From positions 59,460,001 through 59,524,000 of the forward strand of contig NC_086108.1 of assembly GCF_963921235.1 (NCBI RefSeq): a stretch of 64,000 bases of DNA, read 5' to 3'. This document shows positions 1 through 64,000 of this stretch, piece by piece. The position numbers and the translations under genes are program-made. Numbering within the stretch: position 1 is the first letter of the stretch; every line of letters starts with the position of its first letter. Below the pieces are notes generated by a model, which made no database searches, was not told the origin of the DNA, and saw only the letters and a program-made list of their open reading frames with translations. Source of the DNA: Mobula hypostoma. Taxonomy: Eukaryota.

Positions 1-516
1 CTGCTGTTCCCTATGGACCCTACTCAACCTTTGTAGGAATTCCTTCAGCCTCCATGCAAGTTGCTCTCGAGTTACTTTATCATGAATGATATAAGGAACC
101 AGATGGGCTTTGTAAAACTTGCGTGTGGCATTTTTGCATAAAACTATTTTATCCTTAATACGTTTGAATTTTCCGATGGCATTCTCGAACACTACTATTG
201 CATCATACAGTGCCTTTCTTAATTCACTTTCACCTTCACTCAGAATACAATACCCAGTTATCCCTTGCACAGTCAAATGTGTCTATCTTCCCAATGTAGC
301 TAGCTATTTCTGCATTTATTTATTCATGATTAATATCAGCCAGTACTCATTGTTTATGAACCTACGAATTTGTCCATTTTCTGCCTTTTTTTAACTCAAC
401 CATTTCTTCTCTATCCCTTCCAAAGAGACATGTTCTGCACTGCTTTTTTTTTACTTGAACATCTCACTGTGCTTCAACAGGTAGTCTTGGGTTAACTTAG
501 AAAAATATTTCATCAC

Positions 517-755
517 TACTATGTTTTGTAACTCCAGAACATAAAACTAAATTGCAAGAAAAAGATAGGAGTCTAGGAGAACATGTCTTTGTATGTTTTT
601 ACTTTAAGCAAGGTGTGTAGGTATGATATGGCAGCATAATGATGTATACTATTTACATACTTTTACATATAGTCTGCAATGCATTACGTAAGCTGCTTAA
701 TCAAACAGTATCTTTACCATATTACAAATATTACTGAAACATTAAATACACAACA
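517..755 (-). mobile_element. Short solo-LTR-like element inserted in an old CR1
   Basis: Minus strand begins TGTTGTGTATTTAAT and ends ...GGAGTTACAAAACAT. It shares GCTTAATCAA and AATATTACTGAAA(C/T)ATTAAAT blocks with 37797-37970. No coding sequence and no clear TSD. Confidence 0.5.
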
Positions 756-2360
756 ACCTTAGATTCAGTTATTGCTCCTTTAGATTGAAAATTGTAAATG
801 TTACTCCTTTATTAAAAGAGGGAAGGAGACAGAAAACAATAAGCTACAGTTGCTTAGCTTTATTATTATTATTGGTTGAAACTATTATTACAGGGTTCTG
901 AAAAAAAAATCAAGGTATTCAGGCAAAGTCAATTTGACTTTGTAAAAGAAAACTCATGTTTTGCCAATTTATTGGATTTCTTTGAAGAAGTAATGTATGC
1001 TGTGAATAAAAGAGGAAAACAGTGAATATGATATAATTAGATTTCTAGAAGATACTTAATAAGGTGCCACATCAAAGAAAAGTTTTTGGTGCAGGAGGTA
1101 ACATATTCATATCGATAGAATATTAGTTGGTTAATAGGAAACAGACAATAGGCCTATATGGTCTTTTTCTGCTTGGCAAGATGTAATGAGTGTGTGCTAC
1201 AGGGATCAATGCTGTAGCTTCAACTTTGTACAAATTATATTAATGACTTGGATCATCACTAAAGTTTGGGAAAGTAAATTTAGAAGAGGATGTAAGAAGT
1301 CTGAGAGGAATATACTGTAGCTAGGTTGTGAGGAGACCAAGGTTTGGCAAATAGAGCAAAATGCTGGAAAAGGTGAAAATTGTCCATTTTGGCAGGAAAA
1401 TATATTAAAAGATATTTTATGTAAATTATAAGTGATTGCAGAGCCTGGAGATATGGAGGGATCTGAATATCCTGGAGTGAGTGAGGTCTTTGTTGGATCA
1501 TAGAAGATTGTAATGGATCCTGCCAGGGCGAATGGAGGGAGAATACTTGTGTCGAAAACATCTGGGTTTTAAAATAACTTTTAAAGAACCGCAGGTTGCA
1601 CATTTAACAAACGTGGTGAAATCATCCCTTTGAGGGCTGTATGCCTTTAGAATTTTTATCTTTAATGGAAGCTGATTTGTTGAATATCATTCAGGTAGAG
1701 TGAGGAATGTGCTCCATAAGCAAATAATGAAAGATTAACAAAAAAGCATCTGAATCAGGTTTGTATATCACTGGCATATGTTGTGAAATTTGTTGTTTAT
1801 GGCAGCAGTACATTGCAATACATAATATTGAGTATATATACAATATATACAGCATATTTATGTGTGTGTGTATATATAATTATATACTCTGTATGATTAA
1901 ATAAGTAGTGTAAAAAGAAAAAAAGAGAGGAGAAGTAATGAGATAGTGTTCATGGGTTGATTGTCCATTTAGAAATCTGATGACAGAGGGTAAGAGGCTG
2001 TTCCTGAAATGTTGAGTTTGTGTATCTTCATGTTCCTGCACCTCCTTGAAAAGAGGACATGTCCTGGGTGATGGAGGTCCTTAATGATGGTGCTGCCCTT
2101 TTGAGGCACCCCAGAGAGGCAAGTGCTCATGATGGAGCTGGCTGAGTTTACAACTTTCTGCAGCTTTTTCCAATCCTGTCCCGAGGCCCCTCCTTATCAG
2201 ACAGTGATGCAATTAGTTAGAATTCTCTCTTTGGTACATCTGTAGAGATCTGCGAGTGAGGTAAATCTGTGGAAATTTGTGCGGGAATGCAGAGTTGAGG
2301 TTACAGTCAGATCAGCCATAAACTAAAGCTTGAGTGGCTAATTGGCCTATTGCTCCTTCC
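756..2360 (+). mobile_element. Highly decayed CR1 LINE (RT to 3' end), interrupted by a Rex1 tail at 1751-2265
   Basis: Relic motifs resembling VNVTPLLK, KSCxxNLLDFFEEV, LDFxKxxNKVPH and QGSxL. CR1-type 3' end (GATCAGCCAT...TGGCCTATTGCTCCT) near 2310-2360. Confidence 0.75.
1751..2265 (-). mobile_element. Rex1/Babar LINE 3' fragment
   Basis: Tail GAATCAGGTTT...ATCACTGGCATATG and 3' coding remnant match the Rex copies at 20778 and 26678. Confidence 0.75.
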
Positions 2361-2788
2361 CTCTAAATGTTCATTATCATGAACATGGTGCAGAGGGCAT
2401 CTTAATTGAAGATGTCAAAAGACCAATGCATATTAGAATCATTGTGCAGGATATTTTGATGCCATAATTCACATTTCTGTATTTACTCTGATGCTTCCTG
2501 GAATTCTGTCATCATTTCTCAATAACTTCTTTATCATTGCAAGATACCACAGAATAGCCATGAATTTAAATGGTGGTATACCTGCAATGTGTATAAGCCA
2601 GATTCTGTTTTGAAAACTCTCACAGTCATCGCAATTTTCATTTGTAAGATCCTAGAGCTAATTTGTGGGGCTTTTCTGCATTCTTTGCACCACACAGGGT
2701 GATCTATTGCAAGATCTGAAATGTATCAGCACTAGACCTCCCTGTTATAACCTTGCCAACCACCCCTTAAAGAGCACATATGTGCACC

Positions 2789-2795
2789 TGTGCGC

Positions 2796-2866
<71 letters not shown>
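2789..2866. repeat. Compound (TG/CG)n(CA)n microsatellite
   Basis: TGTGCGCGCGTGCGCGCGCGCA followed by a long (CA)n run, uninterrupted purine-pyrimidine alternation. Confidence 0.97.
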
Positions 2867-2867
<1 letters not shown>

Positions 2868-3094
2868 CTTGAGGACTCTTCCTGCAACTTAGAAATATTA
2901 CTGCTTCAAGAATGGATGCTACCATGAAGGAAGGGGAGTGGATGCGTTCTCTTAGGGTCTCAGGTACAGGCTGGTGAAGAAGAGTGCCAGGAAAAGGATA
3001 CCCTTCATAAAAGAAGCCACAAACCCCCCAGGGCTACAAACAGACACTGCAACCAAGAGGTTCTCATTTACTTTAACCCTTGCAACATAGAATC

Positions 3095-3310
3095 CCACAC
3101 ACAGAGAGTACAAGAGGAACTCAATAGGTCTGGCATGATCTATGGAAGGGAATAAACAGTTTTAAATTTGGGCTGAGACTCTTCAGGATCCTGATGATTA
3201 GCCTTGGCCCAAATTATTGATTGCTTCCCTCCATAGATGCTGCCCAACTTGCTGAGATCCTCCAGCATTTTGTGTGCATTACGCAGGATTTCCAGCACTG
3301 GCAGAATTCT
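3095..3310. mobile_element. Palindromic Penelope-derived mini-element (two terminal units fused head-to-head)
   Basis: Left arm is the approximate reverse complement of the right arm. Centre TCAGGATCCTGA at 3183-3194. Arms match the Penelope terminus at 3674-3805. Confidence 0.75.
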
Positions 3311-3767
3311 TATGCCTATAGAATGGAATCAGACCATCTGGTTTATTGAGTCTATGCTTCATCTCAGAACAATCACATCAAACCAATTGGACTGTTCATG
3401 CCCCGGTAAGCTATTCTGTCATATATATCCATTACATTCTCCCCTCTTACCCCTACCAGTTCCTATACATGAGGTAATTTGAAGTAGCCAACTAACCTAA
3501 CAACCAGTAAGGCTGTGGGACCGAATGACGTCCCTGGGCGGATATGTGTGGCTCAGCTGGCAAGTGTGTTTACAGACATTTTTTATCTCACCCTCTCCCA
3601 GTGTAGAGTGCACTCCTACTTCAAAACATCCACAATTGTTCTTGTACCTAAAAGGACCAAGGTAACATGCAATCACAAGAAAATCTGCAGATGCTGGAAA
3701 TTCAAGCAACACACACAAAAAATGCTGGTGAATGCAGCAGGCCTGGTAGCATCTATAGGAAGAGGTA

Positions 3768-3805
3768 CAGTCGACATTTCGGGCCGAGACCCTTCGTCAG
3801 GACTA
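3768..3805 (-). ncRNA. Minimal type I hammerhead ribozyme motif of the Penelope-like element
   Basis: Minus strand UAGUC-CUGACGA-A-GGGU(CUCG)GCCC-GAAA-UGUC-GACUG: stem I UAGUC/GACUG, core CUGANGA and GAAA, stem II GGGU/GCCC, GUC cleavage triplet. Confidence 0.75.
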
Positions 3806-4060
3806 ACTGAAAGAAGAGATAATAAGAGATTTGAAAGTGGGAGGGGTAGGGGGAGATCCGAAATGATAGGAGAAGACAGGAGGAGGAGGGATGGAGCTAA
3901 GAGCTGGAAAGTCGATTGGCAAAAAGGATACAAGGCTGGAGAAATGAGAGGATCATGGGTTGGGAGGCCTAGGGAGAAAGAAAGGGTGGGGGGGTGGAAC
4001 CCAGAGGATGGGCAAGGAGTCATAGTGAGAGGGATAGAGAGAGAATAAAAGGGGAAAGAA

Positions 4061-4110
4061 AATAAATAAATAAACAAACAAACAAACATACATAAATAAA
4101 TAAACAAATA
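4061..4110. repeat. (TAAA/CAAA/CATA)n tetranucleotide tract inside the Penelope UTR
   Basis: AATAAATAAATAAACAAACAAACAAACATACATAAATAAATAAACAAATA. Confidence 0.9.
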
Positions 4111-4831
4111 AGGGATGGGGTATGAAGGGGAGGTGGGGCATTAACGGAAGTGAGAGAAGTCAATATTCATGCCATCAGGTTGGAGGCTACCCAGACGGAA
4201 TATAAGGTGTTGTTCCTCCAACCTGAGTGTGGCTTCATCTTGACAGTAGAGGAGGCCGTGAATAGACATATCAGAATGGGAATGGGAAGTGGAATTAAAA
4301 TGTGTGGCCACTGGGAGATCCTGCTTGCTCTGGCGGACGGAGCGTAGGTGTTCAGCGAAATGGTCTCTCAGCCTGCGTCGGGAACAACTGGCGTCCTGTC
4401 GCACTTACCTCAATAATAAGCAAATGCTTTGAGAGGCTGGTCAAGGATTACATCTGCAGCTTGCTACCGCCCACAATGAACCCCCTACAATTCGCTTACC
4501 CACAAAACTGATAGACAGATGACGCAATAGCCACAGGCTTACACACTGTCCTTACATATCTGGTGAAGAAGAATGCTTATGTGAGAATGCTGTTCTTGGA
4601 CTACAGTTCAGCATTCAACACCGTAGTTCCCTCCAGACTTGACAAGGAACTCAGAGACCTCGGCTTTCACCCTGCCTTGTGCAGCTGGATCCTGGACTTC
4701 CTGACAGATCGCTGGCAGGTGGTAAGAGTGGGCTCCCTTACCTTTGCTCCTCTGACTCTCCTAAGCCCCTTCCTTTACTCTCTGTATACCCAAGAATTTG
4801 TCACCACCCACAGCTTCAATCTGGTAGTTAA

Positions 4832-7425
4832 GGCCATAACACCATAAGACACAGGAGCAGAATTAGACCATCTGGCCCATCGAGTTTGCTCTGCCATTCA
4901 ATCATGGCTGATCCTTTTTTTCTATCTTCCTCAACCCCAGTTCCCGCCCTTCTCCCCGTAACCTTTGATGCCATGTCCAATCAAGAACCTATCAATCTCT
5001 GCCTTAAATACACCCAACGACCTGGCTTCCACAGCTGCATGTGGCAACAAATTCCACAAATTCACCACCCTTTGGCTAAAGAAATTTCTCTGCATCTCTG
5101 TTTCAAAAGGGTGGCCCTCTCTCCTGAGGCTGTGCCCTCTTGTCCTTTCCACATCTACTCTGTTTCAACATTCAAAAGGTTTCAATGAGATTCCCCCTTC
5201 ATCCTTCTGAACTCCAGTCAGTTCCTCGTATGATAACACTTTCATTCCTGGAATTATCTTCGTGTACCTCCTCTGGACCTCTCTAATGCCAGCACATCTT
5301 TTCTAAGATGAGGGGCCCAAAACTGTTCACAATACTCAAGGTGAGGCCTCACCAGTGCCTTATAAAGCCTCAGCATCACATCCTTGCTCTTGTATTCTCG
5401 ATCTCTTGAAATGAATGCTAACATGGCATTTGCCTTCCTCACCACCGACTCGACCTGCAAGTTAACCTTTAAGGTGTTCTGCACAAGGACTCCCAAGTCC
5501 CTTTGCATCTTAGGTTTTTGAAATTTCTCCCTGTTTAGAGAATAGTCCACACATTTATTTCTACTACCAAAGTCCATGACCGTGCATTTTCCAACATTGT
5601 ATTTCATTTGCCACTTTCTTGTCCATTCTCTTAAGCTGTCTAAGTCCTTCTACATCCTACCTGTTTCCTCAAAACTACCTGCTCTCCACCAATCTTTGTA
5701 TCATCTGCAACCTTGGCAACAAAGCCATCTATTCCATCATTTAAATCATTTGTATATAGCATAAAAAGAAGTGGGCCCAACACCAACCCCTGCGGAACAC
5801 CACTACTCACTGGCAGCCAACCAGAAAAGGATACTTTTATTCCCACTCGCTGCCTCCTACCAATCAGCCAATGGTCTAATCAGGTTAGTAAATTTCCTGT
5901 AATACCATTAGCTCTTAACTTGGTAAGTAGCCTCATGTGTGGCACCTTGTCAAAGGCCTTTTGAAAGTCTAAATATACAACATCCACTGCATCTCCTTTA
6001 TCTATTCTGCTTGTAATCTCCTCAAAGAATTCCAACAGGTTTGTCAGGTAGGATTTTCCCTGAAGGAACTATGTCACCAAGTACTCCATCACCTCATCCT
6101 TAACAATTGACTCTAACATCTTCCCAACCACTGAGGTCAGGCTAACTGATTTATCACTTCCTTTCTGCTGTCTTCCTCCTTTCTTAAAGAGTGGAGTGAC
6201 AGTGACAATTTTCCAGTACTCTGGCACCATGCCAGAGTCCAATGATTTTTGAAAGATCATTTCTAATGACACCACAATCTCTAACGCTACCTCTTTCAGA
6301 ACCCTAGGGTACAGTTCCTCTGGTCCGGGTGACTTGTGTACCGTTAAGCCTTTTAGCTTTTTGAGCACCTTCTCTCTTGTATCAGTAACTGCACCCACTT
6401 CTCTTCCCTCACACACTACAACATCAGGCATACTGCTGGTTTCTTTCACAGTGAAGATTGATGCTTAATACTCATTTAGTTAATCAGCCATCTCCTTACC
6501 CCCGTTATCATTTCTGCTGCCTCATTTTCTAGCAGTTCCATGTCCACCCTCATTTCTCTTTTATGTTTAATGTACTTGAAAGAGCTTTGACTATCCACTT
6601 TGATATTATTTGCTAGCTTGCTTTCATATTTCATCTTTTCCCTTCTAATAATTCTTTTAGTTGCTCTCTAGGTTTTTAAAAACTTCCCAATCCTCTATCT
6701 TCCCACTAATTTTTGCTTTGTTGTGTGCCCTCTCTTTTGTTTTTACATCAGCCATGGTTGTACTATTTTACCATTTGAGTATTTCTTCATTTTTGGAATA
6801 CACATGTCCTGCACCTTCTTCATTTCTCCCAGAAATGCATGCCATTGCTGCTCTGCTGACATCCCTGCCAGCAGCTCCTTCCAGTTTACTTTGGCCAACT
6901 CCTCTCTCATACCACTGAAATTTCCCTTACTCCACCGAAATACTGCTACATCAGATTTACCCTTCTCCCTATCAAATTTCAAGATGAACTCAATCATATT
7001 GTAATCACTGGTTCCTAAGGGTTCTTTTACCTTAAGCTCCCCAATCAGCTCCGATTCATTACATAACATCTAATTCAGTATAGCTGATCCCCTAGTAGGC
7101 TCATCTGCTCTAAAAACCCATCTCTTAGGCATTTAACAAACTCACTGTCTTGAGATCCGTTACCAACCTGATTTTCTGATTGACTTGCTTGTTAAAATCT
7201 CCCATGATTACCATAACATTGCCCTTTTGACTAGCCTTTTCTACATCCTGTTGTAATCTGTAGTCCACCTCCCAGCCACTGTTGGGATGCCTGTATATAA
7301 CAGCCAACAATGTCCATTTTTTACACTTGCAGTTGCTTAACTCAACCCACAAGGATTCAACATCTTCCGATGCTGTCACATCTTTTTACTGGTTTGATGC
7401 CATTCTTTACCAGTAGAGTCACACC
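4832..7425 (-). mobile_element. CR1 (HER1-like) LINE, 5'-truncated, APE remnant plus RT plus 3' tail
   Basis: ORF pieces [68 protein letters not shown]. (CTTATGGT)-type tail at 4832-4850. Confidence 0.95.
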
Positions 7426-9065
7426 AATTTGCTGATGATACCATATTGATTGGCCTTAACTTAAATAATAACGAGGCAGCCTATAGAGAAGTCACCATCA
7501 GCTGGACACAGTGGTGTCGAGAAAATAATCTCTCCCTCAATGTCACAAAAACAAAGGAGCTGGTTGTGGACTACAGGAGGAATGGGGAGAGGCAAACCCC
7601 TACTGACATCAATCGATCTGGGCTTGAGCGGGTGAACAGCTTTGAGTTCCATGGCATACACCTCACCAAGGATCTCACTTGGTCTGTACATACTGGCTGT
7701 GTGGTGAGAAAAGCACAACAGCTCCTCTTTCACTTCAGACAGTTGAAGAAGTTTGACATGAGTCCCAAATATTAAGGACTTTCTACAGGGGCACAATTGA
7801 GAGCATCCTGACTGGCTGCATCATTGCCTGGTGATGTGAACGAATACTGAAGAAATAGGAATCCAGAGTCACCCACAGTACATGAAAACACCATCGAGTC
7901 AGCATCAGAGTTATGGACTGAACTGGATGCTGGCATAAATGTTCCTATATGGTTTTATACACTGCATGAGTGCTTGAAGATTCTGTGTTTACTGTAATGT
8001 ATAGTTTGACAATATTTAATCAGTGTTTACCTTTGAAACAATTTTGCTAATTAAAATGCTATCTAATTGTTTTTAATTAAACAACCACAGAGAACTGGAA
8101 TACTAGTTGGATTAGCATGATGGCTATGATTAAAATTCACAGCAATTGCAAGATAGGGCTGTAAGCATCACATATGTAAGTTTACTTAATTTTTTTTATG
8201 AATGGCAGCTAGTAACTTAAACTGAAACATAATTTAAATACAGAAGGGAATAGAAATTCATGGGTAAGAAATCATGGAAGTTAACTTGTGAAAAACTTAA
8301 GCATTTTGTAATGGAAATAGAAGAAAATTATAAGCTCAGTTAGGAAAATGAATATTGAACAGTGCAAAGTATGATAAAGATTATGGAGTAGGTATTGTTC
8401 TTACCTATTGCAAAACTAAATTTGAAATTGGTAGCAGAGGTCAAAAATTAGGTTGGACAATTTCAGGAATAAATTTCAGTAAAATTATAGCCCAAAGAGA
8501 AGTCTGAATCATGTATCAGCAATCAATGTTTAATGCAATACATTGATGTGATTTTCTGCACTGAAATTTCTACATAGGAATGTAATAACTGCAAAATGTA
8601 ATAGACAGAGGTCATGGTGTGTATCATCTACCACCCTGATAAGCTTTTAATACAAAATAGTTGCTTTTGAATAATCATAGGAATCAATCCTTCACAATTA
8701 ATCTACAATAAATCCAGACGCAATTTAAAAAGGAACTGTGAAGAAGATCTTTGTATCTAGATCACCAGTTCCTTCCAAAATTACCGCACTTATCATATCG
8801 TGTCTCAAATTACTCACACGCTGATGCCCTAAGTGTTAATTCTGAGAGAAATCTATATAAATTGTATTTGAATGAAATAATATCTTCTGGGTCCTTTCTC
8901 TCTATAGATTGTCCATTTGCTCTCTGAAATATCATTTTCACAAACTGTATTAAATTTCCCCCATCAACTTCCCACACACATTCCAAGTGTTGACCATGCT
9001 CTTTTGTTTAAACATTTGAAATGAAGAGTTAACCCATCTGTTATTTATACTATTTTGGATATTTA

Positions 9066-12000
9066 AAGTTCAATGTTCAAAGTTCAAATTAAGTTTATTA
9101 TCAAAGTACATAAATATCACCAAATACAACCTTGAGATTCATTTTCTTGTGGGCACCCACAGTAAATCCAAGAAGCACAATAGAATCAATGAAACACCAC
9201 CTTCCACGAGATGGACAAACAACCTATTTGCAAAAGACAACAAACTCTGCAAAAACAAAAAGAGAAAAAAATAATGAAAGGATGTAAAAAATAACTGGTA
9301 ATAGATTCTGTAATTCTAAATTAAGCCCTGCAGGAAAGGAAAAATCTTTCATGTTGTTATATTGACGACCAAAAAGAATTTGACCCTGTCCCACACTTAT
9401 AAGGTCTCAATATATATAAACTACACCCAATACTTGTGAAATTCCTACAACATCTGATGAAGCATCGGCGTAATATAATCACCTTTTCTATTAACAACCA
9501 AAAAAGAACAATCATTGTTAACAAAATAAACCGAGGGTTTTTCCAGGGTGATTCTCACCGTCCACTATGCTTTTGTTTAGCTTTAAATCCGCTCTCTAAT
9601 TTACTGAATTGGATGAAAGGAGTATCAGATCAGAAATAACCGAATGAATTATATCTTGACATACGTTCTATACATGGACGATTTGAAATTATACACTCCT
9701 TCATCAGTAAAGCTAAAGCAACTAATTCAAATAGTGGAACTATTTTCTAAAGGTATAAACATGAACTTTGGACTAGATAAGTGCAGGACTTTAAAGAGAA
9801 AGAAAGGTGCAATAGAGCTAGCAGAATATAAGACAGAGCAGCAGGATACAATACAACTGATGGATGAATATGAAACATCCAAGTATCTGGAATATTAACA
9901 AGCAAAGAAAGTAGATCATAGTGTGATAAAGGGAAATCTTACAACAAATTTACTTCAAGGTTTAAGGAAATCTGCCAAACAGAGCTCAACAGTAAAAATA
10001 TAACAAAGGTAACAAACACTTTCACTATACCCATAATAATGTATTCTTTTGGCAAAATATCTTGGTCCAAAACCGATCTGGAAAATTTACAAAGAAAAGT
10101 AAGTAATGAAATGACAAATCTTAGAAAACACTATGTACTGTACACGCAAATGCTCTTAGATTAACATTACGAGGACGGAAGGAGAAGAAGGATTAACAGA
10201 CATAAACATTTGCACAATAGTTAGATATATTTTCCTAAGGATATATTTTCATCAATGAAAACAGGGTTCAGCTCTCCATGCGAGTATATGCAATTCTGAT
10301 AAGAAGTACACACCACTAAATTTACATGAAAGCACAACCCAGAAAAAAGAAGAAATTATTACTACAGAAGAGAAGTTTAATTGATGGCAGAGCATGACCC
10401 TCCATGGAAGACATCCCCACAATCTGGGCAAACTAGAGGTCGAACAGGAAGTGTCAAATGCCTGGCTCAGAATTGGAGAACTCTTCTCAGAAACAAAGGG
10501 GTTCCTGGCAATACAGGATCAGGTGGGTACATAAAAACACATAAGGAAAGATCAACAAATTCAAGACGATAAATGCAGAAGATGCCAAGAGAAACCAGTA
10601 ACAATCCAATACGTTACAAGATTCAACAACAGTTTAATTCAATCTGATTACTTCACAGGCACAATCCAGTGGCAAACATTTTTCACCAATACAAGCCTCA
10701 TCCAGATTTAGAGTCAGAGTCCAACATATCACATTACGACTGATCCATTACCACAGATAGGACAATCCATCATAACCACCCGGAAATAATATTACAGGAT
10801 AAACAAACGAGAACAACTTACTTAATAAGTAGACCCATTCTAAACACACATAACATACAAAAATTAATAAGTGAAAACACCAGAAATATGCTGAATTAAA
10901 AGAGGAAATTGAAAGGCTATGAAACATGAGCAGGTTATACATTGTCCAAATAGCATTATCTACACCTGGTACCATCCCAAAGACACAATAGCATTAAACA
11001 ATTAGACCTACAGAGCAATGTTCATGCAAATCTCCAGAAAGCCACTACTAGAATGGTCTTTGAGTTTCAATGAATTGAGAAATGTGTGTACTTGGCTATG
11101 CCCGTACCTTAGGTTTTACCTGCTTGAGCTGAAAAAAATTAAAAATATAATACTACTATTACTACTAATAATACATAAGTAAGCAATAAATATCAAGAAC
11201 ATAACATGAAGAGTCTTTGAAAGTGAATCCATAGGTTGTGGGAACAGTTCAGTAATGGAACGTGTGAAGTTGAGTGAAGTTATCCCCTCTGGTTCAAGAG
11301 CCTGATGGTTGAGGGGTAATAACTGTTCCTGAATCTGGTGTGTGGGTTCTGGGTACCTTCTTCCTGATGGCAGCATGGCCTAGATGGTGAGGCTCCTTGA
11401 TGAATGATATTACTTTCCTGCTTTCCTTTATGTAGATGTGTTTAAAGGTGTGATGGCTTTACCTGTGATAGACTGGTCTGCTTTTCCATTCAAGGCAATT
11501 GGTTTTCCATACCAGGCTATGAAACAGCCAGTCAATATACTCTCTATTACACATCTATAGGAATTTGTCAAAGTTCTAGATGACATGCCAACTCTTCACA
11601 AACGTCTGAGAAAGTAGAAGCACAGCCGTGCTTTCTTTGCAATGGCACTTATGTGCTGGACCCAGGTCAGATCCTCTGAAATGATAACACTGAGGAATTT
11701 ACTGTTGCTGACTCAGGACTTTGATTCCCCAGGACTGGCTCATGAACCTCTGGTTTACTCCTCCTGAAGTCAATAATCAGCTCCTTGGTCTTGCTGATAT
11801 TGCATGAGAGGTTGTTGCTGTGACACCACTCAGTCAGAAGTTTAGTCTTCCTCCTATATGCTGATTCATCACCACTGTTAATTAGGCCTACAACAGTGGT
11901 GCCATCAGCAAACTTAAGTATGGCATTGGAGCTGTGCTTAGCCTCATAGTCATAAGTATAAAGCGAGTAGAGCACTGGTCTAGGCACACACATTTGTGAG

Positions 12001-12480
12001 GCACCTACACTGTTGAGATTGCGGAGGAGATATTGTTCCCAATCCAAACAGACTGGGGTCTGCTAGTGAGTAAATTGAGGATCCAGTTGCACAAGGAGGA
12101 TTTGAGGCCAAGGTCTTGAAGGCTTTCAATTCATTTTGGGGGGGTTAAAGTATTGAATGTGAGCTGTTGACGATGAAGAGCATCCTAATGTATGTATCTT
12201 CACTGTCCAGGTGTTCCAGTGTTGAGTGAAAAGCCAATGACATAGCATCTGTTGTGATCTGTTGTGATAGTGGTTTCACTTTGTATGAGGTAATAGCATT
12301 CAAGCCCTGCCACAGCTGTCAAGCATCCTTCAGTGATTCAAGTTTGGTCTGGAAATGCCAATTCACGCATTATTTGGCTTACAGAATCTGTACCTGTACC
12401 TCTTGCACTTTGCTTGGTCACCAGAACAAAATGCTACTGACCTGGTCCTCAGCAGATTGCGGGTCTCATGTTCATCCAAG
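9066..12480 (-). mobile_element. Rex1/Babar LINE (3' tail 9066-9276, body 11150-12480) split by an R4/Dong insertion
   Basis: Tail pieces on both sides join into the same Rex 3' UTR seen at 62900-63140. ORF 11667-12047 reads LYSLYTYD...KFADGTTVVGLI...SKTKELIIDFRR. Confidence 0.85.
9277..11140 (+). mobile_element. R4/Dong-clade non-LTR retrotransposon (RT, zinc knuckle, restriction-like endonuclease), 5'-truncated and decayed
   Basis: Motifs KGCK..L.IDSV, IDDQKEFDPVPH, INRGFFQGDS..PLCFCLALNPLS, LYMDDLKLY, MNFGLDKC, QDQV, DKCRRCQEKPVTIQ, RHNPVANIFHQ, TDRTIHHNHPEIIL, KYAELKEEIERL. Confidence 0.88.
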
Positions 12481-12849
12481 GGACAATCCTTTATACAGTG
12501 GGTACATTTTGGAGGTTTGGAGGAAAATTTATAGGACATCCTTGAAGCTCCTGGATATTCAGATCTTAGTTTACTGAATTTTAAAACAGCAAACATGTAA
12601 TGCTCATTAAGTTATTAGTTTTTTAAAAATTTAACCTACACCTACATATCACCTTTCTAGGAAGAATGTGGCCAATTTAAATTCAGTGTCCTCATTATTT
12701 AATCCCTTTACATAAAAATTAATATTATTTACCCAGAATTACGTGATGCAGTCAAATTGCCAGTTGATTTAGATCTCTCATAGAACATGAATACAAAATG
12801 GTCTCAAACTGATAGTCAGTGTACACACATATAGTGTATTCATCAGACT

Positions 12850-13000
12850 CTTTCTGATTAATTTAAACAATTTACTAAACATGCATTTTTCATTAGGCAC
12901 TTCAAAAATGTCCCCTAATAAACAAAGGGGTGGTGAGTCTACCCGTATCAAGAAGAAATGATCAAAAATGTCCCAGAATGATGACACGCGTGTTAAATAC
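12850..13000 (-). mobile_element. Possible L1-clade ORF2 C-terminal relic
   Basis: Peptide VSSFWDIF...SPPLCLLGD resembles the FW...SP.LCLLG motif of fish L1 ORF2 ends. Very short. Confidence 0.3.
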
Positions 13001-13089
13001 TGAAAAGAGCAAGATGTAGACATGGTATTTATTTTCTTAAGCAAGATATGAAGTCAAGACTTTGACATCTAGTCAAGAATGGTAGGGCA

Positions 13090-13400
13090 TAATTTACCAA
13101 CCATCAGGGGTTGGCATTTCTATGGGCATTTTCATCCCAAATGATCACGACCAGCATATAAATGCAATTGACTAGATAAAATACAGTATGCCTGTTCCTC
13201 CAGAGCACAGATATCTGCCTGCCAAAGTGAAAATGTGACCATGTATGGCCAGTTCCACAAACTACTGGGCATAATCACTCTGGCCAATTGCCATCCCATC
13301 CACTTATGTCAAATCATTGGTCAAATAATTGAAAGCATCATTGACTGTGCTAACAGGTGGCACCTACAGATGCTCAGTTTGGATTTCACCAGGACTACTT
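13090..13400 (+). mobile_element. Ancient CR1-group LINE RT relic
   Basis: LANCHPIHLCQIIGQIIESIID resembles PANYRPISLLSIISKVMEG, followed by DAQFGF-like sequence. Confidence 0.5.
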
Positions 13401-14394
13401 TACAATCTTTGCCCTTGCCCACTGCTAATGATGGCTGTTTGCTGATAATATGTCAGGAAGTTAACAACAGCTTTAGGGATTTCATTGCATGCATGGTTTA
13501 ATTTGGAAATCACTTCACTGCTGTTGGTGATTCAGCTTTTCTCCAGAGGGTACACTGCTTGTAGCCTTCTTCACCACAATCAAGCTTGATTATTTGAACT
13601 GAGAGGAAACGTGTATTCATACGCGAGTTCTGTTGAAAAATGTCTTGAAAGTCTTAAATTTTGATGCATGAGATTTAAGTAAATTTAACTGGGGCTCAAG
13701 AAGCAGTTTCATCCTGAAAAGCTAATAGCAGGCAGTATGATAACTGCACCTCCCACACATAATATTTCAATCTGTAAGATTTTAAATAAAACATACTTGA
13801 AAATATTTGTGCTACTTCCATGCTCATACTTCCATTTTTCCATACAACATAAATATTTCAGTCCTTTGAGTCTATGCCAGCTCACAGAGCAAAGCAATTT
13901 GCACAACTTTTTTATGTAAGCTTCTCTTCCAAAATTCCCATCAACTTTCACATGCAAGGATATTGCCACTCTAAACAAGAGCCAATGGGATTAAGGACAA
14001 GGATAGAAGTCTGACTGACTAGCAGAAGACAGGGAAATAAGATAAAGAGATCCTTTTCAGGATGGCTGCCAATAATTAGTGGAGTTGCACAGTGGTCAGT
14101 GTTGGGACCACAGCTTCTTACTTTATATGTCAATGATCTGGGTGAAATAACTGATAGCAATGTGGCCAAGTCTGCAGATGTTACAAAGAGAATGAGGAAC
14201 AGGTAGCATCGTAGAGGTAAGGATTCTTCAGAAAGGCTTGGACAGGTTTTGAGAGTGGGCAAAGAAACAGCAGATGGAATACATCAGAGGGAAGTGTGGA
14301 TCTATATACTTTGGTAGGAAGAATAAAGGTGTAGACTGTCTTCTAAACGTGTAGAAAGTTTAGAAATCAGTTTTAAGGGCTTTGGGAATCCTAT

Positions 14395-15790
14395 CTGAAC
14401 TGAATTGACTTTATTTCCTACATCCTTTACATATATGAGGAGTAAAAATCTTTACATTACATCTCCGTCTGAATGTGCAACGTACAATCATAGTAATTTA
14501 TAATAATTTATAATAAAAAGAACAGTCAATGTAACGTACAGAACACTCAAATCAGCGTGAGTTCATCAATCTGATGGCCTTGTGAAAGAAGCTGTCCTGG
14601 AGCCTGCTGGTTCTGGCTTTTATGCTGCAGTACTGTTTCCCAGATGGTAGCAGCAGGAATAGATTGTGGTTGGGGTGACTCAGGTCACCAATGATCCTAC
14701 AGGCCATTTTTACACACCTGTCCTTGTAAATGTCATGAATCATGGGTAGTTCACTTCTACAGATGCGCTGGGCTGTCCACACCACTTTCTGCAGAGTCCT
14801 GCGATTAAGGGAGGTATAGTTCAAATATCAGGCAGTGATGCAGCCAGTCAGGATGCTCTCAGTTGTGCCCCTGTAGAAAGTTCTTAGGATTTGGGGGCCC
14901 ATACCAAACTTCCTCAACCATCTGAAGTGAAAGAGGCACTGTTTTGCCTTTTTCATCACACAGCTGGTGTGTACAGACCATGTGAGGTCCTCAGTGATGT
15001 GGATGCCGAGGAATTTAAAGCTGTTTACCCTCTCAACCCCAGATCCACTGATGTCAATAGGGGTTAGCCCATCACCATTTTTCTTGTAATCCACAACCAG
15101 CTCCTTTGTTTTTGCAACATTAAAGGAGAGTTTGTTTTCTTGACACCACTGTGTCCCTAGTTTTTTATAGCTTAGAAAAATAGAGTGCTATGGGTAACCT
15201 TAGGTAATTTCTAAAGTAAGTACATGTTTGGCACAGCATTGTGGGCCGAAGGGCCTGTATTGTGCTGTGGGTTTTCTATGTTTCTATGTGTCAGAGAGAT
15301 GACTTCTTCTTCTGTAGGCCACCTCGTTATTGTTTAAGTTAAGGCCAATCAATCTAGTGTCGTCAGCAAATTTAATTAGCAGATTAGAGTTGTGGGTGGC
15401 GACACAGTCATGGGTAGACATGGAGTAAAGGAGGGGACTTAGTACACAGCCCTGAGGGGCTCCTGTACTGAGAGTCAGAGGGGTGAAGGTGAGGGAGCCC
15501 ACTCTTACCACCTGCCGGCGATCTGACAGGAAGTTCAGAATCCAGCTGCACAAGACAGGGTCAAGGCTGAGGTCTCTGAGCTTCTTGTCGAGTCTTGATG
15601 CTGAACTGTAGTCCAAGACAGCATTCTCACATAAGCATCCTTCTTTTCCAGCTGTGTAAGGATGGTATGCAGAGCAGTGGCTATTGCGTCGTCTGTTGAT
15701 CGGTTGTGTCGGTAGGCGAATTGTCGGGTGTCCAGTTTGGGTGGTAGCAAGCTACAGATGTAATCCTTGACCAACCCCTCAAAGCATTTT
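14395..15790 (-). mobile_element. Rex1/Babar LINE, 5'-truncated
   Basis: ORFs with [43 protein letters not shown]. Same subfamily as 3509-7832. Confidence 0.92.
15156..15286 (+). mobile_element. Short CR1 3' tail insertion with TSD
   Basis: GGGCCGAAGGGCCTGTATTGTGCTG...(TTTCTATG)n. TGTGTC duplicated at 15150-15155 and 15287-15292. Confidence 0.85.
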
Positions 15791-16451
15791 TCAGGATTTT
15801 GTTAAGGTTAACTTGCAGGTTGAATTGGCAATATGCAACACCGATGTAATGATAGCATTCATTTTGAGAGGATTAAAAGAACAAGGATTTTCTGCTAAGG
15901 CTTCATAAGGCATTGGTCAGACCATATTTGGAATATTGTGAGCAATTTTTGGCCTTAGATCTAAGGGAAGGCATGCTGGTCCTTGAAAAGATCCAGTGGA
16001 GATCCACAATAATGATATGGGATTGAAAGGCTTGGTGTATGCATGAGGAATGTTTGATGGCTCTCAGCCTGTATTTGATGGAGTTCAGAAGGATAAGGGG
16101 AGATTTCATTAATTCCTACTGGATATTGAAAAACCTGGATAGACTGGACGTGATGATGTCTTCATTGGTTAAAGACTCCAGAATTCAAGAACACAGCCTC
16201 AATACAGGGTTGTGCTTTTAGAACTGTGATGAGGAAGGGGTGGTGAACCTGTGGGAATTCTTTGTCACAGAGGGCTACATTGGATATACTTGAGGCAGAG
16301 ACTGATAGGTGCTTGAGTGCTAAAGGAGTTAAGGGCTACGTAGAAAGGGCAGGAGAATGGGACTGAAAAAAAAATCTGCCATGATTAAGTAGTGCGGCAG
16401 ACTTGATGGGCCAAATGGCCTAATTTTGTTGCTATGTCTTATAGTCACTCG

Positions 16452-16570
16452 ATTAGGGGCAATTAATCCACTAACCCACATGTTTTTGGGATGTGGCAAG
16501 AAACGGGAATACCCAATGCAAGCTCACATGAGTGCAGGTAGAATGTGCAAACTTTGCACAGACATCACCA
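16452..16570 (-). mobile_element. V-SINE (HE1-like) central fragment
   Basis: Reverse complement matches the V-domain TTTGCACATTCT...GGGT...CCCGTTTCT..CCACATCC.AAAA. Confidence 0.65.
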
Positions 16571-17961
16571 AACAAAGCTGCAAAAACTCCTCTTGTAAAT
16601 GTAAATGTTTGATTATTCCTTTATATTGCACATAGGTAGTAAACTCAGGCAAAACAGTAGAAACAGATTTTCCAAACTGGCACAAACCTAGTACATAATT
16701 TTGTGATGCTTCAGTTCTGCCTGTCACCTGGCATGGATGAGCCCTGACAATGAATGCAACTCTGAAACTAGCTACTTTTCGACAGTCAAGCTACTTTACA
16801 TATTTTAAGTAACTGTCAGGCAACCTGATGGAAAGATATGGCCATTTCCAAGTGTGGTGGAAAAACTATTACAGCTGGCTTGGCAGGCTTCATTGTGCCT
16901 GATAAATCAAATTTATATTCAGTGTTGAAAATAAATATCTTGGCAATTGATTATATTTTTGGTCCTTTTTCCCTCCCTCCAGCATTAAACCATTGATGCA
17001 TACTGACAGGCATCTCTGTGCTCCATTTTGCTATTAATGCATTAGATGGCATTGAAAAGTTGCGACTGTACTATCCAGGATTTTGAGTTATTAATTTTAT
17101 TAACACAAATGCATCTTTTTCTGTTTCCCTCTATAGAGAGTTCAAATGCAGATTTTAAAAAGGTTCCTCAGGAATATGAAAAAGCTTTCAAAATTGTAAT
17201 TAAATAACAAGAGCAAAATTATACTTAAAACTTAAGGAAAAACTGCTTTACATTAATGACTTTACAATTTATGTAACCAAATAGCTCCCACTGATCAGGT
17301 ATACTTTTATAATTAAAATTATTTGAGCAATTATTAAGGTATTTTATGGTATTTAATTGATTATTTCATATACAGTGGATTCTGGCTGAAAGGTTAATCA
17401 GGGCAGTTGCTTATTTGGGCCAACTCTTAATGAACATGAACTAATCCAGAAAATAGCCAGCATTCACTTAATTTATTTGAGACACTTTACTTGATCAGGA
17501 GACTGTTGCTAAACAGTCTCAAATTAAAATCGGTCTCATGAACTTGTGCAGCCATTAGACACTATGCTTGGAGAGAATGTTTTTTAAATAGCATCACTTG
17601 CACATTTTTGTGGTTAAAAAACTGTGATTTTTTTTACAGATAGTTAGTGAGAATAAAGCAGTAAGACAATTTAGAATTGATTTGCTCACTGCACTTTTCA
17701 AGCATTCAGGCTTAGAGACGCTAGAAACGGCTGGTAATGAAAATAAAACCATTTCACTACTTCAACAAATGAGAAACTATGAAGAATTTGAAGGTTTCAA
17801 CAACTATCTTGAATGTTGAGATGAAAGTGAAGATTTGAAGGATGGAATTGTCGATAGCGTTGTATGAAGGCAGTGCATTATCTGCACTAGTTGTCTGTGC
17901 CAATTTTGTTCATTTACAGTCAATCAAAAGAACACGGTAGCGTGTTGGTTGTCTGTTGTGT

Positions 17962-18685
17962 TGCAAGGACGTGGCTGGGGACGAACCCAAGAGCAGGACA
18001 CAGGCACGGAGACAGGGTCGTGAGGCGTTAGAACAGCCGCGAACGTGGAACAGGTATTCAGGAGAATCTTTACACGAAGACAAGGTTTACGTAGATTATC
18101 CAGGGAATGGTGCAGAGCTTAGAACTGACAGTCCTAAGGGATCAGGAAACGAGGTTTACACACACTAGAACAGACCAACGAACTGGCGAAGCATGACAGT
18201 GACGCCAGGGTTCTTATCCTCAGTTCGCTGATGGAGACATGATAGAAGTATACAAGATATTAAGAGGAATAGATAGAGTGGATAGCCAACGTCTCTACCC
18301 CAGGGACCACTGCTCAATAAAAGAGGACATGGCTTTAAGGTAAGGGGTGGAAAGTTCCAGGGGGATATTAGAGGAAGGTTTTTTTAACTCAGAGAGCGGT
18401 TGGTGCATGGAATGCACTGCCTGAGTCAGTGGTGGAGACAGGTACACTAGTGAGGTTTAAGAGACTACTAGACAGGGTATATGGAGGAACTTAAGGTGGG
18501 GGGTTATATGGGAGGCAGGGTTTGAGGGTCGGCACAATATTGTGGGCCGAAGGGCCTGTACTGTGCTGTACTATTCTATATAAAGCAGGTGTGCTGTAAT
18601 TGATGAAAATTGGGAACAATTGGAAATCAGACGAGGGGATTAAGACCTAATCAAGGAGTAATAGCAAGATGGGGCATTGCTGGAC
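17962..18685. mobile_element. Solo-LTR-like element split by a CR1 tail
   Basis: CpG-richer non-coding block starting TGCAAGGAC and ending ...TGGAC, interrupting the RTE-related element. LTR identity is inferred. Confidence 0.45.
18233..18580 (+). mobile_element. Young CR1 3' end
   Basis: GDMIEVYKILRGIDRVDSQ. Closely similar to the reverse complement of 63622-64000. Confidence 0.92.
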
Positions 18686-20777
18686 GAAGACAGTGAAATA
18701 TGTGCATGAAAGTTTTTAAATTGGAAAAGCCATTGCACTGGGGCAGTTTTACTCTCTTAATCTTGGAAGTCTGGGTCCAGTGGTACAAGTAGTGGTCACA
18801 AACTGGAGTCTTCCTTGGTTTCAGTAGATGACATCTTCTGTGCCTTATCATGCATTTCGCACTCCACAAAACATTGCAGAATAACCTTTTTGGTCGTAGG
18901 ATCACCCGCTAGAGCTCACCCATTGATCTTCACATGCTAGGACAGGCATCTCACTATTTCATCAGGAAATGAGACCCTCACCTGGTATAGCCCACCTGTC
19001 GAAGTGGTGTACCAGGGTTTGGCCACTGTTGCATGCTAACAGTTATCTGGATCCATAGGTGAGAGCTGAATGTCCAGTGGGGACCAAAGGTGAGTGACCT
19101 GCCCTAGAATGGACAATGACAGCCCCTTTACTAGAGGTGCTACCTCTCCCTCGACACCCTGTACACTGGATGAATTCCCCTGCCGATAACCATTAGGTAC
19201 TTATGCACAGTTTTAGAAGCAATAGCATTAGTAGGGTTCTAACCTGTTCTGTATTTCAGTTAAATACTCAATTTGTTACTTAGTTAAATGGCCGTTTGTC
19301 TTTTTTATACATTTTTAACTACTTCCTTGAAAGTTTGCCTAATTGGGGCGTCTGCTTAATTAGGCCAAAATGTACTGACCCCAATGTGTCTCAATTAACC
19401 AGAATCCCCTATATTTCCTTGCACACTGTCCTCTGAATGAGATTATACATTATCTGATTATAGTGGGTAACTCTGCATGATACAATGAAATTAATTCAGC
19501 AATTACTTTAAAATTTAGTGACCATTTATCATGGGTAACAAGAAAGGAAAATAGAAAGCATCGTTTTGGGTAATTGAGGGTTGCAGATGTAGTTTGAATT
19601 GTACCTGCAGTTCATCTGAGTTATGAATCCATCATAATTGTGAAAGGCTCATCAATTTATCAACAACATTGAAGTAACCTGTTAGTTTCCAAGACTATGC
19701 TGGAAAGATTAATTGAACCTCAATTTAATTTGTTCATTTTGATTCGGGATCTTTCATTTAGTCCAAATCATTCTGGGTGATTTTAAAAACTTAAGAATTC
19801 CAATCTAAAGAGGCAACGTATGCTCCCTGAAAATGTGAATGATTGTATATTACACACAAATTAGATTTGAAAGGATGGAGTGTACTGTTGTTCATTTCAA
19901 CAGGAACAATTACATCTCTTAGATGGCAATGATTCCCAGTATTCCTTTGAAGCATATTGGATACACCATTGCCAAGATCACATCACTTCTGTTTATTGGA
20001 TGTTAGTAGTGACAAACTATCATACTGTTCAAAATTTATTCCCTGAATTTTAAACAAAATAGAACTTATAAAATGAAAGACACAATCATAAATATTCCTG
20101 ATTGCCTCTACCTGCCAAACAATGAGCAAATAATAACTCAGGCCTATGTGAAGGAAGTACAGTATTATTGCCAGATAATTGATAACATTTTTTTGTCCAC
20201 AGTGTGCAAGAAATAAAATACATTTGCCTGATTGCACACAGAATATCAAAGATTAGCTCTTTAATCAGAACACGGGAGGTATTTATTACCAAAGGAATTA
20301 TGGATGGATTTACTATTCCCTTTTTTTCTGTTCATAACTTATGTCTGAAAATTATATGTCCCGGAGCTAAACACTTCCAAAGATGCCAGTAAGTGACCAT
20401 TCTATATATGTGAACACAGAAGCTTAGGTTATGGAGGTGCCCAAGGGAGCTCACACATCTCTATTTCTTTGCGGCTTGTGGGCAGTGATGATGTGAGCTG
20501 ATTTTATTGGCCATTACTTGGAATGGATATTCATCCACTTCAGAGAGCAGTTACGAATTACCCACATTGCTACATGTCTGAGGTCACGTCTGATTCAAAC
20601 TGCAATCATAGCATAACTTCTTCTCTGAAGATCATTGGTGAATCAAATAGATTTTCACAGTAACATGCAAAAGTGCTGAGAAAGGATGAAGCTCTCAGTA
20701 TCAGTTTAAGGACGCAGAGGGTAAATAGAGAACACATTGCCCAGCTGAAGTGCACTAAACCATTTCTTTGAGAACCT

Positions 20778-22210
20778 CAGAATCAGAATCAGAATCAGAT
20801 TTAATATCATTGGCATATGTCGTGAGATTTGTTAACTTTATGGCAGCAGTACAATGAAATACATGATAAGTACATATAACAAAAAAACTGAGTTACGCCA
20901 AGTGTATATATGTTTACTAAATAGCTAAGTGAATATAAGTAGCGCAAAATAACAGAAATAAAAAAGTAGTGTTCATGGGTTCAATGTCCATTTAGAAGTC
21001 ATATGGTAGAGGGGAAGAAGCTATTCCTAAATCCCTGAGTGTGTGCCTTCAGGCTTCTGTACCTCCTTTCTGATGGCAACAATGAGAAGAGGGCATGTGC
21101 TGGGTGAAATTGGGGTGCTTGATAATGGATGCCACATTTCTAAAGCATCAGTCCTTAAAGATGTCTTGGATACTGTGGAGGCTGGCATCCATGAAAGAGC
21201 TAACTAATTTTACAAGTTTCTGCAAGTTATTTTGATCTTGTGAAGTCGTCTCCACCTCCCCCACCCCCACCCTACCAGATGATGATGCAGCCAGTCAGAA
21301 TGCTCTCCACAGTACATTTGTACAAGTTTTCGAGTGTTTTAGTTGACAAACCGAATCTCCTCAAACTCCTACTGAAGTATAGCCACTGTCTTGCCTTCTG
21401 TATAGCTGCATCAATAAGTTGCACCCAGGTTAGGTCCTAAGAGATATTGACACCCAGGAACTTGAAATTGTTCACTCTCTGCACTTCTGATCCCTCTGTG
21501 AGGACTGGTTTGTGTTCCCTTGTCTTACCCTTTCTGAAGTCCACAATCAGCTCTTTGGTCTTGCTGACATCGAGTGCAAGGTTGTTTCTGCGACACCACT
21601 CCACTCACTGGTATAGCTCACTTCTGTACGTCCTCTCGTCACCACCTTAAATTCTGCCAACAATGGTTGTATCATCAGCAAATTTACAGATGTGGTCTGA
21701 GCTATGTCTAACCATGTAGTCATGGATGCAGAGAGAGTAGAGCAGTGAGCTAAGTACACATCCCTGTGGAGTGCCAGTGTTAATTGTCAGCGAGGTGGAG
21801 ATGTTATTTCCAATCCGCACAGATTGTGGTCTTCTGGTTAGGAAGTTGAGGATCCATTTGCAGAGGGAGGTACAGAGGCCTAGGTTCTGTAGCTTTTTGA
21901 TCAGGACTGCAGAATAATGGTGTTAAATGTGAGCTATAGTTACTAAACAGCATTCTGACATAGATGTTTGCATGGTCCAGGTGAATCAAGGCTGTGTGGA
22001 GAGCCATTGAGATCGTTGGCTGCTGTAGGCCTACTGTAGTGATAGGCGCAATGCAATGGGTCCAGGTCCTTGTTGAGGCAGCTGTTGATTCTAGCCATGA
22101 CCAACCTCATGGCATTTTATCACCATAGATGCGAATGCTACTGGTTGATAGTCATTGAAGCAGCTTACAGTGTTCTTCTTGGGCACTGGTGTAATTGTTG
22201 TCCTTTTGAA
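20778..22210 (-). mobile_element. Rex1/Babar LINE, 5'-truncated, (TTCTGA)n tail
   Basis: ALHTALIHLD...YVRMLFSNYSS and KFADDTT. (AGAATC)n at 20779-20797. Confidence 0.92.
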
Positions 22211-23822
22211 CTTTTGGGAGCTTTAAACCACATTTAGGGTGAGCCAGGGAAAAAAAGTGAGTCATCAAAAGGAAGCAACTTTATTAAACTATAGGGTCCT
22301 TCGTTGCTAACTTTGCAAATATTTCTGTATGAGATGAAGTGAGGGTGAGAAAATACTATGGTGTAGTCATGAGAGGAAGCTGCAGAATACATTTAGATTC
22401 TAAGATCATCGATGTGGTAGGGGCAATTATTTAGTCCTTTCATTTTCAAGCTGCCGACCATGCTGTAAAGAGTTCATTGCCCTGAGAAAAGCAGGAGATA
22501 TAGCACACTAAAACACCCCTAATTCTCTAGGCAAAGTAAAACTTATACCTCAAAATGTATGGTTGTACATATCAGCTCTTACTTTGCACGTGTGGTTACG
22601 AACTTTACTAACTCTGGACATCGAAATACCTGTGCTGCCATCTCCCACAGTCAGCAAGCAGCAGCACTAAAGTCCTGTTCTCTATTTTAGCATGGATGTA
22701 TTAATGTAATAGATACATTCTATTTGAGAGAAACGTGGTTGAAATGTGATTATTCAGGTTCACACAGAACTTCCTGGAGTGACTCTTGTCTCTTTACTAA
22801 AACTGCTTTGATGTCACCACCACCACTGACACTGTCCCTCTGGGTGAATTGTGTACTGCTGCAATTCCTTTGAGAACTTACAGGAGCTTTAGACCACATT
22901 TTGATTCCGATAGAGGGGTAGCCAAAGTAAAAGAGCAGCCATCAGGAAGGAAGCAAAGTGCTGCTGGTGATTCACAGAGCTCGGAGAACTGTCTGAAGTT
23001 ATGTCACTTTCCCAGCAAGAGCACATCTCTAAGTACTCTAGGGGTGATCTCTGAGTATGTGGAGTAGCTAATAGCTGTGTGTGTACAGTTTCTGGCATGA
23101 TCTTGGGTACATTTAAAATTGACAGTTATCGGAGGAACATTTAGTCACTTCATTAGGATTGATGGCAGCTCTCCATTGCAGAAAGTTGTCTTGGCCCCAA
23201 CTCTGCAGCAGCATAGAGTGCAACCCCAGTGGCAATGAAGGATACGAGTTTTCATTCAATTCTGGCCAGAATGAAGAAATAGGTCTTGAAATCTGATAAC
23301 TGCCATTAGGCCATCTGTCTGTAAATAAGTGACTTTCAAGCTAAGAGCTGCCACGAAGCAACTGATCACTCCTAGGCCAGAATTAGACTGTATGGTGGCA
23401 GGACTCCTCTTCAGTTATGTTCTGCAATCTCTCTCCATGTCTCAGGCTGCTACTAGTAGACTTTCACAGGGCTTTGTGTTTTGGCCCCGTGATTCTGTGA
23501 GGGATATTAATGATTTAGAGTTAAATGCTTAAATGTACAGATGTGATAATGAATTTTGCAGTTGATACAAACACTGGCCATATATTTGACAGCAAGGAGG
23601 TAAGCTTTACACTTCAGAAAGATGTAGATAATCTGGCCAGAAAGGCAGATAAATGGCAAATGAAATTTAATTTTGAAAAGTATAAGGTAATTGAGAAAAT
23701 ATAAGGTAAGGTATTGAGAAAGTCCTCAAAGGCACAGGGGAAACAATAATAATTTACAAGATGCTGAGTGGTGTGGAGGGAAAAAGGAATCTTGTCAACT
23801 GCAGGCTCAGATTCTTAATAGC

Positions 23823-24950
23823 CATCATCATCGTTATGTGCCTTGTCGTATGATGTGGGTGATCATGGTCTTATCCATGACCATAATTTTTCTTGCTTTG
23901 CCATTGCCATTTTCTGGACAGTGTCTTTACAAAATGGATTTAAAATGGTGCTGGTGAACCTCAGCGACTTCTGGCTGGAGGCTAATGAAACAAAGAAAAC
24001 AACTAAATGCTTCGTTCATCACACTTTTTCGAGCAAATGTTCATCTCAAAAAAATAGTCTGTAACTTCCCTTTGGACTTCAAGGCAATTTGATGTGGCAG
24101 AACCAAGGCAAGGTGAGGTGGTGGGCCTGTTACTGAGCACGAGGAAGACCTGAGGTTCGAACATTTTATGTGCCATGTTGAACCTGAAAGGTCGGTTACA
24201 GGCCAAATTGAAGTGGCGAGGTCCAAGCACCAGAGCTTATTGAATTGACTGAACCTGATACTCGGACAGAGACTTAAGCACAGGGCTGAATCAGACAGGT
24301 CAGTTTACAGGCCGAATTGAGGCGGTGAGGTCCAGACACCAGAGCAGATTGGGACGGAGATTTAAGTGCAGGGACAAATCGGAAAGGACGGATGCAGGCC
24401 GAGGTGGTGGGGTCCAGACCCCAGACTGTATGGAGGCAATTGACCCCGATGTTTGGATGTTGATTTAGGTGCCGAACAAGATTGAAAAGGTCAGGGTGTT
24501 GGTGTCTGAGGCAAGGGACAGGTCAGTTCAGATTGCTGCTCCACGACTTGGTTTGTGCTGACCTATGGACTCTCTTTGCGACCTTCAGTTCAGAACGCTA
24601 CTTGCTTGCAGTTATCGTTTGCATGATGTGTTCATTTTCTCTGTACATTGGGTGTCCAACTGTCTTTTTTTAATATGGGTTCTTTTGGATTTCTTTGTTT
24701 CATGGCTACCTGGTAAGAGACTAATCTCAAGGTTTTATAATTTATGCATACTTTGATAATAAATGTACTTTAAACTTTGAACTTTGGACCCTGGCGTCAG
24801 TGGTCACATAACCAGGACTTGTGATGTGTACCAGCTGCTCACACCACCATTCACTATCTGCTCCCATATCTTCATGTGACCTTGATTGGGGGGCTAAGTA
24901 GGTGCTACCACTTCTTCAAGGGTGACATGCAGTCTATCGGAGGGAGGGCC
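23823..24950 (-). mobile_element. RTE-mobilised SINE-like element with (GAT)n tail, split by an insertion at 23941-24786
   Basis: (CAT)n at 23823 and terminal stem-loop ATCATGGTC...GACCATAAT. Body resumes at 24787. Confidence 0.55.
23941..24786 (+). mobile_element. Non-autonomous element with a Rex1-type 3' tail
   Basis: Starts AAAATGGTGC and ends CATACTTTGATAATAAATGTA(CTTTGAA)n like the tails at 41900 and 63110. No RT motifs inside. Confidence 0.65.
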
Positions 24951-25119
24951 TTTATTAGTCGAGGGACAAAGTATTAGAACAGTGAGGTTACATTAAAACT
25001 ATATATATAACACTAGTTGCACCACCGCCTGAGAATATCATACAGTTATGATCACTATTATACAAAATATGTGTTTTTGGTGCAAAGGCCACAAAGAAGA
25101 TATATGTAGATATTGAAAG

Positions 25120-25230
25120 ATGAAAAACTGCAGATACTGAAAATCTAAAACAAATGACAAAAAATGCTGGGAACACTGGGCAGGTAAGGCAGTATCTGTG
25201 GAACAAGAAACAGAATTCACTTTGTAACTG
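25120..25230 (-). mobile_element. Penelope terminal-repeat relic
   Basis: CTGCAGATACTGAAAATCT...AAATGCTGGGAACACT...CAGG..AGGCAGTATCT matches 3680-3760. Confidence 0.65.
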
Positions 25231-25858
25231 TCTCAGGGACATGTTTCATTGAGATGTTTATTTTATATGTTTTGTCATAAATTCATGATTATTTTATCAC
25301 CTTAAAATATTTTATGTAAGGTTTATTTAATGTCGACTGGAACGGGCCACATGATCAGAGTTTGATAAAAGCAGGACTGTGGTATTATGGGTCAGAACCA
25401 ACATGGAGGCAGAGAAAGACACGTGGCCCTAAAATAACCTCATTCTGCATGTGGTCCAAGAGGCGCACACGGTGATTGTTTTTCTTAATTTGTTTTATAT
25501 AATGTTGTTGAGGTGTCTTTATATGAACAGTGTGATATATTTTAGTGATTTATTTGATTTCAGCACACTTCTGATGTGCTAATGTGTTTGGGCCTGTTTA
25601 CCGGCGGACACTAGCTTGAGAGACTTTAAAAGACAGAAAGAGGTATGTTTCAAACTTTGTGTCCTTTATTTTCTTGTAGTTTTCACGGTGTCTACTGATG
25701 AAAGAGAGAGAGAGAAATAAACATAAATCTTCAAGGACATCTGTATGTTGCGTGAGCATTATTTCATTGGACCGGTGCAGTTACTAGAAATACTTCAAAC
25801 CTTTATTGTCTCTTTCCTAGTTCTACTATACTATTTTATTTTTTATAAAATAGTATAG

Positions 25859-26532
25859 GAGAAGACGGCGGTGTGACGCAGCTCTCAGCAGCCGCCCCGG
25901 TGGTGATGTCCGTTAATTGTCAAGTAAGGTGCCGTGCACAGTCCTGATTTGATGGAGACAGACGTGAGAGCACGGAGGAACATCTGATGAAACTTCTGAA
26001 ATGCCTGCTTCGCTGCTGCTGCTACTGTGCGATCCAGAATCACTGGAGGAGAAGGCCCTGAGACCTCAGCTTTGCTTGTTGCTTGGCGGCCGGGGCGGGT
26101 TCAAAGCGCTCGGCAGAGGATGGTGCTCGGAGAGGCAGTATCGGAGGGGTTGGTCGGAGGGTGGAAGTTTTCAGACGGACTCAGAGTCAGTTGTGGTCAG
26201 GTGCTTCTAATACATCGGCAAGTTGTCGGCGCTTGGAGGTTCATGGCAGGGAGTGTTTCTCCCTTCTGCCACCTGCGTTAGATGATGAGTCAATCGGGAC
26301 TTTGAGATTTTTTTTTACCGTGCCCATAGTCTGCTCTTTATCAAATTATGGTATTGCTTTGCACTGTTGTAACTATATGTTATAATTATGTTGTTTTGTC
26401 AGTTTTAGTCTTGATTTGTCCTGTTTTTTTGTGATATCATTCTGGAGGAACATTGTATCATTTTTTAATGCATGCATTTCTAAATGACAATAAACGAGGA
26501 CTGAGTGTCCTCATAATCTAATCTAATCTAAT
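25859..26532 (+). mobile_element. Young CpG-rich non-autonomous retroelement with (AATCT)n tail
   Basis: Head GAGAAGACGGCGG, AATAAA then (AATCT)n. CTATTTTA repeated at 25831-25838 and after the tail as a probable TSD. Confidence 0.75.
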
Positions 26533-26534
26533 CT

Positions 26535-26670
26535 ATTTTAGGAAACAGCTCAGAAAAGGCCTTTCTGGTCCAATAATCTACATGGCCCAGTAACCAACCT
26601 ATTCAATATTAGCCTAATCACAGGACAATTTACAATGATGAATTAACCTACTAACTCATAGTTCTTTGGT
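26535..26670 (-). mobile_element. V-SINE 3' fragment
   Basis: GGACAATTTACAATGA..AATTAACCTACTAAC is the reverse complement of the body of the 34725-35015 SINE. Confidence 0.7.
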
Positions 26671-27304
26671 CGTGAAATGAATCAGAAACAGGTTTATTAT
26701 CACTGGCATGTGACATGAAATTTGTTAACTTCACAGCAGCAGTTCAATGCAATACGTAATCTAGCAGAGAAAGAAATAATAATAATAAATAATCAAGTAA
26801 ATCAATTTCATACAAACATATATTGAATAGATTAAAAAAACGTGCAAAAACAGAAATACTGTATTTTTTTTTAAAAAGTGAGGTAGTGTCCAAAGATTCA
26901 ATGTCCATTTAGCAATTGGATGGCAGAGAGGAAGAAACTGTTTCTGAATCACCGAGTGTGAGCCTTCAGGCTTCTGTACCTCCTACCTGATAGTAACTGT
27001 GAGAAAAAGGCATGCCCTGGGCGCTGGAGGTCCTTAATAATGGACGCTGCCTTTCTGAGACATGGCTCCCTAAAGATGTCCTGGGTATTTTGTAGGCTAG
27101 TACCCAAGATGGAGATGACTAGATTTACAACCTTCTGCAGCTTCTTTTGGTCCTGTGCAGTAGCCCCACCATACCAGACAGTGTTGCAGTCTGTCAGAAT
27201 GCTTAACACAGTACAACTAGAGAAGTTTTTGAGTGTATTTGTTGACATGCCAAATCTCTTCAAACTCCTAATGAAGTATAGCCACTGTCTTGCCTTCTTT
27301 ATAA

Positions 27305-30300
27305 GATAGAGAGGTGTAAAATGAGAGTAGAAGCAAGAAGTAGTAAGGTGAAAAGTAAAAGTGGCAGGCCGGGAAATCCAGGGCAAAAATCGAAAAGGGC
27401 CAATTTTCAACATAATTGTATAAGGGCTAAGAGTGTTGTAAAAGCAAGCCTGAAGGTTTTGTGTGTCAATGCAAGGAGCATTCGTAACAAGGTGGATGAA
27501 TTAAAAGTGCAGATTATTATTAATGAATATGATATAGTTGGGATCACAGAGACATGACTCCAGGGTGACCTAGGATGGGAGCTCAACATTCAGGGATATT
27601 CAATATTCAGGAGGGATAGACATGAAAGAAAAGGAGGTGGGGTAGCTTTGCTGGTTAGAGAGGAGAATAACGCAATAGAAAGGAAGGACATTAGCCTGGG
27701 GGATGTGCAATTGATATGGGTAGAGCTACATAACACTAAGGGGCAGAAAATGCTGGTGGGAGTTGTGTACAGGCCACCTAACAGTAGTAGTGAGGTTGGG
27801 GATGGCATTAAACAGGAAATTAGAAATGCGTGCAATAAAGGAACAGCAGTTATAATGGGTGACTTCAATCTACATATAGATTGGGTGAACCGAATTGGTA
27901 AGGGTGCTGAGGAAGAGGATTTCTTGGAATGTATGTGGGATGGTTTTTTGAACCAACATGTCGAGGAACCAACTAGAGAGCAGGCCATTCTAGACTGGGT
28001 ATTGAGCAATGAGGAAGGGTTAATTAGCAATCTTGTCATGAGAGGCCCCTTGGGTAAGAGTGACCATAATATGGTGGAATTCTTCATTAAGATGGAGAGT
28101 GACATAGTTACTTCAGAAACAAAGGTTTGAACTTAAAGAAGGGTAACTTTGAAGGTATGAGACGTGAATTAGCTAAGATAGACTGGCAAATGATACTTAA
28201 AGGGCTGACGGTGAATATGCAATGGCAAGCATTTAAACATTGTATGAATGAACTACAACAATTGTTCATCCCAGTTTGGCTAAAGAATAGACCAGGGAAG
28301 GTGACTGACAAGGGAAATTAGGGATAGTATCAATTCCAAAGAAGAAAAATACAAATTAGCCAGAAAAAGTGGCTCACCTGAGGACTGGGAGAAATTAAGA
28401 GTCCAGCAGAGGAAGACAAAGGGCTTAATTAGGAAAGGGAAAAAAGAGTATGAGAGAAAACTGGCAGGGAACATAAAAACTGACTGTAAAAGCTTTTATA
28501 AATATGTGAAAAGAAAAATATAGGTTAAGACAAATGTAGGTCCCTTACAGTCAGAAACAGGTGAATTGATCATGGGGAACAAGGACATGGCAGACCAACT
28601 GAATAACTACTTTGGTTCTGTCTTCACTAAGGAGGACATAAATAATCTTCCGGAAATAGTAGGGGACAGAGGGTCTAGTGAGATGGAGGAAGTGAGGGAA
28701 ATACATGTTAGTAGGGAAGTGATGTTAGGTAAATTGAAGGGATTAAAGGCAGATAAATCCCCAGGGCCAGATGGTCTACATCCCAGAGTGCTTAAGGAAG
28801 TAGCCCAAGAAATAGTGGATGCATTAGTGATAATTTTTCAAAACTCTTTGGATTCTGGACTAGTTCCTGAGGATTGGAGGGTGGCTAATGTAACCCCGCT
28901 TTTTAAAAAAGGAAGGAGAGAGAAACCGGGAAATTATAGACTGGTTAGCCTAACATCAGTAGTGGGGAAAATGTTAGAGTCAGTTATCAAAGATGTGATA
29001 ATAGCACATTTGGAAAGCGGTGAAATCATCAGACAAAGTCAGCATGGATTTGTGAAAGGAAAATCATGTCTGACGAATCTCATAGAATTTTTTGAGGATG
29101 TAACTAGTAGAGTGGATAGGGGAGAACCAGTGGATGTGGTATATTTGGATTTTCAAAAGGCTTTTGACAAGGTCCCACACAGAAGATTAGTGTGCAAACT
29201 TAAAGCACACGGTATTGGGAGTAAGGTATTGGTGTGGGTGGAGAATTGGTTAGCAGACAGGAAGCGAAGAGTGGGAAATAAATGGGACCTTTTCAGAATG
29301 GCAGGCGGTGACTAGTGGGGTACCGCAAGGCTCAGTGCTGGGACCCCAGTTGTTTACAATATATATTAATGACTTAGACGAGGGAATTAAATGCAGCATC
29401 TCCAAGTTTGCGGATGACGCGAAGCTAGGCGGCAGTGTTAGCTGTGAGGAGGATGCTAAGAGGATGCAGGGTGACTTGGATAGGTTAGGTGAGAGGGCAA
29501 ATTCATGGCAGATGCAATTTAATGTGGATAAATGTGAGGTTATCCACTTTGGTGGCAAAAATAGGAAAACAGATTATTATCTGAATGGTGGCCGATTAGG
29601 AAAAGGGGAGGTGCAACGAGACCTGGGTGTCATTATACACCTGTCATTGAAAGTGGGCATGCAGGTACAGCAGGTGGAGAAAAAAGGCGAATGGTATGCT
29701 GGCATTTATAGCAAGAGAATTCGAGTACAGGAGCAGGGAGGTACTACTGCAGTTGTACAAGGCCTTGGTGAGACCACACCTGGAGTATTGTGTGCAGTTT
29801 TGGTCCCCTAATCTGAGGAAAGACATCTTTGCCATAGAGGGAGTACAAAGAAGGTTCACCAGATTGATTCCTGGGATGGCAGGTCTTTCATATAATGAAA
29901 GACTGGATCGATTAGGCTTATACTCGCTGGAATTTAGAAGATTGAGGGGGGATCTTATTGAATGTATAAAATCCTAAAGGGATTGGACAGGCTAGATGCA
30001 GGAAGATTGTTCCCGATGTTGGGGAAGTCCAGAATGAGGGGTCACAGTTTGAGGATAAAGGGGAAGCCTTTTAGGACAGAGATGAGGAAAAAGTTCTTCA
30101 CACAGAGAGTGGTGAATCTGTGGAATTCTCTGCCACAGGAAACAGTTGAGGCCAGTTCATTGACTATATTTAAGAGGGAGTTAGATATGGCCCTTGTGGC
30201 TAAAGGGATCAGGGGTATGGAGAGAAGGCAGGTACAGGGTTCTGAGTTGGATGATCAGCCATGATCATACTGAATGGCGGTGCAGGCTCAAAGGGCCGAA

Positions 30301-30332
30301 TGGCCTACTCCTGCACCTATTTTCTATGTTTC
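27305..30332 (+). mobile_element. CR1 LINE with nearly complete but disrupted ORF2 (APE endonuclease plus RT)
   Basis: [78 protein letters not shown]. Several stops and frameshifts. TATAA TSD at 27300-27304 and 30333-30337. Confidence 0.97.
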
Positions 30333-30651
30333 TATAACTACATCATTATGTTGTGACTAGGTTCGATCCTCAGAGATCTTGACAGCCAGGAACTTGAAGC
30401 TGCTCACTCTCTCCACTTCTGATCCCTCTATGAGGATTGGTATATGTTCCTTTGTCTTATCCTTCCTGAAGTCCACAATCAGCTCTTTCATCTTACTGAT
30501 GTTGAGTGCCAGGTTGTTGCTGCGGCACCACTCCACTAGTTGGCATATCTCACTCCTATATGCCCTCTCGTCACAATCTGAGATTCTACCAACAATGGTT
30601 GTAGCATCACCAAATTTATAGATGGTTTTTGAGCTAAGCCTATCCACACAG

Positions 30652-30855
30652 GCATCAGCACTGGACTTCGGAGTGATGGCTCCCGAGTTCAAATCCAGCC
30701 GGCTCCCTCACATGCTTTCCATCCGTGCTGGGTTGAGCGTCGAGCAAGCAACTTGGCCTCGTAAAAATTTAGAAAGCCTGCTAAAAAAACACTGTCATGA
30801 CGGCGTCCCAATTACTCCACTTGTAGCTAAGGGCTTTCTTCTTCTTCTTCTTCTT
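30652..30855 (+). mobile_element. tRNA-derived SINE with (CTT)n tail
   Basis: Pol III B box GAGTTCAAATCC at 30685-30696 and (CTT)6 tail. Diverged 12-bp TSD CTATCCACACAG / CTAGTGACACAG. Confidence 0.75.
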
Positions 30856-31331
30856 CTAGTGACACAGTCATGTGTGCATAGTGAGTAGAGCAGTGGGCTA
30901 AGCACACACCCCATATTGCCAGTGTTGATCATCAGCAAGGAGGATATTTTATCACCAATCTGCACAGATTGTGGTCTTCTGGTTTGGAAGTCGAGGATCC
31001 AATTGCAGAGGGAGGTACAGAGGCCCAGGTTCTGCAACTTCTCAATCAGGATTGTGGGAATGATTGTGTTAAATGCTGAGCTATAGTCGATGAACAGCAT
31101 ATTGACGTAGGTGTTTGTGTTGTCCAGGTGGTCTAAAGCCGTGCGGAGAGCCACTGAGATTGCGTCTTCCGTTGACATATTGGGGCGATAGGCAAATTGT
31201 AATGAGTCCAGGTCCCTGCTGAGGCAGGAGTTCAGTCTAGTCATGACCAACCTCTCAAAGCATTTCATCACTGTCGATGTGAGTGCTACCAGGCAATAGT
31301 CATTAAGGCAGCCCACATTATTCTTCTTAGG

Positions 31332-32544
31332 CAGGGGTTCCCAACCTTTCTTGCACAGCGGACCGGTTTAATATTGACAATATTCTTGCGGACCGACTGA
31401 CCCGGGGGGTGGTGGGGTGATGGGTAGGGTTGCCAACGGACAAAAGTAGCAGTCAAATACATTGTGTTTACCCAGAGAAAGACTACAATGACCATGAAGC
31501 CTTGCGCGGGCACCAGTGTGCATTGTGCATGCCTGACCTGCGCATGCGTGTACCTGCCGATTCTTTTTCCTGCAAATCCTTTTTGGCGATTCTGTTTGGG
31601 GGGGGTGTTAATCACAACCGGAATATAGGTGATGAGTGGCTAATGCACTCAATTTCATCTCTAAAAGAGATTATCTAACGAATTTAATATTAAACGCACA
31701 GTGCATATTTTTCTCGCATGAATATAGTAATAAGTCAATTATCAGGGTTGGACAGGGGAGCTTAAAGTAAGTGTTGAATGAACTTCCAGTAGAAGTGGCA
31801 GAAGCAGGTTTGATATTATCATTTAAAGAAAAAATTGGGTAGGTATATGGACAGGAAAGGAATGGAGGGTTATGGGCTGAGTGCAGATCGGTGGGACTAG
31901 GTGAGAGTAGCGTTCGGCACGGACTAGAAGGGCCAAGATGGCCTGTTTCCATGCTGCAATTGTTATATGGTTATATAAGTAAGTCAATAGCATCATAACA
32001 TTTTAAGTAACGTTTGGATATTAAACACACAGCGCATATTTTCCCCGTATGAACATATAAAATCATTGCAACACACCAATATCGCTGAATCACTGGGAGC
32101 CCTGGGCTTGTTTTCTTGCAACAACATGGTCCTATCGAAGGGTGATGGGAGACAACGATACTCGAAGGGGGTTCCTTATGTCCAGTCTATTCCGCAATTT
32201 AGTTTTCATTGCATTCATTGCAGAAAACTCCGTTTTGCAGAAAAATTTTGGAAATGGAAGCAACATTTTCAGTGCTTTTGTGGCTATCTCAGGATATTTA
32301 GCCTTGACTTTGATCCAGAACGCCGGCAGAGATGTTATGTCAAACATACTTTTCAGCCCACTGTCATTTGCAAGCTTAAGGAGTTGATCTCCTTTCCGCA
32401 CTGACATGGATGACACGTGGGTAATGGCTCAATGGTGAGCGACAGGGAATGAGGAAAGTTGCAGCGGACTCACATCGCCAAATTATATGGTTTCCTCGTG
32501 GCCCGGTAGCTCATGCTTTGCAGCCCAGTGGTTGGGGACCGCTG
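31332..32544 (-). mobile_element. Non-autonomous hAT (Charlie/MER1-type) transposon with C-terminal transposase remnant
   Basis: TIRs CAGGGGTTCCCAACC / CAGCGGTCCCCAACC, perfect 8-bp TSD TTCTTAGG (31324-31331, 32545-32552). ORF FWIKVKAKYPEIATKALKMLLPFP...FSAMNAMKTKLRNRLDI is a hAT dimerisation domain. Confidence 0.95.
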
Positions 32545-33719
32545 TTCTTAGGCACTGGTATAATTGTTATCTTTTTGAAGTAAGTGGTAACTTCCTCCCA
32601 TAGCAGTGAGAGGTTGAAAATGTCCTTGAATACTCCCGCTAGTTGGTTGGCACAGGTTTTCAGAACCTTACCAGGTACTCTATCGGGACCTTCCACCTTG
32701 CAAGGGTTCACTCTCTTTAAAGACAGTCTAACATCGGCCTCTGAGACGGAGATCACAGGGTCATCAGGTGCAGCAGGGATCTTCACAGCTGTAGTTGTGT
32801 TCTCCTTTTCAAAGCGGGCATAGAAGGTATTGAGTTCATCTGGTAGTGAAGCATCGCTGCCATTTATGCTATTCGGTTTTGCTTTGTAGGAAGTGGTGAC
32901 TTGCAGTTCCTGCCAGAGTTGCCGTGCATCCGATGCTGCCTCCAACCTCGTTCCAAATTGCCTCTTCACCCTTGAATTAGCCCTCCGCAAATCATACCAG
33001 GTTTTCTGGTACAGGCCTGTTGCCAGACTTGAATGCCACAGATCTAACCAAAGCACCCCAAAGGAAGCACACACAGTTCACTGGAAGAATAGATTAGTAA
33101 TAATTGGTTGAAGGCCGAGGAGAGAGAAGGATTTCTCCTGTCACCGAGTGAAATCTTTGTTCCACTGGTGGTGGAGGTAGAACCCTCATTCCATTGATAT
33201 TTTCCCTGCTTGTGTACTTGAATAATCATAACCTGCAGAGATATGAGCCTCATGGTGGAAGGTGAGATTACACAGACTCTTCATTAACTAGCACAGACAT
33301 AAAAATATAAAGGCTCCTTTGTAGTCACCCTTTTGTAAATTTTTTGAGCACAAATGCAGCCAGCTGTTTCTAACATTTCTGGCCCTCGGGTAGTATTGAA
33401 GATACTTGATAAAACATTCTTGGGAAAATGGTGTGATAAAAGAACGGAATGATTCACATATAGTGTGCATATAGCACGGACACAATGGTCCAATGTTTCA
33501 TTTTCTCTCACTCTGCCTTGTTTGTCTGTAACCTCCTGCAAAGAGGTCCAATATAAATTTAAGGAAATATATATTGGACCTCTTCTGCAGTATTCTGCAT
33601 TGAATTCAATAATTTCATGTAACATGCCTTCTCTGATTGTATTGGAAATGATTATTTATGCTGTAGGTTACTCAATGCAATTTTAACCTTCTTTATTAAC
33701 ACAGTCTGTTCTGCTGGTC

Positions 33720-34035
33720 ATTTCTGACATCTCTTCCTGCACTTCCCAGCTTTTACATGTTTGCTCGCTAGTTTTCTCTCAGCTACCTGCTCTCATTAAC
33801 CCATCATGCAGATAACTTCAACAGCAGTTTATCACCACAGCAACCTGGCGTCACCTCCTCCATTCTTTTTGTAACTTAAAATTAACCTGTCTTCTCTCCT
33901 TTCCAGTTCTCACAAAGGGTCTTTGTCCTGAGATGTTAATTCTGTGTCTCATTCCATAGATTCTGCCTAACTTGCTGAGAGTTTCCTATATTTGATGCTT
34001 TGCATTTCAGATTCCCAGCATCTGTGGTTTCATTT
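33720..34035 (+). mobile_element. Decayed Penelope 3' UTR and terminal repeat
   Basis: CAGTTCTCACAAAGGGTCTTTGTCCTGAGATGTT (eroded hammerhead) then CATAGATTCTGCCT...CAGATTCCCAGCATCTG. Confidence 0.6.
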
Positions 34036-34042
34036 TCTTTTC

Positions 34043-34335
34043 TGAGGCAGTTCCTATGGCTTAGGAGGCCCTACTTCCACCGGATCATGAAGTGACTGAT
34101 GAGGCCAACTGGGCATCTACAAACCCTGTCGCGGGGTGGGGGAGGGGGGGGATATGTGATTTTGGATAGAGCTGATTGGAAGATAATTTGGGAGATGGTG
34201 CAGTGCTTCCATTGTTTTGGGTGACCTTTCAGATGTTTCTGACAATGAAATTCAAAGATCACAGTCCCATCCTAGATGCTCTATTTCTATTTTGAATGGT
34301 CATGGGCCAGGGATTCCCACGAGCCAGAGAGCATA
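34043..34335 (-). mobile_element. RTE LINE 3' end relic
   Basis: Minus strand SWESLAHDHSK (like WESLAxDRSxW) and CRCPVGLISH (like RIGLISH). Confidence 0.6.
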
Positions 34336-34724
34336 TAAACTTCTTTCAAAAGTATTTTAACAATATTTGCAAAATTTCTTGATACAACTTCTATTAGATA
34401 AGCTTGATAAAGCTTTCTGTAGACTGCTTGCTTTGGAAGTCTGGTATTGAACACAAGAATAATATAGTTTGCCTGTTGGAGCCAATCAATAGTAACTAAA
34501 TCCCGAATGCTGCTTATGTTGACCTGGGAGAGGAGCTCTAGGTATACATGCCTAGACAGTCAACCACTCAGAGGTCCATTTTATGGGGTTAAATTAGCCT
34601 ATGGCTTAAAAGTTTAGTCTGCTCATTTACTTGCTAAAATTGCATATTAGGGGATTGGGCAATTAATATTCAATGCTAAGAAACTTCATTTTGTGTGAGA
34701 AAGTCTTACCTCAGGCTCTAAAGA

Positions 34725-35015
34725 TGTAATTAGTATAATGGTTAGTGCAATGCTATTGCATCTTGGGGCTTCAGAGTTCAGAGTTCAATTCCTGCATCCT
34801 TACTATGAAGTTTGTATGTTCTCCTTGTGACTGCACGGGATTCCTTTGGGTGCTTCGGTTTTCTTCCTCAGTCCAAAGATGTACTAGTTAGTAGGTTAAT
34901 TGGACATCATAAATTGTCCTGGTGATTCGGCTAGGGGTAAAGTGGTGGGTTGCTGCGCGGCTTGGCTCATTAGGCCGAAAGGGCCTGTTTCACACTGTAC
35001 CTCTAAATAAATAAA
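34725..35015 (+). mobile_element. Full-length V-SINE (HE1-like): tRNA head, V-domain, CR1-type tail
   Basis: A box TAGTATAATGG, B box GAGTTCAATTCC, V-domain TTTGTATGTTCTCC..GTGACTGC.CGGG.TTCC...GGGTGCT.CGGTTT, tail GGCCGAAAGGGCCTGTTT...(TAAA)n. Confidence 0.88.
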
Positions 35016-35154
35016 CATTTGTAGTTCTGAGATTTATTCAGGAGCTGATGTACAAAAGTACTTTAGAAACTTGTCATCTTCCTCTGGTTCTAGGTCACAA
35101 ATGGAACATTTGTCTAATGATCCAATTGCTGATTATTTTTGTACAATGAGAAAT

Positions 35155-36010
35155 ACAAGTAAATTTATTATCAAAGTATGTGTATGTCACCATATACAAC
35201 ACTGAGATTCATTATCTTGTGGGCTTCCTCAATAACTCCAATAAATCGGTCACAGACCGTACTAACAGGGCAGACAACCAGTGTGCAAGAGCAACAAAAT
35301 GCGCAAATGCGTCAAGATCTTGGAAGACCTAGCCTGGTCCCAACATATCAATACAACTATAAAAGAGGCAAGACAGCGGCTATGTCTCACTAGGAGTTTG
35401 AAGACATTTGGTGATCAGTTGATCAACTAAAACACTCAAAAGTTTCTATAGATGTACTATGGAGAGTACTATGACAGGCTGCATTACTACCTGGTGTTGG
35501 AGGGTGGGGCTATTGCACAGGACCGAAAGAGGCTGCAGAAAGTTAAGTTAGTCGGCTCCATCTTCACTACAAGCCTCCGTGGTACCCAAGACATCATCAA
35601 GGAGTGGTGCCTCAGAAAGGTAACACTCATAATTAAGCGCTCCCATCACCCAGGGCATACCCTTTTTCTCACTGTTACTATTAGGAAGCAGCAGGTACCA
35701 GAAGCCTGAAGGCACACACTCAGCAATTCAGGAATAGCTTCTTCCCCTCTGCCACCTGATTTCTGAATGAACATTGAACCCGTGAACACTACTTCACTTT
35801 TTAAAATATATATTATTTCTATTTTTGCACTTTTTAATATATTCAATATACATACATGCTTACTGTAATTTATTTATTTATTCTTTCTATATTATCATAT
35901 ATTGCATTCTACTGCTACTGTCAAGTTAACAACTTTCACTTGCTGGTGACAATAAACCTGATTCTGATTCTGAAATACAAAAGAAAAAAAAAAGTAATAA
36001 TAATAATAAC
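35155..36010 (-). mobile_element. Rex1 3' tail (35155-35310, 35973-36010) split by another Rex copy
   Basis: AAATTTATTATCAAAGTA...TGAGATTCATT, same tail type as 9066-9276. Resumes AAATACAAAAGAAA...(TAA)n. Confidence 0.75.
35311..35972 (+). mobile_element. Rex1/Babar 3' fragment with (TTCTGA)n tail
   Basis: KARQRL, AQDRKRLQKV, HPGH motifs and AATAAACCTGATTCTGATTCTG end. Confidence 0.85.
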
Positions 36011-36090
36011 AAACTCCTATGGATATACTTTCTTCAAAGAAAACAGGAATCAGCACTCCACACAAGCATATGCAATTCTGATAATAATAC
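36011..36090 (+). mobile_element. Second short fragment of the R4/Dong element
   Basis: Aligns by eye to 10232-10309 with about 13 mismatches in about 74 nt. Confidence 0.8.
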
Positions 36091-38495
36091 TGAATAAAAT
36101 AAAAATAATCATAATAATAAATAAACAAGTAAATGAATTGCGTATCTAGAACAGATGCAAAAAACATGCAAAAATAGAAATACTGTATATTTTAAAAAAA
36201 GTGAGGTAGTGTCCAAAGATTCAATGTCCATTTAGGAATTGGATGGCAGAGGGGAAGAAGCTGTTCCTGAATCGCTGAGTGTGTGCCTTCAGGCTTCTGT
36301 ACCTCCTGCCTGATGGTAACAGTGAGAAAAGGGCATGCCCTGGGTGCTGGAGGTCCTTAATAATGGACGCTGCCTTTCTGAGACACCGCTTCCTAAAGAT
36401 GTCCTGGGTACTGTGTAGGCTGGTACCCAAGATGGAGCTGACTAGATTTACAACCTGCTGCAGCTTTCGGTCCTGTGTAGAAGCCCCTCCATACCAGACA
36501 GTGATGCAGCCTGTCAGAATGCTCAACATGGTACAACTATAGAAGTTTTTGAGTGTATTCATTGACATGCCAAATCTCTTCAAATTCCTAACAAAGTATA
36601 GCCGCTGTCTTGCTTTCTTTATAACTACATCAATATTTTGGGACCAGGTTAGATCCTCAGAGATCTTGACATCTAGGAACTTGAAGCTGCTCACTCTCTC
36701 CACTTCTGATCCCTCTGAGGATTGGTATGTGTTCCTTCATCTTGCCCTTCCTGAAGTCCACAATCAGCTCTTTCATCTTACTGACGTTAAGTGCCAGGTT
36801 GTTGCTGTGGCACCACTCCACTAGCTGACATATCTCACTCCTGTACGACCTCTCGTCACCACCTGAGATTCTATCAACAATGGTTGTATGGCCAGCAAAT
36901 TTATAGATGGTATTTGAGCTATGCGTAGCCACACGGTCATGTGTATGTAGAGAGTAGAGCAGTGGGCTAAGTACACACCCCTGAGGTGCGCCAGTGTTGA
37001 TCGTCAGCGAGGAGGATATGTTATCACCAATCCGCACATTGTGGTCTTCCAGTTAGGAAGTCAAGGATCCAATTGCAGAGGGAGGTACAGAGACCCAGGT
37101 AACTTCTCCATCAGGATTGTGGGAATGATGATATTAAATGCTGAGCTATAGCTGATGAACAGCATCCTGACGTTATGTTGTCCAGGTGGTCTAAAGCTGT
37201 GTGGAAAGCCATTGAGGCTGCATCTGCCGTTGACCTATTATGGTGATAGGCAAATTGTAATGGGTCCAGGTCCCTGCTGAGGCAGGAGTTCAGTCTAGTC
37301 ATTACTAACCTCTCAAAGCATTTCATCACTGTCGATATGAGTGCTACTGGGCGATAGTCATTAAGGCAGCTCACATATTCTTCTTAGGCACTGGTTTAAT
37401 TGTTACCTTTTTGAAGTAAGTGGGAACTTCCAACTGTAACAGTGAGAGGTTGAAAATGTCCTTGAATACTCCCGCTAGTTGGTTGGCACAGATTTTCAGA
37501 GCCTTACTAGGTACTCCATCGTGACCTTCCGGCTTGTGAGGGTTCACTCTCTTTAAAGACAGTCTAACATCGGCCTCTGAGATGGGGATCACAGGGTCAT
37601 CGTGTGTAGCAGGGATCTTCACAACTGTAGTTGTGCTCTCCCTTTCAAAGCGGGCATAGAAGGCGTTGAGTTCATCTGGTAGTGAAGCATCACTGCCATT
37701 CATGCTACTGGGTTTCGCTTTGTAGGAAGTGATGTCTTGCAGACCCTGCCGTGCATTGGTTGCTGTGCATCCAATGTCGCCTCCAAACTAGTTCAAAGGA
37801 AGAGAATCCAAAATGTGAGTCTTACTGGCCTGCACGTATTGCGTGATGACATATGCAATTCCCATATTTTACATGTAACCTGTAATTAATTTTTTAAACA
37901 AACATTGCTTAATCAAAGATATATATATAAGATTACTCAAATATAACTGAAATATTAAATCCATAAGACACAATTGTTTTTGACTTTTTATAGAGTCCAT
38001 GACAACCATGGTGCACTTATTCAAATCCACAGGTGATTCCATGAACGTGGCCCAGCCACTGACTTGACGCAATCCCATAGCCACTCCTCTGCATTCCACG
38101 ACCACCTCTTTGTTGTCCTAATCTCTGGACCCTCTGCTTGTATGCAGGTAGGAGAAGGGCAGCCAAGTGATCAGATCTCCCAAAATGCAGTCTGGACAAG
38201 GAACGGTAGGCAAACCTTGTCTTCGTACAGCAGTGAACTAGTATGTTGGGACCTCTAGTGCTATGGGTTATCTGCTGTTGGTAATTGGGCAGGGATTTCT
38301 TCAAAGAAGCCTGATTGAAATCCTTGATTTTGATCTGAAATGTGTCAGGGTAGGCTGTTTCTTGTTTGAAGACGGCATCATGCAGTATCTCAAGTGCTTG
38401 ATTATAGTTGGCTACTGGTGGTATGTAAACTGCTGTAAGGATTACGGAGGAGAATTCGCTTGGCATTTGATCATTAGATGTTCAAGGTCAGGGGA
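36091..38495 (-). mobile_element. Rex1/Babar LINE from APE C-terminus to 3' UTR
   Basis: [82 protein letters not shown]. Confidence 0.95.
37797..37970 (-). mobile_element. Partial copy of the 517-755 solo-LTR-like element inside Rex1
   Basis: Shared blocks TTTTACAT.TA..CTG.AAT, GCTTAATCAAA and ACTGAAATATTAAAT. Confidence 0.6.
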
Positions 38496-39699
38496 ACACA
38501 AGTCATTAATTTCAGGGATTTCATTGCCTGCCATCCTCTTCTTTTAATATGTCATTAACACATGCCAACAACAGGGGGCAATTAAATATACTATTACTGT
38601 TAAACTTTTTACAAAGAAAGACATAAACCTCTCCCAAGAGTTGACTGAAAATTAATTGTTTCAGAGCAGGGGCATTGTTAAGCAGATACATCAGTTCTCC
38701 AGACACTAACTTATGTTTTTGGAAGCCGCTCAGCTGCTACTGTCAGACACTTCCTGGTGACCATGGAATTTTGACCTTATCCATTACAAAGAACAGAATG
38801 GGTTCTGTCAGGAGTTTCCTGTGTTTTGAAAATGTGACAGAGGAGCAGCAGAAACCATTAAAGAATGCCATGCCAACAAAAAAGAAGTAAGCAAAAGAGG
38901 AAAAGCTGGTACACCTTCAGAGATATAGTCCCTGCACCCTCTTGCCTTCTCGCCAGCTCCAATTATTTCATACTACGTTTGACTGCCTTGAAAAATTCGT
39001 TTGAATCCAAGGTGACTTCATGAGGTATCACCTACACGTCAAATAATAGTCAAATTAAAGTGCTTAAGGCTTATGAAACATTAGATATTTTATCCTTCTC
39101 CTTACTTAAACACCCACTTGAGTTTATTCCTTTATATTAAACAGGTCAGACAGAACATTGAGATTCTCGATCTTACACTATTAAGGAAGCACAACTATTT
39201 TCACAACGTTTAGAGCAGTAGCATTGCAAGGAGACATTCGTTCAGTATTTCAGCCAAAATGCAACAGGAGAAAGTGGGGCTCTGCCAGGGTGTTACACAT
39301 CTTGAAATGAGTAATACGCCAGTTGACTGGGCAAGAGTTAACTTGTAATCAGACTGAAGCAATGGGAAGTAAACATCCCAAAGTAAATGAGGTTCGAGGC
39401 GAATGTTGAATATGGGAAATGGACTGTGATAAGGAAGGAACTGTAGGTGTGTGGCTGTGTGTGCTTAATGTTATAGAATTGACATGTAAACTTGAGACCA
39501 CAACACCCTGTGGTTATTTTAGATGGTTATTCAGGTAATGGGGAAAATGTGCTCTTGCTTGTCTCAAATCAGCCATGATCAAATGGTGGAGTTGACTCAA
39601 TGGGCCAAATGGCCTAATTTTCTCCTATGCTTTATGATTTTAAGAAGATGCTCCAGGGGAGGTTGGGAGGGGTGATAGTTGAGTGTTTCCTTTCACCAA

Positions 39700-39940
39700 A
39701 AAGGAAAAGGGCAGTGGGTGGTTGGGAAGAGCACTATTTACAGGTTCCCCTCCAAGTCACGTATCATCCTGATTTGGAAATACATTGCTGGTCCTTTACA
39801 GTCACTGAGTATAAATCCTGGAACACCTTACTATTGGAGTCCCTTCACCAGAAGGACAGTTAGAGTTCAAAGAGGGTGCCTCACCTTATTCCTGTTTTCA
39901 GGGACTATAACAATTCACAATAAATGCCGGCTTTGACATT
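39700..39940 (+). mobile_element. 3' end of an ancient CR1-group LINE (same family as 46160-47020)
   Basis: AGGTTCCCCTCCAAGTCAC...ATCCTGA.TTGGAAAT and GTTCAA...AATAAATGC.GGC are shared with 46560-47010. Confidence 0.6.
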
Positions 39941-40621
39941 GTAAAAAATAAACAAACAGAATGAAAGGTACGGGTGCAAGTTCAGAAAATAAGTTTGAAA
40001 TTGTGCATCCCTAAAGGATGGACATAAAGTTGTTAAAGAATTTAGTTTTGATGAGGGAAATATTATATAGTTTGGCACAGTTATTTCATCGGCAGTAATG
40101 GATGACTGGGTAAGTTGTGTGACAGGCATTCAAATCTGGAAGCACAAGAGACTGCAGATGGTGGAGTCTGGAGCAAAATCAAACGAACTATTTCTGCTTG
40201 ACCCTCTGAGTTTGTTTTTTTATTCAAATCTGAAACCCTCACATTATGTGTTTCAGGAATAAGTACAATAACAGAGATAGACCTGAATTACAAAAACACA
40301 ATCAAAGCAACTGCTAAGAGCTTGACAAAATTAGCAGGTGGAGAACGAAGAAAGTGTTCACAGCTACAGCACCTGCTGAAGAGGGGCTGATAAGGAAACG
40401 CTCAGAAAGGGATGTTGAGAATAGTGGTAGGGAAGATGACTTGCACATATGATCTCTAATGCCAGATGCATATTGTTTAGGCATTGGGCAAGATCAAAAA
40501 GTTGACAAAGGTTCACTAGTCCAGTTTGTACAGCAGCTCTCTCACATGTCCAGTGATCCAGGTTCAGTTCTAAACTCCACTGATGTCCGCATGGAATTTT
40601 CGCAAGCTCCCACTACCTATT

Positions 40622-40932
40622 AAATGCTCCCAATGGTGTGTATCTCAAAAAGCTTCTGACAACCACGTCCAGCTCCTGGCCTTCACATGTGGTTTAACTA
40701 CTAAGCACGGAGGAAAGGATTTTTCTGACAGCAGAAGGGGCAAAGGTGGGTACTGGTGCTTCAGGCAGGTGGGGCTCGTCAGCTGTGGTTGGCAGCACAT
40801 CTCGGAGAAGGAAAACTCTGATCTCAAACCTCCGCTGCCTTGTGGCTATACCCACTCAAAGGGAAGGCTTTGGGAGTAAACCCCAAGGAAAAATCCGGAG
40901 CTGAAGTCCTTAAAACATAGGCATGATGCTGA
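40622..40932 (+). mobile_element. Non-coding element resembling RTE/Vingi-group 5' UTR
   Basis: GGGGCTCGTCAGC...GGCAGC.CATCT.GGAGAAGGAAAACTCTGATCTCAAACC motif recalled from such elements. Confidence 0.45.
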
Positions 40933-40934
40933 TT

Positions 40935-41175
40935 TATATTATTTAGAGATAGAGCACAGTAACAGGCCCTGCTGGCCCAAGGAGCCTGCACCCATGTGAC
41001 CAATCACCCTACTAACTAGTATGTCTTTGGAATTTGGGATGAAACTGGAGCTCCTGGGTGAAACCCGTAAGGTCAGCTGGAGAACATACAAAAGCTCCTT
41101 ACATGTGGCATTGGTAATTGAACCAGGATCACTTGCATTGCAATAGCATTACGTTAACCACTACAACACCGTACA
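40935..41175 (-). mobile_element. V-SINE (HE1-like)
   Basis: Reverse complement has A box TAGTGGTTAACG, B box GGTTCAATT.CC, V-domain and GGGCC..CAGGGCCTGTTACTGTGCT tail. Confidence 0.8.
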
Positions 41176-41329
41176 CCTCCTTCGATGTCATAAGGAATTA
41201 TGAAATAGACAATATGGTGAGATCCAGGTAAATGAGGTGAAATTGAGTGCGGACATGAATCATCCAGATTTAATGATAAAGTGCTCTTGATGTTAAATTA
41301 AAACAAAAATTAGTAAAGATACAGTGGAC

Positions 41330-41937
41330 AGTATCCTGGCCAGTTGAATCAGATCCTACTCTGGAAACACCAATGTCCAGCAATGGAAAACTCTACAGAA
41401 AGTGGTGGATACACCTCAGTTCATTGTAGGCAATGCTCTGCCTACTACTGGGCACATAATGGGATGAATGGCTTAATCCTGCTCCTGTGTCTTATGGTCT
41501 TACTGACAAGGAGCACTGTCACAAGATAGGCACCCCCTCAACCAGGCCACACGCTTTTCTTGCTACCGCCATTGAGCAAGAGGTACAGGAGTCTTAGGTC
41601 CAACACCACCAGGTTCAGGAACAATTATTGCCCTACAACTATCAGGCTCCTGAACTAGAATGGATGACATCACTCACCTCACTTCCAAACTGATTCCTCA
41701 ATCTACAGACTCACTTTCAGGGACTCTGCAATTCATGTTCTTCATCTTATTTTCTTGCACAATTTGTCTTTTGCACATTGGATGCCTTACAGTCATTGTT
41801 TATGCACTGTTTTTTCATAAGTTGTATTGTATTTCTTTATATTTCTGTAAATGCCGGCAAGAAAATAAATGGCAAGGTGGTACATAGTGACATAGCCATA
41901 CTTTGATAATACATTTACTTTGAATTTGACTTTGAAT
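41330..41937 (+). mobile_element. Rex1 3' fragment (with a short CR1 tail at about 41460-41500)
   Basis: QPGHTLFLLPPLSKRYRSLRSNTTRFRN and tail CATACTTTGATAATACATTTACTTTGAA. Confidence 0.75.
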
Positions 41938-43246
41938 CAGTTTGGTCCAATTGTCAGAAACAGGAGAAAAGTTAGGAGAACTTAACATAGAATTCTTGTA
42001 GGAATTAGATTTCACACATAATTGGATCATACCATACAAAGAATTAGATGATCTTTGGTGGACTGCAATTAATTGTAATCCATTTTATAGGTATCCTAAA
42101 TAGGTCTGTAATCACCTTATTTTCTGGACTGTGGAGACATTGAATTCTTGAAATGTGGAGAGCTGGTGTAAGGATTCTCCAAAGAAGTAATGGGTCTGAT
42201 GAAAGTTAATTGATCTGAAAATGCTAACTCTGTTCTTGTCACCACAAAGGCAACCTTTTGAATGTTTCCAGCATTTTCTGTCTTCTGTTGACATTGAAAT
42301 TCTTGGTGCTGTTCTTTCATTCATGTCCTTACTTGGATTAGGGGTGGTTATAATACTTCTCTTCAACCGAAGTAGGGAAACTTTGCCAGGAGTTTCCCTG
42401 TTGATTGCCAGAAATAGAAAATATGCTAATACCCTGGTAGCTGCCCAAGTAAGTAGATATTTTTCTCTTCCTGGTTATGCTGCCTAGCTTCTTGGCCAGA
42501 GAGGGTATTGTGAAAGCAATTGGCACTGATTATGAGTCCTGACATAACAATATCAATATAATGAAAATATCTACACAGGACCTTTTCACACCTCCCCCCC
42601 CACCCCCCAGAATACATATCTCCTCAACCTCCAAGAGTGCAAAATCTCCACTTCCACTACAAAACACCTTCTTGTGTCCGGATGACAAGGACTCCCCTTA
42701 TCTAGAACAAACAGTGATTACAGCTCCACCTAAGATGCCTATCCTGAAGTTATTTGGGAGTCTTGGAATACCTGCCTGTAATCTGGTATTGGCTTTCAAG
42801 GGGGCAACTATAAATTCCACTGGTCCAGAAATACTTGCTCAGAAACAGCAAACAATGATTAGTTTATCTATCCACAGATCTAATATAGTTTCCATATTGT
42901 GCCAATACAAAATTTGCATTACAACTGTTTTGGCAAATAGGTTTAGACGTATGTATATTTCACACAGTATTTGCCTTACACCAGCTAAAGTTCATCTGTA
43001 ACCAACATAAAGAAGGAAAATAAGTAGTTATATTTACAAATGTCCTGATCAAATCTCTCATAAGAATTCCAAAGCATTTCATGCGTGTTGAGTCTTTGAA
43101 GTGCAGTGGCTGTTCTGTGGACAAGCATACAGCTAATTGGGCTGAAGCAGGAGACATGGACATGTGATTACAAAAAAACATATGAGGTGAAGGAAGATCA
43201 CTCAACTCATCTGGAAGAACCTTTCAGTTCCCACTCTACTCTGTGA

Positions 43247-45021
43247 AATTAGATTCTGATTAATTAGGCCATCAGTTATTTGGTGCAGCCGCTTATTTAG
43301 GATAAATCTTAAACAAAAAGTATTTGAGGGAGTAGCCTGGATTCCCTTAATTTATTTGGAGCACTGTTCCATTTAATTGGGTAGGAGACTGTTGCTGAGC
43401 AGTTTCTAACTAGTGTCAGTCATATGCAGTAGCATGACTGTTAGACAATACATCATGCTTAGAGCAAATAGTTTTGAAATAGCGCCAGTTGTGTGTGTTT
43501 GTGTTCAAAAACAGCTATTTTTTTTTGTCACTGATAGTTGGAGAGAAATAACCAAAAAGCCAATTCAGAACTGTTTTGCTTACTGCAGTTTCAAGCATTT
43601 AGGCTTGGAGATGTGATGAACAGCTGTGAGTGAAAATGAAATGATTTCACTACTTCAGTGAATTAGGAACTAAGAAGAATTTGAAGGTAGTGAAAAATGC
43701 TTTAAATGTTACAGTGAAAATAAGATTTGGAAGAATCATTCATCAACATGTTATAGGAAAGCAGACTATTATCTGCACTGGGGTCTGCGCTGATTATGTT
43801 CATTTACAATCAAAATAACGCGATGCAAATGAATTCTTCCACCCATAACTATTAGGAAATTATACACAGTATTATAGTACTGTAGTAGTATTGGTAGTGT
43901 TCTGATCTGTTTCGTATTTCATTCAAATACGTTATTTGTTACTCAGCTTGTCTTTTTTTATAACTTTTTAACTATTTCCGTGAAGCTTCAGCTAATTGGG
44001 GCAGCCATTTAATTGGGTCAAAATGCGCTGAACCCGATATGTTCAAAGTTCAAAGTACATTTATTATCAAAGAATATGTAAGTCATACAACCTTGAGAAT
44101 TGTTTGCTTACAGGTAGCCACAAAGCAAGAAACCCAGAAGAACCCAACTAAAGAAGAAAAAAATAAAAATAAAAGACCACCACCTGATACACAAGAAAAA
44201 GAACAAAAAACACATCGTGCAAACAATTGAAACAAACAACAACAATCTGAACCAAAAATTAAATCCTCAGACCCAAATCCCGGAGCAGGCCAAAGCCTCG
44301 CTTATCAGTTCATCATATTAGTAGGCATGGAGTACAACAACTGGGGCAGTCTTCATAGCCTCAGCGTCATAGAGGAACAGGAGAGACCATCGCAGAGAAT
44401 GAACAAAATCCCAACACCCTGTCTTTGCAGTCTATCTGGGCCAGCGAATGGCTCTGGTGCACTGGAGAGTGGAGAGAACATCGTGGAGAGCAAGCAAAAT
44501 CAGCCTGTGCCTCTGATCTGGGCCGGTGTTTAAATTGTCTAGGCATCGCGTCATACCTCACACTAGGACCCAGGCACCACTGCTGCCAAAGGCTCCAGGC
44601 CTAGACCATACCTCCCAGCGACTTGCTCCAAGCCCAGCCTGAAGCTGCTCTCAAGCTCTTCAAACCAGCTCGGTACCCAGAGCAATCCAACCTTACACAT
44701 GAGCCAGTTGTGCAGGTACTGAATCTCCTCTGCCCTGGCCCTGATTTCTCCTTTTGGTGCCCAGAGGGAGCCAACCTTGCTCCCAGGCCAGCTGTACGGG
44801 CATTGGAACTCCAACAGCATCGATTCGCAACACACCGCCCCAACAATTCCCCTGAACTCGCCTCGACATTCACCACTTCGCTATTTGTGGCGATAATTCA
44901 GCACAATTTATCTCAGAAAAGGTATTTTTAGTTATGTTTTTAGTCATATTTTTTAGCTTTGTGACTACCAGAAAGCTGTCACACACATTTGGTAGTGCCA
45001 TCTTAACCGAAGTCCACTTTA
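43247..45021 (+). mobile_element. Second Tigger/pogo-type MITE copy, right end split by an insertion at 44042-45005
   Basis: 43250-44041 is colinear with 17373-17943 plus 19162-19395. TTAACCGAAGTCCACTTTA at 45003-45021 resembles the right TIR. Confidence 0.75.
44042..45005 (-). mobile_element. Non-autonomous element with a Rex1-type tail
   Basis: Minus-strand head TAAGATGGCAC, tail (TTCAAAG)n TACATTTATTATCAAAG on the plus strand, no RT motifs. Confidence 0.65.
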
Positions 45022-45817
45022 ATTCCAAAATATTTATGCCCATTATTCTGTCTGGTATTCAATTCAAAGAACCATATTGCACAGAAGGAAGTCATTCAAT
45101 CTTTCAGATTTTTCCTGTCCCACTTTAAGACGGCAATGCATTTATGTAGGTGTATTTTTTTCCATTTCATGTATTCATTGAATTCTCTTTTGAAAGGCAC
45201 TCTTGTCAATTTTCACCACACTATTAAAGCATGCATCCAAATCTTGCTCGTTTTATAAAAAAGTATTTCACCTCAAAATAATTTGCTGGGCTCTGCCTAC
45301 TGCTCTGTCATCATTGAAACCATTTTTTTCCATTTGCTTTAATAAAATGTTCATGTTTTTCAACATTTCCATCAAATCTTCTCTTACCCTTTACAGCTCT
45401 AAGGAGAGCAACTCAGCATCCCCCATCTATTCATATAACAATAATTCTCTCCCCTTGGAACCATACTGGTAAGTCTCTTCTATATTCCTTCCAAAGCCTA
45501 CTCATTTTATTAGAAGTTAATCACCATCTGATGGAAGAAGATCCAAATGTCAGCGTTATCATAATCTTTTATTAACTTGGACCAGTGTCACCTTATATTC
45601 ATATATCAAAAAGCTGCAGTCCATTTTATCCTTTCTATACAATTTACCTCTATTTTATGTTATCATTTCTACACTACATTGATCTACAAAATCACTCCTA
45701 TTAGCTGTCTTCTTTACAAGCTGAAAAGCACTTTAGTGTGAAATTTGGATAAATAGGTGCCTATTGTTTGTGAGTAAAATATGTGTTTTAGGTACTGTTG
45801 TAGCATGTTGAAAAGCA

Positions 45818-46080
45818 AAGAAAAAAAGAAACTGCAGATGCTGGAAATCTGCAAAAAAAGAACAGAACATGTTGGAAATACTCAACAGGTCAGGTAGCAG
45901 CAGTGGAGAATGAACAGGGTTAACACTTGAAGTTGATGATTTTTCCTCAGAACTAAGATCAGTTAGAAAACAAGCCTGAGGCAGGGAAATTTTGGAAAGA
46001 AGAAAGGGACAGTCCATGATAGAGCAAAGACAAATAAAGAGCAAAAACAAATAAAAACAAAATGACATTGATGAAATTGA
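45818..46080 (-). mobile_element. Penelope terminal relic
   Basis: CTGCAGATGCTGGAAATCT...TACTCAACAGGTCAGGTAGCA. Confidence 0.65.
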
Positions 46081-46159
46081 TGTCAAAGTTTCTAACCACC
46101 TACCTCCAAATGTAACATTCAGAAGCACTGTTGTTGCTGAATCCACTCAGTCAATATCC

Positions 46160-47020
46160 TGGGATCTGCATTGACCAGGAACTCAATGATCAAACTATAT
46201 AAATGCTGTGCTATATGTGCAGGTCAGAAATTGTATATTTTGTGACAAGTGACTAATCCCCCCACAACCCCAAAACTTTCCATCATCTACAAGACACAAG
46301 TCAGAAATGAAATGGAAGATTCTCCACCTACCCTAGTAAGTACATTTCCAAAGAAGCTCGACATCATTCAAGACAAAGAAACCAACTTGATTGACATACC
46401 AGTCACCACCCTGAATATTCAATCCTATCAGTGCATGGTTGTTGCAGTATGCGTCATTTACAAACTACTCTGCACCTTCTCAACCAGGCTATCTTAACAA
46501 AACCTTCCAAACCTGCATTCTCTCAACCAAGAAAGATAAAGGCTGCAAGTACATGAGAACATCAGTACCTTCAGGGTCCTCTCAAAATTTCGCACCATCC
46601 TAACTTGGAAATGCTTTACATATTTTTAATTTTGCTTTATCTGTTCTCATGACTGAAGGCATTTAGCTTGGTGAGTCTAGGCCAACTCTCAGAATTATCA
46701 CATTTTTTCCATTTTTGCATAATTGCTCTCATAATGTAATTGGGAAGGGAGCTCCAGAATTTAGACCCGACAACGCCAAAGGTGTGTTAATATGTCATTA
46801 GAAGTGAATGAATTCCTTGCAACCGAGTCACTTTTAATGGTATGTTAGTATGCATTTGTTATTGTTGGGTATAATTTCTGAAGCTCCCTTCTCATTTACA
46901 TTATGAGTGACCTTCATGAGAAGGACTACATTGATTCAAGAAGGCAGCTCATTACTGCCCTCCTATAAGCATTTTAAGATGGCCAATAAATGCTGGCTTG
47001 CTGGTGATGGCTACATCCTC
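46160..47020 (+). mobile_element. Ancient CR1-group LINE C-terminal relic
   Basis: LSIIYKTQVRNEMEDSP...KKLDIIQDKETNLI resembles LY.AQVRS.MEYS...LD.IQ.KA.RLI. Confidence 0.65.
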
Positions 47021-47627
47021 CCAAAGTTATTATATTAAGAATAATCTGCGGATGGGTGGAAGTCACAAGCAGCTGTTCTGTTTAATTTTGCCAAGGGAAC
47101 AAACTCATGGATACTGAAGGTCCATTGTCATGATAACAGACTTATTTAGCTTTAGAGAGGTTTAGAATCACATCCTTTCACCTTCAAGAGTCAAGTATTG
47201 TAAACAACATTCGATACGGGCTGTTAATCAGCTTTCCTGAGGGAGATACCTAAAATACTGTAATGAGATGAGAAAACTTTTATAGGCCTCACTGCCTTTA
47301 TGCTTCGTTAAGTACAGTACATAGCTATTCTACTGATTTTCTCTCTGTCTCAGAGGAACTGACAAGCAAATAAGATGTTGTCAATCCTCTTAGTATGCAG
47401 CTAAATTGGGTAATAAATGAAAAACATGAAATTAAGGCCCAAATGATATATCTATGGGAGAAATAAAAAGATAAGTTACAGGAAGCCTATAGAATATTGT
47501 TTATTCCTAAGATAAATAGGTAATAAAATTATGACTTGTGATATTTGAAAAATGTTTCATACATACGACGACAGCTAGTTCTGCCTGCATGAAATATCTG
47601 CAGGAGGGGCAAACTAAAAGAGCACCA

Positions 47628-47750
47628 TAAGCACAAGAAGTTTTCAGATGCTGGAAATCTTGAGCAACACACAGAAAATTCTGGAGGAAGTCAGCAAGTC
47701 TGGCAGAATTTATATGGGGGAGATCAAACATTCAGCATTTTAGACCAAAA
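47628..47750 (-). mobile_element. Penelope terminal relic
   Basis: CACAAGAAG...CAGATGCTGGAAATCTTGAGCAACACACAGAAAATTCTGGAGGAA matches 3674-3730. Confidence 0.75.
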
Positions 47751-48349
47751 CATAGCACCACTTTCAAGAAGTAACTTTCAGCACCTGGAACAAGTTATGT
47801 CAATACTTCATTGATCCACAATATCCTGTTAGATAAGCAAAGATTCTATGACACTCTGATTGGCTGTAATGCAGAATTATCAGTGCATACCTTCCAACTC
47901 CAGAACCTATGGTTGACGCCAAAGAAGACTTTTGCTCTTATTTTCAGAAATCCTTGGCATGAGTCCCAGTGGAAGCAAAGCTGAAACTTCAAAGATTAGA
48001 CATAGTGCTCTGGTGGAATACAATTGCAAGAAGAGCAGAGAAAGCTTCCTTCCAAAGTGAGAGTCTTCCTCCCAGAAAAATGCTTAGTAGATAATTTTAT
48101 CTTAACATTACCCTATTTCATCAAAGAGAAGAACAAGAGAACTTATGGCAATAACCAACCATTGACATCTGCTATATTTCACTATTGTCTGAGACCACAA
48201 AGGGATATAGATCACTCATACCATGGTATGTTGAAAATTGCTGGGTACATGATTACTATAACCTTGTTGGTCTTCTCCTCAGCCCTTAAACAGTGCTTTT
48301 AACAGAACTGCTGCTCCAGCAAAGTCATTGTCAAAGGACCTAGCAAAAA

Positions 48350-48555
48350 TTATTTATTTATTATTTAGAGATACAGACACAGGTCCTTCTGGCCCAGTGA
48401 ATCAATTAACCCTAACTGATACATTGTTGGAATGTGGGAGGAAACCTATGCAGTCATTGGAGAACCTACAAGCCCCTTACAGACAGCAGCAGAATTGAAC
48501 CTGGTCACTGGTGATGTAAAGCGTTCTGCTAATCCCTATGGTACAGTGCTGCTAA
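48350..48555 (-). mobile_element. V-SINE (HE1-like), internally deleted
   Basis: (TTTA)n GAGATACAG tail, GGAATGTGGGAGGAAACC V-domain and GAATTGAACC B box, all antisense. Confidence 0.78.
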
Positions 48556-48639
48556 AGCAGTATTCTGTCAGTGCCTGAAAAACCACTTGACTAGCACCAT
48601 CCAACTAAGCCACTGCATGTCCACAGTGCCTGGTTTACC

Positions 48640-50460
48640 CTGACCCAGCATTATTAACACATATGAGGAAACTCTTGGTTTGTTTACCAAAGACCACAAG
48701 CAAGAACAGCCAGGAAATCCAGAAGCCAAATAATCTAAAATGCAAGACATTCTTCTTTTGGAAGCATTATTAGGTGTTAGGAAGATCAGAAAGCAGATCT
48801 ACATACAATAAAAAGAACACATGCTCAAAAGAACATTTAGTGCGGGAAATCCAATGGTAGGCACAATTCACAGTACAATCACGACCACTTAGGACCAAAC
48901 ACTTAAGGAACTACCTCCTGAGAGCCAAGAATAGAGGAAAGATTATAAACGGAAAATAAAGAATCAGTGCTTGCAGAAGGAGTACTTCAAAGACCATCCC
49001 AAACATGACTCTGTCTTTGGTGAAAGCATCCTTAACAAGAATTCACAGCGCACTATCTGGGATGCTCTTTGCACCAAGAAGTCCTCTGTAGTAGATAAAA
49101 TCATTACTGAAGTAGTAAAATAGAGCAGTGAATTACTTCTGGAAATAATTTATGACTCGATATATTTAAAGCAAAGGTTGATATGTTCTTGATTAGTAAG
49201 GGTGTCAAAGCTAATAGGGAAATGGCAGGAGAATGTGGTTGAAAAGGATAATAAATCAGCTATGATGGAAATGGTGGAGCAGACTCAATGGGCTGAATGG
49301 ACTAATTCTGCTCCAACGTCTTATGGTCTTAATTGAGAAAGAAAAGAGCATTTTGGGGATCTCAGAAATGCTAGAAGACCTAGGAGCAGAATTAGCCTAA
49401 TTGACCAATTGAGTCAGCTCCACCATTCCATCATGACTGATTTATCTCTCTCAATCTCATTCTTCTGTCTTTTCCCTGTAACCTTTTACACCCTGACTAA
49501 TCAAGAACCCATCAACCTCCACTTTAAATATACCCAATGACTTTGCCTCTACAGCCATCTGTGGCAATGAATTCCAAAGATTCACTACCTACTGCCTGAA
49601 GAAACTCATCCTCATCTCTGTTCTAAATGGACATCACTCTATTCTGAGGCTGTATCCTCTGGTCCTCGACTCCCCCACTATAGGAAACATTCTCACCACA
49701 TCCACTCATCCACTTTTTCCAGACTGTTCAATATTCAACAGGTTACAATGAGATCGCCCCTCATTTCTCTAAACTCCAGTGAATACATTCTCAGAGCCAT
49801 CAAACACTCCTCACATGTTAATCCTTTCATTCCCAGAATCATTCTCATAAAACTCCTCTTGACTCTCTCCAATGCCAACACATCTTTTCTTAGATAAGAG
49901 GCCTAAAATTGCTCAAGGAACTCCAAGTGTGGTCTGACCAATGCCTTATAAAGCTTCAGTATCACATTCTTGTTTTATCACCATGACTATTTTCAGGAAA
50001 GGAACCCAAGCTTGACTATGGTAGTACAGAAGGGTTTCCCTTCTGAATGATACAGGGAATACATTGCAAGAATCCTCTTCAACACATCCTCTTAATAGCC
50101 AGGAAGCTCCTCTTAGAGCCCAATGCAGTTTTGGTTCAACAAGATGTACCAATAGCATGAGCTTCATGTGTAACAAATTCAGAAACAGGACTGACAATAG
50201 GTGCTCACAAAAGTCTTAACAATCCTGGTCTAAAAGAATTATGGAGACACCTCCTCAAATTTACCTCTTATCAAACATTCATTACCATACTATGTCTACT
50301 TTCCTATAATGTGTAAGCCATGGTCCTGAACCATCATTCTGCCACAAACCTAGCCCTCGGCAAGGGTCAAACAAGCCTGTGCCACTGCACCACCATTCTT
50401 TGTACTCTTTCTTAATGCAAACTACATCTCATTTTCAACAAGTCTCTCTCAGAATAAAGT
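48640..50460 (+). mobile_element. Very old RTE-clade LINE split by CR1 ends (49160-49975)
   Basis: VDKIITEVVK*SSELL (like DGIPAEV.K.GG..L), then TIFRKG, VSLLNDTG, IARILFN, QCSFGSTRCTNSMSF (like QCGFR..R.T.DMIF). Confidence 0.65.
49160..49975. mobile_element. Two CR1 3' ends tail-to-tail (49160-49332 plus, 49372-49975 minus)
   Basis: Both carry the GGGC.GAATGG.CTAATTCTGCTCC tail in opposite orientations. Confidence 0.85.
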
Positions 50461-51130
50461 TCTTCTAAAGGATGAATGGTAAATTGGTCAACCTTTGCCA
50501 TATCTTCTCTAGACTCAAATTGTCCATACCTCTGACATCAAATTTTAGTTTTCATACGAGACTTGTGTATCAGAACTGCAAATCATAATTGATGCCAATG
50601 CATGTGAACAGATGAGGCTTATTCTAATCATCTAGAAAGAAAAAGCTATTGGCCGATATATGTAAGTCCACCACTTCTCTCCTATGGCAATCAAGATTTA
50701 TGGTTTTACTCTGGGGGAAAAAAATGATCGTTTTCTATCTCTGAGCAATTATCTCTCAGTAGTGATGACTGAAGAGAAATTGAAATGTTCAAAGAGAGCA
50801 CAAGTTTGTAGTCTGCCATTCATTTCCAGTGTCCATGCAGTATATGAAGGATGCCCTTCCACTTTTAGTCAGTCATTATCATTGTTACTTTCTGGTTCAT
50901 TCAGTGACAACATTTTCAGCTTACTCTCTGATTTCTCAAGAGTGGACATAATTCAGACAAATTGAACGTTATGGTGCTATAGATGTGGAGGTGGGAATCT
51001 GATTTCTTAACATCAAAGATCTGGAGATCTTGACCCCAAATTTATACAAAATGTGATTCTGGCACTTAAACTGGGACCAGACCCACTGATTTTTCCAATT
51101 AATGCTAATTTATTATGAATAATTTTAGCC

Positions 51131-51346
51131 CACATTTTCACCTTTCCAGTATGATTGGCTGGTCAATGATCAGGCACCTAATAAGTTTTCCCTTCTTTTC
51201 TATAACCCAAAGAAATGGAATCCAATATTATTTCTCCCAGTGCTTCGTCAACTAATTTAGTAGAGAATAAGGATTTAACCTAAGGTCTTCATAATCTACA
51301 TGCATGAATGATTCACCAGATAAACACTGAGCCATCGGGGAACCTC
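51131..51346 (-). mobile_element. LF-SINE-like ancient SINE relic
   Basis: Minus strand CCGATGGCTCAGTG...GAAGACCTTAGGTTAAATCC...TAAATTAGTTGA...CCTGATCATTGACCAG...CTGGAAAG follows the recalled LF-SINE block order. Confidence 0.55.
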
Positions 51347-53338
51347 AAGATATTATTACATCAAGGGTTGGTTCATTTTATGTTGTGAAAAATAATAATA
51401 TTTACCGAGAAAATACGAAGACAGGAAAAAGAATGTAATAATAAAATGCTTTGGCATTTTTAACTTTCCCAATATGAGCTTGTCTGTTCCAGACAGTGTC
51501 TGTCTAATTTTATGTTGTGAATACTTTCAAAAATACAGATTATTTATTTATAAGTCCAGAAAGCCAAGACGATCCAATAAGGAATAATATTAATGCACTT
51601 TTCAAGCCTGATCAGTTGTAAATGTTGACAAGTGAATATGCTTAAAATGGTACAATGCAGATCTTTTCAAAGTCTCTGCAAGTCAGTTCCAAAACCTCTT
51701 GTTTTCTTGATATATTTCTGATATATCTGCTTTATAAAAGCACATCAGCATAAGTCCACAGAGACCTTTAGCTTGTCAAGATTGATTTTGTGGAAGTAGC
51801 AAAATGCTTGGTTCAGAAAGGAGAAACAACCAATTCAACAGAACACTCTGTATCTTTGCAGATTAGGAGTGCATTCAACTGTTTCATATGTATAAAATAA
51901 ACAGATGCTACAGCCTTTTATGTTATTAAAATTCTTCATTAACTCAGTCTCAATTCGCCACTATAGGACATCACATCAGGGTTAGAGAAGAAGGATTTGA
52001 TCTCATTAACGTGCCATCAGCTTTTGGCATTTATTGTGTTTATGATTGGATTTATGATGGATTTAACATGTACTGCACACACAGCATCCAGTTTAGCTTA
52101 TTATGAATATTATCTTCAAGAAATCCAAATGGTAACATATAATTATGTCTATGGCTGAAGAATATTTATCATTAGCTCAGAGAGAATCTCTGTCGCTTCT
52201 TCCCATAACTGGGTAAGTAAAGGCTAAACTAAGACATGGTGTCCCTTTACATTCAAGGTAAGATGTCTGGATGCTGGCGAGTTATATGGTTTCTGTGAAA
52301 TAGGTATCTAGTTTACTTCAGGTGACCAAAGCATCAAAAAGCCAAATTAAAGCTTATGAATATCCACTACTATAATGCTAACAGGTGAGAGTCGAATAGA
52401 ATCTTGGAGTGGTGAATTGCTTATGCAGGCAGAATTCTGAGAATGTAGAGCCTTTAGCTTTCTTTTCCCCCATGTTATTTATCCATCATGTGCTCCAAGG
52501 TCTTGTGGGATTGGCCTTTAAAAATTGCTGTCCCATTTATGGCATCAGTGACTTTCCAGAATCTTCTATATAAAGTAAGTCAGGTGTTCTGCTCAGATCA
52601 GTCATAACGTAGAGCACATTACCATTCCAAAAATCTGATAGTCCTTAAAAAATCATTTGACTTCATAATTTCATCATCTTAATTCTTATCTCTAGTATCC
52701 TTTTTGCAGAAAGCTATGATACAAAGCACATAGTATAAATTTTGTGTTTGGATAAAATATCGTACTTTGAAAACACTGGGAATTCTGTACTTGATCCAAA
52801 TGCAGTTTAACTCATCAAGCTGTGCCAATCAACGTTGTTGATGTTATTTTCCTGGCAAGGAGGGCTTCATATGTTACTCTTTTCCTTCTGTCAGATCTAG
52901 TTACAGAGCTTGATTTTGTTATGCCAGCCAATGTGCCATTTCTCATAATAATTCTGTTTATCACACTTTAAAGTAGATGTTCATCGTTGCCTGGGTGACA
53001 ATTGAGGGAACAGATCAGCTGTACTTTATAGAGCTGGTTGATTTTGATTTTGCTGAAAGAATGGGATTGAAAAATGCACCTGTTCTCTAAAGGGTGTGAA
53101 ATCAGCACCAGCAGATTAACACTGATGTTAATTGTGAAAATCTATTCTCTGAAATTTCTATCTGATTTAGATTTTTAGATTCAGGAACAAATAGCCTATC
53201 AGGCAAGGAGTAGATTAGAAGGTTAGAAGTCAGATTTATACTAAATCCACTCAGTAGGAATCAGCAAGGTGACCATTCAGATTACATTTCCCTACTACCT
53301 AGTTCTTGCCAGAAACATTCTTTCACCCATAATGTAAC

Positions 53339-53835
53339 TCAATAGGTTCAATAGGTACATTTAATGTCAGTGAAATGTATACAATATACATCCTGAAATT
53401 CTTTTTTCTTCGCAAACATCCACAAAAACGGAGGAGTGCCCCAAAGAATGAATGACAGTTAAATGTTAGAACCTCAAAGCCCCCTAGCTCCCCCCACCCA
53501 CACACAAGCAGCAGCAAAGCAATGATGCCCCCCTCCCGCACTAGCAGAAAAAAGCATTGGTGTCCTCCACCGTGCACGTAAGTGTGTAGAAAAGCATCAA
53601 TAAAGGCACAGACTTGCACTACCCCAGGTACTACTCGTTCACCCGGTATTCGACATACCACAGGCTCGCTCGCTCATCCTAATAAGGGAAAAAGAGGTGT
53701 CCCCGTTTCACAGCGAAAGGGGAGACATAACAAACAAATCACTTATTTACATTGTTAAAAGTCGGTTGTGTTGCTTTTTCCGAGCTCTGTGCCCAGAGCT
53801 CCAGGGCTCCGGTCTTTGGACATACAGCCCAGAGA
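53339..53835 (-). mobile_element. Non-LTR element 3' UTR with short tandem tail
   Basis: Minus strand ends CATTAAATGTA(CCTATTGAA)2. Relatively CpG-rich and non-coding. Confidence 0.55.
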
Positions 53836-53877
53836 AGACGTGACATTATACAGCAACAGTCAGCATTGGATTGAATT

Positions 53878-56800
53878 TATAACACCATAAGACCATAAGA
53901 TATAGGAGCAGAATTAGTCCATTTGCTCCACCAAGACTGCCCCGCCATTTCCTCATGGCTGATCCAATTTTCCTCTCAGCCCCAAGCTCCTGTCGTCCCC
54001 CTGTATCCCTTCATTCCCTGATTCCAATATCCAACAACCTGTGTCTTAAATATACTGAACATAAAGATTTGGCCTCCACAGCTGCCTGTGTCAAAGAATT
54101 CCACAGATTCACCACTCTCTGGCTGAAGAAATTCCTCCTTGTCTCTGTTCTAAAAGGGAGCCCTTCTATTCTGAGATTGTGTCCTCTGGTCATAGATTCT
54201 CCTACTAGAGGAAACATCCTCTCTACATCCATTCTATTAAGGCCCTTCATGATTCAATAGGCTTCAATGAAGACACCCCTCTGTTTCTGATTTCCAGAGC
54301 CATCAAACGCATTTCAAATGACAAGTCATTCAATCTTGGAATCATTTTCGTTAACCTCCTTTGAACTGCCTCCAGTTTCAGCACATCTTTTCTAAGATAA
54401 GGGGCCAAAAACTGCTCACAGTACTCCAAGTGAGGCCTCATCAGTACTTTATAAAGTCTCAGCACAACGTTCTTGCTTTCATATTCTAGTCTTCTTGAAA
54501 TGAATGCTAACAACCCATTTGCCTTCCTCATCACAGACTCAACCTGCAAACTAACCTTAAGGGAATCCCGCATAAGGACTCCCAAGTAGCTTTTCACTAC
54601 AGTTTTTTGTATTTTCTCTCCATTTAGAAATTAATCAACTCTATCATTTCTTCTATCAAAGTGCATGACCAAACACTTTCAGACAATGTATTCCACCTGT
54701 CATTTCTTTGCCCATTCTCCTAATGTCTACAAGTCCCTCTGTAGACTCACTGCTTCCTCAACACTACGTGCCCCTCCATCCATCTTCATACCATCTGCAA
54801 ACTTTGCCACAAAGCCATCAATTCCATCATCCAAATCATTGACATATAACATAAAAATAATTGGTTCCAATACAGATCCCTGTGGAACACCACTATTCAT
54901 TGGCAGCCAGGCAAGAAAGGTTCCCTTTATTCCCACTCTTTGCCTCCTGCCAATCAGCCACTGCTTTATCCATGTCAGAATCTTTCCTGTACACTATGGG
55001 CTCATAGTTTGTTAAGCAGCCTCATGTGCAGCACCAGTGAAAGGCCTTCTAAAAATCCAAGTACATAACATCAACTGATTCTCCTTTGTTTATATTGCTT
55101 GTTAGTTCTTCAAAGAATTCTAACAGATAGGTCAGGCAAGATTTTCCCTTGAGGAAACCATGCTGACTACGGCCTATTTATGATGTGCCTCCAAGTATCC
55201 TGAGACCTCATCCTTAATAATCAACTCCAACATCTTCCCAAACAGTGAGGACAGACTAACTGGCCCATAGTTTCCTTTCTCCTGCCTCTCTTCCTGCTTG
55301 AAGAGTGGAGTGACATTTGCAATTTTGCAGTCTTCCAGAACCATTCCAGAATCTAGTGATCTTTGAAAGAACATTACTAATGCCTGCATGATCTCTTCAG
55401 CCACCTCTTTCAGAACACTGGGCTGTTCACCATCTGGTCCAAGTAACTTATCTAACTTCAGACATTTCAGTTTCCCCAAGTACCTACTCTCTTGCTATGT
55501 TAACTTCACACACTTTATGACCCCTGATCATTGGAACTTCCATCATCCTGCTTGTGTCTTCCACAGTGAAGTCTGATGCAAAATATCTGTTTGGTTCATC
55601 ACCATTTTATTGTCCCTAATTACTACCTCTCCAGCATCATTTTTCAAAGGTCCGATATACACTCTCAACTTTCTTTTACAGTTTATGTATTTGAAGAAAC
55701 TTTTGGTATCCTCTTTAATATTATTAGCTAGCTTTACATTTGTATTGCATCTTTACCTTCTCAATTACATTTTTTTCTGTTGGTTTTTAAAAGCTTCCCA
55801 GTCTTCTAAATTGCTCTATTATATGTCCTCTCTTTGGCTTTTATGTTGCTTTGACATCTCTTGTCAGGCATGGTTGAATCATCTTTCCTGTAGAATACTT
55901 CCTCTTTCGGATGTATATATCCTGTGCCTTTTGAGTTGCTTCCAGAAATTCCAGTCATTACTGATCTGCCATCATCCCTGCCTGCGTTCTTTTCCAATCA
56001 ATTCTGGCTAAATCCTTTCTCTTGCCTCTGTAATTTCTTTTACTCAACTGTAATACTGATACACCCGAATTCAGCTTCTCTTTCTCAAATTTCAGGGTGA
56101 ATTCGATCATATTATGATCACTTGTCCCAAAGGGTTCTTTTACCTTAAACTCTCTAATCAGTTCTGGTTCATTGCACAAAACCCAGTCCAGAATAGCTGA
56201 TCCCCTAGTGGGCTCAACCACGAGCTGCCCTAAAAAAAGCCATCTTGTAGGCACTCTAGAAGACCCCCCCTCCTGGAATCCAGCACTAACCTAATTTTTC
56301 CAATCTACCTGCCTATTGAAATCCCCCATGACTATTGTAACATTGCCCTTTTGGCATGCAGTTTCTATCTCCCATTGTAATTTGTAGGCCACATTCTTAC
56401 TGCTGTCTGGGGATCTGTAACCCCCATCAGGGTCCTTTTACCCTTGCAGTTCCTTAGCTCTATCCATAATGAATCAGCACCTTCCAACTCTATGTCACCT
56501 CTTTCTAATGATTTAATTTCATTTTTCACCAACAGAGCAATGCTGCCCCCACCACCTTCCTACCTGTCCTGTCAAGATAATGTTTATCCTTGGACATTAA
56601 GCTCCCAGCTATAATCTTCTTTCATCCATGATTCAAGGATGCCTACAATACCATATGTGCCCATCTGCAACTGTGCTGCAACTTCATCTCCTTTATTCCA
56701 TATACTGTACTGCGCACATTCAAATATTACACCTTCAGTCCTGTATTCACCCTTTTTGATTTTGTCTGCCTGTTACAGAAACTCATCCTGCTAACTGCAG

Positions 56801-58290
56801 TTTTGCCCTATTAAGAGCCTCTCCTCACTACATATTGAATCTGTTTGTAAACCAGCTACCACATCTTCAGCGCTATTTTCTGTCTACCCTACGATTCTTT
56901 TTGCATTGAAATATAGGCAGCTCAGGACACCAGTCGCACCATGTTCAACCTTTTGATTCCTAACTTTGTCTGTGGTCTTACCAACTTCTGCCTCCAGAAC
57001 CTCTCCACAAACTATTCTGGCACTCTGGTTCTCATCCCCCTGCAACTCTGGTTTATATCTCACTGTGCAGTATTAACAAACCTTAGATCCCCCTCCAATT
57101 CAGGTGTAAACTGTCCCGCCCGTACAGGTCCCACCTTCCCTGGAAGAGAGACCAAGATTCCAAGAATCATATGCCTCCCTCCCACAGCAACTCCTTAGCC
57201 CCATATTGAACTGCACATCTTCCTAGTTCTAGACTCACTAGCACATAGCATGGGTAGTAAACCAGAAATCACGACCCTGGAGGTCCTGCCCTTAACTTAG
57301 CACCTAACTTCCTGAACTCCCTATGCAGAACCTCATCGCTTATCCTACCCATTTCATTGGTACCTCTGTGGACCACAGCTTCTGGCTGCTCATTCTCCTA
57401 CTTGAGAATGCTGAGGATTCGATCTCAGGGGGCACCCAGGAGGCAAAACCATCTGAAAATCTCGTTCTCACCCACAGAACCTCCTGTCCACTCCCCTAAC
57501 TAATGAATCCCTGATTGCCACAGCATGCCTCTTCCCTCTTCCCTTCTGAGTCACAGAGGCAGACTCAGTGCCAGAGACCCGACCACTGTGACTTTCTTTT
57601 GTTAGGTCAGCTCCCCCCAACAGTATCCAAAGTGATATACCTATTGTTGAGGGGTTGGCCACAGGAGTACTCTGCACTGCCTCCTTAACTTCTTTCCCCT
57701 TCCTGACAGTCACCCAGTCTCCTGTGACTTGCACGTTGGGTGCATCTTCCATTCTATATGTCCTATCTCCCACCCCCTCAGTCTCCCAATTGAACTGGAG
57801 TTCATCCACTTCCAGCTCTAACTCCTTAACGCATAGTGTTAGAAGCTGTAGCTAGATGCACTTCTCACAGTTGTAGTCATCAGGGAAACTGGAGGTCTCC
57901 CTGCCTTCTGACATCCTACAAGAGGAGCATTCCAGTATCTTGCCTGGCATCTCTACTGTCTTAGCTGAGCAGATGTAAAGAAGCAAATGGAAAAATAGAA
58001 TTACCAAGAGCTTTTCTTTGCTTTCTCTGAGTGAATCCTTGAAGAGCCAAAGCCTAAGATCACCACTCTGATGACAGCCACTGTACTTTCCCCTGTCTTC
58101 CGTTAATTTGCTCTTGCTTATCAATCCCAAATATTGATTGGTCACTGGTCAAAGCTCTGTTTTACTGTAGTGAGTCGCTGCTGCCATTTGTACTCAAGCA
58201 GTGGACCTGATTGAAGACCCCTCCTCTCAAAACTTCCGATGTCCAGATTGACCACTGGTCAATGCTCTTCAAATCTGCACAGCACCAACA
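53878..58290 (-). mobile_element. Near full-length decayed CR1 LINE (5' UTR, ORF1 zinc finger and SGNH esterase, ORF2 APE plus RT, tail)
   Basis: ECSSCRM...YNCEKC, WVTVRKGK, AIRDSLVRGVDRRFCG, EPTRGSAILDWVL, TSDHN, ANVTPLFK, GVPQGSVL, KFADG, RPHLEYC and (CTTATGGT)n tail. Confidence 0.95.
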
Positions 58291-58494
58291 ACCTACTCTT
58301 TCTATTCACTTCAAGAGCACTGACAGCATCTTCATCAGGACCAAATCCATGTGAAACCAGCTTGACAGTGGGTCCAAGTACAAAATGCTTATGGTTAAAT
58401 GCAAAAATCTGTAAGTGGGGAAAGGCTTTGGCTAGATAAGAGTAACATGAAACTAGCACCATTGTTGTCACAATCAAGATAATATTTATAGGTA

Positions 58495-58592
58495 ACACAC
58501 ACAAAATATTGTAGCAGCTCAACAGGTCAGGCAGCATCTATGACGAGGATAACCAGTCAATGTTTAAGGCCTGAACCTTCATCAGGATCCTT
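58495..58592 (-). mobile_element. Penelope terminal unit with decayed hammerhead
   Basis: Minus strand GGATC-CTGATGA-AGGTTCAGGCCT-TAAA-CATTGACTG, with GAAA mutated. Confidence 0.7.
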
Positions 58593-58717
58593 CATACTTA
58601 TAAATTATGTTCTGCAGCTGATATTAAAAGCACCTTTGCTAGCAAGGCTACACCAAAGTTGTCACTGCCTTCTTGCCTAAGCTAGATGCATGGTCAAAAG
58701 TGAACGGGTGATTCATA

Positions 58718-59272
58718 CACTCAGTGGCCACTTTATTAGATAAAGCTGTTCACCTGCTCATTAATGCAAATATCTAATCAGCCAATCATGTGGCAACAAC
58801 TCAATACATACGAGCATACTGACTTGGTCAAGAGATTGAGTTGTTATTCAGGCCAAATATCAGAAAGGAGAAGATATGTGATTTAAGTGACTTTGACGAC
58901 GGAACAATTGCCGGTGCTAGATGGTGTGGTTTGACTATATCAAAAACTGCCCGTTTCCTGGGATTTTTATGCACAACGGTCTCTAGAGTTTATAGAGAAT
59001 TGCTTGGAAAACAAAAACCATCCAGTAAGTGGCAGTTCTTTGGGCAAAAGTTCCTTGTTAATAGAGAGGTCAGTGGAGAATGGCCAGATTGGTCCAAGCT
59101 GTCAGGAAGATGACGATAATTCACATAACATTGCTGTGAAGAAAAGCATCTCTGAACACATAACACATCAACTCTTGAAGCGGATGGGCTAGAGCAGCAG
59201 AATACCATGAACATAGGCACAGTTGCTACTTTATTAGGCACAGGAGGTGTCTAGTAAATTGGCCACTGAGTG
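58718..59272 (+). mobile_element. Tc1-family non-autonomous transposon with N-terminal transposase remnant
   Basis: TA|CACTCAGTGGCCACTTTATTAG ... CTAGTAAATTGGCCACTGAGTG|TA. Peptide DLSDFDDGTIAGARWCGLTISKTARFLGFLCTTVSRVYRE is a Tc1 HTH. Confidence 0.93.
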
Positions 59273-59654
59273 TATATTTTAACAATTCAGCAGCTTCTAT
59301 AAGGAGATGTTAACCAGCTGAGTGCCATGAGTTTTGCTCATCTCTCAAACTGAATAAAGATTATTTATATTTAAATATAAGAACATAAAAACACAATGAA
59401 TAGAGGAAGAGTAGGTTATTTGTTCTACTATTCATCAGGATAATGATGAATCTTCTACCAGCCCCAGTTTGTTGAAAGATGAAATGGAGTGCAACAACAT
59501 GGATACTTCATGGCTACATACAGAGCCTCAGCTCAAGAAACATTCAGTCAGTACTTTGTAAGGATGAACATACTCTTTATAATGTTCTATCTTCTGGAGG
59601 TTGAAAGAGCAACAGTGCCAAGCCGGTGAATAAGGCAACATGCCTGATGAAGTG

Positions 59655-59760
59655 ACACACACAAAATGGTGGAGGAACTCAGCGGGCCAGGCAGAATCTA
59701 AGGAAATGAATAAACAATCGCCGTTTCAGTCTGAGACCCTTCTTCAGGTTCCCTGATGGA
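59655..59760 (-). mobile_element. Penelope terminal unit with hammerhead core
   Basis: Minus strand CTGAAGA-AGGGTCTCAGACT-GAAA-CGGCGATTG. The cleavage triplet is altered to GGC. Confidence 0.72.
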
Positions 59761-60737
59761 GTTTTGTTTGAAGAAGCTTTGCAGAAACTGAAATATCACT
59801 TTCATCCAAAACTATTAGAAAGAGCTAAAAGCTTTAAGTTCAGATATGGAGTTGGAACCAATTGGGTCAATTTGTAAACACCTTGTTTCATTTGTATTTG
59901 TACCTTTTTAGGTCATACCTTATGCAAAAGGTTTGTGCGTGGACTGGGAAGTCAAAGCATTTGAACACTCAAAACCTGACATTTGAATTTGCACATAACA
60001 TTGTTTTGTCAAAAGAAAGAACATTGAGCAATGCTAGAAAGGTCCGTCCACTGTACTAACTGAAATAGCTGGAGTACATGGTCTGAGAGCCAAAGAAACT
60101 CCAAGGCTCTGAAAGGTACCAGTGAGACCATTTCACACAGTGGCTATTGTTACAATGATCATCATTCACTTTAGCTGTGTCAGTTTAAAACAGTCAAGAG
60201 CTTCAATTGCTAAAAGGAAGACCATTTTCAGCAGCCTGCAGATCCAAAGCAGCAAAAGCAATTTCAGTGGCAATTTGAAATGACAACGGAAAAGCAGCTT
60301 CATAGTTTGCAAGTTCATTCAGCTAATGAGTAACTTGGATTTTACATTTATGCCCCAAGCAATAATGAAAACAAAATAAGCAGATTTTTGAGTAAAGGTG
60401 TTAATGAACAACATGCAGATTGATTCTGCCACAGGCTGTTCCACAAGTCTGAGAACACCATGTGAATTTCAGCCATATAGCATAGACTGAAGGCACCAGT
60501 GAATCATACTTCATTTCAGTGATGATTTACTGACATTAGGGCAAATGAAGAATATAGTGCAAGACAAGTGGGCACCAAGTACATCTTCCCATTATTGCAG
60601 CACACCAAGATAGCAGGACAACTTTAATGAGGAGAAACAAATTACTGGAAGAACAGAGCAGGTTAAGTAGCATTTGTGGAGTTACAGTGCTAGTCATTGT
60701 TATGGGTATGGCCTTGCACTAGACTGAGAGTTTAGAG

Positions 60738-60804
60738 CAGGGGTCCCAACAGTTCTCTTAGTTAATGATAGGAGACTATGGCATAAAAAAGTTTGGAACT
60801 CCTG
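60738..60804. mobile_element. 67-bp hAT MITE
   Basis: CAGGGGTCCCAAC...GTTTGGAACTCCTG with 8-bp TSD GTTTAGAG / GTATAGAG. Confidence 0.75.
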
Positions 60805-61124
60805 GTATAGAGAGATGATAGCTAGTATAAAGAGAAGTGAGGCAGGGGCTGGTAGGTCATAGGTAGAATTGGGTAAGGTTGGGGATGATGGACAAATGGA
60901 GCCGGGTGAAGCAAGGTGCAAACAGATAAGTATAATATGGAACCAGATGGGGTAAATGATAAGGAGAGTAGGCCTAGGAAGGAGAATCTCTAGTAGACAG
61001 TTGCATGGAAGATGGGCAGGGGAAATGGGGAAGGTAATCAAAAGGAAAGAGAACCTAGGTGAACGTAGAAGTGGAAAAGGAACACAGAGGGTGTGTGTTA
61101 ACAGAAGGTGATAACGGGAATAAT

Positions 61125-61541
61125 CATCGTGGCTATCCCTCAAAGCCAAAGATGATGGTCTTCATTCTGAAGAAGTGGCCCACAGAGTGAAGATGCCTGT
61201 GCATGTATTTGTTTAACATGTACTTGATGTTGCACTCCAAGAAGCACACGATACTTCACAAATCAACCAACTGATTCCAATGGCATGGAAACCACGACGA
61301 TTGGAGCTGATGGATTTGTTGCAGCCTTCATCCGCCTTCACAGCCGCTGACTTCAAAGTAACTTTGTCCACCTGTTCCACCGTTGAGGTCTTGGTTGGAT
61401 TGTTCTTTGTCAGGGTCCTCACCCTCGACCTTACCGCCATGGGTGACCCTACCAGGAGCATAGCTCCAGATGGCATTGCTGTCGGGATTGCAGGACCACA
61501 CAAGCTTCTCCACCATGACAAGGTGACAATCCACGGAGAAG
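61125..61541 (-). mobile_element. Complete bipartite RTE-derived non-autonomous retroelement
   Basis: Head GTCACCTTGTCATGGTGGAG...GCTATGCTCCTGGTAGGGTCACCCATGGC (Rex3/Expander-type 5' UTR), end CATCATCTTTGGCTTTGAGGGATAGCCACGATG, TSD AA(C/T)GGGAATAAT at 61113-61124 and 61542-61553. Confidence 0.82.
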
Positions 61542-61844
61542 AATGGGAATAATGGAGAGCTAGGAGAGGGATAGAAGTGTCAGAAATGGCTCAGAAGTGG
61601 TCAAAGTGATTAAAGTGATAGGATCTGCACAGGTGCGGGAAGCAGTACCAATGTACTCATCAATGTAACAGGGAAAGAACTAGACAGTCATACTAGGGAA
61701 GGGTAGGAACAAGGACAGTTCATGTCCATTTATTGTAAAAGAGATGAGTGTATTGCTACACCATTGTGTATATGTGTATATGACTACACAATGGTATTTG
61801 GAAATGTATGCAAGAAAGTTTACTTGAATAATGCTTGGTCAACA

Positions 61845-63140
61845 GTATATACAATTTAATTGGCTCGCCACACAGCTGTGGAACATCTGGACAGTGAAGA
61901 TGCCTACATTGGAATGTTCTTTATTGACTACAGCTCAGCATTTAACACTATCTTCCCCTTAAAATTAATCAATGAGCTCCAAGACCTAGGCCTCAATACT
62001 TCCTTGTGTAGCTGGATCCTCAATTCCTTGATTGCAGACCTCAGTCAGTTTGTATTGGCAGCATCATCTCCTCCACAATCACCATCAGCACAGTAAACCA
62101 CAAGCTGTGAGCTTCGCCCTTGCTCTACATGCTCTATAGATATGACTGTGAGGCTAAGTACAGCTCCAAAGCCATAACTGAGTATGTTGATGACACCATG
62201 TTTGTCGGCCAAAACAAAGGTCGTGATGAATCAACATATAGGAGTGAGATTGATAATCTGAGTGGTACCACAACAACAAACGTTTGCTCAATGTCGGCAA
62301 AACCTACGAGCCAGTTATTGAGTATAGGAGGAGAAAATCGAGGGTCCATAAGCCAGTGCTCATTAGGGATCACAGGTGGAGAGAGTCATCAACTTTAAAT
62401 TCCTGGGCGTTATCATATTGGAGGATTGGTCCTGGGACCAGCACGTAAATGCCATTTCGCAGAAGGCATGGCAGTGCCTTTACATTATTAAAAGTTTACT
62501 CAAATTCAGAATGTCGTCTAAAACTTTGACGAACTTTTGTAGATACACAGTGGAGTTTATCCTGACTGGTTGTATTTCAGCTTGGTATGGAAATACTAGG
62601 ACCAAAGAACAGGAAAGTTTACAAGAAGTGTAGGATTTAGCCCAGGTCATCACAGGAAAAGGACTTCTGACCATTGAGCATATCTACAGAGGGCTCTGCC
62701 ACAAGAAGTTAACATCCATTATCAAGGACCCCCACCATCCAGACCATGCTCTCTTCTTGCTGCTACCTTTGGGAAGGACGTACAGCAGGCTTAGGTCCCA
62801 CAACACTAGGTTCAGGAGAGCTATTACCCTTCAACCACCAGGTTCCTGATCTAGTGTGGACATCTTCACACACCACAACACTGATGGTTGAAACAACCTA
62901 TGAACTCGCTTTCAATGACAGTACAAACCATGTTCTCAGGATTATTTATTACTATTATTTGCTTATTTTTGTTTTTGCACAGATTGTCTTCTTTTGCATA
63001 CTGGTTGCTTGTTAGCCCTTGCATGTAGCTTTCCATTGATTCTCTTGTACTCCATTGTTCTATTGTGAATGCCTGTAAGAAAATGAGTAAAATTTGGTTA
63101 CATATATGCACTTTGATAATAAATTCATGTTGAACTTTGT
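61845..63140 (+). mobile_element. Rex1/Babar LINE, 5'-truncated and decayed
   Basis: [38 protein letters not shown], tail CTTTGATAATAAATT...GAACTTTG. Confidence 0.9.
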
Positions 63141-63600
63141 GATAGAGGGACTTACTAGAGAAGGAGCAACACTGGACATTCTGGAAAATGAGATCGGGCA
63201 AGTGGCCAAAGTGTCTTTTAGCAAGCACTTTGGGTCCAGTAACCATAATTCTATTAGCTTTTAAATATTTACAGAGAGGGATATAACTTGATCTAGTTAT
63301 ATCTAGGATAAGGTACTGCACTGGGACAGAACAATATTTGGAGACATTAGACAGGATCTTGCAGTAATTGATTCAGCGAGATTGTTTGCAGGAAAAGGAG
63401 ACCTTTAGATGTGTAATGTAAAGAGTTCAGAGCCTGCATGCTCCTGTTAGGTTGAAGGGAAAGGCTGGCAGGTTTTGAGAACCCTGGCTGAAAGAGATAT
63501 GGAGGCCCTGGCTAAGAAAAGCAGGAAGGCGTACACTGCATATAACGCATTGGCAACAGTGAATCGCTTGACGATTATAGGAAATGTAGTTCTGTATTTA
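63141..63600 (+). mobile_element. Old CR1 APE and linker relic
   Basis: TREGATLD and HFGSSNHNSISF resemble PTRxxAxLD and GxSDHNxIxF. Confidence 0.6.
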
Positions 63601-63621
63601 AGATAAATTTTACAATGGCAG

Positions 63622-64000
63622 AAAGAGAACATAGAACATAGAATAGTACAGCACAGTACAGGCCCTTCGGCCCACAATGTTGTGCCGACCCTCAAACCCT
63701 GCCTCCCATATAAGCCCCCACCTTAAATTCCTCCATACACCTGTCTTGTAGTCTCTTAAACTTCACTAGTGTATCTGCCTCCACCACTGACTCAGGCAGG
63801 GTATTCCACGCACCCAACCACTCTCTGAGTAAAAAACCTTCCTCTAATATCCCCCTTGAACTTCCCACCCCTTACCTTAAAGCCATGTCCTCTTGTATTG
63901 AGCAGTGGTGCCCTGGGGAAGAGGTGCTGGCTATCCACTCTATCTATTCCTCTTATTATCTTGTACACCTCTATCATGTCTCCTCTCATCCTCCTTCTCT
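63622..64000 (-). mobile_element. Young CR1 3' end running off the window
   Basis: RGDMIEVYKIIRGIDRV...TRGHGFKVRG...FFTQRVVG and (TTCTATG)n tail. Confidence 0.95.

Follow-up and report, generated by a model that had tools for sequence, protein, structure and literature searches.

The window, the whole 64,000-nucleotide stretch of Mobula hypostoma DNA that was analysed, carries at 9277..11145 (+) a 5'-truncated, decayed non-LTR retrotransposon, probably of the R4/Dong type, with a restriction-like endonuclease (RLE) and a natural 3' end. It lies antisense to its host, a Rex1-like LINE on the minus strand. The 3'-terminal ~200 nt of this LINE (subfamily A) occupy 9068..9276 (-) and, read on the plus strand, end in an A-run and TAAT that lead up to the insertion point. 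The remainder of the host, comprising 3' UTR, an ORF end with an ALKBH8_N-type segment and an RT core, is found at 11175..12121 (-), and a degenerate TAA/TAC tract (11146..11174, +) marks the 3' junction of the insert. An earlier, sequence-only reading of this DNA had drawn the element from 9277 to 11175; its start is confirmed, but the element proper ends near 11145, and what lies beyond is tract.

Six translated pieces of 9277-11063 (+) are collinear with intact RT+RLE proteins, with tblastn E values down to 1e-86, and this ordered alignment bears out the earlier description of an RLE-type element with an RT, a C-x2-C knuckle, an RHN motif and an eroded PD-like nuclease. The copy starts inside the RT and is thus 5' truncated; what is left of that domain runs through YMDD to the domain end (9277..9943, +) and is 42-56% identical to intact relatives, the first RT piece reaching 49-56%. 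The zinc-knuckle remnant (10574..10624, +; 46-54% identity in the knuckle piece) was aligned with the relatives P0008 and P0012. It keeps its C-x2-C at 10574-10585, while the His of the CCHC motif has become Tyr and its last Cys Phe. Placed by tblastn and alignment, RHN (10657-10665) and the eroded restriction-like endonuclease share 10654..11067 (+), with 38-48% identity in the nuclease piece. The nuclease retains K-x-x-K-Y; PE stands in place of its PD, and a frame break coincides with the second acidic position. The relatives carry an RT, a CCHC knuckle and a C-terminal restriction-like nuclease in this order within one ORF, with intact motifs; the ray copy has kept the order, its motifs are eroded, and the aligned parts hold at least five frame changes and nine in-frame stops. 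Among Pfam models only RVT_1 matched the pieces (E 3e-5, under the curated cutoff), and the nuclease pieces drew zero Pfam matches. R4/Dong-clade elements begin with a SANT/Myb-like domain without zinc fingers, a region that is absent from this RT-truncated copy.

Downstream of the ORF lies a 3' UTR of about 80 nt (11068..11145, +) that ends in an A-rich run and is followed by the TAC/TAA tract; in relatives TAA begins 92-228 nt (median 110) past the ORF match. Within it, at 11088..11107 (+), a predicted hairpin consists of a stem, a UU opposite C, and a G-C-closed upper stem. The same build with different letters recurs in four other 3' UTR families, the other carriers being the L001, L002, L004 and L008 3' UTRs, so that it is found in 5/13 R4/Dong-like UTR families and in 31 of the 48 members of the largest. 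In none of these five families does it turn up in more than 2.3% of shuffles, a figure for a pattern that was defined after viewing these same sequences. Taken alone, the window's RLE 3' UTR is not unusually stable (z -1.04), and Rfam gave no match in 8800-11600. The recurrence of the hairpin supports the right junction as the natural 3' end of the element, and its shared form makes it a candidate protein-recognition element.

The sequences that the sequence-only reading had quoted at the two junctions are present, and its claim that the flanks rejoin into a single Rex1-like LINE is upheld by a collinear copy at 61977-63139 and by contigs of four sequencing runs. The terminal segment at 9068..9276 is 72-81% identical to copies at 62953-63139, 35157-35244 and 41813-41936, and the flanks at 9078-9273, 11271-11346 and 11504-12121 are collinear with 63139-62953, 62872-62797 and 62593-61977 of the uninterrupted copy. 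The empty-site joint, 9271 to 11271, occurs in 3, 3, 2 and 3 contigs of the four runs, in a comparison that covered 4 of 21 runs and skipped 37 letters at the tract. ALKBH8_N (PF09004) matches 11302-11670 (-) with 28.5 bits against a cutoff of 21; it exceeds its cutoff in two of the three Rex1-like loci scanned, and RVT_1 stays under its cutoff in the copy near 36 kb. We take an ALKBH8_N-type segment after the RT to be a mark of Rex1, and the label of the host follows from this style of motif and the Rex1 richness of rays rather than from a reference alignment. In both its RT with a following ALKBH8_N-type segment and its abundance in rays, which rank among the vertebrates with the highest Rex1 coverage, the host resembles the Rex1/Babar LINEs of the CR1 group (PMC13343379). 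It differs in the internal antisense TAA tract that the 3' UTRs of at least two subfamilies carry here, a feature unmentioned in the accessible part of that paper.

The TAA tract sits on the antisense strand of the minus-strand host, and the insert is antisense to Rex1. The sequence-only reading had placed the insertion in a (TAA)n tail; a TAA-type tract in a Rex1-like 3' UTR is indeed what was struck, but this tract is internal, ~200 nt from the host terminus near 9068, it is antisense, and its right-hand part is mostly TAC. Antisense TAA-like tracts are present in the 3' UTRs of several Rex1-like subfamilies in the window (14508, 26774, 36106 and 62946). Two of these are empty, one in an uninterrupted subfamily-A-like UTR (62946..62960, -) and the other in a subfamily-B UTR (26774..26791, +). 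Eleven Rex1-like ORF-end pieces were counted within the window. Two further segments, 24723-24789 and 44039-44122, have the terminal ~80 nt of Rex1-A in common and diverge beyond it; they may be short elements dependent on Rex1.

TAA-type repeats lie at both junctions of the insert in degenerate form (9277/11146). The right tract (11148-11174) consists of five TAC, three TAA and one TAT, the left junction has fewer than two full TAA units, and Tandem Repeats Finder made no call for a TAA tract at the insert. A target-site duplication is unreadable inside the repeat. The TAC units are probably an element-made or decayed tail, by analogy with the GAT that precedes AAT in a family from insect guts. 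Copies of the largest metagenome family (L006-L077) have (GAT)n directly after their 3' end and (AAT)n after that, so that their tail, like the TAC/TAA tract of the window, has two parts.

The RLE family has left another remnant at 36015..36087 (+), 73 bp long and without its 3' end. It is 83.6% identical to 10233-10305 (E 2e-16), and tblastn with P0008 matched it at 68% over 22 aa. On its left is a (TAA)5 tract (35995..36012, +) that belongs to another subfamily-A Rex1-like UTR, so that the remnant occupies, in a different Rex1-like copy, the TAA tract homologous to the 9277 target. The subfamily-A terminal part of this copy is found at 35157-35310, past a nested plus-strand Rex1 (about 35311-35973). 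On its right the remnant is fused to a subfamily-B Rex1-like LINE (36088..36713, -) that has ALKBH8_N and RVT_1 matches and its own antisense TAA tract, and whose UTR is 87.9% identical to the empty copy at 26774-27303; we infer that a later deletion made this fusion. Since its 5' breakpoint, about 10230, is unlike that at 9277, the second remnant is probably an independent insertion. The stretch 35157-36713 as a whole is a four-part nest of a Rex1-A end (-), a Rex1 (+), the 73-bp RLE remnant and a subfamily-B Rex1 that lacks its terminus. When six intact relatives were searched against the window by tblastn, no other convincing family member came up.

The probable assignment to R4/Dong is based on architecture, junctions and tree neighbours. 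In a FastTree phylogeny the copy grouped (SH-like 98) with eleven RT+RLE proteins, two from psyllids and nine unnamed, in a clade of 12 rows that lies among insect proteins; the tree had 66 rows, 7 of 73 having been dropped, mostly as short, and held no named Dong, R4 or Rex6 and no R2, NeSL or HERO outgroup. The placement of the RT that the sequence-only reading had proposed is thus among insect RT+RLE proteins rather than beside named R4-clade references, which were absent from the tree. Psyllids, lepidopterans and other insects supplied the best named matches, among which there is no fish protein; intact insect-type relatives are plentiful, and the Atlas clusters close to P0008 are arthropod and cnidarian. 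The nearest named relatives come from insects and not from fish, most of the nearest rows are unnamed, and horizontal transfer into rays may have occurred.

The intact ray ORF that had been proposed as a search target was not found in searches that are weak evidence of absence. With P0004, one of six pieces, as query, the longer proteins gave at best 54% identity across the greater part of its length, and 60% across one third in a Mobula EFHC2 isoform; nothing was found at near length, and the best full-length match in the representative library had 50%. The C-terminal ~57 residues of P0033 (Mobula birostris EFHC2 isoform X2) belong to the RLE family at 60% identity, possibly through exonisation or as an annotation artefact. 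Viral contigs yielded no protein relative of the family and no match to the Rex1-UTR motif. An R4/Dong-type protein labelled Streptomyces narbonensis (P0118) sits on a 3,992-bp contig and is probably eukaryotic contamination. Elsewhere in the window, 28548-29577 (+) holds a decayed RT, 24-28% identical to R4-type proteins, that probably belongs to an RTE-type LINE.

Several described elements resemble this family. Dong of Bombyx mori, DongAg, DongBg and the ostracod Dong1/2 (PMC7998251, PMC3812793) are alike in RT, C-terminal restriction-like nuclease and TAA-type junctions, and the species of our closest named proteins include Spodoptera frugiperda and Sitophilus oryzae, both in the R4/Dong-like set of PMC7998251. 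The ray copy differs from Dong in its cartilaginous fish host, in being dead and without an N-terminal region, in its short tract inside another LINE and in the TAC-rich right tract. Rex6 of teleosts is likewise a vertebrate element of the R4 family with RT and RLE (PMC6274825); the statement of the sequence-only reading that it targets related trinucleotide repeats found no confirmation in the literature consulted. R2 (PDB 9nl3, 9dou, 9nl2, 8gh6; PMC13580325) is alike in RT, CCHC knuckle, restriction-like nuclease and priming directed by the 3' UTR, but is only a distant relative, matching P0012 in the RT region only (E 1e-27 to 1e-12), and its target is 28S rDNA. In a literature search that ran without Repbase and the majority of subscription journals, neither Dong/R4 in rays nor the use of Rex1 UTRs as targets by Dong was the subject of any paper, and the accessible parts of PMC3747384, PMC6274825, PMC3636483, PMC5381603 and PMC13580325 contain nothing on either.

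The family is multi-copy, and its host is far more so. In run X1 the unique flank had a summed depth of 12.7, the 20 bins of the RLE body ranged over 528-87,502 (median near 16,700), and four bins of the Rex1-like flanks over 475,000-1,990,000; summed depth is not true copy number and serves as an order-of-magnitude guide. On that scale RLE copies number roughly a thousand or more, host UTRs outnumber them tens of times over, and therefore most Rex1-like UTRs are empty. The very high depth of the Rex1-like UTRs also agrees with the earlier claim that Rex1 is abundant enough to supply many targets. The longest pieces listed from other RLE copies diverge by about 15-18%. Because depth at 10527 and at 8950-9040 is single-copy in runs carrying three organism labels, the 9277 insertion appears to be shared and old, which suggests that it predates the split of those labels.

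(TAA)n is reported as the target of Dong in insects, mollusks and cnidarians (PMC7998251, PMC3812793), and the junctions of metagenomic relatives agree. We collected 80 metagenome loci, of which 62 reach the ORF end and 47 were usable after short flanks and three duplicates were dropped; most belong to one family (48 of the 62 UTRs), and the loci do not amount to independent families. A perfect (TAA)3 follows the ORF in 39/47 of them, against 8.8% in background, and of 53 visible 5' boundaries, 36 have TAATAATAA with no more than one mismatch (background 5.4%). These strict counts supersede those of a looser triplet pattern (40/47 on the 3' side, 34/53 on the 5' side). Outer 3' flanks were seldom alike, with two similar pairs among 40. 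What these relatives target is accordingly the repeat, and not any single host element. Some insect-gut copies (downstream flanks L014, L022 and L065; L027 and L049) adjoin other R4-like or SINE-like pieces, as labelled by eye.

The reading we favour, at a probability of roughly 0.7, is that the family retained the known TAA targeting of Dong, that Rex1 UTRs supply many such tracts, and that the locus records ordinary nesting of a dead copy and not a new partnership. The 9277 copy would then be old, fixed and decaying, and the family multi-copy in the ray genome. By analogy with R2 and Dong, the restriction-like nuclease would nick a TAA repeat and start target-primed reverse transcription, with the 3' UTR positioning the RNA and, at 9277, reverse transcription halting inside the RT region. 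The target would be the short antisense-strand TAA tract within the 3' UTR of the very abundant Rex1-like LINEs, and its strand would dictate the antisense orientation of the insert. The element would be reading the repeat, not Rex1, and Rex1 UTRs would be struck through their sizeable share of TAA tracts. How sizeable depends on definition. Nine perfect (TAA)3 tracts lie in the window, six of them away from RLE remnants, and one of these six is in a Rex1 UTR; among tracts within one mismatch of (TAA)4, four of six are in Rex1 UTRs, two of the four beside the second remnant. The chance of the second remnant landing in Rex1 accordingly ranges from roughly 0.17 to 0.67, and this remnant is the sole independent trial, because the 9277 element is itself the ascertainment case. 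One independent hit would be expected about as readily under proportional use as under preference, and shows neither.

Two features sit uneasily with proportional use. The two remnants of the window both abut one and the same tract of the subfamily-A Rex1 UTR, as they would under a real preference, and the insect-gut loci have long tracts where that at 9277 is short and degenerate. The ray family might instead read a longer target, an A-run plus TAA plus adjacent Rex1 bases, and have specialised on this renewable site. Two of two remnants at one tract with different 5' breakpoints would accord with such specialisation, short tracts might need the extra context, and other site-specific LINEs are known to insert into transposons (PMC4640811), where the use of multicopy sequences, transposons included, is stated to be a survival strategy. 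We nevertheless consider a true Rex1-UTR preference unlikely: only one hit is independent of ascertainment, with a Rex1 share of tracts anywhere from 1/6 to 4/6; the metagenome relatives have no common outer flank; a rough estimate from depth leaves room for an insert in no more than a few percent of Rex1-A UTRs; and the tracts at 26774 and 62946 are empty. An elaborated history, in which an arthropod-like R4/Dong family, perhaps acquired from an invertebrate, specialised in rays on the Rex1 antisense TAA tract while Rex1 expansion renewed the target and sometimes carried the insert as a passenger, would make it a vertebrate LINE parasitic on a second LINE, and appears more doubtful still.

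Two other accounts were weighed. An active Rex1 could have copied an RLE insert along with itself, so that many loci descend from few Rex1-RLE chimeras; the last ~200 nt of Rex1 were left in place, making a chimera in principle copyable, and the left host subfamily is common to both remnants. Such passengers should share their breakpoints, yet these differ (9277 and about 10230), the bin 9223-9313 has a depth of 128,347 and its neighbour one of just 5,415, and among the contigs listed the 9277 junction occurs only in this copy's own, all of which makes this origin highly improbable. To a loss of specificity in rays, with the junction TAA/TAC arising partly as a tail of the element itself and partly by chance in a UTR rich in A, we give the least credence of all. 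The mostly TAC right tract and the fewer than two TAA units on the left would suit it, and some RLE families are not site-specific (PMC3636483), but (TAA)5 lies at the 5' junction of the second remnant, where an element-made tail cannot lie, and such TAA tracts occupy only about 2% of window 52-mers.

Under the favoured reading of retained TAA targeting, neither the dead element nor its manner of nesting is of a new kind. The microsatellite-targeting system that an intact relative was expected to provide already exists as Dong, with many intact relatives of insect type and no intact one found from rays. As a tool the ray copy adds little, being dead when intact TAA-targeting relatives exist in insects; the hairpin common to several 3' UTR families is perhaps a more useful lead on how R4/Dong proteins recognise RNA. 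What the locus does add is a probably undescribed, multi-copy, decayed Dong-type family in rays, together with the origin of its targets. Were a true preference for Rex1 UTRs to hold, the family would be a vertebrate case in which one LINE, itself site-specific, owes its landing site to another, and it would offer a test of how microsatellite specificity narrows.
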